Source: a virus. From it: a stretch of 64,000 nt of DNA. The stretch is from the UHGV virus genome UHGV-0229283, one strand, 5' to 3'. Below the pieces are notes generated by a model. It worked only from the letters and a program-made list of their open reading frames with translations, was not told the DNA's origin and made no database searches. Numbering within the stretch: the first letter of the stretch is position 1; each line of letters starts with the position of its first letter. This document shows positions 1-64,000 of this stretch, piece after piece. Both the position numbers and the translations under genes were made by a program.

Positions 1-111
1 AAGATCCTTGGGGAAGATACCAGTCGCTCCGGTGATGGAATGAAGCAAGGTACTTCTGGTAATGGGACGTCTAAAGTAAGAGATAATTCTGTCTCTAACT
101 TGGATAACTAA
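1..111 (+). CDS. 3' end of an upstream structural gene (C-terminal 36 codons; portal or head morphogenesis protein?)
   Basis: Open frame 1 runs from the window edge to TAA at 109-111, directly upstream of the head module. Confidence 0.3.
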   Translation, partial: KILGEDTSRSGDGMKQGTSGNGTSKVRDNSVSNLDN

Positions 112-175
112 GCAACTCACTGAAATAACTTGCAAAAGAAAATAAACGGTGTTAAAATAACTATCAACGGGGAAA

Positions 176-805
176 ATGATGAAATACTCAAGTATTGCTG
201 ACCTTCCTGCATCAGTATCGAATCTGTCTCTCATTCAGAAGAGCAAGGTGCTGGTTCTCGCAAATGGCCTGATTGATTCAGGCCTATCTCCTGAAGCCGC
301 TATTGAGAAAGCATCTAAAGATGTACTCCATGTAGGGCTGAAGAAGACAGCAATTCAAAAGAATGCCAAGCCTGTATCTGTTGTCAAAGATGCTGGAGAA
401 CAAATGATTTCTTACGAAGTCATTTATGAACCAAACACTAGGGATGCCCACGGTGAATGGATGTCTCCAGAGACAATCGTCAAAGGTAAGGAAAGTTTCG
501 ATGCTGCGCGAGCGGCTGGTCTTGTTAAAGAGAACCTGTTCCACATTGTCGAGACTGATGCCTTTACCATCGAGAAGACTTGGATTCAAGAAGAGTTTGA
601 TGTCGTGGTTATCGGTAGCGAGCAAATCATTAAAGCTGGCACCTGGGTAGCTAAGGTTAAATACAATGATCCTGAACTGTGGCTCTTGAAAAAGGCCAAC
701 GCTGTCGGTGGACTGAGCATTCAATGCTCTGGCTACACAGACAAGGAGACTGGTGAAATCACCGGACTCGATTTCGGGATTGAGATTGCCGAGGAAAACG
801 AATGA
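176..805 (+). CDS. putative prohead maturation protease (HK97 U35/S78-like)
   Basis: NLFHIVE (candidate catalytic His) and GGLSIQCSG (candidate Ser) resemble the LWxHD and GLSIGF motifs of HK97-type proteases. It sits just before the scaffold and capsid genes. RBS GGGGAAAA lies upstream. Confidence 0.45.
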   Translation: MMKYSSIADLPASVSNLSLIQKSKVLVLANGLIDSGLSPEAAIEKASKDVLHVGLKKTAIQKNAKPVSVVKDAGEQMISYEVIYEPNTRDAHGEWMSPETIVKGKESFDAARAAGLVKENLFHIVETDAFTIEKTWIQEEFDVVVIGSEQIIKAGTWVAKVKYNDPELWLLKKANAVGGLSIQCSGYTDKETGEITGLDFGIEIAEENE

Positions 806-1797
806 GCGCACTCGTAGTCAAGGCCAAAACTATTAAGGATAAGGGTATCGCACTCTGCCACGAGAGTCAAGGTTATTCTGCAAATATGCGTCCGGTTAGT
901 CTTCTGATGAAGTCTGACCTTGCACCTGAACAGATTACCAAAGACGTGGTTAAGGCACTTCGCCAAGTTACTGTCGATATGAGCTTTGAAGAATTCCTTC
1001 GTCGCTTCTTCGATATGTGGAGTAGTGATGCTGAACTCCTTGCCAAACTTTTGGGCTTCGAAACAGAACTGGAAAACGCTGCTGCTGAAAATCCTGATGA
1101 TGAATGGCTGCAACGTTGGAATGATGATAACCAAGAATGGTTAGAATCGAAGATGGAGTCCATCTCTATCGCCAAAGCTGCAAATGCAGGTGAAGAGCTG
1201 GACCTTGTGAAGCAATATGAACTAATCAAACTCCAACAGATGTTTGAGAAGGGTGTTGCAGAGCACGGTGTCATTTTTGATGCCAAAGACACTCAGGAGA
1301 CTGAGGTCATCAAGGACGCTGCTAAACCAGACGTACCTGTTCAAAATACAATTGAAAACAAGGAGACCTCTGTGTCCGATACTGTTGATGTAACCAAATC
1401 CCAGGAGTACCTGGACCTGGTTAAAAAGCTTGAAGAAGCTAATGCAAAAAATGCCCAAGCAGAACTGATTATCAAGGCTGCTGTTGAAGCAGAAAAGAAA
1501 AATGCTCTTACAAAAGCCAAAGGTTTTACTTTTGCCGCTGAAGAAGACCATGAATCTCTTGCTGACTTCATCATTGAAAAAGCTAACGCCCCAGTGGTAG
1601 CTCTTCTGGAAAAAGCCCAAGCTCGTATTAGCGAACTGGAAACAGAAGTTGAAACTGTGAAGAAAGAGTTCGGTACTCAGGAAAATGGTATCAACCAAGA
1701 GGTTGTTACTGAAGACCTAGCTAAGTCCGCCGAAGATGTTCTTAAAGCTAACGTGCAGAAAGCTCTAGAAGCTGCTCGCGCTCGCAAAACTGCCTAA
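802..1797 (+). CDS. scaffolding protein
   Basis: 331 aa, strongly Ala/Glu/Lys-rich, predicted coiled coil. ATGA overlap with the protease gene. It lies immediately upstream of the decoration and capsid genes. Confidence 0.55.
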   Translation: MSALVVKAKTIKDKGIALCHESQGYSANMRPVSLLMKSDLAPEQITKDVVKALRQVTVDMSFEEFLRRFFDMWSSDAELLAKLLGFETELENAAAENPDDEWLQRWNDDNQEWLESKMESISIAKAANAGEELDLVKQYELIKLQQMFEKGVAEHGVIFDAKDTQETEVIKDAAKPDVPVQNTIENKETSVSDTVDVTKSQEYLDLVKKLEEANAKNAQAELIIKAAVEAEKKNALTKAKGFTFAAEEDHESLADFIIEKANAPVVALLEKAQARISELETEVETVKKEFGTQENGINQEVVTEDLAKSAEDVLKANVQKALEAARARKTA

Positions 1798-1816
1798 TAT
1801 CGAGGAGATAATATAA

Positions 1817-2239
1817 ATGGCTAATCCGATTCAAGGGTTCTACTCTGACATCGTCCTGGGTAAAGTTGATTCTTCTGATCAGGGCTACAGCTTCCTGGAA
1901 ATGGAAATCACTTATTCCGCAGGGCTGAAGGCCGGTATGATCGTTAAGTCTGATGGTACTCTGGCTGCAACTGCCGACGCTGCAAGCGCATTTGGTGTAA
2001 TCACCGACCGCGACCTGGTGACTTCTTCTTACACCATGCCACGTCCTTTCGTAGTTGGTCAAAAATACAATTTCGTGGTTGCTGTTCGTGGTCTGACCCT
2101 GAACAAATCCAAACTGTTCTTTGCTGACGGTACTACTGCTATCAACGCTGCTGCTATCGCTGCTCTTGAGGCCAAAGGTCTGAAGATCACTGATAAATAT
2201 TACGACGGCTCCGTTGAGATCCCAGTAACGTCTATCTAA
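1817..2239 (+). CDS. putative head decoration / minor capsid protein
   Basis: 140 aa between the scaffold and major capsid genes. Strong RBS GAGGAGA. Beta-rich composition. Confidence 0.35.
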   Translation: MANPIQGFYSDIVLGKVDSSDQGYSFLEMEITYSAGLKAGMIVKSDGTLAATADAASAFGVITDRDLVTSSYTMPRPFVVGQKYNFVVAVRGLTLNKSKLFFADGTTAINAAAIAALEAKGLKITDKYYDGSVEIPVTSI

Positions 2240-2259
2240 TCTACACCAAGGAGAAAATA

Positions 2260-3273
2260 ATGGCAGTAGTACGCACTAATGATTTCCAGATCGTTGACCT
2301 AGGCGCAACTCTGGAAATTGTACCTCGTCAGTACCGTATGATCACCAACATGAACCTTTTCGAGGCTTATCACGGTGTCTCTACTATCGCCCAGATCGAG
2401 CGTGTTGACGAAGTTGTAACCGACTTCCCAGCTCGTCGTCGTCAGGGTGAACGTAACTACGTTGGTACTGAAAAGGCCCAACTGAAAAACTTCAACATCC
2501 CGTTCTTCCCGCTGGATCGTCAGATCACTCCGGCAGACGTACAGAACTTCCGTAAATATTTCACTGCGGACGCTCCTAAATCTGTACAGGATGTAGTTGA
2601 ACGCGTTGTTCGTCGTATCCGTATTTCTCATGAACAGCTTAAAGAAAAAGCAATGCTTCAGGCAATCATGGGTAAATCTTGGGCACCGCAGGACCCGACC
2701 GCTCAGTATAACTACTTCACCGAATGGGGTGTTACCCAGGAAGTTGTTAACGTAGATTTCACTGACGTTGCAGTTGACCCGTCTGACCTGCTCGAAAACG
2801 ATGGTCGTGCATTCATCATCGACAACGCGGGTGACAACGGAAACAACTACGACATCGTAGTCCTGGCTTCTCGTAAATGGTTCTCTGCTTTCGTAGGTCA
2901 CCCGCTGATCATGAACGCATACCAATACTACAGTTCCACTCAAGAACCGCTGCGCCGTCGTCTTGGTGACGGACAAGAGAACGCTAACAACCGTTCCTTC
3001 GTTCATAAGAACGTTCTGTACATCGAAGATATCTCCGGCTACATCCCGGACGGTGAAGCTTACATGCTGCCACGCGGTATCGACAACATGTTCCAGATCC
3101 ACTACGCGCCAGCAGACGATGTTCGTGAAGCGAACACTCCGGCACAAGAACTGTACCTGTGGTACAAATCTTCTGCTTACCTGCGTGAAGAGAAGGTTGA
3201 ATCTGAAACCTCCTTCCTGACAGTTAACTGCCGCCCAGAGCTGGTTGTTAAACTGACTGGTACTTTCGCGTAA
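2260..3273 (+). CDS. major capsid protein
   Basis: 337 aa with highly biased, highly expressed-type codon usage and RBS AAGGAGAAAA. Position after the scaffold gene. A strong antisense ORF overlaps it, which is typical of highly expressed capsid genes. Confidence 0.6.
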   Translation: MAVVRTNDFQIVDLGATLEIVPRQYRMITNMNLFEAYHGVSTIAQIERVDEVVTDFPARRRQGERNYVGTEKAQLKNFNIPFFPLDRQITPADVQNFRKYFTADAPKSVQDVVERVVRRIRISHEQLKEKAMLQAIMGKSWAPQDPTAQYNYFTEWGVTQEVVNVDFTDVAVDPSDLLENDGRAFIIDNAGDNGNNYDIVVLASRKWFSAFVGHPLIMNAYQYYSSTQEPLRRRLGDGQENANNRSFVHKNVLYIEDISGYIPDGEAYMLPRGIDNMFQIHYAPADDVREANTPAQELYLWYKSSAYLREEKVESETSFLTVNCRPELVVKLTGTFA

Positions 3274-3391
3274 TATAGCTTAAAGCTACCTCTAAGAGGG
3301 GGAGGTGTTAATCACCTCTCCCTTTTTTCATTTTAAGATTAGCATGGTGATCTTATATGTCAAGAGGTTTATGAGGACCAAAGGAGATTCT

Positions 3392-3922
3392 ATGGCAAAT
3401 CAAAATTATCGCATTTTCCCGAACAAGGTAGAGCTTTTCAAGTTCTTTGGGGCATACATTCCCGAATTGAACATTAGCGCTTCAAGCCGCTTACCCCTAA
3501 ATGGCTTCGTCCTTGGTAAGCAAATGAAGGCTTTTCGTTCTTTCATGGAGTTTTTCCAGGAACTTGCAGACCTATCCGGTCTTCCTGTAGACGCCAAGAC
3601 CTCTACTCTGAGGATGGGCAACTTCATCGTGTTCTTTAACGGGGACATTACACCTCCGTCTGAAGTTAAACCTGTTACGGTTAGACCAAAAGCGGAAGAA
3701 ACCGTTGTTGAACAGGTTGTAGAAGATAATACAGAAATCATTGAGACAGACTCTGTGGACGTAAAGGCACTTCTTGCTGAAGCATCTGCACTGCTTGATG
3801 AAGCCGACAAAAAAGGTAGTAAAGACAAACTTGCTGAATTCGCAGCAAACAAGGGTGTTACCCTGTCGAAGAGCAAGACATTTGAAAATATGTTAGCTGA
3901 CTTCGAATCCGCACTGAAGTAA
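3392..3922 (+). CDS. hypothetical head-associated protein
   Basis: Start reassigned to the ATG at 3392, preceded by RBS AAAGGAGA. The upstream 29 codons of the listed ORF have no RBS. The C-terminus is Lys/Ala/Glu-rich. Confidence 0.4.
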   Translation: MANQNYRIFPNKVELFKFFGAYIPELNISASSRLPLNGFVLGKQMKAFRSFMEFFQELADLSGLPVDAKTSTLRMGNFIVFFNGDITPPSEVKPVTVRPKAEETVVEQVVEDNTEIIETDSVDVKALLAEASALLDEADKKGSKDKLAEFAANKGVTLSKSKTFENMLADFESALK

Positions 3923-3941
3923 TAATCTTAGGAGATTTAAA

Positions 3942-4241
3942 ATGGCAACATCTGGTGTAGCTGGACTGGTCTACGGTACAAAACTGATTGACATTGCAAC
4001 TGGCGGAGTTATTTCCTTCGCTGATGTTATTGCTGCCGCTGGCAGTGGCGGATCTGTGGCATGGGCCGATATTACTGGTAAGCCTACCACTTTTGCTCCC
4101 GTAGCTGCAACCACTTCTGTGGTTGGCGGTGTTAAAATGGCGGCAACACAGGCCAATACGGTTGCGACTGACCTAGCTGGACTGGTTACCGACTTTAATG
4201 CCCTTCTTTCCAAGCTGAAGGCTGCTGGCATTATGGCGTAA
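3942..4241 (+). CDS. small Gly/Ala-rich structural protein with a fibre-like WxDITGKPxTFAP motif
   Basis: 99 aa, RBS TAGGAGA, followed by a strong terminator. The motif W-A-D-I-T-G-K-P-T-T-F-A-P resembles a motif I recall from phage tail-fibre proteins. Confidence 0.4.
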   Translation: MATSGVAGLVYGTKLIDIATGGVISFADVIAAAGSGGSVAWADITGKPTTFAPVAATTSVVGGVKMAATQANTVATDLAGLVTDFNALLSKLKAAGIMA

Positions 4242-4244
4242 TAT

Positions 4245-4270
4245 AAAGGCCCTCCGGGGCCTTATTTTTT
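4245..4270. terminator. bidirectional rho-independent terminator
   Basis: GGCCC-TCCG-GGGCC hairpin followed by ATTTTTTT on the + strand. It sits between convergent genes. Confidence 0.6.
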
Positions 4271-4660
4271 TAGTAGCGGTCTCGCCTCTGGTTTCAAAGA
4301 TACCTGAAGATAAGGTTGTCGGCCATCCTTATAATATTTACAGATGTAAGTTCCTGTTGCAAGAACAGTACCGTTCACTATCCCCATATTTCTCATTACT
4401 TGGAAACTATCTTCTTGTTCTTCCATCTCATCTAACATACCTGTCTGCGTCGTCAGAGTGCCGGGAATGAATGCCTTTCTGAATTCTGTATCGCATTTCA
4501 TCCCAGCAATCCGATGAATGGCCTCTGTTTTTTCTTCAGCCGACAACCAGCTTGAAGAAACATCGTCGAATTTGTTCATATTGGGGTTGGTTTTCATAAA
4601 GTAGATAAGTCCACCCGAGACAACGATGGCTGTGATAACACCTGCTATTACTGCTTTCAT
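4262..4660 (-). CDS. membrane-anchored moron protein (hypothetical)
   Basis: Only minus-strand gene inside the structural module. Start chosen at MKAVIAGVITAIVVSGGLIYF (one N-terminal TM) with RBS GAGGAG. It has its own sigma70-like promoter. Confidence 0.5.
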   Translation of the reverse strand: MKAVIAGVITAIVVSGGLIYFMKTNPNMNKFDDVSSSWLSAEEKTEAIHRIAGMKCDTEFRKAFIPGTLTTQTGMLDEMEEQEDSFQVMRNMGIVNGTVLATGTYICKYYKDGRQPYLQVSLKPEARPLLKK

Positions 4661-4686
4661 GGGATTCTCCTCAATAATTTTCTTTG

Positions 4687-4714
4687 AGAATAGCATCCTG
4701 TCACATGATGTCAA
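4687..4714 (-). promoter_or_regulatory. sigma70-like promoter for the moron gene
   Basis: Minus-strand TTGACA (4709-4714), a 16-nt spacer, then TATTCT (4687-4692). A divergent + strand promoter (TTGATG...TAAGAT) is in the same gap. Confidence 0.4.
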
Positions 4715-4784
4715 GTGTTTTTGATGACAAAATCGACGTTCTATGATAAGATATTGATAAATAGAAGAGCTTGAAGGAGCGAAA

Positions 4785-5303
4785 ATGACAGACCAAGAAA
4801 TTGTTGCTTATATCCGCCTGCTCCTTGGGTCCATTTCCCCGGAAGTCTTACCCGACGAGATTATCCTTGCCTTTTTGGCAATAGAGAAATCAAAGGCTAA
4901 TTACCCCGGTGATGATAACACGCCATGCACTGTTTACTACGTTATTTACAATACTCTTGTTGACGTGGTACGTTGGTTGATTCTTCAGGAAGTGAACACA
5001 GGAGAGGCATCGATCACGGATCGCCTTGAAAAGATTGGTGATGAAACTATCCAGATCAAAGGTGGATCTCCTTATCAGAATTGGAAAGACTTCCTCGACT
5101 GGCTGCTTGAAAACCCTGACTATGTCAATGATTGCTTAAGTGCGGTCAGAGGCCTTGTTATCGTTGGGGGAGTTCGTGAAGACGAGTTCAACCGTGTTAA
5201 ATACGACAGAAACTCCCGTGGACCTTTCGATGTTGGAGGTATAATTCCACAGACTGGTGTTCCAGGAATTCCTCGTCGATACCCTCGCCGTTGGCCTTGC
5301 TAA
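4785..5303 (+). CDS. hypothetical head-tail connector / adaptor protein
   Basis: 172 aa with RBS GAAGGAG. Position between the head and tail genes. Confidence 0.35.
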   Translation: MTDQEIVAYIRLLLGSISPEVLPDEIILAFLAIEKSKANYPGDDNTPCTVYYVIYNTLVDVVRWLILQEVNTGEASITDRLEKIGDETIQIKGGSPYQNWKDFLDWLLENPDYVNDCLSAVRGLVIVGGVREDEFNRVKYDRNSRGPFDVGGIIPQTGVPGIPRRYPRRWPC

Positions 5304-5368
5304 CTATCCAAACCTTTATCGTTGATTTTGCTAAGATAATGTGGTAAAATACCTAAACGGATGCAGTC

Positions 5369-5842
5369 ATGAGACCAAATTTCACAAGTACGCAAGATCT
5401 TAGCCAGCTGATGAACTTCTTTAATGTGGTTAAGAAGCTGGAGGATCGTCAGGTAAGCTATGGCTTTTTCGACGATCCTCACTATTCCGGCCTGAATACT
5501 GCAACTCTTGCAGCGATTCATCAAGAGGGTTGGAATAACCTCCCGGCTCGTACTTTCATGACCAGCGCGGGTGTTCTTTTCCAGAAAGAACTTAAAAAAT
5601 TTCAGATCGACCTCTTTGGTCAATTGGCTGCGGGAGCGCAAGACCCGACTCCAGTCCTGAAACAAATCGGTCAAGCAGGTGCAGAAAAGATTCGGTATGT
5701 CATCGAAGGTGGTCTGTTCCCTAATAACATCGTATCTGATGCATGGGCTGATGTCAAAGGATTTAAAGAGGCCATGTTCCACTACGGCGACCTGAAGTCA
5801 TCTGCAACCTATAAGATTTCCACTGGGAAGGGGACTAAATGA
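5369..5842 (+). CDS. hypothetical head-tail joining protein
   Basis: 157 aa. Position. ATGA overlap with the next gene. Confidence 0.35.
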   Translation: MRPNFTSTQDLSQLMNFFNVVKKLEDRQVSYGFFDDPHYSGLNTATLAAIHQEGWNNLPARTFMTSAGVLFQKELKKFQIDLFGQLAAGAQDPTPVLKQIGQAGAEKIRYVIEGGLFPNNIVSDAWADVKGFKEAMFHYGDLKSSATYKISTGKGTK

Positions 5843-6276
5843 CACCAGGCTACAGATTAATAGGCAGGAATAAGCTGATTCCGAGAAAGACTTTCATCGG
5901 GAGACATCGTACTTTTTCCCAGCCAGACCCAAGCAATCCATTCGAAAACCAAGAGATCGCTATTCAGTATGAAGAGTTCGATGTCTTGGAATGCGTTGTT
6001 CAGCCTCTGACAGGCAAGGCAGCAAGAGACTACACTTCTCAGTTGACCGAGGCTGGCGGCAGACAGTATGATTCATTCACTGTATATTCGTCAACTCTTC
6101 TTAAAGGTCCTGTCGAAGGTTCTTTCCTGCTAGCAGACCAAATCCAGCTCATGAATTCCCGTGGGGAAATGGAATGGTTTACTGTTATCAAGTCTGATCC
6201 GTATCAGACGACAGGGGTTAGCCGTTACAGAGCGTATGTGATCTCTACGCCTGCGGGGACAGAAGGAGGCCTATGA
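5839..6276 (+). CDS. hypothetical tail completion protein
   Basis: 145 aa, translationally coupled to its neighbours. Confidence 0.35.
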   Translation: MTPGYRLIGRNKLIPRKTFIGRHRTFSQPDPSNPFENQEIAIQYEEFDVLECVVQPLTGKAARDYTSQLTEAGGRQYDSFTVYSSTLLKGPVEGSFLLADQIQLMNSRGEMEWFTVIKSDPYQTTGVSRYRAYVISTPAGTEGGL

Positions 6277-6818
6277 TGGCAGACTTCGTAACAAACTCCG
6301 ATGATATTTTTGACGCCCTCGCAGTTACGCTCGCCAGATTTTGCAAAGAAGTCACGGGGAGAAAAATAATTGACGGGGACGGAGACGTCATATCCAAGGT
6401 AGAGGGTGAGTTCATCATGCTCAACCAAGTTACCGCTGACCAGATGGACTGGGCTGCGAACGAGTGGGTAGATGAGAGCGGTAACGCTGTAATAACTCAC
6501 AACTACGAGGTGGTTTACAACCTGACAGCATTTCGAGGAAAAGCATCAAATGCATTAACTCGGATTCTACAGGCCTTGAGCCTCCCCTACATCTGCGACA
6601 AGTATTTTCCAACCAATTCCCCATTTGCATATTCTTCTTCCTCAACGGTATCGCGCCAGAGAGTTCCGTTGAACATGCAAACCTTCGAAAACCGTGCAAC
6701 TGTACTTATCACTTTTAACGTCTGCGTTGGAGTGACAGATACAGGAGCTTTCGAGGATATCGAGAGGGTGAATGCAGAGATGGTTTATTACTATCCGGCT
6801 CCAGATGATCAACAATAA
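6273..6818 (+). CDS. hypothetical tail completion / sheath stabiliser protein
   Basis: 181 aa, translationally coupled, immediately upstream of the sheath gene. Confidence 0.35.
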   Translation: MMADFVTNSDDIFDALAVTLARFCKEVTGRKIIDGDGDVISKVEGEFIMLNQVTADQMDWAANEWVDESGNAVITHNYEVVYNLTAFRGKASNALTRILQALSLPYICDKYFPTNSPFAYSSSSTVSRQRVPLNMQTFENRATVLITFNVCVGVTDTGAFEDIERVNAEMVYYYPAPDDQQ

Positions 6819-6850
6819 CTTTATGAAAGAAATAGAAGAAGAGGAAATCA

Positions 6851-8347
6851 ATGGCTTATAATGATAAGGTTGTTGACGTAACGGTTGTTCTCGGGACACA
6901 ACCAATCGACACCGTAGGGTTTGAAACCCCTCTATTTATCGCAATTCACAACGTTTTCCCAGAACGAGTACGTACATATACAGATCTGGATGAACTCGCT
7001 GCTGATGGTTTCGCTGTAGGTTCCCCTGCGTATACTTTTGCGACAAAAGCCTTTGCTGGGACTTTCCGCCCCCAAGCGCTTATGATCGGAAGGCAAGCAT
7101 GGGAATCAACAGTTATCGATTTCACAGGGCAGACTAACGTAGATCCTAATAACCCAGTAAGTTTCAACGTTGCAGCAGGTGCGTATACTAAAAGCATCGT
7201 TATTCCTGTTACTACCGCATCTACACCAGAGAGTATTGCAACAGCCCTGGCATCTGCAATCAACTCCGATACCACGCTTAATGTAATTGTCGGTGCAGTA
7301 GCTACAACTGGTGTTGTAACAATCACTCCGAAAGGTGATGGCTCTCTGCTAGCTACTAACAATGATGAGGTGGTTACAACCGAATCTGACCAAGGCATCA
7401 TGGCAACATCTTCTGATGTTATCGGCGAGCCGTTTAGCATCGGTGTTGACTCCGGTGATTGCACACTGACTAACAACTCAACTGAGACTGTAAGCGGTGT
7501 TCTACCACAGGTAGAAACTGCAAACAGCAACTGGTACTTCCTGAGCACAGAACAACATGTTTCTTCTGCAATTCTGGGAGCTGCCGCTTATGCTGCTGCT
7601 AACTATAAGCTTCACGTCTATTCAACATCCGATCCGCTGTCAAAAGTTGTCGACGGAGATTCTATTGCTAATCAACTGAAAGCACTTCAGTATGATACTA
7701 GCATTGGTATGTATGACCCGCTTGCTGATAGTGCATTCCCTGAAGGTGGTATCATCGGTGCAATGGCATCTAATGACCCATCCTATGGTGACTCAATCCA
7801 CCTGAAGACAATGCCGGGTGTTATTGCTCCGACCCTGAGTTCTTCTGAGCGTCCAGCTATCTGGGGCCAGAACCTGAACTTCTATCGTATGATTAATGGT
7901 GTCGGCGCATTCTGGGAAGGTAAGTGTGCCTCCGGTCAGTATGTCGATGTTGTCCGTTTTGGTCACTGGCTGAAGTTCAGAAGTGAAGAAAGTATCTTCG
8001 CCTACATGTCTCGCCGTTCTAATCTTGGCCTGTCCATGAAAATGAGCGATGATGATCTGCCGAACCTGAAGTCAGTCCTGATGAACAGTCCTCTGAATGT
8101 CGGTATTACCAACGGCTCTATTCTGACCGGGTATGATTCCGTCAACAAAGTGTTCTACGATCCGGTTGTAACAATCCCGCTTCGTGCAAACATACCATCT
8201 AATGATCTGGCATCTCGTACTCTTAACAACGTTAAGGTAGAGCTAGTCTACAACAGCGCCCTGCATTTCGTCAAGATCCGCATCTCTGTTCTGCTAGACA
8301 AAACCGGGTCTACTTCTTCCAGCGGACAAGTAACAGCAGGAGTGTAA
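6851..8347 (+). CDS. tail sheath protein
   Basis: 498 aa. The N-terminal VVDVTVV...PLFIA region resembles sheath N-termini. It is followed by a 157-aa tube gene, the chaperones and the tape measure, which is the canonical contractile-tail order. Confidence 0.5.
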   Translation: MAYNDKVVDVTVVLGTQPIDTVGFETPLFIAIHNVFPERVRTYTDLDELAADGFAVGSPAYTFATKAFAGTFRPQALMIGRQAWESTVIDFTGQTNVDPNNPVSFNVAAGAYTKSIVIPVTTASTPESIATALASAINSDTTLNVIVGAVATTGVVTITPKGDGSLLATNNDEVVTTESDQGIMATSSDVIGEPFSIGVDSGDCTLTNNSTETVSGVLPQVETANSNWYFLSTEQHVSSAILGAAAYAAANYKLHVYSTSDPLSKVVDGDSIANQLKALQYDTSIGMYDPLADSAFPEGGIIGAMASNDPSYGDSIHLKTMPGVIAPTLSSSERPAIWGQNLNFYRMINGVGAFWEGKCASGQYVDVVRFGHWLKFRSEESIFAYMSRRSNLGLSMKMSDDDLPNLKSVLMNSPLNVGITNGSILTGYDSVNKVFYDPVVTIPLRANIPSNDLASRTLNNVKVELVYNSALHFVKIRISVLLDKTGSTSSSGQVTAGV

Positions 8348-8350
8348 TAA

Positions 8351-8824
8351 ATGGATACTAGAATTTTAACCCCGTATGCTTACGACCCACAGAAAGCGCG
8401 TCTCTATATGATGACTCAGCGCGTCACTGGGTTCGCAGCAGATACCAAGATCGTCGTTGCTCGCAACGAAGATAACATCATCCCCCACATGGGGGTTGAT
8501 GGTGAACTGTCAGCAGCGCTGTCTCGTAACCAATCTGGTGTCCTGACGGTCTCTCTACAGAACACTTCGGTATGGAACGGATACTTGGCTAACTGGCAGA
8601 AACAAGCTTCCATCACTGGCCTGATTTTCTTCCCTGTCCTTCTTGAAGGCTCCCAAGGTATGGGTCTGAGCACAGTTGGTTGGATTCAGAAACAGCCTGA
8701 CCTGACCTACGGTACTGAAGTGGGCCAGATGGATTGGGAAATCGGAATCCTGGATGCATGGTTAAGCCCAGATACTCTGTACGCTACAGGCTTCGGTCTG
8801 GCTGGCCTTGCAGGTATCGTCTAA
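8351..8824 (+). CDS. tail tube protein
   Basis: 157 aa, directly after the sheath gene and before the G/GT chaperone. Confidence 0.45.
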   Translation: MDTRILTPYAYDPQKARLYMMTQRVTGFAADTKIVVARNEDNIIPHMGVDGELSAALSRNQSGVLTVSLQNTSVWNGYLANWQKQASITGLIFFPVLLEGSQGMGLSTVGWIQKQPDLTYGTEVGQMDWEIGILDAWLSPDTLYATGFGLAGLAGIV

Positions 8825-8905
8825 TAGCGTTTCGTGTGCCACAAGGATGTGGCCTTTTCAAACACGCATGGATATAACAACCTTAAAAGACGCAGGAGCG
8901 TACAC

Positions 8906-9385
8906 ATGATGAATTTTAGACCTACCACAGAAATAGATCTGGCTGGTAAGAACTTTGTAATCACACACTGGTCTCCGTCCAAGGTTATGAAAAACCTTCC
9001 GAAGATTGGTCGTTATATCGCAGTTCCAATGGCTACTATTAGTGGTGCATTGTTTACCGGAGGGTCTAACCTCTCTGAAGCACTACCTACCGCAATTCTA
9101 TACCTGTTTGAGCAGATGGAGCAAGATGATATCGAAAAACTATTCGAACTCATCCTTGAAGATGTGTCTGTGAACGGAATGGCTGGCAAGATTGATATTG
9201 ATACGGTCTTCCAGGATAAGATGTTGGACCTGATCAAATTGGTAGCGGAGGTTCTGAAGATTAACTACGGCTGTTTTTTCACGAAAGACGGTTTCGCAGA
9301 CCTTCAGGGACTTCTGGGCAACTTCGGGATGGTTCACCAAGTGGCGACGGTGGATCAGGAACCGACGGAAGTGGCAGCGGAGTAA
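8906..9385 (+). CDS. tail assembly chaperone (gpG-like)
   Basis: Start set at the ATG at 8906 with RBS AGGAGCG. The gene lies between tube and tape measure. A TTTTTTC slippery heptamer near its 3' end leads into a -1 frame extension. Confidence 0.5.
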   Translation: MMNFRPTTEIDLAGKNFVITHWSPSKVMKNLPKIGRYIAVPMATISGALFTGGSNLSEALPTAILYLFEQMEQDDIEKLFELILEDVSVNGMAGKIDIDTVFQDKMLDLIKLVAEVLKINYGCFFTKDGFADLQGLLGNFGMVHQVATVDQEPTEVAAE

Positions 9386-9660
9386 CACCGTCCAAAATTT
9401 CTAAAGTCGTCCAAAGAGCTATTGATTATGCAAGAAAAAATAGTTCCCTGACGTGGTTCGACTATCTCTGGTGCCGTGCTCTGAAGAACTTTAAGGGAGA
9501 GTCTTATATCTCCCTTGAGTCTGCCGATATGGAATATTTGCTCAAGCTCAATGAGTATCTCGATGTCGAAGATTTCATAAACGATGTCCATGAGAAAGAA
9601 GAGAAATCGAGAGCAGACGCCGAAGCAGCTAAACCCCGAAGCAAAGGCAGAAGAGGTTAA
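8906..9660 (+). CDS. tail assembly chaperone G-T fusion made by a -1 programmed frameshift
   Basis: The -1 frame is open from 9265 to the TAA at 9658-9660. Slippery T TTT TTC lies at 9274-9280 in the G frame (tgT TTT TTC). This is the classic gpG/gpGT arrangement upstream of the tape measure. Confidence 0.45.
9274..9280 (+). other. -1 ribosomal frameshift slippery heptamer TTTTTTC
   Basis: X XXY YYZ heptamer in the zero frame of the chaperone gene. The downstream -1 frame stays open for 127 codons. Confidence 0.45.
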
Positions 9661-9665
9661 TCTCA

Positions 9666-9699
9666 AGCCAGGTTCCTTTTCAGGAGCCTGGCTTTTTTA
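9666..9699 (+). terminator. rho-independent terminator/attenuator before the tape-measure gene
   Basis: AGCCAGGTTCC...GGAGCCTGGCT hairpin followed by TTTTTTATT. Confidence 0.5.
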
Positions 9700-9710
9700 T
9701 TGAGGAAATT

Positions 9711-12116
9711 ATGGCAAATATTATAGTGACTTCTACAGTCAACAAGGTAACATGGGACGTTGACAAAACGTCCTTTGGACGCGCCTTGAAAGCTGTAAAG
9801 CAAATTCGTTCCGAATGGGAAAAGACCGGGAAGGCTTTTTCTTCTGCTAAGGCCGACCCTGCTGCTGCCCTGAAACGTTCCGCCATGCAGGCGAGAATGG
9901 TTAATAAACGACTCAATCAAACTGAACGTGCAGAGGCGGCTAAGACCACAGCTCACAATATCGCAATGGCAAAGAAAGAAGCTCGTGCTCGTGAAGCCAT
10001 TGATAAGATTGAAAAGGCACGTCGTAAGGCTGCTGTCTCCAGACTAACTGCTGGTCGATCTCCAGAGTCGCAGGCAAACTATAATGCCCTGAAGGCACAG
10101 CTCCGTCAACAAGAAAAACTTGCTGCTAAGAACGGTGCTTATGGAACTAACCCTTCCATTTCTGCTGCACGTATGGCAGCATATGAAGCAAGTCTGAAAA
10201 ATAAGGGTGCTGGCGGCGGTGGTTCACCAATACTGAACGCTAATGCAACACCTTACGATCCTCGTCTTGCAGCACAACAACGTAAGGCAATGGAGCGTGA
10301 TCACGCACGTATGCGTCGTGAACAAGTCAAGCAGGATAAAGCTGACAATAAAGCCAGAGAGAAAATGGCCCGCGACGCAGAGCGGGAAGCTGGTAGAAGA
10401 GCAAGAGCACGGGAAGCGAAGATTAGCACAATATCTAACGCCAACATTCGTCTTCGTGCCAAGTATGGTGATAAATATGCAAGGAAATTGCCAGGTTATG
10501 ATTCCTTAGTTAACCGCTACATGAAGAGCGGGAACATGAAGGCATCAAATTTCCGTGCAGAACTTGCCTCTATGGAAACCGGACTCCGTAAGGCCAGCGC
10601 TAATACTCTTTCTTTGAATGATGGCTTGAGAAATCTACGCAGCACATTAATCAGTGTTACAGCAGCATACGGAGCGTTCAATGCCGCTGCAAGCGTTCTG
10701 AAAACTGGGCAGTTCTTCCAAGGTATGGAAGCAACAATGCTGATGGTCTCCGATGATTCTGCTGAGGCTGGTAAGCGTATTGAATTTGTGAGAAGCCAAG
10801 CGTATCGTTTAGGTCTCGACCTTAAGGTTGCAGCACAGGGTTATACCCAGATGTCTATCGCAGCAAACGGTGTACTTACTAAATCACAAAACGACCAACT
10901 CTTCAAGTCATTCTCTGAATATGCAACTGCCCTCCAGGTTGACCCTGTAAAATACCAACGCGGTATTACAGCTATTCAACAGATGATGGGTAAAGGCCAG
11001 ATCATGGCTGAAGAACTTAAGCAACAGCTTGCTGAAGGTATCCCAGGATCATTACAGGTGTTCATAAAGGCATCGCAAGAAGCTTTTAACGACTCCACCA
11101 TCGACGTTACCAAGTTGATGGATATGATGAAGAACGGGGAATTGAAGGCTGCTAAAGTGCTTCCGTTTGTTGCTAAATATTATGCAGAAGCTGCTAACAA
11201 GGGTGGCGCACTACAGAAAGCTTTACAAGGTAACCGGGTTGCTATGCAACGCCTTACCCAGACTTGGATGAACTTCCAGAACAAGATCTTCGAATCTGGA
11301 TTCGGTGATAAGATGACAGAGACATTTAATACCCTTGCCAAGATCTTGGATTCTAATGGTCCACTCGCCGCCGCCGTGGGTCAGTTTGTCGCTGGATTCA
11401 TAGACGGGTTCATGAAGATACCTTACGAATTATATAACTCTTTCATACTTGTAAAGGCCCTCCTTGAAGAGTACATCCCAATCTTCCGCGATAAGGGTGA
11501 TGAAATATCCAAAGCATGGAACTGGGTAGGTTGGGGAATAGGCGCTCTCTTCTTTGCAACATCCCTGATCCGTGTATTCAACATCTTAGCTAAGATCGCA
11601 GGCCTCGCCGGGGCTATCAAGGCCATTGGTAAGGTTTTTGGTGCAGGTGGCGATGCTGATGGCGACAGAGATACAAGGCGTAGAGGCCCCCGCTTAGGCA
11701 ATGTTGGTAAGGTTGCTCGTTGGGCTGGTCTGTATGGGTTGATAGCTGGGGAGAGTATGATCGGGGGTGACTATGTCTTCGACATGGCTCAAGATTTCAG
11801 CGATAACAGGTACGGGAAAGAAACCACGGCAGGCGGGAATTTGAAGAAAAATTCAGCGCTAGGAAGAGCCTGGGATTTCTTTTCAAACGCATGGAGTACC
11901 AAAGAAAGCAACAGATTAAATTATCTTCAAAACCAGAGCATGATGCCTGGTACAACAACTTCAGCGTCAACCCCTCCAATGGTTATCCCTACTGAGCCTG
12001 TCTCTGGTGAGATAACTATCAAACTGGATGCCGGAGAGCTGAAGGATATGATTGACCAACAGATCGAAGCATCGAATATGGGTAACATCAATTTGATCCT
12101 TGGTGTCCCAGATTAA
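9711..12116 (+). CDS. tail tape measure protein
   Basis: 801 aa. Ala/Lys/Arg-rich coiled-coil N-terminal half and hydrophobic Gly-rich segments. Position after the G/GT chaperone. Confidence 0.7.
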   Translation: MANIIVTSTVNKVTWDVDKTSFGRALKAVKQIRSEWEKTGKAFSSAKADPAAALKRSAMQARMVNKRLNQTERAEAAKTTAHNIAMAKKEARAREAIDKIEKARRKAAVSRLTAGRSPESQANYNALKAQLRQQEKLAAKNGAYGTNPSISAARMAAYEASLKNKGAGGGGSPILNANATPYDPRLAAQQRKAMERDHARMRREQVKQDKADNKAREKMARDAEREAGRRARAREAKISTISNANIRLRAKYGDKYARKLPGYDSLVNRYMKSGNMKASNFRAELASMETGLRKASANTLSLNDGLRNLRSTLISVTAAYGAFNAAASVLKTGQFFQGMEATMLMVSDDSAEAGKRIEFVRSQAYRLGLDLKVAAQGYTQMSIAANGVLTKSQNDQLFKSFSEYATALQVDPVKYQRGITAIQQMMGKGQIMAEELKQQLAEGIPGSLQVFIKASQEAFNDSTIDVTKLMDMMKNGELKAAKVLPFVAKYYAEAANKGGALQKALQGNRVAMQRLTQTWMNFQNKIFESGFGDKMTETFNTLAKILDSNGPLAAAVGQFVAGFIDGFMKIPYELYNSFILVKALLEEYIPIFRDKGDEISKAWNWVGWGIGALFFATSLIRVFNILAKIAGLAGAIKAIGKVFGAGGDADGDRDTRRRGPRLGNVGKVARWAGLYGLIAGESMIGGDYVFDMAQDFSDNRYGKETTAGGNLKKNSALGRAWDFFSNAWSTKESNRLNYLQNQSMMPGTTTSASTPPMVIPTEPVSGEITIKLDAGELKDMIDQQIEASNMGNINLILGVPD

Positions 12117-12118
12117 TA

Positions 12119-12141
12119 CAAGGGGCTTCGGCCCCTTTTTC
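12119..12141 (+). terminator. rho-independent terminator
   Basis: GGGGC-TTCG-GCCCC hairpin followed by TTTTT. Confidence 0.6.
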
Positions 12142-12197
12142 GTTGTTTTATTTGAAGATTTATGATAAAATCATAACAAGCTTATTGAGGAGGCTTT

Positions 12198-13070
12198 ATG
12201 GCAGTTGTAGCAAGCAATCAGTCCAAACCGCAACAAGGTAAGGCTACAGCAAACGTTGAGCAAAAAGTCTCTACGGCTCAGAATGCCAGTAGTGAAGTTC
12301 AATATACATTGTTTGCGAGCGGACTTAATAACGGTGGCAGAAACGTTGAACTAAAGAATAAAAACTATACGGATAACATTGCAATCCTTTTTGATGTTGT
12401 TGAGGATCACTCTTATACCCGGACAGTTGACAAGACATCATACGCTGTTGAAAACAAAGTAAAATATAGTGACCACGGCGTTATTGAGGATGGGAAATTC
12501 TCTTTCAGTGCGAGAATCAATAGCTCGCCACTCTACATGATCGAGAACAACTACATCGACAAAGACACCGATCCTAACAACCCGGTAGAATCCCGACGCC
12601 CAGAAAAGGCCTTGGAGGTTTTGGAAAGGCTCATCACTGACCGCCAAATCGTTACGCTTGTAACGGAAGACCGCATCATTGAAAATTATATCCTTACCTC
12701 TTTGGAAGCAAGCCGCAGCAATTCAGATGGGGCAGCGCTGGTGTTTCAACTTGAGTTTACTGAGTTCCGTACTTTTACTCTTGGGAAGACAGCCTTAGCC
12801 ACGGTATATACCGACCCTAAAAAATCTGGGGGAAAAACAAAGCAGAAAGGCTCTGTTCAGTCTTCGGCTACAGATGACGAAGTAGACGTCACTGCAAGGA
12901 GAACAAAGTTTGCTGGGCCTAATCAAGATAGTTGGCAAGAAAGGGCTAAAAAATTAGGTGTTACAGGCAGGACTATGCAAGATGAGAAAGTGGGTACACT
13001 AACCCCGGATGGCAAGTTAAAGGACCTCAGCGGTAATGTTGTTGATTATGGCAAGGTGGTAGGTAACTAA
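12198..13070 (+). CDS. tail/baseplate assembly protein (post-TMP, DNA-circulation-like position)
   Basis: 290 aa with RBS GAGGAGG. Position only. Confidence 0.3.
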   Translation: MAVVASNQSKPQQGKATANVEQKVSTAQNASSEVQYTLFASGLNNGGRNVELKNKNYTDNIAILFDVVEDHSYTRTVDKTSYAVENKVKYSDHGVIEDGKFSFSARINSSPLYMIENNYIDKDTDPNNPVESRRPEKALEVLERLITDRQIVTLVTEDRIIENYILTSLEASRSNSDGAALVFQLEFTEFRTFTLGKTALATVYTDPKKSGGKTKQKGSVQSSATDDEVDVTARRTKFAGPNQDSWQERAKKLGVTGRTMQDEKVGTLTPDGKLKDLSGNVVDYGKVVGN

Positions 13071-13423
13071 TGGCAAAAATAACATTCACTTGGGACATAG
13101 ATGGGTTTGCGGACCAGACCATGCGTGTGGTTCTGGACAGTCAAACTTATGAAATGCGTTTTCAATGGAACGAGAGAGACGAGTCTTGGTTAGTATACTT
13201 TGGTGATGTCGGTTCCACACCTACAATTTCCTTTAAACTGACAACAATTTTTAATCTTTTGCAGCCATTCCAATACTTGGACAATATACCGGCAGGAGAC
13301 CTCTGTGTATTTTCTTTTACTCAATCCACTAAACGTGTAGGGAGATACAATATTGGATTTTTGTCAGACTTGCAACTACTTTACTCGTCTCCTGATGATG
13401 AGGTAACAACCGATGAGGAGTAA
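13070..13423 (+). CDS. small baseplate/tail protein
   Basis: 117 aa. TAATG overlap with the upstream gene. Confidence 0.3.
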   Translation: MAKITFTWDIDGFADQTMRVVLDSQTYEMRFQWNERDESWLVYFGDVGSTPTISFKLTTIFNLLQPFQYLDNIPAGDLCVFSFTQSTKRVGRYNIGFLSDLQLLYSSPDDEVTTDEE

Positions 13424-13426
13424 ACA

Positions 13427-14416
13427 ATGCCTGCTTACAGAACAAGAACCTATAAGCTGACGATAGGTAAACCAGTGTATGTTGGTGAAAAGCCTACCAA
13501 TATATCGGACTATACCAACCAGAATGCTAAAGATGCGTATTATATCAGTAATGAAACTGGTGCCGCAAACATCGAGTTTGAGGTCAAGAAGGACAATTCG
13601 AAGGAGCCCAATAAAGGGTATGTTACCATCTACAACCTCTCCGATGAGACGGTGAGCTACCTCGATGCTAACCAACGAGAGTCCATTGCTATCGTTCTTG
13701 AGGCCGGATTTGATGGTGAGAACCAGACTATCTTTTCTGGGACCGTAGAGTTTGTTCAGGATAAGTGGGACGGCAATACTCGTCAGACAAAGATGATCCT
13801 TGGTGATGCGACCGTAAATATTAAAACGGCAAAGACCTCTCGCTCTTATAAGAAAGGTACGCCAATAGACACGGTAGTCAGTGACCTTGCTTCTGATATG
13901 AAGCTCCCCATTGGGAAGATCGTCAAGTTTGGCGACCAAACTCTTCAGCACTCTATGTCCTTTACGGGTCTCGCCGCAAATAACTTGGAGAGATTAGCCA
14001 AGAATACAGGATCTACTTTCAGTGTTCAAGATGGTGCTGTATATTGGACCACGCAAGGGAAAAGATTTCAAAGGGCAGTTTTTGAGATCAGTGCTGAATC
14101 TGGTATGCATGATTCACCAACGCCACAGAACCCTGAGCCTGCAAAGAGGAGAAAGGAAAAAAGGGCCAAGTCTAAGAGAAAATCATCTAAGCCCCACGTA
14201 CCCACTTCCGCAGAGATAAAAGAAGACGCTGGGTTGGTGGTGGTAACAGAAATGAATGGCGCTATCATACCAGAATCAACGGTATTTTTAAAGAGCCAGA
14301 AATATACAGGTTTTTACAAGGTTGTTTACTTAACTCATAAAGGTCAGCTCGAAGGTGGGGATTGGATCACAGAGTTAGGACTTGCAGAAACCCGTGGTGG
14401 AATTGTGGAGGCCTAA
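13427..14416 (+). CDS. putative baseplate hub protein (P2 gpD / Mu P-like position)
   Basis: 329 aa, just before the spike gene. Lys-rich internal linker. Confidence 0.4.
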   Translation: MPAYRTRTYKLTIGKPVYVGEKPTNISDYTNQNAKDAYYISNETGAANIEFEVKKDNSKEPNKGYVTIYNLSDETVSYLDANQRESIAIVLEAGFDGENQTIFSGTVEFVQDKWDGNTRQTKMILGDATVNIKTAKTSRSYKKGTPIDTVVSDLASDMKLPIGKIVKFGDQTLQHSMSFTGLAANNLERLAKNTGSTFSVQDGAVYWTTQGKRFQRAVFEISAESGMHDSPTPQNPEPAKRRKEKRAKSKRKSSKPHVPTSAEIKEDAGLVVVTEMNGAIIPESTVFLKSQKYTGFYKVVYLTHKGQLEGGDWITELGLAETRGGIVEA

Positions 14417-15117
14417 TGGCAGCAATAACCCGTATGGATGCAGCCCTTAATCAATGGTTTGCAAAACAGGCCAGAGATATTCACACAGGGCTAAGGGCAA
14501 CGGTAGTTGATGTAGACTATAGCATCCCGTCTGCAACAGTTCAACCTCTTGCGAGTACAAACTTCCCAGATGGGACTGTGGATGCCTATGGCTCTGTTTT
14601 TGATGTTCCCCTATCAATGCCTTCAGGTAATGGAGGAAAAGCCCGCCTAACGATTCCTGTGAAACCTGGTGATATTGTGGGTCTGAGCTTCTCAGAAAGG
14701 AATGAGAATGATAATAATGACCAGACAACTCATAATATGTTTCCTGGGTGGGCGATAATTGGTGTTCACAGCGATGGGAATGCCATGACGATCGATCCAG
14801 ACAATGTTGAACTTTGGAACGACAAGGTGCATTTCTCAATGACGCCTGCGGGTGATTTCACGCTGGAGACGCCAGTAGGAAAATTAGTGGTTGACCAATC
14901 TGGGAATTTCAAGTTCGATAATGGTGCGGCAAACCTGACAGCAGAATCTGGTGGTACGATTAAGATGAATGGTGCTCAAGTTACCCCTGATGGCAATATT
15001 ATTACTGCGCGGGGTGTAAACATGAATGATTTTTATGATTATTTTATTCGCCATACACATCACTACACTTGGACAGATGATGGTGGTCAGAACAATACCG
15101 ATGCTCCAAATGCATGA
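14416..15117 (+). CDS. baseplate central spike (gpV/gp5-like) with C-terminal HxH metal-binding tip
   Basis: Start set at the TAATG-coupled ATG at 14416 with RBS GGAGG. The C-terminus FIRHTHHYTW matches the HxH motif of P2 gpV / phi92 gp138-type spike tips. It lies next to the gp25/W-like gene. Confidence 0.5.
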   Translation: MAAITRMDAALNQWFAKQARDIHTGLRATVVDVDYSIPSATVQPLASTNFPDGTVDAYGSVFDVPLSMPSGNGGKARLTIPVKPGDIVGLSFSERNENDNNDQTTHNMFPGWAIIGVHSDGNAMTIDPDNVELWNDKVHFSMTPAGDFTLETPVGKLVVDQSGNFKFDNGAANLTAESGGTIKMNGAQVTPDGNIITARGVNMNDFYDYFIRHTHHYTWTDDGGQNNTDAPNA

Positions 15118-15126
15118 GGGGAATAG

Positions 15127-15741
15127 ATGGCAACTCTTTATTCTGACTTCTTGATGGACCCTGTTACTGGAGATCTTGATGTTTCTACAGGTCTTCAGTT
15201 GATAGAATCCAATCAAGTAAGTCTACGACAGCGCTTATGGCTAAGGTTTAATGTGTGGGCAGGGGATTGGTATTTTGATGAGACCTTTGGATTTCCATAC
15301 AGAACCTACATAAGTAAAAAAGTTATGAAGACGGTCCTTGATAATAAGATAAAGGAAATAACCCGTCTTGAACCGGATGTTTTAGAAATTGCAGATTTCC
15401 AGTCTGTAATGGACCATACAACAAGAAGCTATTCTGCCTTTTTTGAAGTTTTAACAAAAGAGCAGGAGATTGTAAGAATAGCCTTCGTGGGTGCTGATGA
15501 TTACTACTACCCGACGCCAAACCCTGAAACAACAACACTTTGCGGAGATGAGGGCTGGATACCTTGGGGAAATAAGTTATACTACCTTATCAACTTTAGA
15601 TTACCTAAGACTGGTGATGCAACTTGGTGGAATACTTGGGCGGGTGATATGGAAAACCCTGTACCACCAGGGACCCTTCTGACCAGAAAAAGTGACCCAG
15701 TAGCCACTCCAGGTGATAAGACTATAAACACTATAAAATAA
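15127..15741 (+). CDS. baseplate wedge protein (gp25 / gpW-like)
   Basis: The N-terminus MATLYSDFLMDPVTGDLDVSTGLQLIESNQVSLRQRL matches the conserved gp25/GPW pattern. Position after the spike. Confidence 0.5.
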   Translation: MATLYSDFLMDPVTGDLDVSTGLQLIESNQVSLRQRLWLRFNVWAGDWYFDETFGFPYRTYISKKVMKTVLDNKIKEITRLEPDVLEIADFQSVMDHTTRSYSAFFEVLTKEQEIVRIAFVGADDYYYPTPNPETTTLCGDEGWIPWGNKLYYLINFRLPKTGDATWWNTWAGDMENPVPPGTLLTRKSDPVATPGDKTINTIK

Positions 15742-15768
15742 AAATCACCACAATTCAAGATTTCTTTT

Positions 15769-15805
15769 AGGTCTGTGCTCCCATAAGGCAGACCATTGTT
15801 CTTTT
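15769..15805 (+). terminator. rho-independent terminator
   Basis: GGTCTG...CAGACC hairpin followed by ATTGTTCTTTT. Confidence 0.5.
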
Positions 15806-15811
15806 AAATCT

Positions 15812-15830
15812 TTGAACTTTGTGGTAAAAT
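15812..15830 (+). promoter_or_regulatory. extended -10 promoter (TGgTAAAAT) for tailspike 1
   Basis: TGGTAAAAT at 15822-15830, after the terminator and about 30 nt before the RBS AAGAGGGG and the ATG at 15863. Confidence 0.35.
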
Positions 15831-15862
15831 GTACTAATGTTAAGAAGAGGGGTAAATATAAG

Positions 15863-17902
15863 ATGCTACAGAGTGTTAAAATATCTGAGTTGCCAAGTGC
15901 AGACACTTTAACAGAAGATGACCTGATCGTTATCGACCAACCAGACTATACAAAGAAGGCGACTTTATTTCAAGTATTAAATCATCTTAAAGACTCAGTT
16001 GAGCAGTCAACGCTGGTGGTTTTGGAACAACCAGATGGATTGAAGCACATAGGACGTTGCCAGGATATTGCCACTCTAAGAACGATCGAGCCTACGGAGC
16101 AAGGTCAAAAAATTGAAGTGGTTAGCTACTACAATGACTGGTCTGCTACTGCCGCCGGCCCTATTGGTGGGGGGGAATTTTACTATGACAGCAGCGATAC
16201 CACCACTGATGATGATGGCATATTCACCTTCGTCACCGCCGGTGGAGCAAGGTGGAAAAGGGTTATAAATACCGGGGAGTACAGCATAGAGTTTGGTGGA
16301 TGCAGGCCAGGTGATGATATAGTTAGCGTTGTACATACTCTGCGGGACAGAATCCTGCAAGACTTTTTAGACAAGCAAACGACTGCAACTGTTCCGGTTG
16401 ATTATGATCTAGCCTCTATAATTATCCCGGCTGGTAACTACATTGTGAGTGAGTGCATCACTCTTTACACTATGACTCCTATTTTTTGCAATGGTCGGGT
16501 TACTTTTGATGGGAGGCAAGTGACACAAAAAGCCATTTTTTGCGTATCACATGATACTCTGGCTGGGGTTACTTTTCCAAAATACCTACCAGAAGGGCCA
16601 GTAATTGGAGGTACTCAGCAATTTGCTATAATTGGTTCTCAAACCGTCCCAGGATTCATGTATGGTAACACCGTAGAGAAACGCCCAGTCCTTGTGGGAC
16701 GCATGCTGGAAAACGCCAGCATACGTTACGTTTCAAAATTCATTGAATGCAATGGTGAGTATGACACTTACCTGTGCACCTTTAAAAAGGTTAGCTGCTA
16801 TCTTTCAACTAGCCACGGAATCCATTTCTCAGCTACAAACTCAGTCAATTCAGGTGAGCGCAACTCGTTTGAAGAAGTAAACATCGGAGGGTGCGGTGGC
16901 AACTCTGTTCATATTAAGCAATCAGGGCTGCAACTATCCCTAATCAGCACATCCATTGATTTTGCTTCAGGCGATGGAATTCATATCGAAGACACGGCAT
17001 CCTTTGTCTCTGTGGACGTGTCTGGAGGTAGCCACGCAGAAGCGATAGACGGTTATTTCATTTACAACACAAGTTTCAGGAACCTTGTTACCTGGAATGG
17101 TGGGCAATGGTTGCCAACGAATAGGACTGGCGCGGCAAGAACAAACTATCAGGGTAGGCAGCTTGTATATGGTGACTTAAATACCATCAAGTTAAGAGAT
17201 GTACTTATCCTAAATACCGCAGTTGCCGATGGGGAGAGTGTTTATATTGGAAAGTCATCATCATCTAGCTATCTGGATGCGACTGGGTGTAGAGATCAAT
17301 ACGGACTTGTTGGCAGCTCTGAGTCTATAGCTAACGCAGGCTCAGACATGTCTAAGGAGTTAGAGGGATTTACTTTCTCAAGTACAAATATGAAAGCAGT
17401 GTCGTTTCAAAAACCAGACGATATTACTTTTTGGTACGCAGGGCTCACCGCTAAAATAGCAAAAGATGATGATAATAATTTGGTTCTTCAATTAGTGCCC
17501 AATACAGAGGGGCTTGTGAGCAACTATCTAAACATCACTACGGTTGATTATATGCCTGTTATTCCAGGTAAGAGCTTGATGAAGGTTTGGGGCGTGGGTC
17601 AAAAATTGAGTGCTGACCTGCGATTTAGAATCCAATGCAATGTTAAGTGGTATGATTCAAATAAAACGCTCATATCGACAACAACTAGCGGCGGGATAAC
17701 CGATATTGTTACTAACTCAAAAATAACTACATCGCCATCCTATTCAACTGATGCTACTGTGAATGGGAAAAGAAAGCTGGCGACCTATGTGACATCACTT
17801 AGAGCGCCGGCCGGGGCTGTGTTTGCGAAACCTTACTGGCTAATCAGCGGTGTAGATAAAACGGTGAATGTAACCCGCCTGGCATGTGCAATAGAGGGAT
17901 GA
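15863..17902 (+). CDS. tailspike protein 1 (beta-helix-like) with a conserved N-terminal anchor domain
   Basis: Start reassigned to MLQSVKISELPSA, which has an RBS. The N-terminal 45 aa align with the N-termini of the 18291 and 22303 proteins. The body is rich in N/G/S/T repeats typical of right-handed beta-helix depolymerase spikes. Confidence 0.55.
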   Translation: MLQSVKISELPSADTLTEDDLIVIDQPDYTKKATLFQVLNHLKDSVEQSTLVVLEQPDGLKHIGRCQDIATLRTIEPTEQGQKIEVVSYYNDWSATAAGPIGGGEFYYDSSDTTTDDDGIFTFVTAGGARWKRVINTGEYSIEFGGCRPGDDIVSVVHTLRDRILQDFLDKQTTATVPVDYDLASIIIPAGNYIVSECITLYTMTPIFCNGRVTFDGRQVTQKAIFCVSHDTLAGVTFPKYLPEGPVIGGTQQFAIIGSQTVPGFMYGNTVEKRPVLVGRMLENASIRYVSKFIECNGEYDTYLCTFKKVSCYLSTSHGIHFSATNSVNSGERNSFEEVNIGGCGGNSVHIKQSGLQLSLISTSIDFASGDGIHIEDTASFVSVDVSGGSHAEAIDGYFIYNTSFRNLVTWNGGQWLPTNRTGAARTNYQGRQLVYGDLNTIKLRDVLILNTAVADGESVYIGKSSSSSYLDATGCRDQYGLVGSSESIANAGSDMSKELEGFTFSSTNMKAVSFQKPDDITFWYAGLTAKIAKDDDNNLVLQLVPNTEGLVSNYLNITTVDYMPVIPGKSLMKVWGVGQKLSADLRFRIQCNVKWYDSNKTLISTTTSGGITDIVTNSKITTSPSYSTDATVNGKRKLATYVTSLRAPAGAVFAKPYWLISGVDKTVNVTRLACAIEG

Positions 17903-17907
17903 TAAAG

Positions 17908-18135
17908 ATGAATATCATATTGAAGTTTGATAGCGAGGAAGTGGCCTCATCGACCATGGAAGCGGCAGGGCTTTCTATAGGATCGGATGCTGTTAAGTTT
18001 TCAGGTTACAAGTCTGAACGTCCTGATATGAGTGCTAAATTTTTTATCATGTTAAGTGCCGATGAAATACCTGATTCACTATACGACCATGAGTATGACT
18101 ATAGCGAACCGGTACTGGCTCATGATTCATTTTAG
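17908..18135 (+). CDS. hypothetical small acidic protein between the tailspike genes
   Basis: 75 aa from MNIILKF, with RBS GAGGGA after the TGA of tailspike 1. Confidence 0.3.
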   Translation: MNIILKFDSEEVASSTMEAAGLSIGSDAVKFSGYKSERPDMSAKFFIMLSADEIPDSLYDHEYDYSEPVLAHDSF

Positions 18136-18290
18136 TCTTAAATTTCACACTAACTACGGCCTGCAACGGTTAGTGAAAAAAAAAATCTGTCGTGGCGCAT
18201 GTAGTCGTTCCCCCTTCGCTATGCAAGGCCTTAACAATTATATGACAGTCACCATGTACTGTTTCAGACTAATTTCTTGGAGGACAAAAG

Positions 18291-21200
18291 ATGGCCTTAG
18301 AAACAATTAAAATTGCGGAGCTACCCTCTGCAACCCAAGTGGTCGGAGACGACTACCTTGTTGTAGAACAACCAGATAAGACCAAAAAGGCCACTGCCTT
18401 TCAGGTTATCTCAGACCTTGACTTGGCAAATAAATCATCCTTGACAGGACCTGGTGGGGCTGGTATTATCGGCACAGAGGATGGAGAGGGAGTTCAGAAA
18501 AGTCTTGATATCGATCGCGCAAATACAAGAGAACTTTGGAGAAGAGCACTGCACGACCTTGGTTTGACACTTGTGGATGGTTCTTTTGAGGAAGGGGCGA
18601 CCCTTACCTACACAACCGATGCTATTTGGCATATGGCTGGAGCACAATGTTACACTTGGTCGGGTACTTTTCCAAAATCTGTGCCTGCTGGGTTAACACC
18701 ATCCACTACAGGATCTGGATGGATTACGGTTGGCGGACTAAGTCTGCTAGATGAAGTAACCGAGATCAAAAATGAAGCAGTTGAGGCAAAAGACCAAGCA
18801 GAGGATGCGAGAGATGAGGCTCAGGCATATGTATTGCAGGCCTCTGAGCTGGGAAACTTATATGCCTCTGTTAGTGAAGGTCTTGCTGCAACTACGGATG
18901 GGCAATATTTCCAAGTCCCTCAGGGAAGTGGTAGTTCTGTAGCGTTCAAAGTTTACAAGAATAATGCAGGGGTTGCTCAAGAAGTTGCGGCTGTACCTAG
19001 TGCCGGGGCGATTATAAAGACTATCCGGGGATATGAAACATTAGAGGCAGCGCAGGCTGATGCGGACGCTGGAAATATTCTGGTTGGCTCTACTGCATTT
19101 TACCGTAGCACCGATGATAACGTGCTCTCTGTAGAGGTGATAAACGCCTCAGGAACGATGAAAGAAACGGGAGCAAGAATACCGTCGGAAGCAGGTGTTG
19201 AAAACAGAGTAAATAAATCTTATAGTGAGCTGGATGGTAAGATTAGTGGAACCAATGCTTTACTTGGAGAATTTTCCTCACTCCCGTTGACTTCCTTTAC
19301 AAGCATTACCGCGCCTGGTGACACTGTAGTCAATGTCGGTAAAGAATCCGTTTTACGCATTAACTCCCTGTCCGCTGCTGAAACGTCAAACGCCCGTAAC
19401 CAGAAAAATACTTTGAAAGTTACAGAGCTGCAAAGTGGTGTAACCACTGTTGTAGCTGAATTGCTTCCTGCGGAATATTTCGCTGACAACGTTCTGAATT
19501 CACCTTATCACTCAGTACAGTTGGCAAAAATAAGACCTGCAACCGTGCTGCTTGATGAGACAAAATCAGTTGCCAGAGCGATATTCACCAACGTAGCACT
19601 TATTAATACTTACAGCTCGATCACTTCTTATGCTGTTATTGATAAGTCTGGTGCATTTATTTCAGCGGCACCTGGTGAATATGGAACTGACGGCAACTAC
19701 TGCGCATTATATGGTAGTAGTACCCCGAGCGAAACGGCGATTGCGTTGACATTCCCGTATTCTGCTATCACTGGGGCCGGGTACGACCTTACAGAGGAAG
19801 GGGTGAAATCCTACTTCTATGATTCTTTTGATGATGTCAATCTGTATTACAGAAGTACAGATGTTTCACAATATAAAACAACTTTCCTGGCAAAATTAGG
19901 TGCTGAACCTGTAACCATTTCTGTAAATGCGTATCTGACTATTGATGCAGATATCCTTTATTACAATGGGATCTCTCGTTTAGAGTCCGATAACAATCCA
20001 TTTACTCGTTTTGTTACGGATGCAGCAAATGACACCTCAGTTGACTATAGTGGACTTATTGAATTAAAAGTAAGTTTCCCTGAAGGCTTGGTTTATGGTC
20101 ATAACTGCATTAAGGTATCTGATTCAGATGGAAATGTGTTCGATGCTCAGTTCTCTGCTGATGACTTCGTTAACCTTCGCTTTCAGTCAAATGAAGGTTA
20201 TCACCCTGATGGATCGTTCAAAACTGGCTCAGTGTGGATCGTTGACTCTGTAGCAGCAGGTCAAAAGAAATATTATAACGTTGATATTTATGGTTATCGT
20301 TACGACGATACTGTTTATACAGAGGGGCTTGAATATTATGCACCTACTGATGCCTTGAAGCGTTATAACATTAAAGTAGGCGATTTGTATTATCGCTTTG
20401 CTTTTGCCGGTGGAGCTTATGGCCTTACATCCATTGATGCTGCTAAAAATGATGATACTAACCGTATCAGATGCACACTTAGCCCACAGCATCGCTATGT
20501 GAATGCAGGTGCTCAGGTTATCGAGTATTTCACCGATAACGTTACGCTGAAGGTCATCAATTCCGGTCCACTTTTTACCGAGGTTGAACGTATTGGTTAC
20601 AATGCTGCCAGTGCCATTTATGAGGCTGGTATTCTTAAAGCCACTACACGGTATCGTATCTTTAAGAACGGTGTGGTCATCGTTAAGAATACGGTTACAG
20701 CGCTTCAGGAAATCCCTGTTGGTAAAATGTATGGCGAAACCATTAGCTCAAATATTGCATATCAGTCCGGGACAACCCCTGTCTATGCAGGATCAGCAGC
20801 AGCAGCGATTACCAATGGTAATACTGCTGGTGGTGGTAAATTCTCTTATGTACCTACCATTGTAAATGGTGACTTACATAGGGATGGTACAGCTGGGGGG
20901 CCAACAAGAACTGCTGGTATATCCATGACCAATAATTCACAGACTTTGACACTAGGTGTCACAACTGGGTGGCAATTCTACTCCTTTACTGACTACTCTT
21001 TACTGAACTGGCCAGTAGAGAAAAACTGGACGTGGCCAATCGAGATTTGGCTGAATGCCAATGAAACAGAAACTGATCCACTGGCACTTGCGAAGAAAGT
21101 TTATAACCGTCCTGTTGGTTTTGCTCGTGAGGGTAAACTTCCAAACTTTGCAGTTAAAGAAGCAGAGCGTAAACTTCGTGAATTGCTTGAAGGTGTGGCT

Positions 21201-22220
21201 GACTTCTGGATGAATGGTGATTCAGCCGGGATCGGTGGTATGGATGTGAATGCTGGACAGTATGATGCGAAGACCCCGTGGGGATATCTTGCGTATCGTG
21301 AACTGCAAAAGCCGTCTCCTAATATTTCGGCAGTATGGGCAAGATTTAAACGGTGCTGGGATGATAACTGGCGTAGCACAAATATCGGAACGCGATATTT
21401 AGAAGGTGTACTGCATGTCGCTGATTTAGTGGCCACTGTATTCAAGCCTTGTGTTTCTATATATCGTGCGGCAGAGTTCGTGGGTGACACTACAACGATG
21501 ACAGCCATGCAACCGTATATTAAATCTTGGGCTGATGCGATGGTGACGGCAGTCGCAGCAAAAGGGGGTGTGCCAAATACGTATACGTCAGCTTCTGTCA
21601 GTGATGCAGTAAACATCAACATATACAGTATGATGCTTGTAGCACTAGCAATTCACGCTGAAATGGACACTGATGGTTCATACCAGTCATGCTATAACAC
21701 AGTGATGACTAACTTGACTAATAGCAGTACCGTTGGTCGTTATCTGCCATCTATGTTGGATTCAATGCCAGTTAGTACGTCATTGGCTCGTAGCCGTTGG
21801 TACAACTACGATATAGATTTGGCACCTGAATATCTCATGATGACAGAGCTGCTCGGTGGGACTCCCTTGTTTAACAATGTTAACTACGGACTCCAGGGTT
21901 TGTGTGGTGATGGGCGCATTCGCACCATTGACTTCATTCTTTCTGAAAGCCGTAGAGGTATCATCTCAACTCCAGTCAGTGTGGCGTTGACAATGATGCT
22001 GGTTCGCCGAGTATCTACCGGGAATGCCCTGCTTGCATGTATTCAGGCATACGATAAGGACTTCTTGGCTAATCCTTATTCATCAGGACGTTTCTATGAC
22101 CACTCTCCACGTCTTGCGACGGGTATGCCAACAACTGTCTCAAGCCATAACAGAGTGATGATTGAGATGCTGTCGTCTTACTTTGTGCATCAGATAGTGA
22201 GAGGGAGGGTTATATCGTAA
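18291..22220 (+). CDS. large tailspike / tail fibre protein 2 with the same N-terminal anchor domain
   Basis: 1309 aa. The N-terminus MALETIKIAELPSATQVVGDDYLVVEQPDKTKKATAFQVISDL is paralogous to the N-terminus of tailspike 1. RBS GGAGGA. Confidence 0.55.
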   Translation: MALETIKIAELPSATQVVGDDYLVVEQPDKTKKATAFQVISDLDLANKSSLTGPGGAGIIGTEDGEGVQKSLDIDRANTRELWRRALHDLGLTLVDGSFEEGATLTYTTDAIWHMAGAQCYTWSGTFPKSVPAGLTPSTTGSGWITVGGLSLLDEVTEIKNEAVEAKDQAEDARDEAQAYVLQASELGNLYASVSEGLAATTDGQYFQVPQGSGSSVAFKVYKNNAGVAQEVAAVPSAGAIIKTIRGYETLEAAQADADAGNILVGSTAFYRSTDDNVLSVEVINASGTMKETGARIPSEAGVENRVNKSYSELDGKISGTNALLGEFSSLPLTSFTSITAPGDTVVNVGKESVLRINSLSAAETSNARNQKNTLKVTELQSGVTTVVAELLPAEYFADNVLNSPYHSVQLAKIRPATVLLDETKSVARAIFTNVALINTYSSITSYAVIDKSGAFISAAPGEYGTDGNYCALYGSSTPSETAIALTFPYSAITGAGYDLTEEGVKSYFYDSFDDVNLYYRSTDVSQYKTTFLAKLGAEPVTISVNAYLTIDADILYYNGISRLESDNNPFTRFVTDAANDTSVDYSGLIELKVSFPEGLVYGHNCIKVSDSDGNVFDAQFSADDFVNLRFQSNEGYHPDGSFKTGSVWIVDSVAAGQKKYYNVDIYGYRYDDTVYTEGLEYYAPTDALKRYNIKVGDLYYRFAFAGGAYGLTSIDAAKNDDTNRIRCTLSPQHRYVNAGAQVIEYFTDNVTLKVINSGPLFTEVERIGYNAASAIYEAGILKATTRYRIFKNGVVIVKNTVTALQEIPVGKMYGETISSNIAYQSGTTPVYAGSAAAAITNGNTAGGGKFSYVPTIVNGDLHRDGTAGGPTRTAGISMTNNSQTLTLGVTTGWQFYSFTDYSLLNWPVEKNWTWPIEIWLNANETETDPLALAKKVYNRPVGFAREGKLPNFAVKEAERKLRELLEGVADFWMNGDSAGIGGMDVNAGQYDAKTPWGYLAYRELQKPSPNISAVWARFKRCWDDNWRSTNIGTRYLEGVLHVADLVATVFKPCVSIYRAAEFVGDTTTMTAMQPYIKSWADAMVTAVAAKGGVPNTYTSASVSDAVNINIYSMMLVALAIHAEMDTDGSYQSCYNTVMTNLTNSSTVGRYLPSMLDSMPVSTSLARSRWYNYDIDLAPEYLMMTELLGGTPLFNNVNYGLQGLCGDGRIRTIDFILSESRRGIISTPVSVALTMMLVRRVSTGNALLACIQAYDKDFLANPYSSGRFYDHSPRLATGMPTTVSSHNRVMIEMLSSYFVHQIVRGRVIS

Positions 22221-22234
22221 ATGTTTTTTTTTCA

Positions 22235-22257
22235 AGGGGCAGAGATGCCCCTTTTAC
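22235..22257 (+). terminator. possible terminator
   Basis: GGGGC-agagat-GCCCC hairpin followed by TTTTA. The U-tract is short. Confidence 0.35.
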
Positions 22258-22302
22258 GCCCCGCCTACTAACACTTCTTGGGAGTGATTTGGAGATTGAA
22301 AA

Positions 22303-23130
22303 ATGGCCACTACTGATATACCAATCATTAAGATAAAAAACCTTAATGATAAAGAATTAGTTTCCGAAACGGATGAGATAATAATCCAATCATCTTTGGA
22401 CACAGAGAAAACAACTATACGAAAATTTATTACAGACATCGGCATCCTGAAAAGGGGTGAGGTGACTGGGATCACCGGTGCATCTCTTATCGGAACCCAC
22501 TCAGGGGCCACTGTCCAGCAAGTTTTGGACAGTCTTTCTAATAGTTGGCAGAATTTATACTATTTCTCCACCACCGGGAATGAGATTGGGTCACATGTTG
22601 ACACCATCTCTATAAGTCCTGTGCAAAGAACTTATGGAGTTCAGATATCAACTCCTTCAGCATCCTTTTCTCCCAAGACAGATAATGTACTGTCCAACGG
22701 TACAACATCCCTGCGTTGGAGTCAAGTGTATGCAGTTAACAGTGTGATCTCCACCTCAAATAAAAAGAAGAAAACAAATCTTCGACAAATTACACCTACA
22801 GAAGCAAAAGCTTTTTATGAAATTGGGAAGCTAGACTCTGTATGGCAATGGTTGTCTAAGTATTCTTCTGAGAAGGGTGCTGCCAGGCTTCACTCAGGAC
22901 CTACTGTGCAGGATGCTATTAAGGTCATGCTCAAGTACGGTCTTGATTGGACAAAGTATTCAGCTTTCTGCTACGATAGCTGGGAGGCGAATGGGAATAC
23001 CCCGGCAGGTGAGGAGTTCGCTTTTAGAAAAGAAGAGCTTTTATTTTGGATACTTAGAGCAACCATTGTAATTCAGGAGGACTTGGACAAGCGCCTTTCA
23101 GTCTTGGAAGATTCTTTGTCCGGCAACTAA
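22303..23130 (+). CDS. third receptor-binding / fibre-like protein carrying a diverged copy of the N-terminal anchor domain
   Basis: The N-terminus IKIKNLNDKELVSETDEIIIQSSLDTEKTTIRKFITDI aligns with IKIAELPSATQVVGDDYLVVEQPDKTKKATAFQVISDL. It is followed by a strong terminator. Confidence 0.4.
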   Translation: MATTDIPIIKIKNLNDKELVSETDEIIIQSSLDTEKTTIRKFITDIGILKRGEVTGITGASLIGTHSGATVQQVLDSLSNSWQNLYYFSTTGNEIGSHVDTISISPVQRTYGVQISTPSASFSPKTDNVLSNGTTSLRWSQVYAVNSVISTSNKKKKTNLRQITPTEAKAFYEIGKLDSVWQWLSKYSSEKGAARLHSGPTVQDAIKVMLKYGLDWTKYSAFCYDSWEANGNTPAGEEFAFRKEELLFWILRATIVIQEDLDKRLSVLEDSLSGN

Positions 23131-23152
23131 CCACCCTCCGGGGTGGTTTTTT
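23131..23152 (+). terminator. rho-independent terminator
   Basis: CCACCC-TCCG-GGGTGG hairpin followed by TTTTTT. Confidence 0.65.
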
Positions 23153-23240
23153 CATTTATGCCCTTCCTCCGTTTATTTGCAAAACACTGTCACGTATGGT
23201 AAAATATACAAAAGAATCATGGTCCTGAAAGGAGGACGAA

Positions 23241-24734
23241 TTGGCAACTCAATATGGATTGAGCGATTACGGTTTCACTATCCCCTCTCTTGATGACCTT
23301 ATCGCAGACACAAAACAGACCCTTATCAGAACTTTTGGTGAAAATTTCAACACACAAGCTAACACAATTGCTGACAAGTTGACAACAATTTTTAACGAAA
23401 GGGAATACCAGATTATCCTTCTGGCAGCTTCCGTCTATTCTGCTCAGACCCTTGCGGGGGCTGAGGGTATTTATCTTGACGAACTTCTTTCCCGAAGGGG
23501 TGTTTATCGTCGAGGAAAGACAAAAAGTTCAGGTTCTGTTGAGATGGCAGTTAACAACACTGTCCCTTACAACATGGTATATGCCCAAAACACATATACA
23601 CTTGATAGTGGTACATTTGTATTAAATGACGACACCGCCCTTGCTGGTAACATACTGGCACAAAAAATTCTCAATAAGGACTGGGTTGTAGGCACTTATA
23701 GTTTCCAGATCAATAATCAAAACACCGGAACAACAAGTCAAACAACCATTCAACTGACCAATAAAACCCCTAATAGCTCTCAGCTTAACACTTTCATGGC
23801 ATCTGTCAAGAGCTTTATTGTCAACAATACCTCCGAGCTTAATAATGATAGAATCATCATTGACTCTCAAAACGGGGCATTGTACATTGGGTATGATACT
23901 AATCTTGAAATGATCGGCCTTAATAGCCGTGTTGATTTCAGAACATCGCCGATTGTTGGTGAGCGTACAATCACAATGGATGTTGTTGCTGTCGAGGCAG
24001 GTGAACTGTCGCGAGAGAAAAATACAGTAACTTCGATCTCCCCAACCCCTAGTGGGTTCGTCAGCCTTAACAACATGAATGCCTTCACGGAGGGCACAGA
24101 TGTTGAGACCGACACCGAATACAAGGTCAGGGCTTCTAACACAACAGCATCGAGTGCTGCTGCGACCAGACCTGCGGTGGTGAGTGCTGTCCTTGGCGTG
24201 AGTGGTGTAAGTAAGGTTAAAATCTTCTCAAATAACACAGGGGTTACAGACCAGAACGGGATACCCCCGTACAAGTTTGAGACAGTGGTGTATGGTGGGT
24301 CTACTGAGGACATCAGTAAGGCACTTTATAATTCAATTGCTTTGTCTAACGCTACCTATGGTAATGTTTTTTATGATGTCCCCACTGAGGATAATCAGAC
24401 AGAACGAATTTATCACAGCAAGGCACAGGCAAGGGATTTGGCTATCCGTGTCCGTTATAAGGGAAAGGTCCTCTCAACCACTGAACAGGATACTATAAAG
24501 TCCGCTCTCAAAGGGGTTATTGACCCGCTTAACATTGCTGACACCTTATACAACATCCAGCTTGTATCTGCTGTAGGTTCTTCTATCTCTGCGGGTAGAT
24601 TTACACAACTTTATGTGGATGTCAAGAACGTCGGGGATCCTGATACTTCTTATACAACCTCTGATGTTGTTGCAGGGATGGATGAAGTATTCTCTATCGA
24701 TACTGATAATATAACATTCCTACAGATAATCTAA
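23241..24734 (+). CDS. baseplate wedge protein, Baseplate_J-like (P2 gpJ / Mu gp47-like)
   Basis: The N-terminus GFTIPSLDDLIADTKQTLIRTFGENFN has the typical J-family N-terminal pattern. It is followed by an I-like gene and tail-fibre genes. RBS GAAAGGAGGA. Confidence 0.5.
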   Translation: MATQYGLSDYGFTIPSLDDLIADTKQTLIRTFGENFNTQANTIADKLTTIFNEREYQIILLAASVYSAQTLAGAEGIYLDELLSRRGVYRRGKTKSSGSVEMAVNNTVPYNMVYAQNTYTLDSGTFVLNDDTALAGNILAQKILNKDWVVGTYSFQINNQNTGTTSQTTIQLTNKTPNSSQLNTFMASVKSFIVNNTSELNNDRIIIDSQNGALYIGYDTNLEMIGLNSRVDFRTSPIVGERTITMDVVAVEAGELSREKNTVTSISPTPSGFVSLNNMNAFTEGTDVETDTEYKVRASNTTASSAAATRPAVVSAVLGVSGVSKVKIFSNNTGVTDQNGIPPYKFETVVYGGSTEDISKALYNSIALSNATYGNVFYDVPTEDNQTERIYHSKAQARDLAIRVRYKGKVLSTTEQDTIKSALKGVIDPLNIADTLYNIQLVSAVGSSISAGRFTQLYVDVKNVGDPDTSYTTSDVVAGMDEVFSIDTDNITFLQII

Positions 24735-24742
24735 GAGGGATT

Positions 24743-25372
24743 ATGGCAGATACAGTAAAAGATGTCAACCACATCCATCCCTTGGATAATTTCGTTTCAG
24801 ACGGTATCGACTACCTGCCTGGGGATTTTTTACGAGAAAAAGAAAACCTTGTAAAATTTTTATCCGTGTATTTGGAACGAATGAAGGCTGTAGATGAGAT
24901 GATGGTCAATCTTGCAGAAGGGCGTCTCCTCCAGAATGCTGGGGGGGTAAACTTGGATGAGATTGGTGCTCAAGTAGGGATTGACAGAAATGGCTTGAGT
25001 GATATGAATTATCGTGCCATTATCACAATCCTTCTCTCAAGCACAGCTAAACACGGGACCAGACCTGAGGTAATTGGTACGCTGAAGCAACTCTTCGGGG
25101 CAGAGAATTTTACCACTTACAAAGGTGATAATTATCGTTTTGATATCAATATATTTAATAGCTGTTTCGAGATAGAAACCGCTATACAAGAAATAAAAGA
25201 TATGCTCCCTATGCCTACGTACCTTCGACTGGTAAAATCAGAAGGACTACCTTTTGGGTTTAAAAACGATTCCTATGCAATTGGTTTTGGGTCTGTAAGC
25301 ACATCGCGAACAGGGCCTGGTGGCCTATCCAGTCTTATCTATACCTCCGAAGAAGAGAACACACTATTATAA
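24743..25372 (+). CDS. baseplate protein, P2 gpI / Mu gp48-like
   Basis: 209 aa between the J-like and tail-fibre genes. RBS AGAGGGA. Confidence 0.4.
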   Translation: MADTVKDVNHIHPLDNFVSDGIDYLPGDFLREKENLVKFLSVYLERMKAVDEMMVNLAEGRLLQNAGGVNLDEIGAQVGIDRNGLSDMNYRAIITILLSSTAKHGTRPEVIGTLKQLFGAENFTTYKGDNYRFDINIFNSCFEIETAIQEIKDMLPMPTYLRLVKSEGLPFGFKNDSYAIGFGSVSTSRTGPGGLSSLIYTSEEENTLL

Positions 25373-25381
25373 GGGAGAATC

Positions 25382-26428
25382 ATGGCAATTCCTACTATTC
25401 CTCTTCAGATATGGGCTGAAAGTGACGTCGTGTTACCTAATGCTCACACTGCAAATAAAATCTCCCCTATCGCTGATCTTTGGGATAAGGGTTGGGATTT
25501 GGGTGAGAAGCCCGCTTGTGAAGAACTTAACTATGTTCTTAACATGATGACCTGGTGGATGACGTACATCTCAGAAGAGCAGATCCCAGGACTCTCTAAT
25601 GATTATCTGAGAAAAGATCAAAACCTTAGCGATGTATCTGATATCCCAACGGCAAGAAGCACTCTGGATGTTTACAGCAAGGGGGAAAGTGATACCCGGT
25701 ATGTAAATGCTTCTGGTGATACAATGACTGGCGCGCTAACAGTACCCAGAATAACATTCCCCTCTGATTCTAGCGATACTGCTCATATCACCACCACAAC
25801 GGGTACGGATCAAGTCTATTTAGACTTCGTTATTGGTGATAATGTAGGAACAGCGGGGCAACCAACTGTAGATGTCATGAGGTTCCGCTTTGTTCCTGTA
25901 AACAACTCTGGTACAGTTTCACCATTCAACATGATGGAACTGAATGCAACGTCTAATGGCGTGGCGCTGCTAAAGGTGCAAGGGAATATTACGGCAACAG
26001 GAACTACCACGACAGGTACAGTTTCTTCCACAACCATTAATAATGGTGGTAATATCCAGACAACCAGCCTTGGTGTTGGTGGTACAGCTACGTTACAAAA
26101 CCTCGTAGTAAACTCCAACAACGCAACAATTGGTGGAAGATCCGTTGTTCGTGCAGTAAATAGTACCGCTGCAAACGCCAATGGTGACGTTTCCATCAGT
26201 ATTGGTGTTTCTGACATTCGCTGGAGCGGGGAGCAAAACAAAGTTCAAGTTGACTTTGAAAATTATGGTTCAAGCGGACGTTTGGCGCGTGGACCTGACG
26301 GTTCTGTATTGACTGGTCTGATTGATGCAAACGCCAGTGGAGACCTTTATCTGCACGATATTGATGAGATAAGATTCCGATTTTTACAGAAAGCTCTTGA
26401 TGGCATTTGGTATACAGTGGGGCTTTAA
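25382..26428 (+). CDS. tail fibre protein
   Basis: Contains the SGDTMTGAL fibre motif and T/G/N-rich repeats. It is followed by a fibre-assembly chaperone. Confidence 0.5.
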   Translation: MAIPTIPLQIWAESDVVLPNAHTANKISPIADLWDKGWDLGEKPACEELNYVLNMMTWWMTYISEEQIPGLSNDYLRKDQNLSDVSDIPTARSTLDVYSKGESDTRYVNASGDTMTGALTVPRITFPSDSSDTAHITTTTGTDQVYLDFVIGDNVGTAGQPTVDVMRFRFVPVNNSGTVSPFNMMELNATSNGVALLKVQGNITATGTTTTGTVSSTTINNGGNIQTTSLGVGGTATLQNLVVNSNNATIGGRSVVRAVNSTAANANGDVSISIGVSDIRWSGEQNKVQVDFENYGSSGRLARGPDGSVLTGLIDANASGDLYLHDIDEIRFRFLQKALDGIWYTVGL

Positions 26429-26907
26429 TGAAAATAACTGATATGAAATGGGTTAGATATTCTCCAGAAAAGGTTGCAGTTCCTGGTGCCTTATATCTAA
26501 AAGATGAGAAAGGCCAAGATTGGTACGATTTCGTATCTCAACTGAAAGAAATACAAAAAGGCCTATATATTCAATACGATTCTAACGGCCAGGTCTATAT
26601 GGTAGATACTGACCCAACTAAATTCTTCCCCGAAGATTGTTACTTTCGTTTTGTAGATTCTCTTCCAAGTGATTTCTCTAATAGAACTCATATCTTTAAC
26701 GGTGAAGAGTTCGAAAAAGTTGATTGGATGGAAGACAGAATATTTGAAAATAAGAAACAAGGACTTTTCCAAAGGGCCGCGATACTGCTATCAACTTATG
26801 CTGCACTGGGTGAAGAAGATAAGGTTGAGACAATGAAGAAATATATCATCGATCTCAGAGGATGGACCAAGGGAGACCCTCAACCAGAGCTTCCGCAGAC
26901 AGCCTAA
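26428..26907 (+). CDS. tail fibre assembly chaperone (Tfa-like)
   Basis: Start set at the TAATG-coupled ATG at 26428. Size and position after the fibre gene. Confidence 0.4.
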   Translation: MKITDMKWVRYSPEKVAVPGALYLKDEKGQDWYDFVSQLKEIQKGLYIQYDSNGQVYMVDTDPTKFFPEDCYFRFVDSLPSDFSNRTHIFNGEEFEKVDWMEDRIFENKKQGLFQRAAILLSTYAALGEEDKVETMKKYIIDLRGWTKGDPQPELPQTA

Positions 26908-26916
26908 GGGGGCACT

Positions 26917-27231
26917 ATGTCTATTGACCTGTTTGCTATCCTGAAGGCGGTCTGGGGGGTTATTACCTTTGTCCTGATCGGAGTCCTAAGAATAACGTAC
27001 TCGGATTACAAAAAGACTCAAGAGCGCCTTGATGAGCTTGACAAAGATATCATCCGTATAAGGGCCGAAATGGTCACTAAAGAAAAGCTGGATGATATCT
27101 TGGATAAAAAGTTAAAAGCGATTAGGGATGATGTTTCAGATCTTAGAAGAGATATCAAGGGAGATGTTGGTGATTTAAGAACAGATCTCACCAAACAGTT
27201 CCAGATGTTAATGGAGAGATCCGCAAAATGA
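26917..27231 (+). CDS. N-terminal TM / coiled-coil protein (i-spanin-like or holin-associated)
   Basis: 104 aa. MSIDLFAILKAVWGVITFVLIGVL is a TM segment, followed by a heptad-rich K/D/E coiled coil. RBS AAGGGGG. Confidence 0.35.
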   Translation: MSIDLFAILKAVWGVITFVLIGVLRITYSDYKKTQERLDELDKDIIRIRAEMVTKEKLDDILDKKLKAIRDDVSDLRRDIKGDVGDLRTDLTKQFQMLMERSAK

Positions 27232-27701
27232 TAAGCTCAGTATTCTATTTCCTGTGCTTTATTATTTTGTTGTTTCATTCCGATAAAGGTATAAGGATCA
27301 TGTCTGTTCTTGGCATGGTCCATATCTTTCTTGAGAATACCCTTCTATGGTGGTTTTCTTCAAACACCCAGTTTTTCGATCTATCTCTTTACCTCAATCT
27401 TTGTTGGTTCCTGGATATCTCTTTTATCTTTGGTGCTGCGTGTATATTATCGGGATGGAAGAAAAAGCTAACACTCTCTGTAGCAGTACCAATTCTCTTC
27501 TGCCAGATAATATCCATGCAGTTTCCGTTAATAATCCCCGGACTCTTTGACTTTGTAATAAATTCTTCCTACCAAACTTGGATGGAAATTATCATACTTT
27601 GTGCAAATTTTAAAGACACGACGATAAAGGAATGGATAAAAACTGCAACTGTCATAAGCCTGTTGGTGCTTGCCAGGGCATTATCATTCTTCACTTATTG
27701 A
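27228..27701 (+). CDS. polytopic inner-membrane protein (about 4 TM)
   Basis: 157 aa, very hydrophobic, AT-rich codon usage that differs from its neighbours. ATGA overlap with the upstream gene. Confidence 0.35.
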   Translation: MISSVFYFLCFIILLFHSDKGIRIMSVLGMVHIFLENTLLWWFSSNTQFFDLSLYLNLCWFLDISFIFGAACILSGWKKKLTLSVAVPILFCQIISMQFPLIIPGLFDFVINSSYQTWMEIIILCANFKDTTIKEWIKTATVISLLVLARALSFFTY

Positions 27702-27714
27702 CCCCCGAGGTAAA

Positions 27715-27990
27715 ATGCCAACTCGAATAATGAAGTTCCTAAAGGACTTAGTCAGGTCCCCTATAGACCCTGATAAGGCCTCACATACCAAGTTTTGGAG
27801 CAATATAGGACTGGCATCCATGACGGCTGTTTTCCTGTACTGGGGATTTAAAGGGACCCTTACAGAATGGTACATGTGGGTATATGCACCTACTGTAGCA
27901 GCTCCACAACTTATAAGCAAGCTAATCTCACTTCGCTGGGGTTTAGCTATAAAGGCAGCGGAAGATGAAGATAAACAAGAAATTAAATAA
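27715..27990 (+). CDS. two-TM small membrane protein (holin-like)
   Basis: Start set at the ATG at 27715 with RBS GAGG. Two hydrophobic helices and a charged C-terminus EDEDKQEIK. Confidence 0.3.
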   Translation: MPTRIMKFLKDLVRSPIDPDKASHTKFWSNIGLASMTAVFLYWGFKGTLTEWYMWVYAPTVAAPQLISKLISLRWGLAIKAAEDEDKQEIK

Positions 27991-28001
27991 GGAGACCTTA
28001 A

Positions 28002-29762
28002 ATGGCTGATACAACACAATTTGAACAGGCTGTGGATCAGGTTATCGAGGATTCTGAGCGTCTCCATAAGGTGGTCAACGGATCGGCGATCGACACTGTT
28101 ATTGTAGAAGATGGTAGCACGATTCCAACATTACGTAAAGCGCTTCTTGACAATGTGTATTTTAAAACACCACCACAACCTTGGGTGGCTGGTACACAGG
28201 CGACAGTTTTTAATCAACTGTATTCCTTCACCAATTCAGCAGGGACTTTCTGGTGGTATGCCCCAGGAGCGTCACCATCTACACCTATCACTTTACCTGC
28301 CGATCCGTCCACAAGTACCGCTTGGAAAGTTTACAATGACTCCGTTGTAGTTTCTGAAAAATTTGCACCTCTTAACACACCCGTATTTGTCGGTTCTCCG
28401 ACAGCGCCTACCCCTGCTCAGGGAAGTAATAGTGGTGCAATAGCGACAACTGCATTTGTCAACTTGGCTGTCGCAGCAGCGATCAATTCTCTTGCTGGGT
28501 CTTCTCCAAGTTATGCTGCTCTTACGGTGGTTGGTGCTTCAACCCTTAACACATTGGTTGTTTCTGGGACATCCCAATTTGGTGGGACGCTTGATGCCTC
28601 TGGTGTGCTTGGTAAATTCCAGAAAATTTCGTTATCTGGACAAACTGCCACTCTTTCTTTTGACTACACCGCTGCCTCTAACTATCTGAAGACTATCATA
28701 TCTCCTAACTCTGTTCAAACCAATAATCTGACTTCCGCAGTTATTGTGAATGGGACAGCTAGTGCAGATAACACCACAATGTCATTAACTGGTGCCGGTA
28801 ATAACACCTTCGACTATGTGTACATCAGAGGGAACTCTTCCAAGGCCTCTACGGAACCAAGACTTAAGGTAACCGGAACGACAGAACTTGAAAACGTAAG
28901 AGTAACTGGTTCATTGTCCGGTGTCAATGTGGGGGTTGATGGTTTAGACATTCTCCCCAACTCCATTGTCACAACGACAACAGCCGAGATAGGTTCTGAT
29001 CTGACTGTGAATGGTATAACAACTCTCGGAAGTACCACTATTCAGGATCTGGGTGTAGTAAGCTCATTAACAGTCGATGGAAACAGCACATTAACTGGAG
29101 GATTTACAGCCGGTAGTGCCAGCTCTGTTGCAGGAAATCTATCCATCACAGGCCTGCTTGCAGTCACTGGGGAAGCTACGGTAAGCACCAACCTTACAGT
29201 TACTGGAAACGCTAACCTGAATAATGGTGGGACAGGCACAACAACCGTAAACAACCTTAACGTACTTGGGACTCTGACAGGTGTCTCCATTGATGTCAAC
29301 GGGAAGGACATTAACCCTAACTCCGTTCTGGCAACCACCACAATAGAGGCATACGGATCTCTAAAAGGTGCCTCCCTCGTTATTACAGGTGAAGCGACGG
29401 CTCCGAAGGTCACTGCGAATTTCGTAGGAACAACCCCCGGTTCTGTTACCACACCTTCCGCAGGGACAACTTGGACACCAGGAGGGACAGGTTCTGATCT
29501 GACGAAGATGAATAACATCTACAACGTAGATGTGACAAATACTTTAACTATCGGGCCTTGGGCAAATCTTGGTAGTGCTTTTACTGCCACGATCTATCTG
29601 TTCCAGGATGCAACTGGCGGACACGCCGTCACCCTTGATGCATCTTATAAAATCATAAATGGTGGTGCGATCAGCACTACTGCAAATTCAGTTACAATTC
29701 TACAAGTAACCTATTGTGGAAGAGGGACTGTATATGATGTAGCTGTCTATCAAAGACCGTAA
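28002..29762 (+). CDS. tail fibre protein
   Basis: 586 aa with RBS AAGGAGA. Long T/G/S/N-rich repeats (LTVxG, TGxxTxxG). It is followed by a strong terminator. Confidence 0.55.
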   Translation: MADTTQFEQAVDQVIEDSERLHKVVNGSAIDTVIVEDGSTIPTLRKALLDNVYFKTPPQPWVAGTQATVFNQLYSFTNSAGTFWWYAPGASPSTPITLPADPSTSTAWKVYNDSVVVSEKFAPLNTPVFVGSPTAPTPAQGSNSGAIATTAFVNLAVAAAINSLAGSSPSYAALTVVGASTLNTLVVSGTSQFGGTLDASGVLGKFQKISLSGQTATLSFDYTAASNYLKTIISPNSVQTNNLTSAVIVNGTASADNTTMSLTGAGNNTFDYVYIRGNSSKASTEPRLKVTGTTELENVRVTGSLSGVNVGVDGLDILPNSIVTTTTAEIGSDLTVNGITTLGSTTIQDLGVVSSLTVDGNSTLTGGFTAGSASSVAGNLSITGLLAVTGEATVSTNLTVTGNANLNNGGTGTTTVNNLNVLGTLTGVSIDVNGKDINPNSVLATTTIEAYGSLKGASLVITGEATAPKVTANFVGTTPGSVTTPSAGTTWTPGGTGSDLTKMNNIYNVDVTNTLTIGPWANLGSAFTATIYLFQDATGGHAVTLDASYKIINGGAISTTANSVTILQVTYCGRGTVYDVAVYQRP

Positions 29763-29797
29763 TAAAAAAGGCTCCCAAAAGGGAGCCTTTTCTTTTT
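29763..29797. terminator. bidirectional rho-independent terminator at the late/early module boundary
   Basis: A7-GGCTCCC-AAAA-GGGAGCC-T-rich hairpin between convergent genes. Confidence 0.65.
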
Positions 29798-29808
29798 AAA
29801 ATCACATC

Positions 29809-31026
29809 TTAGATGCAGTGGATGAAGTTACGACCATACGGCAGTCCGATTGGAGCAAAGGGGATATCATCATCGAAGTCCATCGGAGGTTCATCAAAAT
29901 CCATAGCCGGAGCCTCTTGAGCAGGAGGTGTCGTTAAACGCTCCTGAATGGGCTGTGACGGCTTCTGCGACTCTTCCTGTGCCGTTGCACTGGCATAGCT
30001 GTAGAACGTCGCTGCAAGCGCATACGCTTCGCGTGTGGCCTTCTCAAGCTCGTCTGCATCGATGGTCTTTCCTTTGACAGCAATGTTCGTCACCGCATAT
30101 TTTACAGCGTTACCCACGGTCTGACCAACATCTTTACCTTCAGCTTCTGAAAGTTCCTTGATCAGTTTGGTGGTAACATCATGCACTATCTTGCCTGCCG
30201 CTTCCACATCGCCCTTAAAGCCTGACAGCTTCAGGTTTACCAGAGCATTCATGGCATGACCAGCAGATACACCAACAGGATCGTAATTGCTACGTTTGCC
30301 TTTGGCACCAGAACCGCCGTTGTTCTGACCTGCGGGGCCGTAAGCTTTGAATCCATTCAGGATGTTACCGTTAGACATATCCACAAAGGCAGTCATTCGT
30401 CCACCAACAGATACCTGTGCCAATTGTTCATCGGAAAGAACTACACCGCCGGGGCCGTTCTTCTCGTCATTAACAGTCGCCAGATTACCTACGATTTCGG
30501 TAATCTCACCGTAGATCTTAACACCACCGCCTGACTGTGCTGCTGGGGCAGAAGATTGCTGTTGACGAGGGGCAGGTTGTCCCGCTTTGCTTTCATCCAG
30601 AATGTTGAATGTCTTACCGCTTAAAGTACCGTTGATATAGGTTTTATCCCCATTCTTAGATACTTTCAGCGGGAAAGATACAACCATGCCAGCCAGAATA
30701 TCTTTATAACCGGAATCAAACTTGACCTGAACTTTATCAGTGTGGCTGGCGTGAAGCTTCTTCTCACCCATACCGATCCAATCGCCTTGGCTCTGTGGAT
30801 CTACCACGTTATTATCTGCATCAACTTCCTGCATTAAAAAGCTGATAGTGTGGGTGGCTTCAATCACCTTAGCAGGTTGGCCGTTACGTGCAGGGATATG
30901 GGTACGCTTAATGCCATCTTGATCAGCATTCTTCACAGGTTTGATGCTGACAAATTTGATGCTGCCCTTTGCGAAGTGGTTTACTTTGCCAGACATCGGG
31001 TCTTTGTATTCGTTTACTACGCTCAT
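29809..31026 (-). CDS. putative ssDNA-binding protein with an SSB-Ct-like DFDDDIPF motif and a C-terminal extension
   Basis: Start reassigned to MSVVNEYK at 31026 with RBS AAGGAGAGAA. A Gly/Gln-rich linker is followed by MDFDEPPMDFDDDIPF-APIGLPYGRNFIHCI. The same tail motif is present on the primase-helicase. Confidence 0.45.
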   Translation of the reverse strand: MSVVNEYKDPMSGKVNHFAKGSIKFVSIKPVKNADQDGIKRTHIPARNGQPAKVIEATHTISFLMQEVDADNNVVDPQSQGDWIGMGEKKLHASHTDKVQVKFDSGYKDILAGMVVSFPLKVSKNGDKTYINGTLSGKTFNILDESKAGQPAPRQQQSSAPAAQSGGGVKIYGEITEIVGNLATVNDEKNGPGGVVLSDEQLAQVSVGGRMTAFVDMSNGNILNGFKAYGPAGQNNGGSGAKGKRSNYDPVGVSAGHAMNALVNLKLSGFKGDVEAAGKIVHDVTTKLIKELSEAEGKDVGQTVGNAVKYAVTNIAVKGKTIDADELEKATREAYALAATFYSYASATAQEESQKPSQPIQERLTTPPAQEAPAMDFDEPPMDFDDDIPFAPIGLPYGRNFIHCI

Positions 31027-31039
31027 CTTCTCTCCTTTA

Positions 31040-31381
31040 TTACTCAGATTTTTCTTCAACGACTTGTGTAACTGGTACAGCAAGAAGTTGATCAACCAAC
31101 ATATCTTCAACTTGCGCCAAAAGGTTTTGCGCGAAGGTTGAAGCTCCACTCAGTTGCATCACAGCATTACGCTGACCACGAATCCAGGCCAACGCCGTTT
31201 CGATAGTTTCGTGTTTGCCTTCACTGATCAAACGTTCCATTTCTTTTCTGACGGGTTCAGAATTTATATGGTCAGCCATCTGAACGCTGGCACTTGAGAG
31301 GAAAATCACAGTTCCGAACTGATTGGGGTCTAGTCCCAGGAATCGTGCTTCGTTGGTAGGGGTTACTTCTTCAGTCATCAA
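31040..31381 (-). CDS. hypothetical protein
   Basis: 113 aa ORF in the - strand operon. Confidence 0.35.
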   Translation of the reverse strand: MMTEEVTPTNEARFLGLDPNQFGTVIFLSSASVQMADHINSEPVRKEMERLISEGKHETIETALAWIRGQRNAVMQLSGASTFAQNLLAQVEDMLVDQLLAVPVTQVVEEKSE

Positions 31382-31434
31382 TCCTCCATTTATTAGTGAA
31401 GGGGTATCTTACCCCTTTACACTTGTTATGTCAA

Positions 31435-31653
31435 TTACTTTCTTTTCTTTTTTGAATTTGACATCATTTCAGCCACACGGCCTACACTTGCCAGGCCGAG
31501 CCAACCGACGATCGCCATCAGAAAGAAGAAAAGAAGAACGGCGACACCAAAGTAGAGCGGCAGTAAAACAAGCCACCATGACCAAGCGATCACGCCACAA
31601 AGTTTAAGCGTGATGAGTATCAGCGCCAAAAAACCGAAGAAACCAATTTTCAT
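31435..31653 (-). CDS. small 2-TM membrane protein
   Basis: 72 aa, hydrophobic, ends in the basic tail KKKRK. Confidence 0.35.
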   Translation of the reverse strand: MKIGFFGFLALILITLKLCGVIAWSWWLVLLPLYFGVAVLLFFFLMAIVGWLGLASVGRVAEMMSNSKKKRK

Positions 31654-31662
31654 TTTATCTCC

Positions 31663-32061
31663 TTAATCACAAGAACTTGAGCTGGAACCACAGTCCCCGC
31701 TACTATAACTACCGCCATCATCCGAGGATGAAGAATAATGCACCGAACTCATCGCGACATACGCCATAGTGTCATCATCGTTAGATGACGTTGTCCGGGA
31801 AGACTGCACGTTCCGAGAGTGAGATCGAGCCGCTGGCGAAGTATTTTTAACAATCTCCGCAATCCGGCGTTCTTTTTCCTTGTTAATTTCACTGAGCCTT
31901 TTCATCGCTTCCGCATCGAAATGGTTAGGAAATTTAGGTAACACAGCAGTGACCTTAGTGGTTTGACTCACAATGGTATTGTTGTTATTGCCTACGGTTA
32001 CGATAGTGTTCGTTCCGAACAGGCTGCATAACCATTTGAAAAATTTTCGGATTTTATTCAT
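31663..32061 (-). CDS. hypothetical protein with a Ser/Asp-rich low-complexity C-terminus
   Basis: 132 aa with RBS GGAGATAA. Confidence 0.3.
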   Translation of the reverse strand: MNKIRKFFKWLCSLFGTNTIVTVGNNNNTIVSQTTKVTAVLPKFPNHFDAEAMKRLSEINKEKERRIAEIVKNTSPAARSHSRNVQSSRTTSSNDDDTMAYVAMSSVHYSSSSDDGGSYSSGDCGSSSSSCD

Positions 32062-32365
32062 TCCAATCTACCTCTTCAAGAATCTCTCTCCGTGGAGGAA
32101 CAAGAACCCCGTTAGCTGCTAAAAGGTTAGCAAACTTCCGGTAAACATGCCGAGTTTCTTTTCCCGCCAGATGACACAGTTTGATCGCCCGAACATGCTT
32201 GGCCTCTTCAGAGTACATATACTCATAATTGATTACCTTCGCTTGTTGTCGCGTTACACCAAGTAGTTCTGCGAAAACAGAGTGAGGATCAGCTTGTGGC
32301 TTACCATAGGCCTCTGCCCAAGCATCTGGGACAAGACCACTAACACCAAGTTCATCAATTAGCAT
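32054..32365 (-). CDS. hypothetical protein (possible HTH)
   Basis: 103 aa. The segment ELLGVTRQQAKVINYEY looks HTH-like. Confidence 0.3.
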   Translation of the reverse strand: MLIDELGVSGLVPDAWAEAYGKPQADPHSVFAELLGVTRQQAKVINYEYMYSEEAKHVRAIKLCHLAGKETRHVYRKFANLLAANGVLVPPRREILEEVDWNE

Positions 32366-32639
32366 AAAATTCCTCCAAAACTTTCCAGATTGTATTTAAT
32401 TCGCCCCCGGACATCAGGGACCAAATCACCATGTCCTGATAACCTTTACGGCAGATGTCAACCTGCCGGAATGCTTTGTGGAAACTTGGTGGATCGCGGA
32501 AGTCCACTGGTAGGTCATCTACATTTTTCTTGAAATATGAGAGAACTAACTGTTCTTCCAGATTAGGATTGTCCCCTAAGCTTGCCTCATACATCTCAAC
32601 AAACTTGGCACCTGTGCGTTCTTCACGAGTTAAAGCCAT
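32355..32639 (-). CDS. hypothetical protein
   Basis: 94 aa, coupled to its neighbours. Confidence 0.3.
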   Translation of the reverse strand: MALTREERTGAKFVEMYEASLGDNPNLEEQLVLSYFKKNVDDLPVDFRDPPSFHKAFRQVDICRKGYQDMVIWSLMSGGELNTIWKVLEEFYAN

Positions 32640-32998
32640 TCTCCAGCCTCCATTTGTTTCGGTGTCAGAGTCTTTACCTGATTATCATCAACAGGTGCAA
32701 ATCCAACAACAGGTTTATAACAGCGCTCTTTCTTTGCATCAAACACATAGAATGATGCCACAGCCTCTGGCTTTGCGCAAGTAGTATAATGGCGCTTATA
32801 CATTCCATAACCACCTAAGTAAGTCACTGCCCAGAACATTACCCCAAATATTACGGCTGAAAACACATAAGAGGCCACTTTTCCCTTCCAAGTAAGCCCT
32901 CCCGACAATAACCATCCTATGTAGGAAAACATAGCAAGCGGGATCAGGCTAGATACCCAATTGTGATTCATTGTAAACCATTCCCAGAATCCAATCAT
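32630..32998 (-). CDS. membrane protein (3 TM)
   Basis: 122 aa. Hydrophobic segments WVSSLIPLAMFSYIGWLL and VFSAVIFGVMFWAVTYLGGY. Confidence 0.35.
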   Translation of the reverse strand: MIGFWEWFTMNHNWVSSLIPLAMFSYIGWLLSGGLTWKGKVASYVFSAVIFGVMFWAVTYLGGYGMYKRHYTTCAKPEAVASFYVFDAKKERCYKPVVGFAPVDDNQVKTLTPKQMEAGEWL

Positions 32999-33687
32999 AT
33001 ATTACCCCCTCCAAAATTGGTTGTTTCACGTAAATTTGAAATGTCTTCCAGTATACCGTCTACAACTTCCGTAAAGCGTTGAATCACTCGCACATCCTTG
33101 TAGGGTTGTTTCTCATAACCAGTCAGCAAGCGAAATATGTTCCTGCACTTTTCTTTTTGCCATGCCAGATGGGCCAATTGCGGATTCTCATAGTAGCCAA
33201 GACTTTTATATTTATTCTCGACCATTATGTAGGCTCTGTATTTCATTCTTGATGAAACCCAGCTAACTCCCAGTGGTAGCTCTTTAATATTCTCTTTTTG
33301 GTGAGATAGTACAGAATTCAATGTTGATGGAACCAGAATGCAAGTGACAGGCGAGTACAGTTTACCATTCCCCAGTATGTCCTTGTCAAGTTGAAACTTT
33401 ACTTCACGTTCTTTAATGGGTAAGTCCAGCTCTTTCAGCCATATATCGTGTTGTTTTTGACTCTGCACCCAAAGTTTAAAAGCCATGAATGAGTGCCAAC
33501 TAGTATCCACAATACAACCCAAATAGGATGGATCACTTTTACCATAACAACGTTTCAACATACTCTTCCACAGAACAAAGTAAGGGCATTTTTTAGCGTG
33601 TACTGTCCTGCCTGCCACTCTTTTACCCGGTTCGGTAACATAGGGGGCGTCATTAACGCCCACCCCGTACACTAGTTTTCTAGCCAT
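32995..33687 (-). CDS. AP2-domain homing-endonuclease-like DNA-binding protein
   Basis: Start set at MARKLVYGVGVND with RBS GGAGAAAG. The YGVGVNDAPY...YFVLWKSMLKRCY block and the C-terminal LGYYENPQLAHLAW match the motifs of phage HNH-associated AP2 / homing-endonuclease-like proteins. No clear HNH catalytic motif is visible. Confidence 0.35.
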   Translation of the reverse strand: MARKLVYGVGVNDAPYVTEPGKRVAGRTVHAKKCPYFVLWKSMLKRCYGKSDPSYLGCIVDTSWHSFMAFKLWVQSQKQHDIWLKELDLPIKEREVKFQLDKDILGNGKLYSPVTCILVPSTLNSVLSHQKENIKELPLGVSWVSSRMKYRAYIMVENKYKSLGYYENPQLAHLAWQKEKCRNIFRLLTGYEKQPYKDVRVIQRFTEVVDGILEDISNLRETTNFGGGNI

Positions 33688-34384
33688 TCTTTCTCCATTT
33701 ATACCAACCATAAAGAGAGTTAAGCCAGAATGTGACCCACATAGCCAAAATTGCAGAACCAGCTCCTTGATGATGAATCGTAGCTTGTACCCACATAACA
33801 ATTGCAACAGTGTTCACCAGTAGCCAAATCAGCCATTGTTCTGCATAACGAACCATCATCAGGTAGGTTGCCAGAACCGACAGGATTGCTGTAGCAGAAT
33901 CGAGACCCGGCATACTCCCTTTCAGCAGGCTAACGAACTCGGCGTATAATCCGATAGTCACCAATGTCCCGATACCAACAATCCAGCGCTGTTTTGTGGT
34001 CAGATACTTCTTGATGACATCCGCACGTTCACCATCCGCAGAGACGGTTAACTTACGCGCCCAGATTACCCCACCAATGACCTGCATGGGGGTGAACAAC
34101 AGGGTGTACATAATCGTCTCACCGTACAACTTGTACGTGAAGGAGATATATGCATACAGCACCGTTGCCACAAAGCCCCAGTAATAACTGGAGAGCTTAC
34201 CTTTTGCCACCAGGATAGCTCCGATGATCCCGGTAACAGAAGAGATGAACTCTACTAACCCACCGCCCATAGTCAAGGAGACAATGGCGATCGATGCCGA
34301 GCAGATGAGGAGCCAAAGATATTCAAGTTTTGACCAGCCATAAAAGTCGGTCCACGCTGTCTTAATGTACAGATTTGTGTTCAT
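33680..34384 (-). CDS. pnuC: nicotinamide riboside transporter PnuC
   Basis: 234 aa polytopic membrane protein. The C-terminal AEQWLIWLLVNTVAIVMW aligns with E. coli PnuC ENWLLWVIINVISVV. YGWYKW is a W-rich PnuC signature. Confidence 0.65.
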   Translation of the reverse strand: MNTNLYIKTAWTDFYGWSKLEYLWLLICSASIAIVSLTMGGGLVEFISSVTGIIGAILVAKGKLSSYYWGFVATVLYAYISFTYKLYGETIMYTLLFTPMQVIGGVIWARKLTVSADGERADVIKKYLTTKQRWIVGIGTLVTIGLYAEFVSLLKGSMPGLDSATAILSVLATYLMMVRYAEQWLIWLLVNTVAIVMWVQATIHHQGAGSAILAMWVTFWLNSLYGWYKWRKNG

Positions 34385-34386
34385 GG

Positions 34387-34644
34387 TTATTCTCCTGTTA
34401 ATCGTTTAAGAAGCGCTTCGATTTTAGGATTCGCTGCGCCGTTACCGTATAACTTATACTTCAGATCCAACACTGCGTCAAGCAGTTCTGGTGCTGCTGC
34501 GATAAGATTTGCATCTTCAATACTATTAATCTCTGAACACACGTCGCTGTAAGATCGCCACCCGGAACCTACCTCAAGAGAGCCTGAGACAATGACCTTT
34601 ATTTCATCGTCATCATGAAATACTTCCCATGTATCTTTAGCCAT
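34387..34644 (-). CDS. hypothetical protein
   Basis: 85 aa, acidic. Confidence 0.3.
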   Translation of the reverse strand: MAKDTWEVFHDDDEIKVIVSGSLEVGSGWRSYSDVCSEINSIEDANLIAAAPELLDAVLDLKYKLYGNGAANPKIEALLKRLTGE

Positions 34645-34873
34645 TTTTGCGCCCCTTTTTCTTTTTATTTTTCATTTCTGACCGAACTTTAGTTTGCCAA
34701 GCCATTGCTTCGTCAACAGCATTCGGTCCGTCAAAAACTTGGTTCTTCTCATCTGACTTGAACACAAAATTAGTACCTTTGTTATCCATTGCCTGGAAAA
34801 CCCAGCCTGTCAGTGTCTCCTCGATGATCTTACCGCCGATCAGCAGACCATTACTCTTTGCATGAATTGCCAT
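34637..34873 (-). CDS. hypothetical protein
   Basis: Start set at MAIHAKSNG with RBS GGAGGG. 78 aa with a Lys-rich tail. Confidence 0.3.
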   Translation of the reverse strand: MAIHAKSNGLLIGGKIIEETLTGWVFQAMDNKGTNFVFKSDEKNQVFDGPNAVDEAMAWQTKVRSEMKNKKKKGRKNG

Positions 34874-34875
34874 TT

Positions 34876-35025
34876 TTAACCCTCCATTACAACTGGTAAG
34901 ACAGACCTGATCCCATCTCGCCATGCTAACCAACACATCACTTGTAGGTTTTCACGCTCCTCTGCATCTGGAAAAAGATGTGCGGGTGCGTTTTTATCAA
35001 ACCAGCCCATAAATTCTTTAGACAT
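34876..35025 (-). CDS. small hypothetical protein
   Basis: 49 aa from MSKEFMGWF with RBS AGAGGAG. Confidence 0.25.
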   Translation of the reverse strand: MSKEFMGWFDKNAPAHLFPDAEERENLQVMCWLAWRDGIRSVLPVVMEG

Positions 35026-35356
35026 TTTGACTCCTCTGTTTTGCCCATTCGATTGCCGCAAGTATCACATCACAGTGACATGCTACCTCTTTGTTCGGCT
35101 GTTTACAGAAGCATACAAGGTCTTTACCATCCAAGTCAAGCAAATCTTGAATAGTAATTTTCCCCGAACGTATCTGTTGCCATAACCATACACGGTATCG
35201 TTCAATGGTTGCTCCACGGGGTTCATCTTTCGACAACTTATATGGATTGGCAAATTTAGATTGCTTCAAGCCTAGATGGGGCATTGCTCGCCCCATGTAT
35301 TCAGCATTCTCAGGTATCACTTTACCGATGTGGTAAAAGTTGAGAACTTTAGCCAT
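35018..35356 (-). CDS. DUF4326-like phage protein
   Basis: 112 aa. FANPYK, RYRVWLW and the C-terminal LxGKDLVCFCKQP..EVACHCDVIL cysteine pattern match my recollection of DUF4326. Confidence 0.35.
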   Translation of the reverse strand: MAKVLNFYHIGKVIPENAEYMGRAMPHLGLKQSKFANPYKLSKDEPRGATIERYRVWLWQQIRSGKITIQDLLDLDGKDLVCFCKQPNKEVACHCDVILAAIEWAKQRSQNV

Positions 35357-35594
35357 TGACCAGTTCCGGATGTAGGCGACGGTACAACTCCTGAGTCAAC
35401 TCGCGAATCCAGATAACGATAGGGACTTGCAGATAAGTATCCAGCAGGTCAGAAGGGTCATCTGTCCCAGGTTCTACCAGCAACCAGTTTATAGCGTTAA
35501 CAATATGCTCATCAGACATGTGGCTAATTCGCATATCAAAACCCTCCTGGGTTTTCCAGACCAGGGTCGGCTTAGTTTGCTCCATCTTTATCAC
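35349..35594 (-). CDS. hypothetical protein
   Basis: 81 aa ORF. Confidence 0.3.
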   Translation of the reverse strand: MIKMEQTKPTLVWKTQEGFDMRISHMSDEHIVNAINWLLVEPGTDDPSDLLDTYLQVPIVIWIRELTQELYRRLHPELVNG

Positions 35595-35937
35595 CTTTCA
35601 GATATGCGATGATCCAGTCTGCCGCTTCTTCGAACCCCTCATAACCAAAGAATTTCCGGCGATTGAAATAGGTATCGTCCGTAGGGATGTTGGTTTGGAA
35701 ATTGAAGTCCCGTGTTGACCCATAGTACACAGTGATCTGGTCACTGTTACGGCATTCAGAGAATGACACTTGACGACAATTATCTTGCCCACCTGAGTAG
35801 TCCAACTTCATGATGGAGAAGCCCTGCTCACGGCAGTTCGCATAGGCCTGGAGGCCCTGGCCTAACTCTGGAGCTTTTTCAAGGACGAGCTTTAATACAC
35901 CAAACGCTTGGTACATACTTGAGTTTGTAACATCCAT
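35572..35937 (-). CDS. hypothetical protein
   Basis: 121 aa ORF. Confidence 0.3.
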   Translation of the reverse strand: MDVTNSSMYQAFGVLKLVLEKAPELGQGLQAYANCREQGFSIMKLDYSGGQDNCRQVSFSECRNSDQITVYYGSTRDFNFQTNIPTDDTYFNRRKFFGYEGFEEAADWIIAYLKGDKDGAN

Positions 35938-35938
35938 C

Positions 35939-37012
35939 TTATTCTCCTTTTATATTCAGCAATTTACGGACAGCTTCTTCGGCTTTCTGAGTACGTTCTT
36001 TGTAATCACTGCCGGAGATAACCACCACCTTGCTTGTATCGTAAGATGTCCTGATCATTGTGTCAAGCAAAGAATGTGTTTCTTTACGCTTTTCTGGCGT
36101 ATCCTGCAAGCGAAGAGGATCAGCAACCCACGGGACCTCTGGTGTTAGGAACAGGAATAGGTCGTAGAAGTTGTAGCTCTCTTCACGGCTCAGTGTGCGG
36201 AACAGAAGATCGGAGTAGTCGATCTTGTCTGCACAAATACCAGAGAAATGAGTGATCAGGTTTGTGGTGTCAGAGAACATAACCCCACAACCACCCCAAC
36301 CAGCTAACTCCATTTCCTTCAGGCGATGCTCCATTGCGATACGAAGATAGTCTCCACGAGACATTGCTAACTCACTGGAGTGGTATTCACGCTCACAGAT
36401 AAGCCTCCCGATCTCAGGAATCCAACCAGCACCGAAGGTATGCGCCAGATGTTTTGTCAGGGTTGTCTTGCCCGTACTCTCAACACCAATGATGGCAACC
36501 TTCTTCATGAAGCGCTTACGTGCAGGCCACGCTAGGTTGTAGAAGTTGTTGTACGGATCATTACGGATCATCGTGGCTGAGATAGGAACAGCTTTACGTT
36601 CTGCGTCGATAACTACATGCTTCGCTTCAGGGAAGAACTCACTGAAGTAAGACTCATACTCCGGCTCAGAAGAGAAAGCAAAATCGTACTTAACGAACGG
36701 TTGCTTTTCACGGATCAGTTTTGCATAGGCAGCACTGCCTTCAGGGTATCCTGGGATATTCGACTCATCAACGTAGTCAACCTTCACGTTGTCCAAGCCC
36801 TCATCGGCAATAACATCCAGCAGGTCACGATAGCGATCAGCAAGCCCCAGCTTTGGACGGACCCACTCTGGTTGTGCGTCAACAAACTTCTGGTCGTATG
36901 ACAGGAACAGGTACAGAGCACCAACCTGAGAAGCCGCCTGGCGAATGAATTCAATATGTCCGTTGGTCAGCGGTGCAAATTTTCCGAAGATAAGGCCACG
37001 GGTCATAGTCAT
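35939..37012 (-). CDS. nadR: bifunctional NMN adenylyltransferase / ribosylnicotinamide kinase (NadR-type, no HTH domain)
   Basis: The N-terminus GLIFGKFAPLTNGHIEFIRQA is the (H/T)xGH nucleotidyltransferase motif, compare E. coli NadR GVIFGKFYPLHTGHIYLIQRA. The C-terminal domain has the Walker A GVESTGKTTL, compare NadR ribosylnicotinamide kinase GGESSGKST. 357 aa. Confidence 0.75.
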   Translation of the reverse strand: MTMTRGLIFGKFAPLTNGHIEFIRQAASQVGALYLFLSYDQKFVDAQPEWVRPKLGLADRYRDLLDVIADEGLDNVKVDYVDESNIPGYPEGSAAYAKLIREKQPFVKYDFAFSSEPEYESYFSEFFPEAKHVVIDAERKAVPISATMIRNDPYNNFYNLAWPARKRFMKKVAIIGVESTGKTTLTKHLAHTFGAGWIPEIGRLICEREYHSSELAMSRGDYLRIAMEHRLKEMELAGWGGCGVMFSDTTNLITHFSGICADKIDYSDLLFRTLSREESYNFYDLFLFLTPEVPWVADPLRLQDTPEKRKETHSLLDTMIRTSYDTSKVVVISGSDYKERTQKAEEAVRKLLNIKGE

Positions 37013-37257
37013 TTGCTTTTCTCCATTGATTCAAGGGCAATGCTGTATAGAACTTGAGTCTTCTTCATTTTGGCAAGTTCCACTTCAAGCTCTGCGATTT
37101 TAATTTTCAATTCAAGGGTGTCGCGTTTCAGTAGGGACTTTGCCAGTTCACTATCAACGGACTCGTTAATATCATTCGGGTTTGCTTCAGGATAAAACTC
37201 TGTTGCTTGTGCAGAGCAAGAAAGCGCGAGCAGGGTGGCTAGGATAATCTTTTTCAT
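37009..37257 (-). CDS. small secreted lipoprotein with a coiled-coil region (Llp/Cor-like exclusion lipoprotein or o-spanin-like)
   Basis: 82 aa. Signal peptide MKKIILATLLALSC with a lipobox (LALS-C). A charged coiled-coil follows. RBS AGAGGAGA. Confidence 0.45.
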   Translation of the reverse strand: MKKIILATLLALSCSAQATEFYPEANPNDINESVDSELAKSLLKRDTLELKIKIAELEVELAKMKKTQVLYSIALESMEKSK

Positions 37258-37290
37258 TTGAATCTCCTCTTGAGATTATTTAGTCAGAAT

Positions 37291-37497
37291 TTAGTAGCGA
37301 GACCACTTCACGCGACCACCGTCGCAGACCAGTTTGTTCTCAACGACAATGCCATCCGCACTGTTTGCCAAGCGTTGTTCACCGTTAGGCTTACAATTAT
37401 GAGTGACGGTATCTGCTGTGTCAACAACAAAAAGCGCCACTACCACAATTATTCCAACGATTACTAAAGGTTTCACCCAAGGCATAAATCCACGCAT
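37291..37497 (-). CDS. small N-terminally anchored membrane protein
   Basis: 68 aa. TM segment PLVIVGIIVVVALFVV followed by a periplasmic tail with two Cys. It lies just upstream of the lipoprotein gene. Confidence 0.3.
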   Translation of the reverse strand: MRGFMPWVKPLVIVGIIVVVALFVVDTADTVTHNCKPNGEQRLANSADGIVVENKLVCDGGRVKWSRY

Positions 37498-37799
37498 TAT
37501 ACACCACCATTCTGTTCTAGCAAGAAAGCATATAGCTCAGTAATGATACCATCATCCAAGAAAGTCTCATATTCCCCAGTCGCACCACTTTCCTCCCACT
37601 CATCTAAACCAGTACGAGCGCCTCTAAGTGCGGCAGTCCATGCTTGAGGATACTGACCTTCATGACAGTTTTTCTGAATTTCTTTTGCGTATTCAAATAC
37701 TTTAACAGCTGGAAGCTCTTCAGTGAATTCATTAAACAAGGTGAATTCTTCACTTTTGAAAATGGTATCGTCTTTTTGAAAACCAAGGGTACGTTTCAT
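37497..37799 (-). CDS. hypothetical protein
   Basis: 100 aa acidic ORF. Confidence 0.3.
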   Translation of the reverse strand: MKRTLGFQKDDTIFKSEEFTLFNEFTEELPAVKVFEYAKEIQKNCHEGQYPQAWTAALRGARTGLDEWEESGATGEYETFLDDGIITELYAFLLEQNGGV

Positions 37800-37832
37800 T
37801 TTTTCTCCTGTTGGTGGTAGTCACTTAACAAT

Positions 37833-37868
37833 AAAGCCCCTCAACCATGAAGTCAAGGGGCTTTTGAA
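37833..37868. terminator. hairpin terminator
   Basis: AGCCCCT...AGGGGCT hairpin followed by TTTT. Confidence 0.4.
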
Positions 37869-38228
37869 TTATTTTTGCAGATGCTTAATGTAGTCCCGCA
37901 AACCGCAAATCATATTATATTTTACCGTTTCTTCTTCGGTGAGCGGCCTGACTTCTTCATCCACACCAACATTGTTGTGGTGGTCCCACCCGGCGTCTAC
38001 ATGGACAAGTACAAGAAACTGTTCATACCCTCTTTTACGTGTTTCCCACACGGCCCGCTCACCAGTAAAATCTGCTGGCAAGCTATAGATGAAGTTCCTC
38101 AGCAGTTCTTTGGTGAGGACATCTGCGAGGTAGTCTGGTGTTTGTGCCTTGACAATATTCATGATCTCTTCATCAGAGATATCTACTTCCACATTCTGTA
38201 CAATAGTTTGTTTGCCAGTTACTTTCAT
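37869..38228 (-). CDS. hypothetical protein
   Basis: 119 aa ORF. Confidence 0.3.
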   Translation of the reverse strand: MKVTGKQTIVQNVEVDISDEEIMNIVKAQTPDYLADVLTKELLRNFIYSLPADFTGERAVWETRKRGYEQFLVLVHVDAGWDHHNNVGVDEEVRPLTEEETVKYNMICGLRDYIKHLQK

Positions 38229-38273
38229 TTATCCTCCAACACAAAAATGCCCCGAAGGGCCTTGGCGGGCAGA

Positions 38274-38678
38274 TTACAGAGATTCCAGCTCTTTCAGGAT
38301 CTCTTCACGAGACATCGCTGCATCTTTCTCGTTATCCTTCTCTGCCAGCAGGTCCAGAAGTTTACGCTTACGCTCAACCTTCTCTTTCGCTGCCTGGCGA
38401 TCCGCGATCTCCGCTTTACGCACCGAGATGATGTACTTCAGGATATCCAGCTTCAGGTTTGCTTCGCCATTTACAGCACTGGCCTCGACAACGAAACTTT
38501 CTTCAGCAGATGCTTTCACATCACGGTTAGCCAGTTTGGAAACCGTATCCAGGCTGGTATTACCAGTCATCGGCAGATCCCACAGATCTTCTGTGGTCAG
38601 TAGACCTTTCGGGCTTGCAAAACGCAGTTTTTTACGGGTAGCCAGTTCGAACAGGGTCGGTGCGTTGATGATAGCCAT
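38274..38678 (-). CDS. hypothetical protein
   Basis: 134 aa with a K/E-rich coiled-coil C-terminus. Confidence 0.3.
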   Translation of the reverse strand: MAIINAPTLFELATRKKLRFASPKGLLTTEDLWDLPMTGNTSLDTVSKLANRDVKASAEESFVVEASAVNGEANLKLDILKYIISVRKAEIADRQAAKEKVERKRKLLDLLAEKDNEKDAAMSREEILKELESL

Positions 38679-38695
38679 TGTTTTGTTTCTCCTCT

Positions 38696-38914
38696 TTAGT
38701 TTTTTAAGATGCCGCGCTCTTCAAGAATCGCGACTAATTGTGCTTCTGTTGCCCGGTAAGTGAAGGAGTGCAACATCTTCTTTGCAGTAATGTATGCACA
38801 CCCGAACTCTTTACACACTCTTTTGTAAGGATTCTCAACCTCTGGGGAAGAGAACCCTTCCAGACATGCAACAAGTCTATCAGTTACCGGGGTTGGTTGC
38901 AACCCCGTTTTCAT
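38696..38914 (-). CDS. hypothetical protein
   Basis: 72 aa ORF. Confidence 0.25.
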   Translation of the reverse strand: MKTGLQPTPVTDRLVACLEGFSSPEVENPYKRVCKEFGCAYITAKKMLHSFTYRATEAQLVAILEERGILKN

Positions 38915-40944
38915 CAGAATTTAATCTTCAGGGTGCGGTTGAAAGAACCAGTAACCTTCACAACCAACTCGTTACGCTGGGTAGACGAGAAGCCCAGGCC
39001 GCTCAGTTGATCAGTGGAGTGTTCAGCTTTGAGCTTGGAACCCAACACTTCGAACACTTTACGATGCTCATGCAGCTCGTCACGCAGATACTCATTATAG
39101 AAGCCACGAGTATCGTCAGGGTTAATGCAACCTTCCAGCATAAAGAAGTAGTGTTTGTTACCTTTGGTCTGACCATCCCAGAAGTTAGGAGAATTCAGCA
39201 CCAGAGAAACTTTCTGGAAGGTCTCGGTAGAGACGCCCCATACTTCTTTCGATTGCTTAGTATGCCCGATGCTGTCTACAATTTCAACACCTTTCGCACG
39301 AGAATACTTAAAGGTTACAACGGTCTGGCTCTTGCTATTACCCAAAGCTTGCGGGTATGCAAAGTTGAACACTTGGCCTTTGTATTCCATCTGTACTTCG
39401 AAGCCAACGCGATCAGTCATGCGCTTATTATAGTTGTTAACAACAACCTTGTAAACACCTTCCGTGATATTACGCTCATTTTCCCACGTAACGTTCTCAA
39501 CCGGATGGTGTGCGTCTGACTTGCCATAGGCATTCATATCCACATCCAGCGTACCCGTTGAGCGACCACGTTTGTTACCGAAGTAAATTTGACCGCCACC
39601 AGGCTCGAATACGTGCAGGTCGAGGTCATCACTGTTGTACCAGGACAACGAAACACGCAGGTCACCAGTCACGCTACCGCCAGCGGCTTTCACACGCTCC
39701 TTGATGGAGTCAGTTACTTCGCCATTATACGACCAGGAGAAGCCGTTATCCCATTTGAACAGGTTAGGAGCACCTGCGTTTGCCGGGGCAACCAGGCTCA
39801 TCAGGTTCGGTGTCAGACGACCTTCAACCAGCGCTTCGATAGTGTCCGCTTTCGGCAGAACGTTATTGATGAAATCCTCAATGCTGATCTCTTCTACTTT
39901 CGACAGTGACTTCGGCGCGTTTTTGGTTGACGCTGCCAGTTGCTCGAATACGTTCATCTGGGCCTTTGCAGAACGGTCAGCAAACAACACGTTGTTGATC
40001 GTCAGGTCAGAGGTCACCGCAAAGCGACGTGCCAGAGATTCAGTCAAGCCGAGGGCTTCAACCTTCTCTTGTGCTGCCTTGATCATGCCCGGAGTTACCA
40101 GAGCTGTAGTACGCTTGTAGTTGGTCCCTGAGACTTTGTCTTCAAAGGACTTCACTGCGGCTTCAAGATCAATACCTTCTGCCAGATCGCTCATCAGTGT
40201 ACCGATGACATCATTACGGAAGCGGCCCAGTTTACCCAGCGTTTCACTTTGTTTCCAGCAGAAGTTCATTCGCTGATCTTCCGGCGTTTTGTCGTATGCA
40301 CGTTTCGCCTTAATAAAGGCAGCAACAATGTGCTTTTTCTCATCACCACGGTACAGAGAGCCTTGGTTGATCAGGTCCATTACCGTTTCGGCAGAGTCCA
40401 TATCGATATCTTTCAGAGAACGTGCCAGCACAGTTGCGTTGTCACGGTACTCACCCAGGGCAGAAGGGATATCTTCACCACGTTTAACCAGTTCGCGAGG
40501 CAGGGCCTGATGGAAGTGGGTCCAGGTTTTGGTTTTCCCATTTTCCAGGAGAACTACGTTGCTCTCAGTACCAACGCGGCCTTCGAAGTGGAAGAAGCGA
40601 TCGCGGATCTCGGCGCTTTCAACACGCGCTTTCATCGCATCGGCAACAACTTGGTAGTAACCACCAACTTTAACGTCCCAAATAGAGACCAGCTTGCCGT
40701 TGTGAATCGCGACTACTCGGCCCAGAGTACGGATGTAGCTCTTGCAGCAGTTACAGTCATATTCACGGCGCTCTTTATACATCAGATTGGTGCCTTCCGG
40801 GAAAGAGTCGAGGTACAGATCGTACAGTTCATCTTTCGGTACATCGACCGTGTAAAGCGCACCCAGCGCTTGCATGACAGCGAACTGAGCTTTCAGAGCT
40901 TTTACGAAGTCAGCGTAAGGTACGGTTTCATATTTTGCGGTCAT
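38914..40944 (-). CDS. large conserved hypothetical protein (676 aa) of the early region
   Basis: Long ORF with a clean RBS. No motif I can confidently place. It is not NAMPT-like because it lacks the GYRG-type signature. Confidence 0.5.
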   Translation of the reverse strand: MTAKYETVPYADFVKALKAQFAVMQALGALYTVDVPKDELYDLYLDSFPEGTNLMYKERREYDCNCCKSYIRTLGRVVAIHNGKLVSIWDVKVGGYYQVVADAMKARVESAEIRDRFFHFEGRVGTESNVVLLENGKTKTWTHFHQALPRELVKRGEDIPSALGEYRDNATVLARSLKDIDMDSAETVMDLINQGSLYRGDEKKHIVAAFIKAKRAYDKTPEDQRMNFCWKQSETLGKLGRFRNDVIGTLMSDLAEGIDLEAAVKSFEDKVSGTNYKRTTALVTPGMIKAAQEKVEALGLTESLARRFAVTSDLTINNVLFADRSAKAQMNVFEQLAASTKNAPKSLSKVEEISIEDFINNVLPKADTIEALVEGRLTPNLMSLVAPANAGAPNLFKWDNGFSWSYNGEVTDSIKERVKAAGGSVTGDLRVSLSWYNSDDLDLHVFEPGGGQIYFGNKRGRSTGTLDVDMNAYGKSDAHHPVENVTWENERNITEGVYKVVVNNYNKRMTDRVGFEVQMEYKGQVFNFAYPQALGNSKSQTVVTFKYSRAKGVEIVDSIGHTKQSKEVWGVSTETFQKVSLVLNSPNFWDGQTKGNKHYFFMLEGCINPDDTRGFYNEYLRDELHEHRKVFEVLGSKLKAEHSTDQLSGLGFSSTQRNELVVKVTGSFNRTLKIKF

Positions 40945-41039
40945 TTCGTTCTCCTGTTTGTGAAGTTATTTTGAAGCGAGGTCTCTCGTCTTCATGTGAT
41001 ACACTTTAATGCTATTCGAAACGGCTGTCAACACTATTT

Positions 41040-41267
41040 TTAAATTTCTTGCAAATATTCAATCATGGTCTCTAAGCTTTTATTCTTATAGCGTCTAGAA
41101 GCCAATGACCAGCCGGGGTACTCATTGTCGGTATCGGTAGTGTACACCATCCACTCCCCTGCAACTTTCCTGAAAAAGCTGACATAGTACGCCCAATTAC
41201 CGCCCGGAGTAGGATGTCCTGGATACATAAAATAATGGGTTGCTTCTTTAGGTTTGTTCGGAAACAT
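41040..41267 (-). CDS. hypothetical protein
   Basis: 75 aa, Trp/Tyr-rich. Confidence 0.3.
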   Translation of the reverse strand: MFPNKPKEATHYFMYPGHPTPGGNWAYYVSFFRKVAGEWMVYTTDTDNEYPGWSLASRRYKNKSLETMIEYLQEI

Positions 41268-41280
41268 GATTTCTCCTATG

Positions 41281-41302
41281 AAAAAAAAAGGGCCGAAGCC
41301 CC
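41281..41302 (-). terminator. rho-independent terminator after the DNA polymerase
   Basis: On the minus strand: GGGC-TTCG-GCCC hairpin followed by T9. Confidence 0.6.
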
Positions 41303-41307
41303 TATCG

Positions 41308-41988
41308 TTAATGGCAATCGCTCCAATTACGACCAGTCAGGTATGCCCCTGTGATATGTACAGGACTGCCCATGATACGAGCGGCCTTCTCTACACATCT
41401 TACGACCATTTCACCTACAGGGCAATACTGGATGTGAATTTTACCATCCTCTCCAAAAATACCCTCGTAGACTGTATTGCCTTCCGCATCCTTGACTTTA
41501 TCACCGTTGTCATCTTTGACGGCCTTTCTCCATTCATGTCCGTCAAATACCCGGCCTTTTGCTTCCCATTCTTTAACGAAAGCTGTTGCCTCTTCCAGGG
41601 TGTCAAACTCCCACTTCTTCAAGTATTTCTTAGGAACCTGGAGCTGGTATTCATCATGGTAGTAAATCAGGCGACGAACGTCATCATCATACCAGCCACG
41701 TTTGATTAGTTCCCAATGAAGAAGGATACCCACCAGATCGAATAGAGATGCACCACCGTTTTGCTGGAAAGCATTCAGAAGAGAGTGCTTAGAACGGGTC
41801 CAAATCTTACGACCATCGAGACCAGGGATATAACGTTTACCCGTTGCTTCCCAGAAGTTTTCAAGCCATTCCTTACGACCTTTCAAACCAAAGTTACTAT
41901 CCCAGAAAGCATCGATTACCGCCTGTGCCTTGTCAAGGGAAATGTGAAGCATTGCTGCAATCTTAGCTGCCTGAGCACCATACATGAT
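41308..41988 (-). CDS. DNA polymerase (family A), exon 2 / C-terminal part
   Basis: IMYGAQAAKIAAML aligns with T7 gp5 FLYGAGDEKIGQIV, the end of motif B. YYHDEYQ is motif C (HDE). The listed ORF extends 5 codons further, to 42003, into the putative intron. Confidence 0.6.
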   Translation of the reverse strand: MMYGAQAAKIAAMLHISLDKAQAVIDAFWDSNFGLKGRKEWLENFWEATGKRYIPGLDGRKIWTRSKHSLLNAFQQNGGASLFDLVGILLHWELIKRGWYDDDVRRLIYYHDEYQLQVPKKYLKKWEFDTLEEATAFVKEWEAKGRVFDGHEWRKAVKDDNGDKVKDAEGNTVYEGIFGEDGKIHIQYCPVGEMVVRCVEKAARIMGSPVHITGAYLTGRNWSDCH

Positions 41989-42674
41989 CCTAATGTTCGA
42001 CATGGGACGCTACCACCATGCCCGTTCTCTTATGAACTGCTGCATGTTTCCATGCAGAGCAGACTATATCTTCACCCACACTTGGGGTGTCCACCGCTTC
42101 GGGCCGCTTGGCCCTACTCCGTTACCGGATAGTCGTTGGGATTTTACCTCTTGCCAAATACCACTCTTCACCACTACAGTAAAGATTGTTGCAAACAGCA
42201 TGTTCTACATTAGATGCACGGCATGATAACTCTATATTTTCCCAGCAATTATTCAATGTGTTTGCATCTAGGTGGTTGACCTCTTCCTCTTCAAGAAGGT
42301 CTCTACCGATCTTTGCCGCACAAATCAACCTGTGCAACAAATAGTGTTTGCCATTTTTCAAACAGATACGCTGATAAAATTTCTTTCCCTTACCTTTGTG
42401 TAGATAGGGCTTCAACTTTCTTAGTTTTCCACGATTGCTGGAGTATATATTACCTTCGTGGTCACAAAAGTATCCGTTTGATATTGGTATTTTAGCCAAG
42501 GTACTTATCTGCTGATTGTCCATTTCATCCTCCTAAAAGGAGAAATCATACATAAATTTTTCAAACTGTCAAGCCCATCCTCGCGGATCACTTTGTAGTA
42601 TTTATGTCTTTAGGATTTCCCAGCAATTCAATGGATGCACCTTATAAATTACTTCATAAGGGGGCTATCAATTA
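41989..42674 (-). other. putative group I intron (about 686 nt) interrupting the DNA polymerase gene, carrying an HNH endonuclease ORF
   Basis: Exon 1 ends ...KGVTYG, then TAA. Exon 2 is best joined at IMYG, which reconstitutes KGVTYGIMYGAQAAKI against T7 KTFIYGFLYGAGDEKI. The 5' exon ends in U and the intron ends in G. GC-rich paired segments flank the HNH ORF. Confidence 0.45.
42122..42523 (-). CDS. intron-encoded HNH homing endonuclease
   Basis: 133 aa. The His/Asn-rich core EEEEVNHLDANTLNN fits the HNH motif. It is embedded between the two halves of the polymerase gene. Confidence 0.6.
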   Translation of the reverse strand: MDNQQISTLAKIPISNGYFCDHEGNIYSSNRGKLRKLKPYLHKGKGKKFYQRICLKNGKHYLLHRLICAAKIGRDLLEEEEVNHLDANTLNNCWENIELSCRASNVEHAVCNNLYCSGEEWYLARGKIPTTIR

Positions 42675-44711
42675 ACCGTAGGTTACCCCTTTACCACCGT
42701 TACGCGTTACCAGAGTACCAGAAGCTTTGGTGTATGCCTCGGCGTTTCGTGCGTGGGCATCTCCACTTTCCATGATACGGAGGTATTCACCGCCATCGAA
42801 CTCGTAAGCACCCCAAGCAGCAATCATACCTTCGAGGTTAGAACCATCGATACCGACTTGGTAATATTCATCGGTCACACCCCAGAGACCACGCATCTCT
42901 TTACCCAACAACACCTTAGGATCTGGCTTAGGCATGTTTGCACAAATGGTGTGCTTACAACGCCCGGTGTTAGTGATACCAGAGAAACGAGCTGGAAGTT
43001 TTCCATCAATCGCCAGGCGAGGATGATTCAACAGCCCTGTATCGTTTTTATCCTCGTCAATAGGGTCGAGAACAGAACGACGGTTACGTAATGACAGCCA
43101 CTTAACAATCTGTTTAGCCAAGTGAACATCGATAACTTCAAGGTTAGGACACAGCTTGCCAAAGTTATCCTTCAACTGTGGTGAAGTCGGCAGTTGACGA
43201 GCTTTGCGTCTGAACTTCTTGAAGATCTCCTCGTAAACACGATCAGAACCATGACGATGGTCGAACTTGTTTTCCGAGATATTGAACTTTGCGTCACTAT
43301 TATTTAAGTGCTCAAGAATCAGAGATTTATACTCGGACTCTCCAAGTTCTTCGATGTACTTACGCACCAGACCATCAACCTCCGCATCATCGCGGGTCTT
43401 TTTGAACTGGTCTTTCGTCACATCTTTAACACGCCAGAGCGTTGGTTTCCATCCCGCATCGCGGATCAGGTACTTCTTGATGTCGTCCTGGTTCGAGATC
43501 TTCATCGGAACCATCAGGTCTGGCATCTTTCCAGCACGAAGATCGGCAATTGCCTTTTCCATTAGGTCTGGTGGCAATGGGACAAGGGTATTCTCTTTCT
43601 TTATCTGGCTTCTAATGAAGTCTGGCATCGCTGCCGGGTCTTCAACACCATTCTGGATACAGTATCTTTCCCCTGCTGCACTTACATCACCGTTACCTTT
43701 AAACGCCGTCTTCGGTGGACCTTTGAATTCCAGCGCTTCACGATTAACTGGATATCCCAGCTTGTATTCTAACCAATTCCACCCGTGATGGGAAATTCTT
43801 CCTGCACCATCAAAAGGATTAGCAGGGAATTTTGGCTGTTGAGACTTCGTCATCTCTTTGAGCGGGAGTTGAGGTTCTACTTCTTCCTCAATCTCTTTCA
43901 TCATTACATCAATACGGTCTCTCAGCTTTTCAGCTTCATGCTTATTGAATGGAACACCCTGAATTTCTTGCTCAATCATCAGGTAATCAGTCAACATACG
44001 GCGGCGTAGCGCGTTCTTCCAGTTGATCTGCCGCATCCCTTCCGGCTTATCTTTGTACATGAACTGCTTGTCATCAGGCCAGCGAGCACCTGTAGACTCA
44101 TCGATCAGGGATTGCCATGTCAATTCGTTGATTAAAACGTCTTCCCAGACACGGTTAACGTATTCCCACAATGGTTGGTTACGCCAGTCATCGATCTGAA
44201 CTTTCTTGTTTGCTACGCGGTAGCCCCAGGCCAACAGGCCATGAGGACCTACACGGTCTCGCTTCCCGGTTACCGGGTTAAGAACAGAGTCAGGGCAACC
44301 GTTAGGTAATGGGCGGTCAGGATAAAGCACACGGCTCATAGAGAGGGTGTCGTAGAGATTTACCTGTGTATCCCCAATCGTCCCCATGCACTTCGGGTCT
44401 TTGAACATATCATATTCAATGCCCGATAACTTCTTCCACAGACGCAGGTCATAGCCAAAAAGGTTGTGAATCGCAATGCCGCGAGGCTCCGTTTGCAACC
44501 AAGTGTACAGCTCGTCATAAGAAAGAATCCTAAGGTTAGCCTCTGTCTTGCTACGAGCGTAAGCTACTGCGCTTTCATATTCCGGGTGGTTTGGGTCAAG
44601 GAAGAGGACCCAATTGTTAACACCAAATTCTTTCAGTAGTGTGCAGTGGTACTTTGTAACTTCATCAAGCAGCCCATCTGCTTCATTATCCCCTATAAAA
44701 AGACCTCTCAT
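42675..44711 (-). CDS. DNA polymerase (family A), exon 1 / N-terminal part with 3'-5' exonuclease
   Basis: FIGDNEADGL is a DEDD exo motif. IDGSNLEGMI...GGEYLRIMESGDAHARNAE aligns with T7 gp5 motif A and downstream, ADASGLELR...NGEYAHEILNGDIHTKNQ. The ORF ends RNGGKGVTYG, then stop, inside motif B. Confidence 0.7.
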
Positions 44712-45217
44712 TCATCCCTCGCAAAAGTGTTATGGTACTTGGCTCTTTCTCTTTTAGCTACATCTGCCGCTTCTTCAAGACTGTCAAAATATCCGCAGTG
44801 GATTTGTTTTCTGTTAACACAGATCTGCACCTGCCATTTACCAGCATGTTCTTTCCAGTAGACACACTTATGGCCGGAGGTGTTAGTGACCCTTTTCCTA
44901 CTATTATGCATGTTTTGGTTTGTTGTTGCGGGTCTCAGGTTTTCTACGTGGTTATTTTGAGGATTGCAGTCTTCGTGATCCACAACATCAGGAAGCCATC
45001 CATGATGGTACAAGAAAATCACCCTGTGAGCGAGAAATCTTCCTAACGGGGTGCTTATCTCAATGTACCCTGTGTTCATCACGCTTCCAGCTTCCTTACC
45101 GCCATACTTGGTATTGAAGGTTTTGTTGAACCTGTTTGTTGCGGGCCTTAATCTGTGGTAAAGTTTACCATCTCTGTATTCAAACAACTTCCTAACGTAC
45201 TCTTGCGAGAGTGTCAT
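44708..45217 (-). CDS. free-standing HNH-AP2 homing endonuclease
   Basis: VVDHEDCNPQNNHVENLR is the HNH core. The AP2-like C-terminus is GHKCVYWKEHAGKWQVQI...GYFDSLEEAA. ATGA overlap with the polymerase gene. Confidence 0.6.
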   Translation of the reverse strand: MTLSQEYVRKLFEYRDGKLYHRLRPATNRFNKTFNTKYGGKEAGSVMNTGYIEISTPLGRFLAHRVIFLYHHGWLPDVVDHEDCNPQNNHVENLRPATTNQNMHNSRKRVTNTSGHKCVYWKEHAGKWQVQICVNRKQIHCGYFDSLEEAADVAKRERAKYHNTFARDE

Positions 45218-45273
45218 TGTTCCTCCTATTCAAGGTGGGCTAGACTGTACCGTCGCCCACCTCTCAGTTGGTA

Positions 45274-47337
45274 TTAAATTACATAAATTGCATGTTTTGC
45301 GTATTGCAATCCTATCGGGGCGAAAGGCGTATCATCGTCAGGACCAAGAGTAGGGACTGGTGTCCTATCAAGATCGATGGTTGGCTTATACTCAGGTGCC
45401 GGAACATTTACCTTTCCAACCGGAGTTTCCAGAGAGAGTTGATGGATCAGACTCTGAGGACGAAGCATAACTTCACCATTAAGCTTGAACATCCCATCTT
45501 CCCATTCCCAGCCGGAAGCATCGGAGAACTGCCCGTTGTCATCCATAACCATTGTATCAGCGATACCCAGTTTTTTGTGTGGGCGGTTCTTCAGCACCAC
45601 GATACGTACACGCCCACGGGAGCGGTCAGGAAGCTCTTCTGGTTCAACACCCAGAACCACCCATGAGAGTTGTTCAAGGGCCGCAGAACCGCGCAGGTCT
45701 TCTTTACGGACCGGATACCAGAACGGCAATAGATTCCCATCTTTATCTTTCGGAAGCTGAAGTTCTTTACGCTTCATGTGGCTGATTGATAAGATGAAAA
45801 CATCGTACTTCTTACAGAAAGCTGCCAGCTCGGTCATGATGTTATCAAGGTCTCGACGTTCGTTGTCGGACTTAAGACCAGAGATTACCATTGACAGGTG
45901 ATCGAGGATGATCCATTTACAACCATCAAGGAACACCATCTGCTTAAGTTTCTGAATAAGCTGGTCTGTCGGGATAGAACCGAAGTGATCAAAGATCTTA
46001 ATCTTATCTTCCCGAATCCAGCGTTGGTGAATCTCAAGGTGTTGCTCTTCGGTTAAGAACTGCTCCGGGTCAGCAACAAATGCCTTAGGGTCCACCTTCA
46101 GCTCTTCAGCATACAAGCTGTTTACAGACTCTTCTTCATCCTCTTCCAGACGGATGATGGCTACTTTCTCACTCTCGGTCCAGCCATCTAGGCGGGGAAT
46201 TGACATATCACGAAGATAATCAATGATCGCGTATTCAATCTTACGAGAGATTGTAGACTTACCACCACCAGACGGGCCTGTCAATGTCCAAAGCTCACCA
46301 GTACGGGGGCCACGGGTCAGGTTATATAGGCCGGGTAGCCCTGGTAATGGAACACCATCTTTTTTCTTCTTGCGAAGATTCTCAATGGTAATATCCTTAA
46401 GACCGATAAGCTTATCAGGAACATAGCGATCGTCTGCTTTGGTAAACATTGCATAAAGCTCGCGTACCTTACCTGCATCATACATGTCACGAATGTCTTT
46501 AAAGCCATCCGGGTCATTACGCTCGTTAGGATATCGCACAACGTAAATATTTTCTGACAGCAGGAAGCTAGCGACATCGTCGGTTGCTTCTTTACCTTTC
46601 TTTATTTTCTTTTCTTTTTCTAATGCTGTGGCTTCGTCGTTATCAAAGCCCAAGACTACCTTCTCATAACTGCGAATGAACTTCTCGTTGTTTGCGAAAG
46701 TATCAACAGCGTTTGCAGTACCACAGTTTAATCCAACATAGGGTAGTGTCGGAAGACCTCCAATGTCCTCGTCGTTCTGAATATGACGGATACCTTTTAA
46801 GATGCTATCCGCCCAGTCTTTAACGCCTTTACTGGCCTTTGGACTGGTGGACATAGCCTTAACCATCTCATACGCTGCCTGCCATGCGGCGCATACGTCA
46901 CCTTCACCTTCCACGATATTGATCTGCTTACGACCAACACCCATAGAGGCTTCATGCTGCCCGAAGAACTGAGATGATGCCTTCACAGCACCAACAGTTG
47001 AAAAGTGTCCTGTCTTTTCCTTCTGTAACGTCCAGTCACGTTTCTTGAATCCCGTCAGTTTCCCATACTTATCATAATAAGGCAAGTATGTTGCTACCGG
47101 GGTGATACCATCCGCCGGGGATACCGCAGAACGGATCTTAAAATACTGTGCTGCTTCAAGAGAGAGACTCATTTCGGGAACAGCCATGATGCGGGTGCCA
47201 GACAGCACTGATTCCAGGGTCTCTTCTACTCGATTGTTACTATAACTCAACTTGCCTCCGCGATTACTTCCAAAACCTGCTCTTGGGTTTTCATTGCCAC
47301 CTTTCCTATAGGCCGCCCAATCTGGTCCATTACCCAT
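45274..47337 (-). CDS. bifunctional primase-helicase (T7 gp4-like: TOPRIM primase plus DnaB-family helicase)
   Basis: Walker A TLTGPSGGGKSTISRK and Walker B IILDHL in the C-terminal half. The N-terminal half is primase-like. The C-terminal tail is DDDTPFAPIGLQYAKHAIYVI. Confidence 0.65.
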   Translation of the reverse strand: MGNGPDWAAYRKGGNENPRAGFGSNRGGKLSYSNNRVEETLESVLSGTRIMAVPEMSLSLEAAQYFKIRSAVSPADGITPVATYLPYYDKYGKLTGFKKRDWTLQKEKTGHFSTVGAVKASSQFFGQHEASMGVGRKQINIVEGEGDVCAAWQAAYEMVKAMSTSPKASKGVKDWADSILKGIRHIQNDEDIGGLPTLPYVGLNCGTANAVDTFANNEKFIRSYEKVVLGFDNDEATALEKEKKIKKGKEATDDVASFLLSENIYVVRYPNERNDPDGFKDIRDMYDAGKVRELYAMFTKADDRYVPDKLIGLKDITIENLRKKKKDGVPLPGLPGLYNLTRGPRTGELWTLTGPSGGGKSTISRKIEYAIIDYLRDMSIPRLDGWTESEKVAIIRLEEDEEESVNSLYAEELKVDPKAFVADPEQFLTEEQHLEIHQRWIREDKIKIFDHFGSIPTDQLIQKLKQMVFLDGCKWIILDHLSMVISGLKSDNERRDLDNIMTELAAFCKKYDVFILSISHMKRKELQLPKDKDGNLLPFWYPVRKEDLRGSAALEQLSWVVLGVEPEELPDRSRGRVRIVVLKNRPHKKLGIADTMVMDDNGQFSDASGWEWEDGMFKLNGEVMLRPQSLIHQLSLETPVGKVNVPAPEYKPTIDLDRTPVPTLGPDDDTPFAPIGLQYAKHAIYVI

Positions 47338-47896
47338 TACATCTCCTATTACGAACCTCTCTAATAGCAGGCCCTATTATGGTCATCATCTCTTCTACAG
47401 TAAAGAAATCACTTCTAGCCTTGTTGCAGACAGAACAACACGGCAGGACGTTTTCAACAGAGTGCCCAATAGAATTGTCGATACGATCAAGACCAACATC
47501 CCCCTTATCACCACAGTAGATACAAGGGCTTCGTATAATCCTTCTAACATCTTCAAGGGTAAGATCAGAAACTCTACCCTTTATCTTGTCGAGACGAGAA
47601 TAGTTATTGAACAACACCTTATCACGGTTAGACTCCCGATATCTTTTTCCCCTTTCCCTCCTTTTCTTGAGGTACTCAATATCATTTCTTGATGCTAAGT
47701 GCTTCTCTTTCTGGTCTTTATACTGGCACGCCCTGCAAATGGAGGATACCCTATTACCACCTTTTGTATTTATCCTGAAGTTCTTATGGGTACATTCCTT
47801 TTCCTCCCCACATTTCTTACAGACCTGCATTCCACCGTATTCCCTTTTTGAAGAAGATTCGGTGAACTTTCCAAGATCGTCTCTTTCACGAGTCAC
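47330..47896 (-). CDS. free-standing HNH homing endonuclease
   Basis: The C-terminus GLDRIDNSIGHSVENVLPCCSVCNKAR is a classic HNH motif. N-terminal CxxC pairs form a zinc finger. Confidence 0.55.
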   Translation of the reverse strand: MTRERDDLGKFTESSSKREYGGMQVCKKCGEEKECTHKNFRINTKGGNRVSSICRACQYKDQKEKHLASRNDIEYLKKRRERGKRYRESNRDKVLFNNYSRLDKIKGRVSDLTLEDVRRIIRSPCIYCGDKGDVGLDRIDNSIGHSVENVLPCCSVCNKARSDFFTVEEMMTIIGPAIREVRNRRCNG

Positions 47897-48627
47897 TTAT
47901 TTGCCTCATAAACTGCAATTGCCAAAGACCTCGGGGTACAACTGCGTATGTTTTTTGTTTTCAAAGATTTTCCTCCGCATTTTTTCCATCCCGGATTATC
48001 CTTGTATAAGGATGGCAACGGCTTTTTCTCTGGGCCAATAAAGTTATTTCCCCACCAGAGGCAAGTCTTTTTCTTGTACTGGTCCCGTGGGGGATATATA
48101 TGGGGGTAGAGTGGATGAACGTCTATCAAAGGTAGCCAACCACCAAGATCACAAGGATCAAACATATAATCAGGTTTGCGATACATTGAAGAAAGAACAC
48201 CAACAGGGTTTTCAAAGGCCCAAGGGACATTGTATAAATTCCCAACCTTCTCGACCAATAAACAAAGTTCCATTGCTTCCTTCTGGAAGTTAGGGTTAGC
48301 TGCTCTTTTCTTAGCCCAATGACGTGAACCTGCATTGGTCAGGTGAGTACATTCCGGGAAACCAAAGACGATGTGAACATTGTCACCAACCATTTCTTTG
48401 ATCTCTTGAGCTTGTTGAACGGTCTTGTCGTGGAAGAACCACATCCCGACTTTAACAAGGTCACCCTCGCGGGTGACTCCTGGTGAATGTTGACCATCAA
48501 AAGTCCAAACTTCATAGCCAGCCTCTAACCAAGGACGGGCCATGACCGAAGTGTAATCATAAAGAATGATCACTTTCTTCTTCAAACGGCCTCCCTTAGT
48601 GGAAACTGACCCCTTGGTGATCGGCAT
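47893..48627 (-). CDS. DNA (cytosine-5)-methyltransferase-like protein with a degenerate SAM motif I
   Basis: FGFPECTHL resembles the PCQ motif and AFENPVGVL resembles the ENV motif. The expected FxGxGG site reads IILYDYTSVMARPW, with no glycines. Confidence 0.4.
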   Translation of the reverse strand: MPITKGSVSTKGGRLKKKVIILYDYTSVMARPWLEAGYEVWTFDGQHSPGVTREGDLVKVGMWFFHDKTVQQAQEIKEMVGDNVHIVFGFPECTHLTNAGSRHWAKKRAANPNFQKEAMELCLLVEKVGNLYNVPWAFENPVGVLSSMYRKPDYMFDPCDLGGWLPLIDVHPLYPHIYPPRDQYKKKTCLWWGNNFIGPEKKPLPSLYKDNPGWKKCGGKSLKTKNIRSCTPRSLAIAVYEANK

Positions 48628-48814
48628 TTGTTACCGTACCCGTCATGGAAATTGGAATAATTTTAACTAGGGTGTAGGTCAGATATCTAGCGCTTTCAGA
48701 TTGCCCTGCGATAGTATATCCTTCATCAAGATGTTCTGCCAACACTTTAGCCACATAATTTGGACCACTGTGGTTATTGAATTCGAATTCGACGACTTTA
48801 ACTTCGTGTTTCAT
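48596..48814 (-). CDS. hypothetical protein
   Basis: Start set at MKHEV, via a TAATG overlap after RBS GAGGAGGAG. Confidence 0.3.
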   Translation of the reverse strand: MKHEVKVVEFEFNNHSGPNYVAKVLAEHLDEGYTIAGQSESARYLTYTLVKIIPISMTGTVTNADHQGVSFH

Positions 48815-49098
48815 TAAAACTCCTCCTCTTCCTGGAAGCAACCTACAATTTCAAGATTGCGAATATACTCGCGTAAATGATGGTATAGGACATCATCTGG
48901 AATGTCAACGTAGATCTGTTTATCTCCAGAGAATACAGCATAATACTCCAAATCCTGGAAACCGTTGTAATCTACATCGCTTTCACGACTGTTACGGTCG
49001 CCTTCCATCACAGAATAAAGTGCTTCGACGGTGACGACACCCGCAGTAGGGTGGTCATAACTGAATTCGATCTCTACAGGAAGTGCGGCTTTACTCAT
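48814..49098 (-). CDS. hypothetical protein
   Basis: 94 aa acidic ORF. Confidence 0.3.
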   Translation of the reverse strand: MSKAALPVEIEFSYDHPTAGVVTVEALYSVMEGDRNSRESDVDYNGFQDLEYYAVFSGDKQIYVDIPDDVLYHHLREYIRNLEIVGCFQEEEEF

Positions 49099-49327
49099 TA
49101 AGTCCTCTCGCTTCTAAATTAATTACGAACGCGCCTTCTCCACGGCGAAGCTCGGTATCATCACGCCAGCCACGGAACATTCCCCCGGCGCGACCATGAA
49201 AATATATGCACTTATCGGTTATCCGGGTAATCTCCCCGAATTCCCACTTTTTTGCTCCAGCATTGCCTTGAGAGAAGGCGATCTTGTCGCCAACTCTCGC
49301 CTCATTCCCAAAACAATCTTTGATCAT
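49091..49327 (-). CDS. hypothetical protein
   Basis: 78 aa ORF. Confidence 0.3.
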   Translation of the reverse strand: MIKDCFGNEARVGDKIAFSQGNAGAKKWEFGEITRITDKCIYFHGRAGGMFRGWRDDTELRRGEGAFVINLEARGLNE

Positions 49328-49821
49328 TTAGACTCCAGTTCGGCCTTTAATTCAATATTCTGGTCAATCAGTGCCTCGATAAACTGAATTGCATGGACTG
49401 CTGCACTATGACAACCGTCATCAAACAACTTCCGGCTTACATCATTACGTAAAGCGGCTGCATCACCATGCAGGCGAGTTTCCATATAAGTGCTTATGGT
49501 ATTCCACGCGTTAGCACCAGAACTTAGATATTCCAAAACTGCCAGCACATTCTGAGGGCAGGCAGTCGCAATGTATGTTGCATCCATATCATTGCGCCAA
49601 GCCGAAAGATTACCTGTGTTCTCATGGCGCACAACCGGACCCATATTTCCGTCTGTCACAAACACTGTTTCCATGCCAGCATCTTCCGTTGAAAATGCAA
49701 CCATAGCATGACCATGTGAATCTATCCACCACTTACCCGGTGTTGCTTGACTTGCGATGCGTTTCAAATCATCAATAAGTTTACAAATATTTTCACGATG
49801 TTTCATCTTCTGCGCCTTCAT
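49324..49821 (-). CDS. hypothetical protein (weak resemblance to Ead/Ea22-family phage proteins)
   Basis: 165 aa. The PGKWWIDSHGH segment is recalled from Ead-like proteins. This is uncertain. Confidence 0.3.
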   Translation of the reverse strand: MKAQKMKHRENICKLIDDLKRIASQATPGKWWIDSHGHAMVAFSTEDAGMETVFVTDGNMGPVVRHENTGNLSAWRNDMDATYIATACPQNVLAVLEYLSSGANAWNTISTYMETRLHGDAAALRNDVSRKLFDDGCHSAAVHAIQFIEALIDQNIELKAELESK

Positions 49822-50131
49822 AACGAGTTAGGGTCAATTTAGTAACAGTCAGGCTCACACCTTCTGAAGTTTCTACCACAAAAGTATTGTGGACACCATC
49901 TAAAACTACGACGATGAAGTCACCAACCGCAGGCGGCAGATCCGCAAGTTTCAGGGCAACCACTGCCTCTGCGTATTCACCATCATTGATGACTCGTATA
50001 GCGATATCATGTCCAGGACCTTGTTCTGTGAAGTCAAATACCCGAACTTCATTTTCTGTGGTTTCATCCTCTTTGGCAAAGAGCCAGTTAATTAGACGTT
50101 TGAACATTCTTCGCCCTCTTGACAATTTCAT
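49793..50131 (-). CDS. hypothetical protein
   Basis: 112 aa ORF. Confidence 0.3.
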   Translation of the reverse strand: MKLSRGRRMFKRLINWLFAKEDETTENEVRVFDFTEQGPGHDIAIRVINDGEYAEAVVALKLADLPPAVGDFIVVVLDGVHNTFVVETSEGVSLTVTKLTLTRYEGAEDETS

Positions 50132-50270
50132 GAATTATATCTTGGAGTCTTTCCCACGCTTCCAGTTCAGCTTGCTGCATCTCATCGTGATAATCTTGAG
50201 CGATATCACGGAGTTTCATTAGCTTTTCTGTTGTTACCTTACTCAGGTCAGTGAAGTCTTCAACCTGCAT
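50088..50270 (-). CDS. small hypothetical protein
   Basis: Start set at MQVEDF with RBS GAGGAGAG. 60 aa. Confidence 0.25.
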   Translation of the reverse strand: MQVEDFTDLSKVTTEKLMKLRDIAQDYHDEMQQAELEAWERLQDIIHEIVKRAKNVQTSN

Positions 50271-50718
50271 TTTTGCTCTCCTCATAGAACTTAATCCACT
50301 TCTTAGTTGATTTGATACCACCTTCCAAAGACTTGTCCCTCTGAACCGCCACCTGCTCAACAATACGGTTCTGTAGAGCAAAACTCATGCGATCCCCCAA
50401 CCTACGGAATGGATTCCCCTTGTACCCATTGCCATTATGGATGCTAACTGCATCCTGTAACGAGATAAAGAATGGGCGACAAATCTTTTTACATCGAGGG
50501 AATGCAAGCTGGTAGCCAAAGCGACCATCTTTAACTTCTGGGAAGTTAGAAAGACGACGAGGGACATACCCATAAGCAGACATCATCTCGTCAAGAGAGG
50601 CCATTTGGATGTGGGTAGTGTCCATAGCTTTTTCAGAGCGAGGAACCTGCCATTGATTCCATACTTCAAGTTCTTTGCGGAACTTTTCTACCAGCTCCAG
50701 ACGAGAATATGATGCCAT
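50260..50718 (-). CDS. hypothetical protein
   Basis: 152 aa ORF. Confidence 0.3.
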   Translation of the reverse strand: MASYSRLELVEKFRKELEVWNQWQVPRSEKAMDTTHIQMASLDEMMSAYGYVPRRLSNFPEVKDGRFGYQLAFPRCKKICRPFFISLQDAVSIHNGNGYKGNPFRRLGDRMSFALQNRIVEQVAVQRDKSLEGGIKSTKKWIKFYEESKNAG

Positions 50719-50727
50719 TATTTTCTC

Positions 50728-52035
50728 CTAAAATTTTCCTGGGAATGTGTCTTTGTAGAATTTAACAATTCTTTGGTCTACGATAATATCACGTTCTTTA
50801 ACCGGACGCAACAATCTTAAACCTTTTGTAGAAGTGGCCCTGCTAAAGGCAACATAGGCCATCCCAGGAGCAAAAGCTCCATAACCAAAGTCTATATTAA
50901 CCTCTGGCAAAGTCAAGCCTTGAGCTTTGTGAATGGTCACTGCATAACCAAGGCGAATGGGTAAGTTTGTGTATGTTCCAACAACAATCTTTTCCAATTC
51001 CTCTTCAGTCTTACCATTCTTGATAACCTTTCTTGGGAAGTATTCAACATTTTCCCAGACATTCTTTTCGATCTCTACAACCTTGCCGTCTTCCAGTTCT
51101 ACATCTACCGAAAACTTCCTTAGGGCCTTGATAATACCCCGTGTTCCGTTTACAAATTTAGGACCGTCTTCATCTGGATTCTGATCATTAACGGTGATCA
51201 TGACACGAGTCCCTACCTTGAGGTGTAGACTCTCAGCAACTGGACGCTGGGCAAAATCTCCTGTTTTGGAGGCTTTGTAAATAACCTCTTCACCCGGTAT
51301 CTGATCGTAATGCTTTTTGTTGATACGTTCCGCCGCGGCATTAGTTGAAGTCAGGGTAATCGCATTCAGTGCTGCACCTTTTGAATAGCACTGATTGTTG
51401 AGGAATTTAACTATTTCATCAATACGCTCGCCTTTCCTCATATGATTCAACAACGATGAAAAATGCACACTGTTTTGACGATAAATCTTGTCAAGAAGTA
51501 CAGGGTATGGATTTATCTCTCCCCAAGTGTCTGAGAAACACGATAATTCTGTGCTGTGGAGTTCGAAGTAAGCGTTTTCTTCAGAATCTGTCAGAACTGG
51601 AGGGTTCTGAAAGAAATCACCAAACATTATGACCTGAAGACCGCCGAAAGCTTTCTTAGGCTCCCTTCTCGCAACACGTAGTTTCTGATCCATTTCCCAC
51701 AATTTGTCGGCTCGCACCATAGATATTTCATCAATAATGATACGCTCAAGAGATTTGCTTTTTAAAAGTTTTTTAGGTTTAGTTTTTACTGTCTTACCAT
51801 CATTTTCTGTGGCTATCCCCATTGATAACCCGAAAGCTCGATGAGTTGTCATTCCATCAACATTAAGTGAAGCGACCCCTGTCGGGGCCACTGTTAATGT
51901 TGAACTTGGATACAGGGATTGGATTGTTTTGATCAGATGGCTCTTGCCACTACCACCAGGTCCCGTAATGAAAACGTTTTTGCCTTCAATGATAGCACCT
52001 AAGGCCTCTTCCGTTCCCACTCCAAAATCAGACAT
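50728..52035 (-). CDS. SF1B DNA helicase (Dda / RecD / PIF1-like)
   Basis: Walker A GPGGSGKSH, Walker B IIIDEISM and motif VI AVTIHKAQGLT. Confidence 0.65.
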   Translation of the reverse strand: MSDFGVGTEEALGAIIEGKNVFITGPGGSGKSHLIKTIQSLYPSSTLTVAPTGVASLNVDGMTTHRAFGLSMGIATENDGKTVKTKPKKLLKSKSLERIIIDEISMVRADKLWEMDQKLRVARREPKKAFGGLQVIMFGDFFQNPPVLTDSEENAYFELHSTELSCFSDTWGEINPYPVLLDKIYRQNSVHFSSLLNHMRKGERIDEIVKFLNNQCYSKGAALNAITLTSTNAAAERINKKHYDQIPGEEVIYKASKTGDFAQRPVAESLHLKVGTRVMITVNDQNPDEDGPKFVNGTRGIIKALRKFSVDVELEDGKVVEIEKNVWENVEYFPRKVIKNGKTEEELEKIVVGTYTNLPIRLGYAVTIHKAQGLTLPEVNIDFGYGAFAPGMAYVAFSRATSTKGLRLLRPVKERDIIVDQRIVKFYKDTFPGKF

Positions 52036-53270
52036 TAATCCTCCTTATCGAGATAAATTTCGTCCAGGATAGCACCCCTTACACCCACAACAATAACATC
52101 AGGAGCACCTGCTGGCTTTTCTTTTCCTGTCAATACCTCATAGCGGCAGCAGCGGCATTTCTTGTTATTGTAGTTATATGGTACGCTAACAATGTCTGCC
52201 GGGTCAACAGATACCTCAACCACATTACCATAATCACGGGCATATTCCTTGGAGGCGATATGTAAACCCTGGCTACAAGCTTTGGTTGGGTCATCTTCAA
52301 CCATGTTTCTTGGCATAGTGACTGTGGTGTTAGCCCAGTTAGGGACCAAGCCTGTGAACCAGTCACGAGGACCATTCTCAGTGCGTTTAAGACCCTTGTA
52401 GGCCAAGATGTTGCCATTCTCCAGAATCTCGAACTTGTTATGCTCCAAGAAGTCGTACAGCATTTCAACCGATTTGTAAGAAGGATTGAGCATCAGCTTC
52501 CGCATGAACTCGACATAACGGTTATCGAACTTCCCCGTCTCGATATCGGAAACAATACGGCGAGCAATACCGCTTTCTTGTTTGATACCGTGCCAGTACA
52601 GAATTCCGTCTAGCAGCTTCATATCCGGTCCAAGGTCGATTGCCACTTCAGCTTTTGCAGCGATCCCCGCTTCAATAAGCGCTACGGCTTCGTCGATCTT
52701 GTTGTTTAACAGCAACATACCGACGTCGTTAAAGATTTCGCTGTTACTGCCCAGAGTATGAATGGTTCCATCTGGAAGTGTGATGGAAACGTTGCCTGGT
52801 GTCATGATGACAATGGGATCAGCTTTCGTGTCATCAACAACCGAAATCTTAATAGGCACAGGTGTAGGTTCTGGAAGCTGAGGAACAGTAACGCTCACTT
52901 CTACATCAGAAACCACGAACACCACTTCCCAGCGCTTACCACGCTTGCCAAGGTCCTTGACAACTCCCTCCTCTTTGTCATGTCCTGCTGTTGTCTTTGC
53001 ATGATCGATAATCTTCGCATTCTGTACAGTCTTAGAGAATGCTCGGGCCTCTCCACGACTCGCAAAGAACATAGAGGCAGTTGGCGCAGGGTAAGTTTCC
53101 ATATCGAAGGAAATCGTCTTTTCCGGGGAAGCACCAATACTGTCTTTGGGGACAACCATCCAACGCCCCTCTGCCAGCACCGCTGGGGATACACCACGGT
53201 CCACAACCTTCATACCACGACTTGCAGCACAAACACGAGCATCTGCACGGGATTTAAAAAGATCACTCAT
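52035..53270 (-). CDS. rIIB-like protein
   Basis: 411 aa, immediately downstream of and coupled to the rIIA-like gene (ATGA overlap). The assignment is mostly by synteny. Confidence 0.4.
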   Translation of the reverse strand: MSDLFKSRADARVCAASRGMKVVDRGVSPAVLAEGRWMVVPKDSIGASPEKTISFDMETYPAPTASMFFASRGEARAFSKTVQNAKIIDHAKTTAGHDKEEGVVKDLGKRGKRWEVVFVVSDVEVSVTVPQLPEPTPVPIKISVVDDTKADPIVIMTPGNVSITLPDGTIHTLGSNSEIFNDVGMLLLNNKIDEAVALIEAGIAAKAEVAIDLGPDMKLLDGILYWHGIKQESGIARRIVSDIETGKFDNRYVEFMRKLMLNPSYKSVEMLYDFLEHNKFEILENGNILAYKGLKRTENGPRDWFTGLVPNWANTTVTMPRNMVEDDPTKACSQGLHIASKEYARDYGNVVEVSVDPADIVSVPYNYNNKKCRCCRYEVLTGKEKPAGAPDVIVVGVRGAILDEIYLDKED

Positions 53271-55258
53271 TATTTCTCTCCTTTGCTATCAATAAATTTA
53301 CGATACTCAGCCACCTCTGGTGAGTTAAAATGCTCCATCGAGATGTGCTTCAGTAACGGGTAACGTTCTTTTACCTTGTTAATCAGGCTTTTCCCAACAC
53401 GAATACGTCCATTGACGATTCTCTTCGCAGTTCTTTCTGCACTATAATAACCTTTAACATGGTAAAGGGTACTAGCCATATTAACCTTTTCCTTGTATTC
53501 AGGATCTTTGACAACCTCTACACCTATTCCCTTTAAGTCGTCCAAGAGAGAGCGATACTCACGCTGTCTGGTTAACTGATTAAGATGATAATCCAACAGG
53601 TTTGAACTTGCAACCTTATAAAGGTCGTCCTGTGTAATCATCCTAACATCATCATCCAGCCAACTCACTCGGTTTAAAGGTACGATGTATAATTTATCAT
53701 CAATACCAAGATCTGACAAGAAGGTCTCCGGTTGATGACGGTTAGAAAGGTACGCCGTAGACCCAAGGTCACAAGTCCCTCGTGCCTGACCACCAGAATA
53801 GATCATGGCATATTTGATATCATCAAATTCCGCACGGGAGATACGTGTTTTCCTAATAGCTCCACTCTGCTCAATGATCCATACTGGATGCCCTGGTTCA
53901 TACAGGCTATAGCCGCCATACTTTTTATCCGATTTCGATGCTGGACGCTTTTCCAAATCCGACAGCTTATGGATCATTCCCGCAAAGAATGGATTATCAC
54001 ACATTTGTGCCACACCAAGATTGTCCGTCAGATAGACGGCCTTGCCTGTTACATCAAACAACTGATTACATTTACTTCTAACCAGCTTATTGTCGTCGTT
54101 GTATACAAGATGGTAACCATTCATCATATCCGCATATGAATAGTCTTTGTCAGTTCTACGCTTCTCCCCGTGGCCGTTGTAAGTTACACATTCCTTGACG
54201 CTTACAGAGTCAACATAATCTCTGAACAATTCCGCAATGTATTTTGCGCCGTATTTTGTAGCAAACCACCCGCCAACTCGCTTCATATACTCCAGAACAT
54301 CCGCAAGTTTTGGAAGCTTACGGAGTTCATGGTAAATTTCTTCACCACGGCGATCAAGGGCCGTCTGAACGAATGTCTTAAGGCGCTCTTCGAAGCCACG
54401 GTCATTCTTGCCCTCGATAGTCCATTCACGTCCCGGATTGACATCGCAATCCCCGATTGGGATGGACACCATCATCAGGGGCCATTCAGGGTTATTGCTC
54501 AGAAACTTTGATTTGTACGGCTGTTGTCCCATAACCACAACGCTATCAGCATTGTTAGATACCGACGAATACATTTCCAGCATCCAACCAGATTCTTCAT
54601 CTTTGAACGTATACTGCACCGGGTAGGTACGGTCTCGAATAGATGAAGTCACAAATGGGTCATTGATCTCGTAAGGGAACTTAGCATAACGCAGGCAACT
54701 GATAATTGCACGGCGGTATTTCTCAGTCTCTGCCGGGTCAACGTTGAATTTGATTTCAACACCATTTTCTTCTATGGTTTTTGACTCGTGGAGAGGCACA
54801 ACCTCAGGTATCCCTTGGTCTTTATGAACAGAGTACACAGTTTTAGTACCATCTTTGATGGAGATGACACTGAACATGTCCGTAACGGTGAACGGGGCCT
54901 TGGAACCAATACCTTTCGCACCGATCAGATCGTTGGATTCACGTTTGGTGGACGACCCCAGCATCATGAAGGTCTGGGTAACCATGTCAAAGTCCATCCC
55001 AATACCACCATCCTTGACAGAATACCACGGTTCTAGGTCAGTTGGGGAGTGGATGATAATCGGTTTATCCCGGCATCCGGCTTCTGTGTGTGCATCTACC
55101 GCATTGAACAGGGGTTCACGACAGGCAGCAAGGATCTTGTCCTCATAAATACCATCGATCAAGATACTGAAAGTTTCAGCATTAATCGCGATACCAGCCT
55201 GATAGCGTTTGACGTTGGTACTAACTTCTACCTTCTTCTCATTACGCTCGATTATCAT
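53270..55258 (-). CDS. rIIA-like protein with an N-terminal GHKL (HATPase_c) domain
   Basis: N-box EPLFNAVDAH, G1 VKDGGIGM and G2 GAKGIGSKA, as in T4 rIIA. 662 aa. Confidence 0.55.
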   Translation of the reverse strand: MIIERNEKKVEVSTNVKRYQAGIAINAETFSILIDGIYEDKILAACREPLFNAVDAHTEAGCRDKPIIIHSPTDLEPWYSVKDGGIGMDFDMVTQTFMMLGSSTKRESNDLIGAKGIGSKAPFTVTDMFSVISIKDGTKTVYSVHKDQGIPEVVPLHESKTIEENGVEIKFNVDPAETEKYRRAIISCLRYAKFPYEINDPFVTSSIRDRTYPVQYTFKDEESGWMLEMYSSVSNNADSVVVMGQQPYKSKFLSNNPEWPLMMVSIPIGDCDVNPGREWTIEGKNDRGFEERLKTFVQTALDRRGEEIYHELRKLPKLADVLEYMKRVGGWFATKYGAKYIAELFRDYVDSVSVKECVTYNGHGEKRRTDKDYSYADMMNGYHLVYNDDNKLVRSKCNQLFDVTGKAVYLTDNLGVAQMCDNPFFAGMIHKLSDLEKRPASKSDKKYGGYSLYEPGHPVWIIEQSGAIRKTRISRAEFDDIKYAMIYSGGQARGTCDLGSTAYLSNRHQPETFLSDLGIDDKLYIVPLNRVSWLDDDVRMITQDDLYKVASSNLLDYHLNQLTRQREYRSLLDDLKGIGVEVVKDPEYKEKVNMASTLYHVKGYYSAERTAKRIVNGRIRVGKSLINKVKERYPLLKHISMEHFNSPEVAEYRKFIDSKGEK

Positions 55259-55427
55259 CTACTTCTCCTACTTTTTGCAGTTATTTATATTTAGTCTAAA
55301 GGCCGCTGTAGCCATACCTATTGCGTATGCTCCACAAATTTGTTCCCAATACATGGGCTGTGACAGTGACAATATCACACACAGAGGGGTAATGCAAACA
55401 AATATTACTAAGAATTTCTTCATGAGT

Positions 55428-55985
55428 TCATGCCCCCTGAGAATCTTCTTTCTCTTTATAATATATATGGTTATCGATCCTGACTGTGCGTAGCATGGCC
55501 TTTGTCCAGTAGGGTTTTACTTTTCGTGAATGGTAGTGGGTTGCTCCATGTGTTATGTCCAGAGCATCGTAGACGATCCTGTTTTGTTTATGAATCTTGA
55601 TCAGAACTTTTGCAAACTCTTGTGCCTTCTCCCAGCGATCCTTTTCATAGACTTTAAACGTTGTTCCTGAAGATGTCCAGGAGAATTGTCCGGGCTGGTA
55701 GACGATCTTTTTTACTGTTCCAGGGTACTTATCGTTATCCTTACGATTCAAAGTTACGAATGCGATCGACATTAACCCGGAATCACTCTCTCCACGAGCT
55801 TCTTTGTACATGTTGCAGGCTAAAATGTTTACCACTGTATCATCTTTTTTGCACAGATGAATTACCTTGGGCTTCTTTGCGTTGTCTTTAGCCAGTACAG
55901 GTGTGGTGGCTAGAGAAAACACACAGGCGGTTGCCAGAATCAGATTTTTCAATTTCAAATTTACACTCCAAATTAAAAGCCCCAT
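55428..55985 (-). CDS. secreted cell-wall hydrolase, SleB / Hydrolase_2 family (candidate endolysin)
   Basis: Signal peptide KLKNLILATACVFSLATTPVLA. LACNMYKEARGES...AFVTLNR...YQPGQFSW matches the SleB-type hydrolase domain. The true start is possibly the TTG at KLKNL, after GGAG. Confidence 0.55.
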   Translation of the reverse strand: MGLLIWSVNLKLKNLILATACVFSLATTPVLAKDNAKKPKVIHLCKKDDTVVNILACNMYKEARGESDSGLMSIAFVTLNRKDNDKYPGTVKKIVYQPGQFSWTSSGTTFKVYEKDRWEKAQEFAKVLIKIHKQNRIVYDALDITHGATHYHSRKVKPYWTKAMLRTVRIDNHIYYKEKEDSQGA

Positions 55986-55996
55986 TGCGGGGCTAA
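55976..55996 (-). terminator. hairpin terminator downstream of tnpB (possibly the IS right-end hairpin)
   Basis: On the minus strand: AGCCCC-GCAAT-GGGGCT followed by TTTTAATTT. It overlaps the start codon of the hydrolase. Confidence 0.45.
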
Positions 55997-57347
55997 GATG
56001 CTATAATTTTACTTATGGGTCAACCCCTTATTAAGGATATTTTTTGCAGCATTAATGTCTGCATTCTCAGTATGACCGCAAGAAATACATAAAAATTTAG
56101 CTTGTGTTTTCCTGTTTTCTTTTGATACATACCCACATCCAGAGCACGTCTGAGAGGTATATGCTGGATTAACAATCATTAACTCACTTCCGTACCTGAT
56201 CGTTTTGTAAGCTAACTGCATACGTACCGAGTATAGACTCATATTTAGAATCTCTCGGTTAAGCCCTGTTTTAGCCTTCACATTTTTACCAGGCTGTTCA
56301 ATCGTTCCTTTTGACGATTTCGTCATATTGGAAACTTTCAAATCTTCCAGAACAATTTTGTAGGATTTTGTAGCCAACTTTTTAGTAAGTTTGTGGCAGG
56401 CGTCTTGGCGAATACTCCCTTGTTTGGACTTGCGTACAGTGATCATTTCGCCAAGCTTTTTGTATCTTGCGCTGCCTTTCTGGCATTTGGCTTGCTTACG
56501 TTGAAGAATACGAATACGTTCTTCAAGAGCCTTTAACGATTCTTTAGGATACTCCTCATGCCATGCTGTTTCACTATCTGAATCATAGCATGTTGCATAC
56601 TGTGCAACACCTAAGTCAACACCAACACACATTTCCCTTTTATTAGAGATCTGATAATAATCTTCGTCAGGTATTTCAAAGATGAAAGCAACATACCAGT
56701 CACCAGCAGTTTTGCTGAACGTGGTATTCATAAGTTTCCCATTCAGGATACGTGCAGGTATCTTATCTCCCAGTTTCATCTTTCCAAGTCTGTTGTGGAT
56801 GATGTAAGCCCCAACGTCATCAAGATTCTTTTCCTTTTTGAAGTCTGTATTGCTTAATTTAAAACCTTTCCTGCGATGCTTTGATTGAAACTTGGGTCTG
56901 CCTCCAAGCTTTTTGAAGCATCGCTGCCATGCCTCTTTGAGGTCATACTTTATAGCAAGCTGGCCAACACTACCGGGTATCCCATTTAACCATGTGTGGA
57001 TTCCTGAGCCTAACATTACTCCAGATTTTGTTGGCTTTTTAAAACCGAGAGGGTATTTACCTTGGTTAAAAAATTTATCGTATTCATTTATTTTTGCCAA
57101 TTTCCATTTTTCATCAGGAGATAGGGTTTCTTGGTCTATGAAACATAACCCTAATGCATAATTAAAAGCATAACGTCTGGCGTTGCTCCAATGAAGAAGA
57201 GTGCTGTTTTGGCGATTATTTGTACCAACTTTTGTTTTAAAACCTACCATCATGATAATCATCTACCTGCGCTGTTAAAGTTCATTCCGACAGTACCACA
57301 CTACGTGAGGAACGTGATAGAATGGAGAGTTCGTGCATACAGTCCAG
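55997..57347 (-). mobile_element. IS200/IS605-family insertion carrying only tnpB (approximate ends)
   Basis: A TnpB gene with no neighbouring TnpA, flanked by hairpins, inserted between the wall hydrolase and RNA ligase genes. The ends are not mapped. Confidence 0.4.
56009..57262 (-). CDS. tnpB: TnpB (IS605 OrfB) RNA-guided nuclease-like transposon protein
   Basis: 417 aa. The C-terminal RuvC-III / zinc finger is CSGCGYVSKENRKTQAKFLCISCGHTENADINAAKNI. The RuvC-I region is CVGVDLGV. Confidence 0.75.
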   Translation of the reverse strand: MIIMMVGFKTKVGTNNRQNSTLLHWSNARRYAFNYALGLCFIDQETLSPDEKWKLAKINEYDKFFNQGKYPLGFKKPTKSGVMLGSGIHTWLNGIPGSVGQLAIKYDLKEAWQRCFKKLGGRPKFQSKHRRKGFKLSNTDFKKEKNLDDVGAYIIHNRLGKMKLGDKIPARILNGKLMNTTFSKTAGDWYVAFIFEIPDEDYYQISNKREMCVGVDLGVAQYATCYDSDSETAWHEEYPKESLKALEERIRILQRKQAKCQKGSARYKKLGEMITVRKSKQGSIRQDACHKLTKKLATKSYKIVLEDLKVSNMTKSSKGTIEQPGKNVKAKTGLNREILNMSLYSVRMQLAYKTIRYGSELMIVNPAYTSQTCSGCGYVSKENRKTQAKFLCISCGHTENADINAAKNILNKGLTHK

Positions 57348-57495
57348 AGGTTATCCCCACATATTTTGGGGGCACCTGATATCTGTGATACGCTAGGAGG
57401 ACTACATCGGTTTATCCCACATTGTGGGGAACACGGGCAGCGATTTGTAGCGATCCGGGTTGGCCTCGGTTTATCCCCACGCATGTGGGGAACAC
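57348..57495 (-). CRISPR. mini-array with type I-E-like repeats: 3 repeats (one degenerate) and two 32-nt spacers, transcribed on the minus strand
   Basis: R3 57467-57495 CGGTTTATCCCCACGCATGTGGGGAACAC, R2 57408-57434, degenerate R1 57348-57375. Spacers are 57435-57466 and 57376-57407, each exactly 32 nt. The E. coli / Salmonella I-E repeat is CGGTTTATCCCCGCTGGCGCGGGGAACAC in this orientation; ours shares the same flanks and has compensatory stem changes. Confidence 0.55.
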
Positions 57496-57786
57496 TCTAA
57501 CCGTAAACATATGGCAACCTTAGTGTTTTAAGCCCACTTAAAATCTACCGAGTTGTGTTCCCAAATTTGTAGAGATAGGAGCAAAGCTCCTGAAGGACTT
57601 ATGCAACTAAGTTGCAGCCCCCTTCTTCCTTCATAGACTCGCTAATGCTTATCTCCAGAAGCATAACTTCGGCGTTAACCACACCTAGAGGATTGGCTCC
57701 CAACAAGAGACACTATACAGTGTCTCTTAATTGGAGTCAACAATTATTTTCTAAGAATATCCCCTGAAACTGTTTTCACATTACCT
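57496..57786 (-). other. AT-rich non-coding region at the leader-proximal side of the mini-array, containing several perfect hairpins
   Basis: 290 bp without an ORF. Hairpins GGAGCAAAGCTCC, TGCAACTAAGTTGCA and AGAGACACTATACAGTGTCTCT. It is positioned where a CRISPR leader and promoter would be. Confidence 0.35.
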
Positions 57787-57978
57787 TCAATAAACTTCTG
57801 TTCTGGTCTCACCACTTTTAATGATCCTCGCTTTTTGGGCATGATAGACAAACTGTTTGTTCTCTTTAACAAACTTTTTGCCCTGTTCTTCGTCTTCGAA
57901 AATCAAGGTATCACACTCGGTGAAAGAATGTCCAGGCCTTTTTTCAACAGACCGCGTTGTGGCTACAATGAGGGACAT
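57787..57978 (-). CDS. hypothetical protein
   Basis: 63 aa ORF. Confidence 0.3.
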   Translation of the reverse strand: MSLIVATTRSVEKRPGHSFTECDTLIFEDEEQGKKFVKENKQFVYHAQKARIIKSGETRTEVY

Positions 57979-59069
57979 TAGCCCTCCTCACTCAGACGAG
58001 TCATGTACCATGCACGAGCTTTGTTGCTGATAAACTTGCCAACATCTTTCATGGTCATGGAGCTGGCTTCCAGAACATCACCCTCTTCCTTGTTGATGTC
58101 TCGGTTAATCCACCCAATGAATTCACCGATCTTAGTCTTGTCAAGACCGACTTCGCTGACACCCTGCTCAAGACGTGCTTCCGTCACAGCGTACTCAACG
58201 AACTCACGCATACTTGCGAGGCGTTCTGGGTCGATTGCCGCCAGGGTCTTAACTTTGGATACAGAGTGTTTATCACCTTTGACTTTAAACCACAGGCCAG
58301 AGATTTTAGAAAGCTCAGGATCTTTTGGAGACCAGACAATGCCTTCACCGATACCTTCTACGCCAAAGAACTTACCTGCCGGGCATTTGTTTTCCACTTC
58401 ACGAGTCAGTTCTGCCAGGTCATTCTGGACAAGTTCCGGCTCATTGAATGGGATATTAGCCATCCAGTAACCGAAGTCAAGGATACTGTAGATACGAGCA
58501 TCCGGCAATCCAATTCCAAACTGGAACGTTGGTGGTAGCCAGTTGAGGGTATCCGTTGCCTCATCCCGTCCCACAGCCACACGGAAGATAGCAAAGAACG
58601 GCTCTACTTCAGTGATGGCAACACCTTTCTGAATGCCACGCCCAGCCCATTCACCAGCAATTTCAACCGGGAACTGGAACTCGACGTCATTGACTTCACA
58701 CAGGTATTTAACCTGTGAAAGCAACTCTGCGGTGTCTTTTCGAGACATGAAGGCCGCGAAGCCATTGTTATCGTCGCCTACAGTCACGACACGCTCTTTG
58801 GACTGGAAGACAACTTCATCCTCAGAGTGGAATACCACACTGCCATTAGTGCCGTGAAGCTTAACCGTACCGATGTACGGGATCAGGTACGCTTCCGGTG
58901 GCAACACCTTTCGCTTGATATTACCCTCTTCATCAATACCGTCGAACGTCAGTTTATCATGCATGGTGCGGATAACCTGACGGAACTGTGCGGTGCTTGG
59001 GTATTTAATTGGTTTTGTCAATTTTATTCTCCTCAAATAATTTGCTAATGTGTCCGCCAGAAAGTTCAA
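57978..59069 (-). CDS. ATP-dependent RNA ligase (Rnl2-like nucleotidyltransferase)
   Basis: Motif I VKLHGTNGS matches Rnl2 KIHGTN (K is the adenylated lysine). Downstream EGIVW and WFKVKGDKH resemble motifs IV and V. The listed start is a TTG with a poor RBS, so the true start is uncertain. Confidence 0.5.
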   Translation of the reverse strand: MNFLADTLANYLRRIKLTKPIKYPSTAQFRQVIRTMHDKLTFDGIDEEGNIKRKVLPPEAYLIPYIGTVKLHGTNGSVVFHSEDEVVFQSKERVVTVGDDNNGFAAFMSRKDTAELLSQVKYLCEVNDVEFQFPVEIAGEWAGRGIQKGVAITEVEPFFAIFRVAVGRDEATDTLNWLPPTFQFGIGLPDARIYSILDFGYWMANIPFNEPELVQNDLAELTREVENKCPAGKFFGVEGIGEGIVWSPKDPELSKISGLWFKVKGDKHSVSKVKTLAAIDPERLASMREFVEYAVTEARLEQGVSEVGLDKTKIGEFIGWINRDINKEEGDVLEASSMTMKDVGKFISNKARAWYMTRLSEEG

Positions 59070-59238
59070 GAACTACATATCTTTGTTGGTCATCAAAATA
59101 CTGCTTCCCACCCCATGTTGCGTGGACAAGATTCCACGCATTCTTGGCAGCGCCAGAGCTAATCCATCCAATCTTGGCTTTGTGGTTCCAGAGGCATCTG
59201 TCAACAGTGTCATAGATGACAAAAACCAATTTACTCAT
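59005..59238 (-). CDS. hypothetical protein
   Basis: Start set at MSKLVF with RBS GGAGGG. It overlaps the 5' end of the RNA ligase ORF as listed. Confidence 0.25.
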   Translation of the reverse strand: MSKLVFVIYDTVDRCLWNHKAKIGWISSGAAKNAWNLVHATWGGKQYFDDQQRYVVLELSGGHISKLFEENKIDKTN

Positions 59239-59554
59239 CAGGACCCTCCAGCTTCCAGCCACGACTATTCAGCCATTCGTCAATCTGAATACCCGTGCCG
59301 TCACCACTTGGTTTCTCTACCCCAAGTAGTAGTATGGCAAAGCTCTGACCACGAGGGGCGTTATAGGTTAACACCGTATTACCCACATAAAGGTCGATCT
59401 TTTTGGTATGTGCTACCATACCGTCTCTCAATTTAACCACGATAATCCAGTCCCCCCTGTGGATAATCCACATTTTGTCATTTCCCGAATGGCAGCGATC
59501 TGTTCTGATGTCAGAGGGCCGTCGTCTGGAGGGTAGTAACCAGGGATTTCCCAT
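59231..59554 (-). CDS. hypothetical protein
   Basis: 107 aa. The N-terminal part overlaps the macro gene, so the true start may be the internal Met at 59473 or 59419. Confidence 0.25.
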   Translation of the reverse strand: MGNPWLLPSRRRPSDIRTDRCHSGNDKMWIIHRGDWIIVVKLRDGMVAHTKKIDLYVGNTVLTYNAPRGQSFAILLLGVEKPSGDGTGIQIDEWLNSRGWKLEGPDE

Positions 59555-60039
59555 TCTTTCAAGACATAAACTGTCACATCACAATCAAAGAAGATTGATT
59601 TGATCATTGCCTCGATGACGTTCCAGTCACCGCCTGCAAGGCCCGCACCAATTTTAGGGAAGCCAATTTTGTAGTCAGCCATAGAACCGTCTGTAAAGCT
59701 CTGTAAGAGCTTTTTCATTTCAACCATCGAATCATACAAGGCATTGTAGTCGAGGTCCCTGAGGCCCTGTTTACGGAGAGTATAGCCATATTGTGAGTAC
59801 AGATTAAACCCTGCGACTGTACCGTCCTTCAGGAAGGCCATTGTATAGGTTCCAAGTTTGGCTTTATCACCCTTCTCGGTCTTGAGATCCGCAGCGTACA
59901 TTTTGGGGAACGCTTCTTTGACCAACGGGGCGATACCCCTGCCCATAGCGCAATGGCAATTACAACCGTGAGCGAACACGTTAACTTCACCGTTCTTAAC
60001 GGCCTCGATCAGGTCTCCAACTTTATATTTCAAGCTCAT
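59428..60039 (-). CDS. macro-domain protein (ADP-ribose binding/processing)
   Basis: VNVFAHGCNCHCAMGRGIAPLV matches the macro-domain N-terminal signature. GFPKIGAGLAGGDWNVIEAMI matches the phosphate-binding loop region. 203 aa. Confidence 0.55.
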   Translation of the reverse strand: MSLKYKVGDLIEAVKNGEVNVFAHGCNCHCAMGRGIAPLVKEAFPKMYAADLKTEKGDKAKLGTYTMAFLKDGTVAGFNLYSQYGYTLRKQGLRDLDYNALYDSMVEMKKLLQSFTDGSMADYKIGFPKIGAGLAGGDWNVIEAMIKSIFFDCDVTVYVLKEWEIPGYYPPDDGPLTSEQIAAIREMTKCGLSTGGTGLSWLN

Positions 60040-60183
60040 TTACAACTCCTCTCTTTAAACTCTTTCATGGATTCAATAGCATCCGAACGATTTTTCGCGC
60101 AGACAACAAACACCCGATGACGTCGATAGGTGTATCCTGCCATAACACAGTCGGCGGTGTCAAGCCACCAACACTCGTTTAGT

Positions 60184-60390
60184 TCAGAAGCCGGGAATTT
60201 GAATTTTGCCATCTTTTCTCTCCACGTAATAAGGTAATCGCTTGATCAAGTCTTGAGGAGCACCATTTTCTGTCCAAGTGAGGCCTTGGTCACCAGAAAC
60301 ATAGCCTTTACCGTTAACAAACTTGCGCCAGATATTACGAAACTGGTTTTTGTAGATCATTCGATCACACTCCAGCCTTCGTCCTGCCAT
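60184..60390 (-). CDS. hypothetical protein
   Basis: 68 aa ORF. Confidence 0.25.
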   Translation of the reverse strand: MAGRRLECDRMIYKNQFRNIWRKFVNGKGYVSGDQGLTWTENGAPQDLIKRLPYYVERKDGKIQIPGF

Positions 60391-60611
60391 GCTTCACCAC
60401 GATACCAGTCTGCCATAGGGCAACCGTCTTCTGCGTAGATACGCCCATCAACCATTTCGAACCATTCATCAGAAGTGAAATATTGGTTACGGATACGTTT
60501 ACCTTCACGCATGGCCTGCTTTGCTTGTTCCCAGGTTAAACAATGCATATCAATCATCCTTTCCGAATTTAACAACGTCTTCGTAGGACAACCCCGAACG
60601 AAGAAGAGCAT
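60357..60611 (-). CDS. hypothetical protein
   Basis: 84 aa ORF. Confidence 0.3.
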   Translation of the reverse strand: MLFFVRGCPTKTLLNSERMIDMHCLTWEQAKQAMREGKRIRNQYFTSDEWFEMVDGRIYAEDGCPMADWYRGEAWQDEGWSVIE

Positions 60612-60912
60612 CTTTAACTTTTTGTTTTTTCTCTTGCAAAACCTGCAAGTTTGATTTTACAACACCTTTGAAAGAACCACCTTCATAACAGGGGGGTTCG
60701 ATCTCCGCAATCAAGTGATTAAGATCTGATTCTGGAGTTGCTTCAATGACCAAGCTATTCTCAACGTCAATCCAGTATTGGTAGTGAGCGTGTTTGCCAA
60801 TACTTTCCAGGAATTTGATTGCATGTGCCGGACTGTTTGCCTTTACGTAACCAAGTAGTTTAGTTGTACGGCCTTCGCAATCACCTTCGGTAGTAACTTT
60901 GTAAATTTGCAT
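60550..60912 (-). CDS. hypothetical protein
   Basis: 120 aa ORF. Confidence 0.3.
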   Translation of the reverse strand: MQIYKVTTEGDCEGRTTKLLGYVKANSPAHAIKFLESIGKHAHYQYWIDVENSLVIEATPESDLNHLIAEIEPPCYEGGSFKGVVKSNLQVLQEKKQKVKDALLRSGLSYEDVVKFGKDD

Positions 60913-60948
60913 GAGTCTATCCTCGTTTTGTTTGATACATGAAGAATA

Positions 60949-60968
60949 ACAGCCCCAAGAGGGGCTGT
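60949..60968 (-). terminator. hairpin terminator after the AAA+ ATPase gene
   Basis: ACAGCCCC-AAGA-GGGGCTGT. Confidence 0.4.
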
Positions 60969-60973
60969 CAATA

Positions 60974-62170
60974 TTATTTTCCTTCGATAAGCTTAATATC
61001 TTCAGCGTAGTTGACCTGGAAGTCTGCCATAATTTTCATTATGATGGGCTTTGCCTTCAACAAACGTGCAGGAAGCTTGTCACGGTTGCTTGCAGTGGTC
61101 AACAGCGCCTTACCGAATGCATTTTCCTTGATGAACGACAAGAAAATAGAGCTTACGAAGTCTCGGTTCTGGTCCATAAAGTGATCATAAAGATACTGTA
61201 GGAAGTTTCCAGAGAATTCAATAATCTGGTCATCCGTGTAGTTGGTATCTGCAATAGCCTTACGCAACCAAATAGCGCCTTCTGAACCCAAAATCCACAG
61301 GCTATCGGATGGAAGGTCTCCAGGATCTTGGGCAGTACCGTTCATAACGTCTTCGATCGGGACCATATTACGAATCTTAGTGTGGTATGCCCACAGTTCA
61401 GCCATTAAAGGTGTGCCAATGAAGCCCTGAAGAGCAACCTTAGCCAGGTTGGCAGGCAGCAAATTAGCATCGTAATCGTACAATACATCACTGGCGTAAG
61501 TTAAAGTACGCGGTGTGGCGAAAGAAGGACACCCGATATCCAGCATTTCTTCATAGTTTTCAATAGCACTGTTCTTACGAGACAGAAAACCAATGATTGA
61601 CGAATGAATACCGTTCTGCATGGCATAGTCTTCGATGAAGACCGATGCGCTATAGGTAAGCTCTACCAGCATCATACGGTTAGCCAAAGGAGCTTCCAGT
61701 GCAGTCACGGCAGTACCATCCCCAGCACGGTTACCCGCAGCAACCAGTACAGCCCCTTCAGGGAACTGGTAGGTCCCGATTCGACGGTCCAGCATGATTT
61801 GGAATGCCAGTTTCTGAAGGTAAGGCTCTGCGTGGAGAAGCTCATCAAGAAACACAATACCTTTCCAGTTAGGATCACGGGGCCAGAAATCCGGCAAGGC
61901 GTACACTGTGCGAGTAACACCATTGTCATCGGTGTATGGAATCTGCACCCCGGTGAGGTCAGTGTTATCTTTATCAGCCAAGCGGAAGTCTACCAGGTTA
62001 TCACCAGGCCCGAAAAGAGAGTCTGCTATTTGCTTCACGGCCTGACTTTTACCAATACCTGCCCCACCGAAGATCATCAGTGAACGTTTGTGACGCTGGC
62101 AAAATTGTACGAGTGGTGGAAGATCTCGCAAAGTGATCCAGTTACCAGAAAAGATATTACGACTTGACAT
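60974..62170 (-). CDS. AAA+ ATPase (MoxR / CbbQ / CobS-like)
   Basis: Start set at MSSRNIF with RBS AGGAGA. Walker A GGAGIGKSQ, Walker B VFLDELLHA and the sensor region AAGNRAGDGT. Confidence 0.6.
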   Translation of the reverse strand: MSSRNIFSGNWITLRDLPPLVQFCQRHKRSLMIFGGAGIGKSQAVKQIADSLFGPGDNLVDFRLADKDNTDLTGVQIPYTDDNGVTRTVYALPDFWPRDPNWKGIVFLDELLHAEPYLQKLAFQIMLDRRIGTYQFPEGAVLVAAGNRAGDGTAVTALEAPLANRMMLVELTYSASVFIEDYAMQNGIHSSIIGFLSRKNSAIENYEEMLDIGCPSFATPRTLTYASDVLYDYDANLLPANLAKVALQGFIGTPLMAELWAYHTKIRNMVPIEDVMNGTAQDPGDLPSDSLWILGSEGAIWLRKAIADTNYTDDQIIEFSGNFLQYLYDHFMDQNRDFVSSIFLSFIKENAFGKALLTTASNRDKLPARLLKAKPIIMKIMADFQVNYAEDIKLIEGK

Positions 62171-62233
62171 TATTTGTCTCCTGTAAATGAAATTCGGGAG
62201 AAGGATACATTTGATCCTCCCCCATTGCAATGA

Positions 62234-62611
62234 TTATTTATCCACCCATACGCGATTTTCATCACACCAATCATAAAAATCTTTCATGATGTCGTTGAAT
62301 TCCCGCAAGGGTGTATAATGGCGAATAGGATCAGCATCATACCCCTCATTTTCACATTCTGCAATAGAGGCTAGCCAATCCGGGTATGTTGGAACATCCC
62401 GGAAATAGCCAATTATATCACACAGCTCATAATCGCAGCCATTATCCCAGTTGTCGTAGTTTGACTCGCGAGGGAATTTCCGTTCAAGACGGCGGGCTAT
62501 CTCTTTAGCAAGCTCATGCACCGTTTTATCTGTCCAGTCTTCCCGACCACATTCACCACTCCGCTTATCCCAGATGTCGCGGAGGTCCAGAGTTGTTTTC
62601 CAGTTAGGCAT
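62234..62611 (-). CDS. hypothetical protein
   Basis: Start set at MPNWKTTLDL with RBS AAGGAGAGG. Trp/Asp-rich. Confidence 0.35.
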   Translation of the reverse strand: MPNWKTTLDLRDIWDKRSGECGREDWTDKTVHELAKEIARRLERKFPRESNYDNWDNGCDYELCDIIGYFRDVPTYPDWLASIAECENEGYDADPIRHYTPLREFNDIMKDFYDWCDENRVWVDK

Positions 62612-62762
62612 TGTTCCTCTCCTTATATCTTCCTCGCCAAGGGCCGAAACGCCCACATTTTAGACATTCCCAGCTGCGTTGCCCGTAAATGATGATCTTG
62701 CCGATTTCTTTATTTCGACAATTTGGGCAAGAGTATACTATCTTACCACCTTTAGACAGCAT
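62604..62762 (-). CDS. 52-aa zinc-ribbon protein (not in the supplied ORF track)
   Basis: MLSKGGKIVYSCPNCRNKEIGKIIIYGQRSWECLKCGRF... has two CxxC pairs. RBS GGAAGGTG. Its ends overlap both neighbours in the usual coupled fashion. Confidence 0.3.
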   Translation of the reverse strand: MLSKGGKIVYSCPNCRNKEIGKIIIYGQRSWECLKCGRFGPWRGRYKERNNA

Positions 62763-63243
62763 TTTTCACCTTCCTCAACTCGAATTCATCGCCATAGCCT
62801 ATCATATGGCCTTTGGCCGTGATCACCTTTTCTCCAAACACACTGCCAGTGCATTTACCAATGAAAACTTCTGGCATATCTTCTTCTGAAAGAAGAATAT
62901 CCACAGTAAATTTACCATGATAGTGCCTTGCGTTGTAATGCGGCCCTTCATCATCTGTTTTATACCAGTATTTACCATTCCAGCGGTATTTGTTATGCCT
63001 GTACCATACATATGACCCCCAGGTGTCTTGTGCTATATGGTCCACTTTGGTAGTAATAAGTCGGCCTGTATTACGAAGTAGCTCGTCATATTGCTTTTCG
63101 TAAACTTCCACACGATTTTTCATACTGTTGTAATAGTTCTGGTAACGATCAGCTCTGTTGACCATAACCCTGAGAAGGTTCTCAATAGGCGTACCTTTCT
63201 CAAGATGTTCTTCATAAAGTTGTTGACTTGTTTTGCTTTCCAT
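62752..63243 (-). CDS. hypothetical protein
   Basis: Start set at MESKTSQQ with RBS AAGGAGA. 163 aa, Tyr/Trp-rich. Confidence 0.35.
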   Translation of the reverse strand: MESKTSQQLYEEHLEKGTPIENLLRVMVNRADRYQNYYNSMKNRVEVYEKQYDELLRNTGRLITTKVDHIAQDTWGSYVWYRHNKYRWNGKYWYKTDDEGPHYNARHYHGKFTVDILLSEEDMPEVFIGKCTGSVFGEKVITAKGHMIGYGDEFELRKVKNAV

Positions 63244-63263
63244 ATCAAATCTCCTTAAGAAAT

Positions 63264-63449
63264 TCATGACAAATACCATTTAAAACCACAGTTCGGGCAA
63301 CAAGGTTCCTTAATCCGAAGCTGATCGGGGGCCTTTACAGGAGCATCTTTCAGGTTATAAGTCGAAAAACATCTCGCACATACTACAACCTTGTCAGGAA
63401 TTTCCATTTCGAACCAAGGAAGGCCATTTAATTTTTTCGTAATGATCAT
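63264..63449 (-). CDS. small zinc-ribbon protein
   Basis: 61 aa, CARC...CCPNC. Confidence 0.3.
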   Translation of the reverse strand: MIITKKLNGLPWFEMEIPDKVVVCARCFSTYNLKDAPVKAPDQLRIKEPCCPNCGFKWYLS

Positions 63450-63955
63450 AATGTAGCCAACATGTTGATCGCTTCGTGGTGTTCTTTCATCTTTGTCAGA
63501 CGAAGATACATGTCATGATACTTACGGACACGTAACAAATCCTTATCTGTCAGGCCTTTCAGGCGACGAACATCAGAGTTATGGCGCAGGTCTGCAAGCT
63601 TCACACGTACCGCATCATAGTTTTGGGCCAGGCGGTTAAAATACTCTTCCGGTGTCTGATTAGGGGTTTTCGTCAGAAGAACCACAGCATCCTTCACACG
63701 GTTCGAGAAGCCTAGCAGAACCAGATCCGCAGCGGTAACATCGGTGTCTTCAACCACATCATGAAGCGCGGCGATAGCCATAAGCTGAAAATCATCGGTC
63801 TTCAGGTAGTGCATTACCTTCAGCGGATGAAGGATGTACGGGTTACCACCCTTATCTTTCTGATTCAGGTGGCCTTCTGCTGCAATTTTAATTGCTAAAG
63901 CAAGTTCTTGGGCCGGACTTAAAGCTTGAATACAACTCTTGTCTGTTGATACCAT
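63446..63955 (-). CDS. HD-domain small alarmone hydrolase-like protein (SpoT/Rel/Mesh1-type (p)ppGpp hydrolase domain)
   Basis: GNPYILHPLKVMHYL...AIAALHDVVEDT matches the Rel/SpoT HD hydrolase signature (H...HD...D). 169 aa, stand-alone. Confidence 0.55.
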   Translation of the reverse strand: MVSTDKSCIQALSPAQELALAIKIAAEGHLNQKDKGGNPYILHPLKVMHYLKTDDFQLMAIAALHDVVEDTDVTAADLVLLGFSNRVKDAVVLLTKTPNQTPEEYFNRLAQNYDAVRVKLADLRHNSDVRRLKGLTDKDLLRVRKYHDMYLRLTKMKEHHEAINMLATL

Positions 63956-64000
63956 TTGACAGCTTCCTCTAGGTTAAAGGGTTTTATGTTCAGTCTATCG

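Follow-up and report, generated by a model that had tools for sequence, protein, structure and literature searches.

A route that rebuilds NAD+ from imported nicotinamide riboside (NR) through a PnuC transporter and a NadR enzyme was proposed by Osterman et al. (2024) and was shown to operate, as NARP3, by Yan et al. (Sci Adv, Aug 2026) with the Bas30_86 and Bas30_87 proteins of a T5-like phage (PMC13464706). This pair, from Escherichia phage TrudiRoth and T5-like Epseptimavirus, restores NAD+ in an NR-dependent manner and gives rescue from Sir2-HerA and DSR1; NR transport and both enzymatic steps have been established for it, and structures are available (PDB 9X6F/9X6H) (PMC13464706). A BLAST survey in the same paper found 124 operons, ∼1% of them in Klebsiella phages (PMC13464706).

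The window analyzed here, which is the whole 64,000-nucleotide stretch of virus genome UHGV-0229283, belongs to a virulent Klebsiella myovirus of the genus Mydovirus, Vequintavirinae. A preliminary description of this DNA had placed pnuC and a nadR homologue about 1.5 kb apart on the minus strand, and both ORFs were found at exactly the coordinates and on the strand that it gave, within a single densely packed minus-strand block in which 1,554 nt separate the nadR stop from the pnuC start. The features of this block, all on the minus strand, are as follows.

35939-37012, minus strand: nadR-like gene, 357 aa, N-terminal NMN adenylyltransferase (NMNAT) domain and C-terminal P-loop ribosylnicotinamide kinase (RNK) domain
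34387-35937, minus strand: spacer block, six small ORFs between nadR and pnuC, listed next
35572-35937, minus strand: orf121
35349-35594, minus strand: orf81
35018-35356, minus strand: DUF4326 protein, 112 aa (Pfam PF14216, E=2.4e-18)
34876-35061, minus strand: orf61
34637-34873/34936, minus strand: orf78/99
34387-34644, minus strand: orf85
33680-34384, minus strand: pnuC, 234 aa, PnuC-family nicotinamide riboside transporter with ∼7-8 hydrophobic helices

The profile searches that the preliminary description had suggested confirmed both family assignments. The transporter matched Pfam PF04973 at 127 bits (E=1e-36, cutoff 27.3), the TIGR01528 PnuC equivalog at 111 bits (cutoff 42.45), and phrog_1880 (E=8e-76), and its residues 14-232 aligned with Neisseria mucosa PnuC (PDB 4qtn, E=3.5e-39) at 34% identity, ungapped across 219 residues. 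In the NadR-like protein, the Pfam models CTP_transf_like (residues 8-151, E=1.5e-5) and AAA_28 (residues 171-340, E=1.9e-21) both exceeded their cutoffs, and the protein matched phrog_3462 (E=1.6e-139), Bas30_86 over its full length (PDB 9x6f, E=1.7e-58, 36% identity), Escherichia coli NadR (8x7f, E=1e-29), and Haemophilus influenzae NadR (1lw7, E=3e-26). The best PHROG families of the pair were the PnuC and NMNAT families. As had also been claimed, no HTH domain was found in the NadR-like protein: its match to the full-length NadR profile NF005988 begins at profile position 65 of 411, and the HTH region (positions 1-64) is absent. The ORF upstream of nadR is distinct from it and codes for an 82-aa protein whose N terminus resembles a signal peptide.

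Sequence motifs of both catalytic domains are present. The Walker A motif is GVESTGKT (residues 176-183), MFSD lies at residues 245-248 in the kinase domain, and the second NMNAT motif is ISATMIR (residues 144-150). The first NMNAT motif reads GKFAPLTNGH (residues 10-19), so that the Walker A of the preliminary description stands and its literal HxGH is replaced by TNGH. Because the experimentally active Bas30_86 aligns with TRGH at this place, the TNGH of the window protein is covered by the accepted T/HxGH variant rather than being an inactivating substitution.

Residue mapping showed that 12 of the 14 positions that the NARP3 paper lists for the NMNAT site are identical in the window NadR (Bas30_86 K10, F11, S37, E80, P84, Y86, G89, Y93, F110, S112, V139, and I141), as are 4 of the 6 RNK-site positions (K163, K168, E230, and D275). 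Two of the changes are conservative (D115 to E, which is E118 in the window, and R167 to K) and two are non-conservative (W90 to S93 and D164 to R167). W90, whose aromatic side chain is described as stabilising NMN, was named on structural grounds, not mutated (PMC13464706). All of the residues required by mutagenesis in Bas30_86 that fall within K10/F11, S37, E80/P84/G89, F110, S112, V139/I141, E230, and D275 are identical in the window protein, and the equally needed D115 is the sole change in the tested set. In the transporter, the NR-binding residues Q94 and N180 of Bas30_87 are kept as Q101 and N191, with equivalents also conserved in N. mucosa PnuC, and the EQWxxW motif is conserved; the third NR-binding residue, N45, is G52 in the window, and N. 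mucosa PnuC likewise has Gly here.

The two genes are not new to this phage lineage, since GenBank relatives of the window phage have borne both annotations from the KB57 record (KT934943) onward. Nor do they look like a recent acquisition from a host. The NadR-like protein scored below the cutoffs of the NCBIfam NadR equivalogs NF005988 and TIGR01526 (163 versus 201 bits and 176 versus 341 bits), and the transporter reached 50.7 bits against the enterobacterial PnuC subfamily NF011926, for which a score above the cutoff of 335 would have indicated recent host capture. A search of 185,579 bacterial and archaeal species genomes (GTDB) found no close relative of the NadR-like protein, and in E. 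coli pnuC and nadR sit at unlinked loci (PMC13464706). The lack of a close bacterial relative and the low similarity to PnuC and NadR of enterobacteria indicate that the genes belong to an old phage lineage and were not picked up recently from a host.

Among phages, the pair is widespread. NARP3-like pairs occur in roughly 725-790 of 50,697 phage records, the carriers including ICP1-type Vibrio phages, Klebsiella Mydovirus, Bacillus and Lactobacillus phages, Erwinia jumbo phages, and Prevotella Lak megaphages. The numbers of NadR and PnuC homologues nearly coincide for each host genus (355 and 357 for Vibrio, 174 and 178 for Salmonella, 47 and 47 for Klebsiella, 38 and 39 for Escherichia, 24 and 24 for Bacillus, 18 and 18 for Lactobacillus, 15 and 15 for Prevotella, and 14 and 14 for Erwinia). 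Identity to the window proteins falls in the same order for NadR and PnuC, from Seunavirus (61 and 84%) through the Erwinia jumbo phage (44 and 61%) to the T5-like phages (36 and 37-39%), which fits joint inheritance of the two genes. Both genes are under strong purifying selection, with dN/dS against close relatives of 0.07-0.08 for nadR and 0.03-0.04 for pnuC. An apparent frameshift was seen in the final ∼30 codons of nadR in the relative Iguana_ER37.

The compact adjacent two-gene operon of NARP3 is not found in the window. Mydovirus and Seunavirus SSE121 share the split order despite saturated synonymous divergence, whereas nadR and pnuC are adjacent in four other sampled lineages, represented by S114 (1-nt gap), AhSzq-1 (4-nt overlap), ICP1 (15-nt gap), and an Erwinia jumbo phage (20-nt overlap). 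Adjacency is therefore unreliable as a search criterion, as the whole subfamily keeps the two genes split. The window pair probably lies outside the 124 operons of the NARP3 paper (PMC13464706), whereas 47-48 Klebsiella phage records were found here, and NARP3-like pairs appear to be far commoner than those 124.

All junctions from nadR to pnuC are overlaps or gaps of ≤2 nt on the same strand, Shine-Dalgarno-like motifs precede both genes, and no convincing T-run terminator was found on the minus strand between them. Promoter-like sites in the region are no more numerous than in shuffled sequence, and one 10/12 promoter-like match lies close to the nadR 3′ end. The shared strand, tight packing, and lack of a convincing terminator would allow co-transcription of the pair; we infer that nadR and pnuC are co-expressed across the 1.55-kb spacer, and the spacer ORFs are probably co-transcribed with them. 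Searches of these ORFs gave no PDB match and no Pfam match other than DUF4326, and their content differs among relatives, with an additional 282-nt ORF in KpS11 and KP12. DUF4326 is a clade within the rhodanese-phosphatase superfamily, and its predicted targets are phosphates on products of ADP-ribose breakdown (PMC9503650). Homologues are encoded in 582 phage records, among which many lack nadR and pnuC (e.g. JohannJBalmer), and DUF4326 may be related to NAD/ADPr biology in general without a specific link to this pair. In close relatives, an adjacent Prs-like and NAMPT-like pair (NARP1-type annotations) and a Sir2-family gene are encoded outside the region equivalent to the window. A slim chance exists that the Vequintavirinae pair has evolved into an extended module, in which spacer genes cooperate with the pathway and the NARP1-like pair and Sir2-family gene add further layers to a multi-route NAD+/ADPr counter-defence. 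The candidates for such a role, which might process NADase products or signalling nucleotides, are above all DUF4326 and possibly orf121 and orf61; for the spacer ORFs as a whole, a pathway role is only a candidate one.

We consider it likely that nadR and pnuC form a NARP3-type NAD+ reconstitution pathway of Klebsiella Mydovirus. The phage PnuC would insert into the inner membrane and, by facilitated diffusion, let external NR into the cell; the C-terminal P-loop kinase domain would convert NR and ATP to NMN, which would also trap NR in the cell; and the N-terminal T/HxGH nucleotidyltransferase domain would convert NMN and ATP to NAD+. Having no HTH domain, the enzyme is not expected to repress transcription and would correspond to bacterial NadR with catalysis alone and no regulation. 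A host-independent NAD+ supply of this kind could let replication go on under host NADases (Sir2-HerA, DSR, Thoeris ThsA, and SEFIR-type). The preliminary description had proposed this import-phosphorylate-adenylylate route against NAD+-depleting defences, and it equals the mechanism demonstrated for the homologous Bas30_87/Bas30_86 pair (PMC13464706); homology at 36-39% identity suggests that the window pair does the same. Its view of the route as a distinct new solution is outdated, the idea dating from 2024 and the demonstration from 2026.

We infer that the selected benefit is defence evasion rather than general NAD+ provisioning. The latter, in which an auxiliary metabolic module tops up NAD+ to cover what the phage itself requires (for fast replication of a large genome and, in relatives, for an NAD+-consuming Sir2-family enzyme) irrespective of host defence, with evasion as at most a side benefit, is unlikely but would fit the position of the genes within a block of early/replication genes (rIIA/B, helicase, primase, DNA polymerase ... 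SSB) and not in a recognisable anti-defence island. Surveys also treat phage NadR, NadV, and NadM as genes for NAD+ synthesis that medium and jumbo phages commonly carry (PMC11662467). Because relatives carry both the Sir2-family gene and a second, NARP1-like pair, the NR route may be redundant for evasion or serve the phage's own NAD+ use. However, the measurable phenotype of the homologous Bas30 pair is rescue from defence, and no demand from an NAD+-dependent ligase is evident, as the relatives' ligase is annotated as ATP-dependent and the small "DNA ligase" ORFs of the window have no Pfam ligase domain. Provisioning and evasion are not mutually exclusive.

The wider Pnu family includes thiamine, riboflavin, and deoxynucleoside carriers, and the transporter and kinase could in principle act on another nucleoside or vitamin and make no NAD+ from NR. 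The shortfalls against the NadR equivalog and enterobacterial PnuC cutoffs, the Ser in place of Bas30_86 W90, and differences at two of the four NR-contacting residues of N. mucosa PnuC (Q171 to T173 and Y217 to F219) point that way, but this reading is highly improbable given that the transporter passes the PnuC equivalog TIGR01528, retains the Gln and Asn common to both characterised NR transporters, and is partnered by an enzyme that, at 12 of 14 NMN/NAD+-site positions and at the essential E230 and D275 of the RNK site, is identical to one shown to use NR, NMN, and NAD+; the top PHROG families agree. That the genes are non-functional hitch-hikers, relics of an ancestral operon split by inserted small ORFs and no longer used jointly, is scarcely credible. 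The characterised operon is adjacent where six ORFs of variable content intervene here, and nadR appears frameshifted in Iguana_ER37, but both window ORFs are intact with every motif present, dN/dS is 0.03-0.08, and the split order has outlasted synonymous saturation between Mydovirus and Seunavirus.

An NR-based phage NAD+ route is already a published, structurally characterised anti-defence pathway, so the NARP3-type reading brings little conceptual gain. Mydovirus phages come into consideration for Klebsiella phage therapy, and two NAD+ routes (the NR route plus the NARP1-like pair of close relatives) would matter when predicting how far such phages resist the Sir2-HerA, DSR, and Thoeris-type defences of clinical Klebsiella strains.

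Compared with bacterial NR salvage by PnuC and trifunctional NadR (E. coli, Salmonella, and H. influenzae; 8X7F, 1LW7, and 4QTN), the chemistry is the same and full-length sequence alignment indicates the same folds (E=1e-29, 3e-26, and 3.5e-39), whereas bacterial NadR has the HTH repressor domain that the window NadR lacks. NARP2 (Nampt and a bifunctional Nmnat/Nudix, e.g. NadV/NatV of Vibrio phage KVP40; Osterman et al., 2024) also ends in NMN adenylyltransfer and has the same proposed purpose, but it starts from nicotinamide and PRPP instead of imported NR, needs no transporter, and has its NMNAT fused to Nudix instead of an NR kinase. NARP1 (Adps and Namat; Osterman et al., 2024) shares the reconstitution of NAD+ against its depletion and uses unrelated enzymes and substrates (ADPR and nicotinamide); tblastn with the relatives' Prs-like and NAMPT-like proteins gave no match anywhere in the window, and so no sign of NARP1 or of a NARP2-type Nampt there. 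NARP3 differs in its source, a siphovirus of Demerecviridae as opposed to a myovirus of Vequintavirinae, in its 1-nt gap and dedicated promoter as opposed to 1,554 nt and six small ORFs, in sequence (36% identity for NadR and 39% for PnuC, the latter via a proxy for Bas30_87), and at the W90, D164, and N45 positions (Ser, Arg, and Gly in the window). Common to both are the two protein families, the HTH-less NMNAT+RNK architecture, the TxGH variant, an identical ISATMIR, nadR upstream of pnuC on the coding strand, and enterobacterial hosts. By these sequence comparisons, the window pair is no discovery and appears as a divergent, differently arranged copy of the known NARP3 system.

The preliminary description had placed a PnuC transporter gene and a NadR homolog on the minus strand of this Klebsiella phage. 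Both open reading frames are real, and their strand and coordinates are exactly those first reported:

33680-34384, minus strand, pnuC, 234 aa, PnuC-family transporter
35939-37012, minus strand, nadR-like gene, 357 aa, bifunctional enzyme

The profile searches that had been proposed were significant for both products. The window PnuC matched the Pfam family NMN_transporter (PF04973, E=1e-36, 127 bits against a cutoff of 27.3), the NCBIfam equivalog TIGR01528 "nicotinamide riboside transporter PnuC" (111 bits against a cutoff of 42.45), and PHROG 1880 (E=8e-76). This protein has seven to eight hydrophobic helices, aligns without gaps to 219 residues of the Neisseria mucosa PnuC crystal structure (4QTN, 34% identity, E=3.5e-39), and shares an EQWxxW motif with it. 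The NadR-like protein contains Pfam Cytidylyltransferase-like (residues 8-151) and P-loop AAA_28 (residues 171-340) domains and matches PHROG 3462, "nicotinamide-nucleotide adenylyltransferase" (E=1.6e-139). Because the full-length sequences match four solved NadR-type structures and one PnuC structure, the folds of both proteins are settled. Several GenBank relatives carry corresponding labels ("PnuC-like nicotinamide mononucleotide transporter" and "(NadR-type) nicotinamide-nucleotide adenylyltransferase").

The absence of a helix-turn-helix (HTH) domain from the NadR-like protein, also part of the preliminary description, was borne out, as the full-length NadR model aligned only from profile position 65. 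The protein contains the motifs GKFAPLTNGH, ISATMIR, and GVESTGKT, so the reported Walker A motif is present, but the reported HxGH motif is in fact TNGH. Since an experimentally active phage homolog has TRGH at this position, TNGH is a normal variant of the accepted T/HxGH motif and not a defect. Purifying selection on both genes is strong, with dN/dS values of 0.07-0.08 for nadR (compared with phages KpS11 and KP12) and of 0.04 and 0.03 for pnuC (compared with KP12 and SSE121, respectively). In Klebsiella phage Iguana_ER37, the alignment of nadR (L005:22110-23179 in that phage's sequence) falls into two frames that overlap by 4 nt near codon 328, which points to a frameshift or a sequencing error within the last 30 codons of that gene; the window copy is intact.

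Phage NadR proteins were catalogued by Iyer et al. 2022 (PMC9503650), and Osterman et al. 2024 reported that phage NadR genes usually share an operon with PnuC, suggesting that the two could form "yet another pathway" of phage NAD+ production. This route was named NARP3 by Yan et al. (Sci Adv, 12 Aug 2026, PMC13464706), who studied the genes Bas30_86 and Bas30_87 of a T5-like phage. In that system, the PnuC protein Bas30_87 binds and imports nicotinamide riboside (NR), the HTH-less NadR homolog Bas30_86 converts NR into NMN and NMN into NAD+, and crystal structures are available (9X6H and 9X6F) (PMC13464706). Together the two genes replenish NAD+ that Sir2-HerA has depleted, and they also act against DSR1; both are required, and rescue depends on NR with a low-micromolar EC50 (PMC13464706). 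The "distinct" NR-based solution put forward in the preliminary description had thus already been proposed in 2024 and demonstrated as NARP3; an NR-based phage route to NAD+ is now a textbook-level concept in the field, and the novelty of the window pair is low.

In the window, nadR and pnuC are separated by 1,554 nt that contain six small minus-strand ORFs (34387-35937). The gene order nadR, orf121, orf81, DUF4326, orf61, ..., pnuC, orf122 is kept in other Mydovirus genomes, and it is retained in the distant Seunavirus SSE121, where NadR, DUF4326, and PnuC have 61, 65, and 84% identity to their window counterparts. The spacer was compared with those of relatives, KpS11, KP12, and SSE121 among them (L001:12555-14554, L004:3819-5553, and L008:7079-9121). 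Its length is about 1.99 kb in KpS11, where a 282-nt ORF is added and orf81 is divergent, and about 2.05 kb in SSE121, with other inserts. The extra ORF lies directly after nadR in both KpS11 and KP12, and in these two phages a 136-aa ORF replaces the 81-aa ORF of the window (∼40% identity). The nadR-pnuC spacer is a hotspot of small-ORF turnover.

In other lineages that were sampled, the two genes are close together, with a 1-nt gap in Salmonella phage S114, a 4-nt overlap in Aeromonas phage AhSzq-1, a 15-nt gap in ICP1, and a 20-nt overlap in Erwinia jumbo phage pEa_SNUABM_47; in Bacillus phage Thrax2 the order is reversed, with one gene between. Among the sampled phages, NadR and PnuC divergence increases in the same lineage order, which fits an ancestral adjacent pair that was later split by insertion of small ORFs in Vequintavirinae. 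From nadR through pnuC, adjoining window ORFs either overlap or lie no more than 2 nt apart, both genes are preceded by Shine-Dalgarno (SD)-like motifs, and a minus-strand scan between them found no credible terminator, so their co-transcription is plausible. A promoter scan was uninformative (19 promoter-like sites compared with 14.4±3.6 expected).

One spacer ORF (35018-35356, minus strand, 112 aa) encodes a DUF4326 protein (Pfam E=2.4e-18). According to Aravind's group, DUF4326 is a clade within the rhodanese-phosphatase superfamily that commonly occurs in fusions with Macro, NADAR, and SLOG domains and is predicted to process terminal phosphates on ADPr breakdown products (PMC9503650). Because Iyer et al. 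2022 tie DUF4326 to ADPr processing, a three-component nadR/pnuC/DUF4326 module was considered. DUF4326 homologs occur in 582 phage records, many of which do not contain nadR or pnuC, and the phi92-like phage JohannJBalmer has DUF4326 together with an orf61 homolog in a small-ORF array, with neither nadR nor pnuC in the surrounding 10.3 kb. Given this distribution, a specific link of DUF4326 to the pair, or a role for it as a dedicated third pathway component, is unsupported. Phage annotation pipelines call this protein "NrdA-like ribonucleotide reductase," apparently from a PHROG family name (phrog_24867), a label that is implausible for a 112-aa protein whose sole Pfam match is DUF4326. The other spacer ORFs had no Pfam matches and no PDB matches at E≤1 beyond noise, and they were rejected as known anti-defense proteins.

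The window belongs to a virulent Klebsiella myovirus of the genus Mydovirus (Vequintavirinae) and is 95-97% identical to KB57, KpS8, KpS11, Mydo, and Iguana_ER37. The pair sits inside an extended early/replication block on the minus strand (rIIA/B, helicase, primase-helicase, DNA polymerase, a 676-aa protein, nadR, pnuC, and SSB) that converges on plus-strand tail-fiber genes. A flanking host gene, which the preliminary description had raised as a possible sign of recent capture, was not seen; the flanks are phage genes. Recent capture from a host is rejected because of these flanks, because no close NadR relative was found in a scan of 185,579 bacterial and archaeal species (one genome each), and because the window PnuC scores 50.7 bits against a cutoff of 335 for the enterobacterial PnuC subfamily and the NadR-like protein falls below the NadR equivalog cutoffs.

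Several neighboring genes have features of their own. The 676-aa protein upstream of the cluster (38914-40944, minus strand) is strongly conserved in phages (phrog_1735, E=4e-298) and is annotated as "DUF2135" or "SAP DNA-binding domain" in relatives; it had no Pfam match at E≤0.01. An 82-aa ORF (37009-37257, minus strand, phrog_16511) overlaps the start of nadR by 4 nt, has a signal-peptide-like N terminus (MKKIILATLLALSCSAQA) and beyond it a charged stretch that is probably helical, and is 98-100% conserved across Mydovirus. Beginning 1 nt inside the last codon of pnuC is an HNH homing-endonuclease ORF (32995-33687, minus strand, phrog_953, E=2.5e-74), which is missing from most relatives (megablast identity starts only at window position ∼33833); KP12 retains 31 aa of its 3' end at 100% identity. 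Compared with KpS11, the first 179 aa of PnuC are 100% identical and the last 55 aa only 62%, which places a mosaic stretch at codons ∼180-234 (window ∼33680-33845); its sharp boundary resembles a co-conversion tract left by homing of the endonuclease. ORFs 48596-48841 and 49793-50131 (minus strand) have counterparts labeled "DNA ligase" in relatives, which appears to be a PHROG-based annotation artifact. An NAD+-dependent ligase was rejected as an NAD+ consumer, as neither ORF has a Pfam ligase domain and the real ligase of relatives is annotated as ATP-dependent.

Among 50,697 phage records, 725-792 have NadR-like genes and 780 have PnuC, with nearly equal counts per genus. The number of NadR-like records is several-fold above the 124 operons of the BLAST-based NARP3 survey, in which Klebsiella phages account for about 1% (PMC13464706). 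Enterococcus phages contribute 27 records with a NadR homolog, and the genus is not listed among those with the most PnuC records. Such phages may have NadR without PnuC and draw on a transporter of the host or on another precursor.

Homologs of the Prs-like, NAMPT-like, and Sir2 genes of relatives were not found in the window. Iguana_ER37 (97% identical) has adjacent "ribose-phosphate pyrophosphokinase" and "nicotinamide phosphoribosyl transferase" genes outside the window (L011:12908-15455 in its sequence), and Proteus phage Mydo encodes the same NAMPT-like protein (100% identity). As Osterman et al. showed, annotations of this kind hide NARP1 (Adps + Namat), and by annotation and layout the Iguana_ER37 pair would be NARP1-type. 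A Sir2-family "NAD-dependent deacetylase" adjoins the ATP-dependent DNA ligase in the same phage (L011:20326-21102). From these genes, it is probable that the lineage possesses two routes of NAD+ reconstitution together with an NAD+-using enzyme of its own.

Salmonella phage S114 served as the stand-in for Bas30 in our comparisons. Over 340 aa, the S114 NadR matches the 9X6F chain at 100% identity, and the S114 PnuC was taken as a putative proxy for Bas30_87. The window proteins have 36% (NadR) and 39% (PnuC) identity to the S114 pair. Of the NMNAT-site residues listed by Yan et al., K10, F11, S37, E80, P84, Y86, G89, Y93, F110, S112, V139, and I141 are identical in the window NadR, as are the kinase-site residues K163, K168, E230, and D275. 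Conservative changes from Bas30_86 occur at D115 (Glu) and R167 (Lys) and non-conservative ones at W90 (Ser) and D164 (Arg). Residues Q94 and N180 of Bas30_87 correspond to Q101 and N191 of the window PnuC, and both are kept in N. mucosa PnuC; the position of N45 is Gly in both of these proteins. Judged from these residues and the purifying selection, the biochemical pathway from NR to NAD+ is very probably intact, and homology to the experimentally proven NARP3 supports the import, phosphorylation, and adenylylation steps first ascribed to the pair; by analogy with its homolog, the pair would also have a counter-defense role. The window genes depart from the compact two-gene operon of NARP3, and by sequence we place them as a divergent NARP3 member with a non-canonical, split gene arrangement.

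Follow-up and report, generated by a model that had tools for sequence, protein, structure and literature searches.

A probable IA2-type group I intron carrying an HNH endonuclease gene in motif B of a Vequintavirinae (Mydovirus-like) DNA polymerase gene

Group I introns with HNH genes have been known in phage polymerase genes since SPO1. In the virus genome UHGV-0229283, of which a stretch of 64,000 nucleotides was analysed (the window), the coding sequence of a family-A DNA polymerase is spread over two open reading frames with an HNH gene between them. Are these frames exons of one gene interrupted by a self-splicing RNA, genes for two separate polypeptides, or remains of a broken gene? The original prediction was a probable self-splicing group I intron. 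All its coordinates are correct, and the genes lie on the minus strand.

The upstream ORF (42672..44711, minus strand) encodes 679 amino acids and its product ends ...RNGGKGVTYG-stop, while the downstream ORF (41308..42003, minus strand) starts MSNIRIMYGAQAAKI. Comparison with related phages divides the region as follows.

42675..44711, minus strand: exon 1 of the family-A DNA polymerase, 679 codons, 3' end ...GTA ACC TAC GGT, last base U
41989..42674, minus strand: IA2-like group I intron, 686 nt, assigned by Rfam RF00028, exact insertion relative to phage Mydo and covariation
41308..41988, minus strand: exon 2 of the DNA polymerase, starting ATC ATG TAT GGT (IMYG), stop codon at 41308-41310 included

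The intron-less polymerase gene of Proteus phage Mydo is 2718 nt long and 98.3% identical, and it reads ...ACC TAC GGC ATC ATG TAT GGT... through the corresponding site. The window has 3404 nt for the same gene; thus exactly 686 nt (3404 - 2718) are inserted between GGT and ATC, in phase 0, which is the split inside motif B that had been proposed. The comparison with intron-less homologues called for by the original prediction is not limited to Mydo: a junction probe matched 94 phage records, 46 of them with an uninterrupted (intron-less) junction and about 16 with a split one, and the insertion is exact and in phase 0 against many of the intron-less alleles. The distribution of the element is therefore patchy.

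Joining of the exons gives a polymerase of 905 amino acids. Restoration of motif B by the junction TYG|IMYG is borne out by the uninterrupted VTYG IMYG of Mydo and by the alignment of T7 gp5 with the joined polymerase, which crosses the junction ungapped (LVTRNGGKGVTYGIMYGAQAAKI against LPTRDNAKTFIYGFLYGAGDEKI, E = 4e-17); therefore the break lies between T7 G527 and F528, in motif B. The same alignment matches RxxxKxxxYGxxYG and YHDE (motifs B and C). The Pfam DNA_pol_A match is borderline (34.7 bits against a cut-off of 34.3). The host gene is a family-A DNA polymerase, with recognizable palm and fingers that include motif B and motif C (HDE).

The inserted RNA belongs to a known ribozyme family. 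The Rfam search that had been suggested returned RF00028 (group I intron) at 42040..42683 on the minus strand, scoring 66 bits where the gathering score is 50 (E = 1.2e-15), over model positions 1-253 (the full model); these values exclude a chance match. No other Rfam family reaches its threshold in the whole 64-kb window, and no tRNA genes were found there. In four records of relatives searched at the Rfam gathering threshold, the copy in Salmonella phage SSE121 was the only one to be found. Long ORF inserts are present in the K54-type, Berlin and SPA01 introns; these went undetected by Rfam at that threshold and were recognized by homology and hand alignment.

The ends of the insertion agree with this assignment. 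The intron starts with UAA, which is the stop codon of unspliced exon 1, and ends ...CAUUAGG with a terminal omega-G. The proposed U/G rule of group I introns holds: exon 1 closes with U (42675) and the insertion with G (41989). Intron-less alleles have C at position -1. The only difference between Mydo and the window at the junction is GGC versus GGT, and this change supplies the U required for the U.G pair of P1.

A further reading is an intein or another protein-level element; related phages do carry inteins elsewhere in their genomes, several of them in Pectobacterium phage vB_PatM_CB7. We give this reading a negligible probability, since an in-frame stop codon opens the insertion, the HNH ORF is equipped with a start codon and a ribosome-binding site of its own, and the RNA matches a ribozyme model; the stop codon and the RNA evidence refute an intein.

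The secondary structure of the group I intron was modelled by hand from P1 to P10 and scored on seven related introns. Its elements, all on the minus strand, are listed below, starting at the intron's 5' end.

42663..42670, minus strand: internal guide sequence UGAUAGCC, read from the sequence, with predicted pairings
42640..42661, minus strand: P2, CCUUAUGAA-GUAA-UUUAUAAGG, 9 bp and a GNRA loop; recovered in the MFE fold, with six of the nine pairs showing compensatory changes
42620..42635, minus strand: 5' strand of P3 (UCCAUUG, 42629-42635), J3/4 (AAU) and 5' strand of P4 (UGCUGG, 42620-42625), from the structure model
42550..42607, minus strand: P5 extension with P5a (ACAUAAAU/AUUUAUGU) and P5b (AUCC-GCGA-GGAU, GNRA loop), from the MFE fold
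42510..42521, minus strand: 3' strands of P5 (GGA) and P4 (UCAGCA), inside the HNH ORF; P4 is 100% paired
42486..42503, minus strand: 5' strands of P6 and P6a, UACCUU ... GCUAAAAUACC, paired with 42145-42162 in the MFE fold
42145..42162, minus strand: 3' strands of P6a and P6, GGUAUUUGGC ... GAGGUA, closing the loop in which most of the HNH ORF lies
42090..42138, minus strand: J6/7 and 5' strand of P7 (CAACGACUA), P7.1 (UCCG-GUAA-CGGA), GUA, P7.2 (GGGCC-AAGC-GGCCC) and 3' strand of P3 (CGGUGGA), from covariation and the MFE fold
42040..42089, minus strand: P8 (CACCC...GGGUG), J8/7 (AAGAUA), 3' strand of P7 (UAGUC) and P9 (CUGCAUG-GAAA-CAUGCAG), from Rfam, covariation and the MFE fold
41999..42022, minus strand: P9.1 (GGCAUGG...CCAUGUC), from covariation and the MFE fold; contains the AUG at 42001-42003 that starts the MSNIR ORF

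In P1, UAGCC of the guide would pair with GGU of the exon and UA of the intron, so that the U at 42675 faces the G at intron position 10 as a U.G pair; in P10, UGAU of the guide would pair with AUCA of exon 2. The guide sequence is identical in the CB7 intron, for which splicing was found experimentally. Two points speak against the model: P1 pairs only three exon bases, and P5 proper has only 3 bp.

Across the seven introns, 94.9% of the cells are paired and 23 of the 55 pairs show compensatory changes, the pairing counts of P7.1, P7.2 and P9 being underestimates because MAFFT shifts these helices of both motif-C introns by 1-2 columns. None of 500 shuffles reached these values, and controls with slid strands gave 32-49%. 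P2, P3, P4, P7, P7.1, P7.2, P8, P9 and P9.1 are supported by covariation; the conserved core helices P3-P9, including the P3/P7 pseudoknot, are kept by compensatory changes. In P4 these affect four of the six pairs in Berlin, and P6 covaries with that of Pseudomonas phage SPA01 (UACCCU/AGGGUA). The P5 extension has compensatory changes in CB7 intron 2 (ACACAAAU/AUUUGUGU) and in SPA01 (ACACAAGA/UCUUGUGU; GCCG-GUAA-CGGC). When the intron is folded by itself, the MFE structure contains P2, P5a, P5b, P6/P6a, P7.1, P7.2, P8, P9 and P9.1, including the pairing of the P6/P6a strands, which are about 330 nt apart.

The 5' strand of P7 needs a comment. The automatic Rfam alignment puts it at GUGACCA (intron nt ~208-214), early in the ORF, with the ORF between P7 and the 3' strand of P3. 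We rejected this placement and assign the strand to GACUA at 42130-42134, because CAACGACUA / CAGAGACUA directly precede P7.1 in K54, CB7, Berlin and SPA01 and GACUA/UAGUC covaries. Judged by these comparisons, the automatic alignment is locally wrong at this strand.

P7.1 and P7.2 joined by G-U-A are a hallmark of subgroup IA2 (PMC3428280). In the window P7.1, GUA and P7.2 occupy 42101-42129, and both helices are found in the MFE fold and covary; therefore the intron is IA2-like. Intron nt 529-686 share 70-80% identity with the polymerase intron of Berlin and with the nrdD, td and nrdB introns of T4, and this relatedness to accepted IA2 phage introns also argues for the subgroup.

Does the RNA splice? 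The closest experimental case is intron 1 of the CB7 polymerase gene (Certrevirus, Vequintavirinae), whose splicing was shown by RT-PCR and cDNA sequencing from infected cells (Buttimer et al. 2020, PMC7344957). This intron, with the HNH gene CB7_52, lies at the same site (GVTYG|IMYG) and has the same guide and the same IA2 architecture; its core segments (intron nt 1-61 and 537-686) are 84-89% identical to those of the window. It differs in the middle: its P5, P6 and endonuclease ORF are unrelated to those of the window. CB7 and K54-type introns encode a Cys-rich HNH protein of 149 amino acids downstream of a compact P4-P6, whereas the window intron has a 133-amino-acid HNH_3 protein after a long P5 extension.

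Without splicing, two polypeptides would be made from the polymerase gene, a 679-amino-acid N-terminal part and a C-terminal part with its start at AUG 42003 or the IMYG Met, that assemble after translation, like the mobE-split NrdA of Aeromonas phage Aeh1. Exon 1 does read straight into UAA, with which the intron opens; 15 nt upstream of exon 2 there is an AUG in frame; the pieces of the relatives are listed in GenBank as separate CDSs; and one HNH insertion in another CB7 gene did not splice (PMC7344957). However, a complete and strongly covarying group I core would then have no role, and the CB7 intron homologous to that of the window does splice at this exact site. The AUG of the MSNIR ORF lies inside P9.1, has no good Shine-Dalgarno sequence and is CUG in SSE121, CB7 and Berlin. 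The break is also inside motif B. The residues there belong to one helix, the O-helix, in contact with the incoming nucleotide, and a cut through it would therefore hardly be tolerated. Two separate polypeptides are therefore very unlikely in our opinion.

The prediction of a group I intron that splices itself is thus supported by the Rfam score, the exact insertion, the U/G rule together with P1 and P10, covariation, the T4- and Berlin-like 3' core and the splicing of the CB7 intron. We are highly confident that the insertion is a mobile IA2-type group I intron that sits in phase 0 and separates the motif-B codons for Gly and Ile (TYG|IMYG) in the polymerase gene of a Vequintavirinae (Mydovirus-like) phage. 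By analogy with CB7, splicing probably occurs in the window phage too. The pre-mRNA would fold into a group I core made up of P1 (GGU and UA with UAGCC), the P3/P7 pseudoknot, P4-P6 and P8-P9.1, and two guanosine-initiated transesterifications would excise the intron. P10 (AUCA/UGAU) would guide exon ligation, giving an mRNA for the continuous polymerase of 905 amino acids.

The endonuclease gene and its presumed expression signals are located as follows.

42122..42523, minus strand: intron-encoded HNH endonuclease ORF, 133 amino acids (Pfam HNH_3; phrog_959)
42545..42572, minus strand: sigma-70-like promoter TTGACA-16 nt-TATGAT, 11 of 12 consensus matches, in the P5 extension
42530..42542, minus strand: hairpin CUCCU-UUU-AGGAG, putative sequestration of the Shine-Dalgarno sequence, read from the sequence

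An HNH endonuclease had been predicted at these very coordinates, and both Pfam HNH_3 (residues 61-105, 34.6 bits with the cut-off at 24.8) and phrog_959 (E = 1.8e-27) identify it. A sequence search against PDB chains with E up to 1 gave no match to the protein, I-HmuI included. Its amino acid sequence is 100% identical to the intron HNH of SSE121 and 55% identical to CB7_50. The nuclease domain, the location within a self-splicing element, and the patchy distribution with signs of lateral transfer are those of an HNH homing endonuclease, and we predict this function; the putative target of cleavage or nicking is the Mydo-type intron-less allele ...ACCTACGGCATCATGTATGG....

The ORF is situated in the P6 loop and has crept into the ribozyme core at both ends. 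Its codons 1-5 (AUGGACAAUCAGCAG; MDNQQ) double as the 3' strands of P5 and P4, and its 3' end spans the 3' strand of P6, J6/7, the 5' strand of P7 and half of P7.1, with the UAA stop codon in the P7.1 loop. Ribosomes translating the ORF would traverse the 3' strand of P4, P6 and P7 and could interfere with folding.

The HNH gene apparently has its own expression signals. The sigma-70-like promoter precedes the HNH Shine-Dalgarno sequence (AGGAGG, 42529-42534) by 15 nt and is kept in CB7 intron 2 (same hexamers) and SPA01 (TTGACA-16-TATAAT). The hairpin overlaps the Shine-Dalgarno sequence, and its stem is kept in the same two introns (CUCCU/GGGAG and CUCCU/AGGAG, respectively); it is absent from the MFE fold, and we infer it. 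In the full-length pre-mRNA the hairpin would hide the ribosome-binding site of the HNH gene, while transcripts from the internal promoter would lack the hairpin. Consensus match and conservation suggest these functions of the promoter and the hairpin.

Where did this intron come from? Intron 1 of the Salmonella phages SSE121 and GEC_vB_MG (Seunavirus) is the same intron at the same insertion site. In GenBank, intron 1 of both is annotated only as separate CDSs, and we found no literature on an intron in SSE121. The window and SSE121 introns are 97.5% identical over 686 nt, and the exons only 79-87%. In the middle part the two introns differ by one nucleotide in 475 (99.8% identity), whereas the ends of the window intron (nt 1-61 and 537-686) match the Klebsiella K54-type (Mydovirus) intron and not SSE121 (14 differences). 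Therefore the window intron is a recombinant of both. No SSE121-like exon tract that would indicate co-conversion flanks the intron: the exons are Mydovirus-like up to the junction, exon 1 being 98.5% identical to that of Klebsiella phage K54_rec2, and only the base at -1 differs from Mydo. This points to recombination within the intron rather than fresh homing from SSE121.

The same comparisons bear on the possibility that the locus is a decayed, splicing-defective remnant or a free-standing HNH insertion in a polymerase pseudogene, perhaps of a defective or mis-assembled genome. Nothing specific speaks for it beyond the fact that homing endonuclease insertions can inactivate genes in general. 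All core helices are intact and canonical, the near-identity of the intron middle to SSE121 extends to an unchanged HNH protein, both exons are open and about 98% identical to functional relatives, and the polymerase is presumably essential for the phage. We regard decay as even less probable than a polymerase made in two parts.

The recombinant structure of the group I intron can be described in terms of its helices. The ends from the Klebsiella Mydovirus motif-B lineage comprise P1 to the 5' strand of P4 and J6/7 to the 3' end, and the SSE121-like block extends from P5 to the end of P6. The non-coding leader of this block is 92% identical to the CB7 motif-C intron, whose HNH protein is 55% identical to that of the block, and it shares 77% identity with an intron that Pseudomonas Pakpunaviruses carry in an unrelated gene. 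The promoter and hairpin of the block sit within covarying helices, and the promoter hexamers stay fixed. Two further features of the neighbourhood are these.

41655..41656, minus strand: empty second intron site, YYH|DEY in motif C, from comparison with relatives
44708..45217, minus strand: free-standing HNH-AP2 endonuclease gene (Pfam HNH_3 and AP2; phrog_99), outside the intron

The motif-C site holds a second HNH intron in K54_rec2, SSE121 and CB7 and none in the window. The HNH-AP2 gene is immediately upstream of the polymerase gene, overlaps its start codon by 4 nt, and is found in Mydo and K54 and missing from SSE121. We slightly favour an origin of the window intron by cassette exchange between two group I introns at two sites of one polymerase gene. 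If this is true, endonuclease genes move between introns as self-contained units that bring along part of the ribozyme (half of the P4-P6 domain), and where an allele is already occupied by an intron, a moving cassette could replace the endonuclease gene residing there. In co-infection, the endonuclease would presumably nick or cut intron-less polymerase alleles, and repair would copy the intron into them (homing).

Polymerase introns of other phages share parts of this organization. In T7-like Yersinia phage Berlin, whose intron also interrupts motif B of a family-A polymerase, the 3' core shares 80% identity with nt 538-684 of the window intron. Introns of the Berlin group are likewise of subgroup IA2 with a His-Me/HNH endonuclease ORF in P6a. 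The Berlin intron differs in being inserted three codons upstream (KTF|IYG, by our own mapping), in lacking P2 and in encoding an unrelated endonuclease VII-like protein. For phiI and W31, PMC3428280 gives E. coli Pol I position 881 (motif C) as the intron site; this is the second-intron site of the relatives and not the site of the window intron. The introns of SPO1, SP82, Bastille and Pf-WMP3 (with the nicking enzymes I-HmuI, I-HmuII, I-BasI and I-PfoP3I) are also HNH group I introns in a conserved finger-domain segment of a family-A polymerase, and the Pf-WMP3 intron begins with UAA as well. However, the SPO1 group is inserted at Pol I position 674, against ~763 in the window, and the SPO1 intron ORF lies in P8 (PMC3073962).

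The T4 td intron with I-TevI is also IA2-type, with its ORF in the P6 loop and the 3' end of the ORF overlapping P6a and P7 ("core creep"). Its 3' core resembles that of the window in sequence, and the window's promoter and hidden ribosome-binding site resemble the arrangement of I-TevI. I-TevI, however, belongs to the GIY-YIG enzymes, and its intron interrupts the thymidylate synthase gene. The window ORF, unlike that of td, overlaps the core at the 5' end as well (3' strands of P5 and P4, 5' strand of P6). T4 uses middle and late promoters, whereas the internal promoter of the window looks like a host sigma-70 promoter.

The intron belongs to a well-known kind of selfish element, a homologue at the same site has been shown to splice, and current understanding stands. 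For annotation, both polymerase ORFs should be joined into one product of 905 amino acids, with the intron and the endonuclease annotated as such. In the GenBank records of relatives such as SSE121, the K54 recombinants and KpS11 the pieces appear as separate genes or hypothetical proteins. The intron sites of phage family-A polymerases listed in PMC3428280 are Pol I positions 674, 676 and 881; the motif-B site, between G763 and L764 of E. coli Pol I, adds to them. The locus also provides natural examples of endonuclease cassette replacement inside an intron, of an ORF that overlaps the ribozyme core at both ends, and of an intron-internal promoter kept across phages of Klebsiella/Salmonella, Pectobacterium and Pseudomonas.

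The genes in question are all encoded on the minus strand. The interrupted polymerase gene is read as follows:

42672..44711, minus strand: polymerase exon-1 ORF, 679 aa, C-terminus ...RNGGKGVTYG-stop
42122..42523, minus strand: HNH ORF, 133 aa
41308..42003, minus strand: exon-2 ORF, N-terminus MSNIRIMYGAQAAKI

The window comes from a Mydovirus-like phage of the Vequintavirinae, whose polymerase region shares 98% identity with those of Klebsiella phages K18PH07C1 and K54_rec and Proteus phage Mydo. The Mydo polymerase gene (2718 nt) is uninterrupted. A base-by-base comparison with this intron-less gene revealed a precise insertion of exactly 686 extra bases (41989..42674, minus strand) between ...ACC TAC GGT and ATC ATG TAT GGT..., and the only further difference at the junction is GGT in the window versus GGC in Mydo. 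The coordinates, junction and length given in the original prediction were all correct. The Mydo insertion site reads ...GTAACCTACGGCATCATGTATGGTGC..., and the junction expected in the window once the 686 nt are excised is ...ACCUACGGU|AUCAUGUAUGG.... Removal of the insertion yields a 905-aa protein that aligns without gaps to T7 gp5 across motif B (LVTRNGGKGVTYGIMYGAQAAKI versus LPTRDNAKTFIYGFLYGAGDEKI, E = 4e-17). Motif B is thus restored at TYG|IMYG, as had been proposed, and the insertion falls between T7 G527 and F528, which we take to be G763|L764 in E. coli Pol I numbering. An intein was excluded by the in-frame stop codon.

The Rfam covariance search suggested together with the original prediction returned RF00028 (Group I intron) at 42040..42683 on the minus strand, with 66 bits against the gathering score of 50 (E = 1.2e-15). 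RF00028 is the sole Rfam family above threshold within the 64-kb window. A secondary structure model was made by comparison of related introns.

Elements of the secondary structure model
P1: exon GGU and intron UA paired with UAGCC; U.G pair at the splice site
P10: UGAU paired with exon-2 AUCA
P2: 9 bp, GUAA loop
P3: UCCAUUG/CGGUGGA
P4: UGCUGG/UCAGCA
P5: short helix, then an extension of P5a (8 bp) and P5b (GCGA loop)
P6/P6a: UACCUU...GCUAAAAUACC with GGUAUUUGGC...GAGGUA, strands ~330 nt apart
P7: GACUA/UAGUC
P7.1 and P7.2: UCCG-GUAA-CGGA and GGGCC-AAGC-GGCCC, GUA between them
P8, P9 (GAAA loop) and P9.1: the omega-G that ends the intron comes after them

The U.G pair at the 5' splice site and the terminal omega-G at the intron end bear out the expected rule of a U before and a G at the end of a group I intron. 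P7.1 and P7.2 joined by GUA are a hallmark of subgroup IA2 (PMC3428280), and the intron is classed as IA2-like. The model was evaluated on seven ORF-less intron cores, namely those of the window, intron 1 of Salmonella phage SSE121, introns 1 and 2 of Klebsiella phage K54_rec2, introns 1 and 2 of Pectobacterium phage CB7, and the intron of Yersinia phage Berlin. Over these cores it is 94.9% paired, with compensatory changes in 23 of the 55 pairs; this level was attained in 0 of 500 shuffles, and slid controls give 32-49%. An unconstrained minimum free energy fold of the 686 nt independently gives P2, P5a, P5b, P6/P6a, P7.1, P7.2, P8, P9 and P9.1. The last 150 nt of the intron have 70-80% identity to the T4 nrdD, td and nrdB introns and to the T7-like Berlin polymerase intron. 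A pseudogene or a decayed intron is unlikely because all helices are intact and the exons are still open.

In CB7, splicing of the two HNH-containing DNA polymerase introns has been demonstrated by RT-PCR and Sanger-sequenced cDNA (Buttimer et al. 2020, PMC7344957). CB7 intron 1 interrupts GVTYG|IMYG at exactly the position found here, shares its internal guide sequence with the window intron and is 84-89% identical to it in the core; the window intron thus has an experimentally validated homologue. Production of the polymerase as two polypeptides, with the second piece opened by the in-intron AUG, is disfavoured: this AUG is part of P9.1 and lacks conservation, a ribozyme that covaries throughout would serve no purpose, the homologue at the same site splices, and the break would fall inside motif B, a single nucleotide-contacting helix (O-helix). 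Every feature of group I introns that could be tested here was found. Given the Rfam match, the covariation and the spliced CB7 homologue, the original reading is correct: the element is a group I intron with an endonuclease gene, and its splicing is predicted.

The anticipated HNH endonuclease is borne out by matches of the 133-aa ORF to Pfam HNH_3 and phrog_959. The ORF lies mostly within the P6 loop and overlaps the ribozyme core at its 5' and 3' ends. Codons 1-5 (AUG GAC AAU CAG CAG) double as the 3' strands of P5 and P4, while the last codons (...ACG ACU AUC CGG UAA) span J6/7, the 5' strand of P7 and half of P7.1, and the stop codon falls in the tetraloop of P7.1. An HNH unrelated to that of the window, encoded by the K54 and CB7 introns, also has C-terminal TTIR because the same core bases are read. 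This overlap is the same "core creep" as described for I-TevI and others (PMC3073962).

Upstream of the HNH ORF, in the P5 extension, there is a putative sigma-70-like promoter, TTGACA-16 nt-TATGAT (11 of 12 consensus positions), and 3' of it a hairpin, CUCCU-UUU-AGGAG, predicted to occlude the HNH Shine-Dalgarno sequence. This leader shares 92% identity with polymerase intron 2 of CB7 and 77% with an intron of Pseudomonas phage SPA01 (Pakpunavirus), where the promoter reads TTGACA-16-TATAAT. Among these three introns P5a, P5b and P6 carry compensatory changes, and the promoter hexamers and the hairpin stem are unchanged. If transcription began ~7 nt past the -10 element, near 42537-42539, the RNA would be without the hairpin's 5' arm, so HNH translation would be blocked on the pre-mRNA and allowed on the intron-internal transcript. 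We infer from this the same translational logic as for T4 I-TevI, where hairpin mutations were seen to increase translation at the expense of splicing.

The SPA01 intron, of IA2 type, splits a gene annotated as two hypothetical proteins (L006 ~2478-3350); piece 1 ends ...MMGKGQIMS and piece 2 starts within ...EELKGQLAERF. Its P5 leader is homologous to that of the window, including the promoter, the Shine-Dalgarno hairpin and the MDNQQ start. Rfam missed this intron at the gathering threshold.

A 120-nt spliced-junction probe matches 94 phage records, of which 46 are contiguous (intron-less) and ~16 are split; such a patchy distribution is as expected of a mobile intron. Besides Mydo, Mydovirus KB57 is among the intron-less phages. 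The intron is already present without annotation in SSE121 and GEC_vB_MG. The SSE121 (Seunavirus) intron is 97.5% identical over 686 nt and its HNH protein is 100% identical, whereas the exons show only 79-87% identity. The Klebsiella K54-type intron occupies the same site and has only nt 1-61 and 537-686 in common with the window; between these ends lies the gene of an unrelated 149-aa HNH. The window and SSE121 differ at one position within intron nt 62-536 and at 16 positions in the ends (two of them in nt 1-61, the other 14 in nt 537-686), while the window ends match K54 at 100% and 98.7%. The intron is therefore a recombinant of Mydovirus-type ends and an SSE121-type cassette, which runs from P5 to P6 and includes the endonuclease gene. 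No exon co-conversion tract is visible in the window exons, which fits recombination inside an allele already holding an intron. Besides SSE121, the closest relative of the cassette is the second polymerase intron of CB7, located at YYH|DEY in motif C.

In the window this second site (41656|41655, minus strand; ...TATTACCATGATGAATACCAG...) is empty, although the terminal U is in place in its His codon, CAT. K54_rec2 (L002 4585-5355), SSE121 (L003 4530-5300) and CB7 (L004, intron 2) each have another HNH group I intron at this position, 687-771 nt long. According to PMC3428280, phiI and W31 have introns in the same YYH|DEY site, at Pol I position 881. Berlin has a 680-nt group I intron (L005 1965-2644) at KTF|IYG in motif B, three codons upstream of the window site. 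In its 3' core this intron shares 80% identity with that of the window, but it has no P2 and carries an unrelated endonuclease VII-like ORF; these are related ribozymes at neighbouring, non-identical sites of one motif.

Flanked by the primase/helicase gene (45274-47337) on one side and the polymerase gene on the other is a free-standing HNH-AP2 endonuclease gene (44708-45217, minus strand, 169 aa), which overlaps the start codon of the polymerase by 4 nt (ATGA). K54_rec2 has a 100% identical copy, Mydo also has the gene, and SSE121 does not; the locus therefore holds a second mobile endonuclease, independent of the one in the intron. Directly downstream of its polymerase gene, K54_rec2 carries yet another free-standing HNH gene (220 aa, L002 5694-6356) that is missing from the window and from Mydo. 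For endonuclease gain and loss, the polymerase locus is a hotspot in these phages. Just downstream of the polymerase, a 676-aa ORF (38914-40944, minus strand) gave no Pfam hit up to E = 0.001; it is conserved in Mydo and K54, where it is called a "hypothetical protein". The minus-strand regions 59428-60039, 63446-63955 and 55428-55985 gave weak sub-threshold Pfam matches to Macro (20.9 bits versus 22) and HD_4 (21.4 versus 27.2), and a clear cell-wall hydrolase (Hydrolase_2) located among genes of the replication side.

The motif-B insertion site is new, being absent from the polymerase intron sites 674, 676 and 881 of PMC3428280; the cassette mosaic and the conserved internal putative promoter are further new details. 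The SPO1, Bastille, Pf-WMP3 and T7-like introns are similar in host gene and enzyme family, and the T4 td intron with I-TevI is similar in architecture and, presumably, in regulation. In its workings the element would match the well-known endonuclease-bearing group I introns of phages.

Follow-up and report, generated by a model that had tools for sequence, protein, structure and literature searches.

A putative TnpB-derived, type V-like CRISPR module with a type I-E-like mini-array in a virulent Klebsiella-type phage

RESULTS

A 1.8-kb cassette built around a TnpB-sized nuclease

A 1796-bp segment (55995..57790) on the minus strand of the 64-kb window, the whole stretch of DNA analyzed here, joins a predicted promoter, a scaffold RNA, a leader, a mini-CRISPR array and a single effector gene in a virulent Klebsiella-type phage. 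A sequence-only reading had described a transposon lying beside an array; the segment is better described as a minimal TnpB-derived CRISPR–Cas-like module. We consider it likely that the ORF encodes the effector of a phage-borne, TnpB-derived type V-like CRISPR system that is close to Cas12n/V-U4 in its RuvC lobe. No report of such a system in enterobacterial virulent phages was found in the literature.

The limits of the module are defined by a blastn comparison with the Proteus phage Mydo, where 585 bp with genes 015 and 016 stand in place of the 1796 bp and homology to the window covers 55000–55994 and 57791–59500 only. Just ∼14 nt separate the effector stop codon from the resumed backbone homology. 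The Salmonella phage KE23 carries the entire segment at 80.7% identity by blastn. As the sequence-only reading noted, the TnpB gene lies between a cell-wall hydrolase (Hydrolase_2) and an RNA ligase without tnpA; the effector is in fact the sole gene of the segment. No cas3, Cascade or cas1–2 genes lie within or adjoining the phage module, and an Rfam scan of 54500–59500 with E-values up to 1 matched no family. In relatives, the variable regions that house the cassette hold HNH homing endonucleases.

The alignment to Mydo indicates cassette replacement rather than the IS605-family insertion that had been proposed. IS-like ends, terminal hairpins belonging to the segment, a clean empty site and a TTAC/TCAC-type target are all lacking, so the insertion hypothesis fails. 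The hairpin reported at the 3′ end of the gene does exist (55978..55994, running 55994–55978 on the minus strand; AGCCCCGCAATGGGGCT followed by a T-run), but it is a terminator-like element of the phage backbone, nearly identical in module-less Mydo, and is not part of the module. The overlap with the hydrolase start codon that had been suggested is probably not real either, since the start annotated in Mydo corresponds to TTG 55958, preceded by GGAG, and not to ATG 55985.

The effector ORF (56009..57262, minus strand) encodes 417 aa, although translation may in fact begin at Met4 (57253), as the length of 414 aa in the closest homologs suggests. It is an intact TnpB-family nuclease gene, as first described, and shows no degradation: the RuvC residues D216, E306 and D402 and the zinc-finger cysteines C373, C376, C392 and C395 are invariant or nearly so among 43 homologs. 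The C-terminus lies 15 residues past D402. Pfam matches are to OrfB_IS605 (1e-15) and Cas12f1-like_TNB (9e-21). The AF2 model has a pLDDT of 89, and its top fold match is ISDra2 TnpB (8h1j; TM 0.70/0.79); ISDra2 and ISFba1 TnpB are the best matches in the fold search, with 9J09 outside the top 50. By sequence, the best solved match is RdCas12n (9J09, E 3e-37), over residues 169–411 in the RuvC lobe only, in an alignment that includes the stretch EDLxVxxMTxSAKGTxExPGKNVxxKSGLNR. PADLOC scores Cas12f at 234 bits and Cas12u4 at 233 bits, the latter model being aligned over its full length. The generic NCBIfam model guided_TnpB is exceeded (207 bits, cut-off 100); the curated cut-offs for IS200_TnpB (135 versus 425) and IS607_TnpB (140 versus 350) are missed.

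The present effector family spans 410–458 aa and occurs in Gammaproteobacteria and their phages. The remark that TnpB is rare in phage genomes is borne out at this level of similarity: only two of 50,697 phage records, KE23 (88.7%) and KP13-16 (76.1%), have an effector homolog above ∼40% identity. In the deposited annotation the protein is a 'transposase' in KE23 and a 'hypothetical protein' in KP13-16, and the array is annotated at neither locus.

An ωRNA-derived scaffold precedes the array

The region's best sigma-70-type promoter prediction (TTGACT–17 nt–TATAGT; 57712..57740, minus strand) matches the consensus at 10/12 positions and is kept in KE23, KP13-16, an IMG/VR contig and Logan contigs. 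It could drive the scaffold and the array, and possibly the effector. Between the promoter and the array lies a putative structured non-coding RNA of ∼210 nt (57496..57705, minus strand; 5′ end placed from the promoter), which we interpret as an ωRNA-derived, tracr-like scaffold. Compared with KE23, its conservation is far above that of the adjacent spacers, one variable hairpin excepted, and the minimum free energy has a z-score of –1.9.

Four helices make up the 5′ module of the scaffold (57611..57693, minus strand), which is matched by our covariance model R1 with 88.6 bits (E 6e-20). In alignment A5 (14 pairs), 94.5% of cells are paired versus 68% in shuffles, and compensatory changes are present in 12 of the 14 pairs; none of 500 shuffles reaches the observed values. 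The model detects every unit, with E-values from 1e-13 to 1e-20, and its five weak matches (E 3e-4 to 0.02) are all to the 3′ ends of conventional tnpB genes. The guide RNA had been expected at the 3′ end of the effector gene; the model finds nothing there, and its single match in the window is upstream of the effector. In relatives, scaffold-homologous units are placed before the effector, after it or on both sides, and in many of these genomes the scaffold–array unit begins right past the effector stop, which is the usual position of an ωRNA. Judged by model homology and covariation, the scaffold descends from an ωRNA of the kind that normally follows tnpB. A direct blastn comparison of the upstream scaffold with the downstream region of KP13-16 is marginal (24/31, E 0.009), and the kinship becomes convincing only through the additional units and the covariance model. 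In the ωRNAs of related viral TnpB loci that we examined, a GC hairpin and a short linker precede the guide, and this terminal arrangement has the same shape as an I-E repeat.

A candidate anti-repeat, CTATCTCTACAAATTTGGGAACACA (57554..57578, minus strand), complements nt 1–25 of the repeat in two helices. RNAduplex gives –24.8 kcal/mol for the anti-repeat:repeat pairing, with z-scores of –1.8 to –3.0 in seven of eight window-type upstream units, and the centroid fold also contains this pairing. In the contig L027, a different segment of the scaffold, at a comparable place nearer the array, complements its different repeat. A matrix of scaffold × repeat cross-pairing for all unit types was meant as a covariation test of the anti-repeat and is equivocal, the cognate pair being not consistently the best; for this reason we put the tracr model forward as an inference only. 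Support for the anti-repeat is clear for window-type and L027 units only, with modest z-scores.

The last 58 nt before the array (57496..57553, minus strand) read as a leader that ends in ...ATATGTTTACGGTTAGA directly before repeat 1. Its end agrees with that of the Escherichia coli K-12 I-E leader (ACAAATGTATACTTTTAGA) at, by our own count, 14/19 positions in the window and 17/18 in KP13-16 and L024, a likeness that is confined to the last ∼20–30 nt and was seen by direct reading only. Searches of the scaffold against E. coli genomes returned no leader-like match, only a partial protospacer for spacer 1.

The array is of type I-E character and turns over

The mini-array (57348..57495, minus strand) comprises three repeats of the 29-nt type and two 32-nt spacers. 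Read in the direction of transcription, it consists of repeat 1 (GTGTTCCCCACATGCGTGGGGATAAACCG, 57495–57467), spacer 1 (57466–57435), a 27-nt repeat 2 (57434–57408), spacer 2 (57407–57376) and a degenerate repeat 3 (57375–57348). A decayed trailer (57287..57347, minus strand) follows, with a fossil spacer 3 (57347–57314) and a degenerate repeat 4 (57313–57287). The sequence-only reading had TnpB flanked by an I-E-like array; the array is located immediately upstream of the gene and on the same strand, and the repeats are indeed of I-E type. The array itself has the sequence features expected for I-E: the 29-nt repeat consensus, 32-nt spacers, an I-E-like leader end and an AAG-type PAM. Long arrays with the window-type repeat pattern occur in Pantoea, Erwinia and Serratia.

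Relative to the window, KE23, KP13-16 and the IMG/VR contig L004 keep the repeats and carry unrelated spacers. The trailer is common to the window and L004 while the leader-proximal spacers differ, which fits acquisition at the leader end. Changes are also seen between close relatives. L080 is 99.6% identical to the window over 57407–59098 and has both window spacers, with one additional repeat–spacer unit between spacers 1 and 2; L079 has one unit fewer than L022 and retains spacer 1 of the latter. Apart from such near-identical pairs (L079/L022 and L080/window), spacers differ among units.

Spacers match plasmids and capsid-encoding islands

Ten protospacers were located, in plasmids, a phage-plasmid and integrase/capsid islands. 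Spacer 1 of the window matches a 6.5-kb plasmid of Klebsiella pneumoniae at 32/32 positions beside an AAG PAM. The 5′ triplets of the ten protospacers are AAG (six cases), GAG, AGG, ATG and GGG, so that nine of ten carry an I-E PAM; for a set of four of the 64 triplets this corresponds to P ∼1e-10 by our own calculation, assuming equally likely triplets. These PAMs may mirror acquisition rather than a preference of the effector.

The targeted islands bear an integrase, are an estimated ∼12–13 kb long, lie beside tRNA genes and encode a major capsid protein. The same integrase/capsid islands, at tRNA-Thr and tRNA-Gly, are hit by several spacers that come from different phages, a convergence that speaks for selection of the targets. 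In the collections searched, no match was obtained for spacer 2 of the window, for the extra spacer of L080 or for most spacers of relatives. Neither window spacer matches any phage record, and there is no self-target in the window with up to three mismatches. In the phage collection, eight spacers found nothing beyond the arrays; thirty-four further spacers gave no plasmid match and, in phages, only a flank-derived guide.

The unit recurs at different sites and in different forms

Effector, scaffold and I-E-like array occur together in KE23, KP13-16, L004 and the Logan contigs L022–L027, L030 and L032. In total, the linked unit is found in about ten phage genomes or contigs and at three bacterial loci, and the linkage holds across ∼40% protein divergence. 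Its genomic sites vary, and include the interval between hydrolase and RNA ligase, a tRNA region and others. The question raised earlier, whether the array was carried in together with TnpB, has a clear answer: nuclease and array move as a single unit, seen in no fewer than three phage lineages and at a number of genomic sites. Four of seven metagenome pattern hits (L076–L078 and L081) were rejected; the rest of the scaffold is absent from them, and they resemble chance hits in sequence that is unrelated and apparently coding.

The unit ranges in form from a flank-guided single repeat (L024) through two-spacer phage arrays to 10-repeat bacterial arrays and a locus with Cas1e–Cas2e (L037). L024 occupies one extreme: a lone downstream repeat closes the module, whose final base is that of the repeat, and phage backbone makes up the next 32 nt. 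An ωRNA that overlaps or succeeds the effector 3′ end, with the flank as guide, is found in L024, L026 and L028. The flank-guide sequence of L024/L026 is present in the module-less phages FKP3, phi1_175008, KP13-26 and KP2025; in FKP3, the one whose flank was read, the L024 sequence is preceded by AAG. Two different I-E repeat families make up the two arrays of L027.

Bacterial relatives occupy the other extreme. Those in Vibrio and Photobacterium have long arrays, with 9- and 4-repeat arrays in P. angustum. The V. agarivorans locus (INDEPENDENCE from Cascade) has the order effector, scaffold, 10-repeat array, Cas1e (370 bits), Cas2e (120 bits), second array and second effector, and the 10 kb to each side of it contain neither Cascade genes nor cas3.

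DISCUSSION

A working model and its alternatives

In the model that we favor, the promoter at 57740–57712 would transcribe the ∼210-nt scaffold, then the array and probably the effector mRNA. The scaffold may pair with each repeat in the manner of a tracrRNA, or form a continuous guide with repeat 1 and spacer 1. The effector would take up repeat–spacer guides and cut DNA whose protospacer lies beside the observed 5′ AAG-type motif. Transcription, processing, RNP assembly and RNA-guided cleavage are all predicted steps. Repeats of 29 nt, spacers of 32 nt and a leader that ends in TTAGA indicate a type I-E origin for the array and the leader end, and for this reason new spacers would most likely be inserted by Cas1e–Cas2e, which the host would have to supply in trans, as the phage module has no such genes. 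Resident mobile elements, namely small plasmids, a phage-plasmid and capsid-encoding islands, are what the spacers target, and this points to a contest among mobile elements, with satellites as possible opponents. Flanking phage DNA occupies the position of the last guide in some relatives, an anatomy that would permit TnpB-style RNA-guided homing into module-less phages.

Several observations do not sit easily with this model. The repeat arms and both handles match those of genuine I-E repeats, which means that a host Cas6e/Cascade could accommodate the RNAs as well. As a set, the PAMs AAG, AGG, ATG and GAG suit I-E Cascade or Cas1e–Cas2e better than the Cas12n rule, because A is found at position –2 in just 7/10 protospacers (AAG in 6/10). 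Moreover, the array is upstream of the effector, and the effector is without the REC/WED expansions of Cas12n.

Virus-borne mini-arrays that rely on host Cas proteins are known, and the array may be one of these, processed by host Cas6e and used by host Cascade/Cas3 to destroy rivals, with the TnpB-like gene serving separately in homing or maintenance with an ωRNA of its own. In its repeats, 32-nt spacers, leader end and PAM set the array is canonically I-E, the live spacers of KP13-16 and the window have repeats on both sides and could mature via Cascade, and the two repeat families of L027 look as if matched to different hosts. We nevertheless regard this reading as unlikely. It leaves the constant joining of the array to an ωRNA-derived scaffold and one effector clade unexplained, as well as the repeat-complementary segment of the scaffold, and the V. 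agarivorans locus combines Cas1e–Cas2e and two effectors with no Cascade or cas3 within 10 kb. In I-E biology, a spacer without a following repeat cannot mature as a Cascade crRNA; the terminal guides of L024 and L026 have no downstream repeat and so cannot yield one. Use of the array by the effector and by host Cascade is not mutually exclusive.

TnpB performs RNA-guided homing for its transposon, and a mainly selfish cassette that cuts module-less alleles at co-infection and is copied by repair, with incidental plasmid and island matches, would account for the last guides of L024 and L026, which equal flanking DNA carried by module-less phages (beside AAG in FKP3), and for the residence of the cassette in variable regions with HNH homing endonucleases in relatives. 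We think this improbable as the main function, as the window copy has no flank guide (14 nt past the stop the backbone resumes, and the spacers match no window or phage sequence) and the spacers of different phages converge on the same islands. Phages are known to carry RNA anti-CRISPRs that consist of solitary repeats, and the repeats found here do match a natural I-E repeat family, so that they could mimic host repeats and soak up Cas6e or Cascade subunits; such a decoy, however, needs no spacers, whereas those found here are exactly 32 nt, turn over and match mobile elements beside I-E PAMs, and the conserved scaffold and linked nuclease would be unaccounted for. We give this explanation very little credence. 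Less still attaches to the idea that an ordinary TnpB-only IS200/IS605 element (IS1341-type) happened to insert next to an array that the phage already had. The Pfam OrfB_IS605 and NCBIfam guided_TnpB matches and the 'transposase' annotation in KE23 agree with it, but it is already contradicted by the lack of both IS ends and a clean empty site, by the co-occurrence of array and gene at unrelated sites and by the missed IS200_TnpB and IS607_TnpB cut-offs. Module-less relatives have no array, which speaks against a pre-existing one, and the one scaffold match within the window implies a single copy.

Implications

Returning to the TnpB-derived CRISPR system that we favor, we tentatively suggest, with somewhat less than even confidence, that this family may be an extant intermediate on the path that led to type V systems. 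An I-E leader–repeat unit would have been grafted onto the 3′ end of an ωRNA, rather than repeats arising from the ωRNA, so that host or linked Cas1e–Cas2e could rewrite the guide of a TnpB-sized enzyme; phages would carry a stripped-down version as a weapon against plasmids and capsid-encoding islands (candidate satellites) and as a homing cassette. The range of forms makes this route from TnpB to Cas12, in which an array and adaptation module of class 1 are captured, testable.

If the model is correct, phages of the kind studied for therapy carry a programmable nuclease guided against host plasmids and islands. With ∼1.8 kb in total and a 417-aa effector, the module would be among the smallest natural CRISPR-like systems, and an AAG-type PAM such as the one seen here is uncommon in type V enzymes. 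The convergence of spacers on islands points to a phage–satellite conflict in Enterobacteriaceae comparable to that of ICP1 and PLE, and one that could be tested in culture, as KP13-16 and KE23 exist as isolates.

Comparison with known systems

Arrays of conserved type V systems are almost always downstream of the effector, and many accepted variants are without cas1/cas2. Among solved structures, Cas12n (type V-N, formerly V-U4 or c2c9; RdCas12n and AcCas12n) comes nearest to the effector by sequence, in the RuvC lobe only. Its loci usually have no adaptation genes and encode a long ωRNA-like tracrRNA near the 3′ end of the gene; RdCas12n has a tracrRNA of ∼170 nt and 5′-AAN PAMs, and the PAM of AcCas12n is AAG, a rare A-rich 5′ PAM. 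Cas12n differs in its expanded REC/WED, and its long disordered C-terminal tail, which overlaps the tracrRNA, whereas the effector described here has a plain TnpB fold. In the window, moreover, the array has a predicted promoter of its own and comes before the effector; its repeats, spacer length and leader end follow the I-E pattern, and the carriers are virulent enterobacterial phages. Cas12n proper is rejected on architecture even though it is nearest among solved sequences.

The Cas12r-CRISPR system of Thermus Lalka phages comprises a TnpB-like nuclease and a short array of 29-bp repeats that resemble host I-E repeats, with 32–33-bp spacers that target integrative elements at tRNA genes and a PAM that overlaps AAG; adaptation genes are missing from these phages, and a role for the I-E adaptation machinery of the host has been proposed (bioRxiv 10.64898/2026.04.20.719267). 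Cas12r has 564 aa, belongs to a TnpB branch said to be thermophile-specific, has its array downstream and needs no tracrRNA (bioRxiv 10.64898/2026.04.20.719267). Compared by description only, the two systems are alike in the phage-borne TnpB-like nuclease, the I-E-like array and the AAG-type PAM, and differ in that the present family has 410–458 aa, a ∼200-nt ωRNA-like scaffold and often two arrays.

TranC systems, regarded as transposon–CRISPR intermediates, tie TnpB-sized or slightly larger nucleases to arrays, and their guides are thought to have arisen by a split of the ωRNA into tracrRNA and crRNA. CauTranC9, from a Caudoviricetes genome, averages 414 aa, and repeats of TranC clade 9 are 38 bp long; LaTranC (PDB 9jfo) is only a distant match to the effector (E 8e-6). 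By contrast, the 29-nt I-E repeat found here looks captured from an I-E locus and not derived from an ωRNA. CauTranC9 was ruled out as the same system by its 38-bp repeat, Cas12 hacker/Cas12p (500–700 aa, GTN PAM) by size and PAM, and Cas-delta (867–936 aa) by size.

Canonical TnpB–ωRNA systems (ISDra2 and ISFba1) share the fold, the catalytic triad and the zinc finger, and the scaffold 5′ module matches as well. L024 would likewise use flanking DNA as a guide, with the motif in the empty allele. Unlike these transposons, the module has no tnpA, no transposon ends, a single copy and an AAG-type target motif, and an exchangeable spacer array takes over from, or adds to, the fixed flank guide. 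With E. coli K-12 CRISPR-1 (type I-E), the array shares identical outer repeat arms (GTGTTCCCC...GGGGATAAACCG), 32-nt spacers, a similar leader end (...TACTTTTAGA) and the PAMs AAG, AGG, ATG and GAG. It is distinguished from the I-E arrays of Enterobacterales by the phage setting without cas3, Cascade or cas1–2, by having two live spacers only and by the ωRNA-like scaffold beyond the last ∼58 nt, which has no match in E. coli.

The Vibrio phage ICP1 has its own type I-F CRISPR–Cas system with its own adaptation genes and spacers against the host-integrated satellite PLE, which hinders the phage. It is similar in being a virulent phage with a CRISPR system of its own, although the satellite nature of the targets is here only inferred. 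ICP1 carries a full multi-gene class 1 system, whereas the present module consists of one ∼1.25-kb gene and RNA.

Replacement of a backbone segment in the phage genome

The window derives from a virulent phage of enterobacteria, a member of the Mydovirus group (Vequintavirinae). Its region 55000–59500, where all genes lie on the minus strand, is 95–99% identical to Proteus phage Mydo, Klebsiella phages KB57 and KP12 and others, and these relatives cover only ∼60% of it, in two pieces. Within this region, homology to Mydo is limited to 55000–55994 and 57791–59500, with 1796 bp of the window standing where Mydo has 585 bp with two small genes. Backbone homology resumes ∼14 nt after the tnpB stop codon. 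The interval concerned (55995–57790, between the hydrolase and RNA ligase genes) is prone to swapping, and relatives have other small genes or HNH endonucleases there. A sequence-only reading had taken the locus for an IS605-family insertion. Alignment to module-less Mydo shows a replacement rather than an IS insertion, and the effector scores under the curated NCBIfam cut-offs for IS200_TnpB and IS607_TnpB, passing only the generic guided_TnpB model. That reading is borne out in part as an observation, with its IS interpretation replaced.

The hairpin AGCCCCGCAATGGGGCT and its T-run (55994–55978, minus strand) had been noted as lying where the guide RNA region would be expected. Because Mydo carries it too, we interpret it as a backbone terminator, and not as a transposon end or guide RNA region. 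It had also been thought to overlap the hydrolase start. The longest hydrolase ORF does begin within the hairpin, at ATG 55985, but the start annotated in Mydo corresponds to TTG 55958, which is preceded by GGAG and gives a signal-peptide-like N-terminus (MKLKNLILATACVFSLA); the start is therefore probably outside the hairpin. Within the rIIA-like gene, a 13-nt sequence at 55059–55071, ATCGGTTTATCCC, equals the reverse complement of the repeat 3′ end plus one spacer base, a match that is probably due to chance.

A TnpB-like effector

The effector ORF (56009–57262, minus strand) encodes 417 residues with Pfam matches to OrfB_IS605 and Cas12f1-like_TNB. RuvC residues D216, E306 and D402 and a CxxC…CxxC zinc finger are retained, in keeping with the RuvC domain and zinc finger named in the sequence-only reading, and are invariant or nearly so in an alignment of 43 homologues; the gene is not a degraded pseudogene by this measure. 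An AlphaFold model is confident (pLDDT 89, pTM 0.74), and its top structural matches are the ISDra2 and ISFba1 TnpB proteins (TM 0.70/0.79), followed by Cas12f. Intact residues, a confident model and matches to the TnpB fold together indicate a real, apparently active nuclease of TnpB size, its activity being a prediction from sequence and model.

Layout and recurrence of the module

The 530 nt upstream of the effector ORF on the minus strand comprise a promoter, a non-coding stretch, repeats, spacers and a decayed trailer. A sequence scan places a near-consensus promoter, TTGACT-17-TATAGT, at 57740–57712, followed on the same strand by ∼210 nt of non-coding sequence, three I-E-type repeats (the first being GTGTTCCCCACATGCGTGGGGATAAACCG) with two 32-nt spacers, and a decayed third spacer and fourth repeat.

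Salmonella phage KE23 (Seunavirus) carries the same 1.8-kb segment, 81% identical and in the corresponding position. Between KE23 and the window the spacers are unrelated, whereas the repeats and the non-coding stretch, one variable hairpin excepted, are far better conserved. Klebsiella phage KP13-16, of another subfamily (Stephanstirmvirinae), has an effector of 76% identity in a tRNA region, with promoter, scaffold and repeats as in the window and two further spacers. The IMG/VR contig L004 combines a 94% identical effector with two other spacers and the window's decayed trailer, and Logan contigs with effector homologues at 85% to 47% identity provide more cases, many of them with a second scaffold-plus-array unit directly after the effector stop codon. 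Arrays also differ by whole units: the 137-kb contig L080, which matches the window at 99.6% identity over 57407–59098, contains an additional repeat-spacer unit between spacers 1 and 2 of the window, and contig L079 has lost one unit relative to Logan contig L022. This co-occurrence in relatives, together with the differences between arrays, indicates that nuclease and array form one mobile unit with evolving arrays. It answers the earlier question of whether the array arrived with the TnpB; the I-E-like array was correctly recognized but is part of one module and no mere flank of an IS.

Logan contig L030 has three copies of the scaffold 5′ module round one effector, two upstream (986–1068 and 1442–1526) and one downstream (3201–3285) that is cut by the contig end.

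Scaffold RNA and candidate anti-repeat

We aligned 13 upstream and downstream units across a four-helix 5′ module of 84 nt. In this alignment 94.5% of cells are paired versus 68% in shuffles, both sides change in 12 of 14 pairs, and the observed values exceed those of all 500 shuffles; slid controls give at most 0.25 versus 0.73 observed. One 4-bp helix, read from the alignment, occurs in six complementary versions (CTTC/GAAG, CTCG/CGAG, CCTG/CAGG, TTTG/CAAA, CTGA/TCAG and TCGG/CCGA). The covariance model of the module, R1, matches the window at 57611–57693 with 88.6 bits. Its weaker matches (E roughly 3e-4 to 0.02) on other viral contigs fall, in all five cases, at the 3′ end of conventional tnpB genes, the location of omega RNA. 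From this covariation and model homology we conclude that the non-coding stretch is a scaffold derived from omega RNA. In four of these five conventional RNAs the guide is preceded by a terminal GC hairpin and a short 'GGAGGATGTCAA'-like linker, so that a conventional omega-RNA end appears to be shaped like an I-E repeat, with a hairpin and an 8-nt handle before the spacer.

In the fifth, on viral contig L010 (IMGVR_UViG_3300017971_000275, ∼4040–4380), the RNA is followed by an array of its own, with 28-nt repeats GTGCTTCCCACGTATGTGTGGATGGTAC and 32–33-nt spacers, downstream of a TnpB of 35% identity. I-E-like arrays may thus accompany more of this TnpB branch. Contig L075 (Ga0208609_102496, ∼1480–1900) has a window-type 5′ scaffold module fused to a conventional omega-RNA 3′ end (…GGATGGGGAGGATGTCAAT), directly followed by an ORF whose N-terminus, on reading, resembles the start of another TnpB; it may represent a link between ordinary omega RNAs and the array-bearing scaffold.

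A candidate anti-repeat, CTATCTCTACAAATTTGGGAACACA (57578–57554, minus strand), pairs with repeat positions 1–25 at −25 kcal/mol, and this pairing is present in the centroid fold. On Logan contig L027 the upstream array has another repeat family, TCTTCCCCACATACGTGGGGGTGTTTCC, and the scaffold has a different sequence that is complementary to that repeat and lies nearer its array, which supports a tracrRNA-like anti-repeat. In a cross-pairing matrix of scaffolds by repeats for all unit types, cognate pairing is not consistently best, and because this matrix is equivocal we regard the predicted anti-repeat pairing as likely rather than shown.

Type I-E array and bacterial relatives

Repeats are 29 nt long and intact spacers, including 34 extracted from relatives, are exactly 32 nt with a few exceptions. 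Long genuine arrays with this repeat pattern occur in Pantoea, Erwinia, Serratia and others. The leader end of KP13-16 and Logan contig L024 matches that of E. coli K-12 CRISPR-1 at 17 of 18 positions (CAAATGTATACTTTTAGA), and by our own count that of the window matches at 14 of 19; for the remaining scaffold, searches of E. coli genomes gave no match. From these comparisons the array and leader end are assigned to type I-E. Contig L027 (SRR26434398) has one effector between two arrays (2340–2488 and 3992–4142) of two I-E repeat families, each with its own scaffold copy. The upstream repeat, TCTTCCCCACATACGTGGGGGTGTTTCC, is of the K. pneumoniae I-E type and the downstream repeat, GTGTTCCCCGCATACGTGGGGATAAACC, of the E. 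coli type.

In Photobacterium angustum, the scaffold and an array of 9 or 4 repeats come after effector homologues of ∼40% identity. In two strains with identical effectors (L033, 4063–4585, and L034, 2270–2488) the first and the last two spacers are common to both, and one strain has five extra spacers in mid-array, a difference that indicates internal deletion or recombination within the array. Vibrio agarivorans shows the order effector, scaffold, 10-repeat array, Cas1e (370 bits against the cas1_ECOLI model), Cas2e, second array and second effector of the same family, with no Cascade or cas3 gene in the 10 kb searched on each side and with recombinases and IS3 transposases flanking the region. 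This chromosomal island (GCA_025996475.1, 10001–15649) has paralogous effectors of 452 and 511 residues flanking Cas1e–Cas2e, and an array accompanies each; that of the second effector (repeat AACACATCCCTACGCGTATAGCTGCAAC, plus strand) is upstream of it, and model R1 found no scaffold for this array. Within the range searched, the bacterial relatives are full systems without Cascade.

Spacer targets and flanking motifs

Window spacer 1 matches (32/32) a small ORF upstream of the primase-helicase gene of a 6.5-kb K. pneumoniae plasmid, and KP13-16 spacer 2 matches (32/32) a 120-kb K. pneumoniae plasmid that looks like a phage-plasmid because it carries a capsid gene. KP13-16 spacer 1 (33/33) and a spacer of Logan contig L026 (31/32) match positions 180 bp apart in the same island adjoining tRNA-Thr in ten E. 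coli genomes. Spacer 1 of L004 and spacer 2 of L022 match another island at the same tRNA-Thr site, L022 spacer 1 matches an island at tRNA-Gly, and both L023 spacers match one gene whose product, read from sequence, resembles an integrase remnant. The islands encode an integrase and an HK97-type major capsid protein and are matched by spacers of several different phages. They resemble satellites or small cryptic elements, and Vequintavirinae or Stephanstirmvirinae may be their helper phages. Such islands lie on E. coli chromosomes at tRNA-Thr (thrW) or tRNA-Gly (L071, 8728–12000+; L072, 5023–18032; L074, 1–12798); that of L072, ∼13 kb as estimated from annotated coordinates, also has a replication-initiator-like gene.

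The 5′ flanks of ten protospacers are AAG (six), GAG, AGG, ATG and GGG. E. coli I-E has four known PAMs, and nine of the ten flanks fall within them. Spacers gave no match to lytic phages except for one flank guide. L024 and L026 have one or two repeats in the downstream unit; the last base of the final repeat closes the module, and the next 32 nt are phage backbone. Module-less phage FKP3 has the same backbone sequence after …GAAAG, where the repeat's final G coincides with the G of AAG. By analogy with transposons, this flank is a putative guide whose motif exists only in the empty allele, and it would let the cassette cut module-less relatives.

Mechanistic model and alternatives

In the best-supported model, which we consider fairly probable, scaffold and repeat-spacer RNAs would direct the effector to cleave DNA beside AAG-type motifs, this RNA-guided cleavage being an inference. 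The system would be TnpB-derived and type V-like, with array and adaptation interface taken from type I-E. Its spacers would come from Cas1e–Cas2e, which Vibrio has in the locus itself and which the phages presumably obtain from the host.

According to the main rival, which seems improbable to us, the phage array serves host Cascade, and this could hold in addition to guided cleavage by the effector. That reading explains neither why scaffold and effector are obligatory nor why some arrays end in a flank guide, and it does not account for bacterial loci free of Cascade. In I-E biology, a spacer without a downstream repeat cannot mature as a Cascade crRNA, so the terminal flank spacer would yield none. 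Readings of the module as a homing device only, as a decoy or as a plain IS are less likely. The module sits in cultured virulent phages, which makes it of interest and the cleavage model directly testable.

Relation to known systems

We found no report of TnpB or CRISPR in the literature on Vequintavirinae, Stephanstirmvirinae, Mydovirus, KP13-16 or KE23. Among solved sequences the effector comes closest to RdCas12n (type V-N, formerly V-U4), with E 3e-37 over the RuvC lobe; that system has a tracrRNA of ∼170 nt and AAN PAMs. In PADLOC the Cas12u4 model ties with a Cas12f model. Although RdCas12n is nearest, we do not file the effector as Cas12n because, unlike Cas12n, it keeps the unexpanded TnpB architecture.

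In function and ecology, Cas12r-CRISPR of Thermus Lalka phages would be the closest analogue. As described in a preprint of April 2026 (bioRxiv 10.64898/2026.04.20.719267), Cas12r belongs to a thermophile-specific branch and differs from the present effector in being larger, lacking a tracrRNA and having its array downstream. TranC systems, including the 414-residue CauTranC9 from a Caudoviricetes genome, have the idea in common with the present module but differ in sequence and in their 38-bp repeats. Altae-Tran et al. list 40 array-associated TnpB branches, with arrays almost always downstream, and the present effector family may be one of these.
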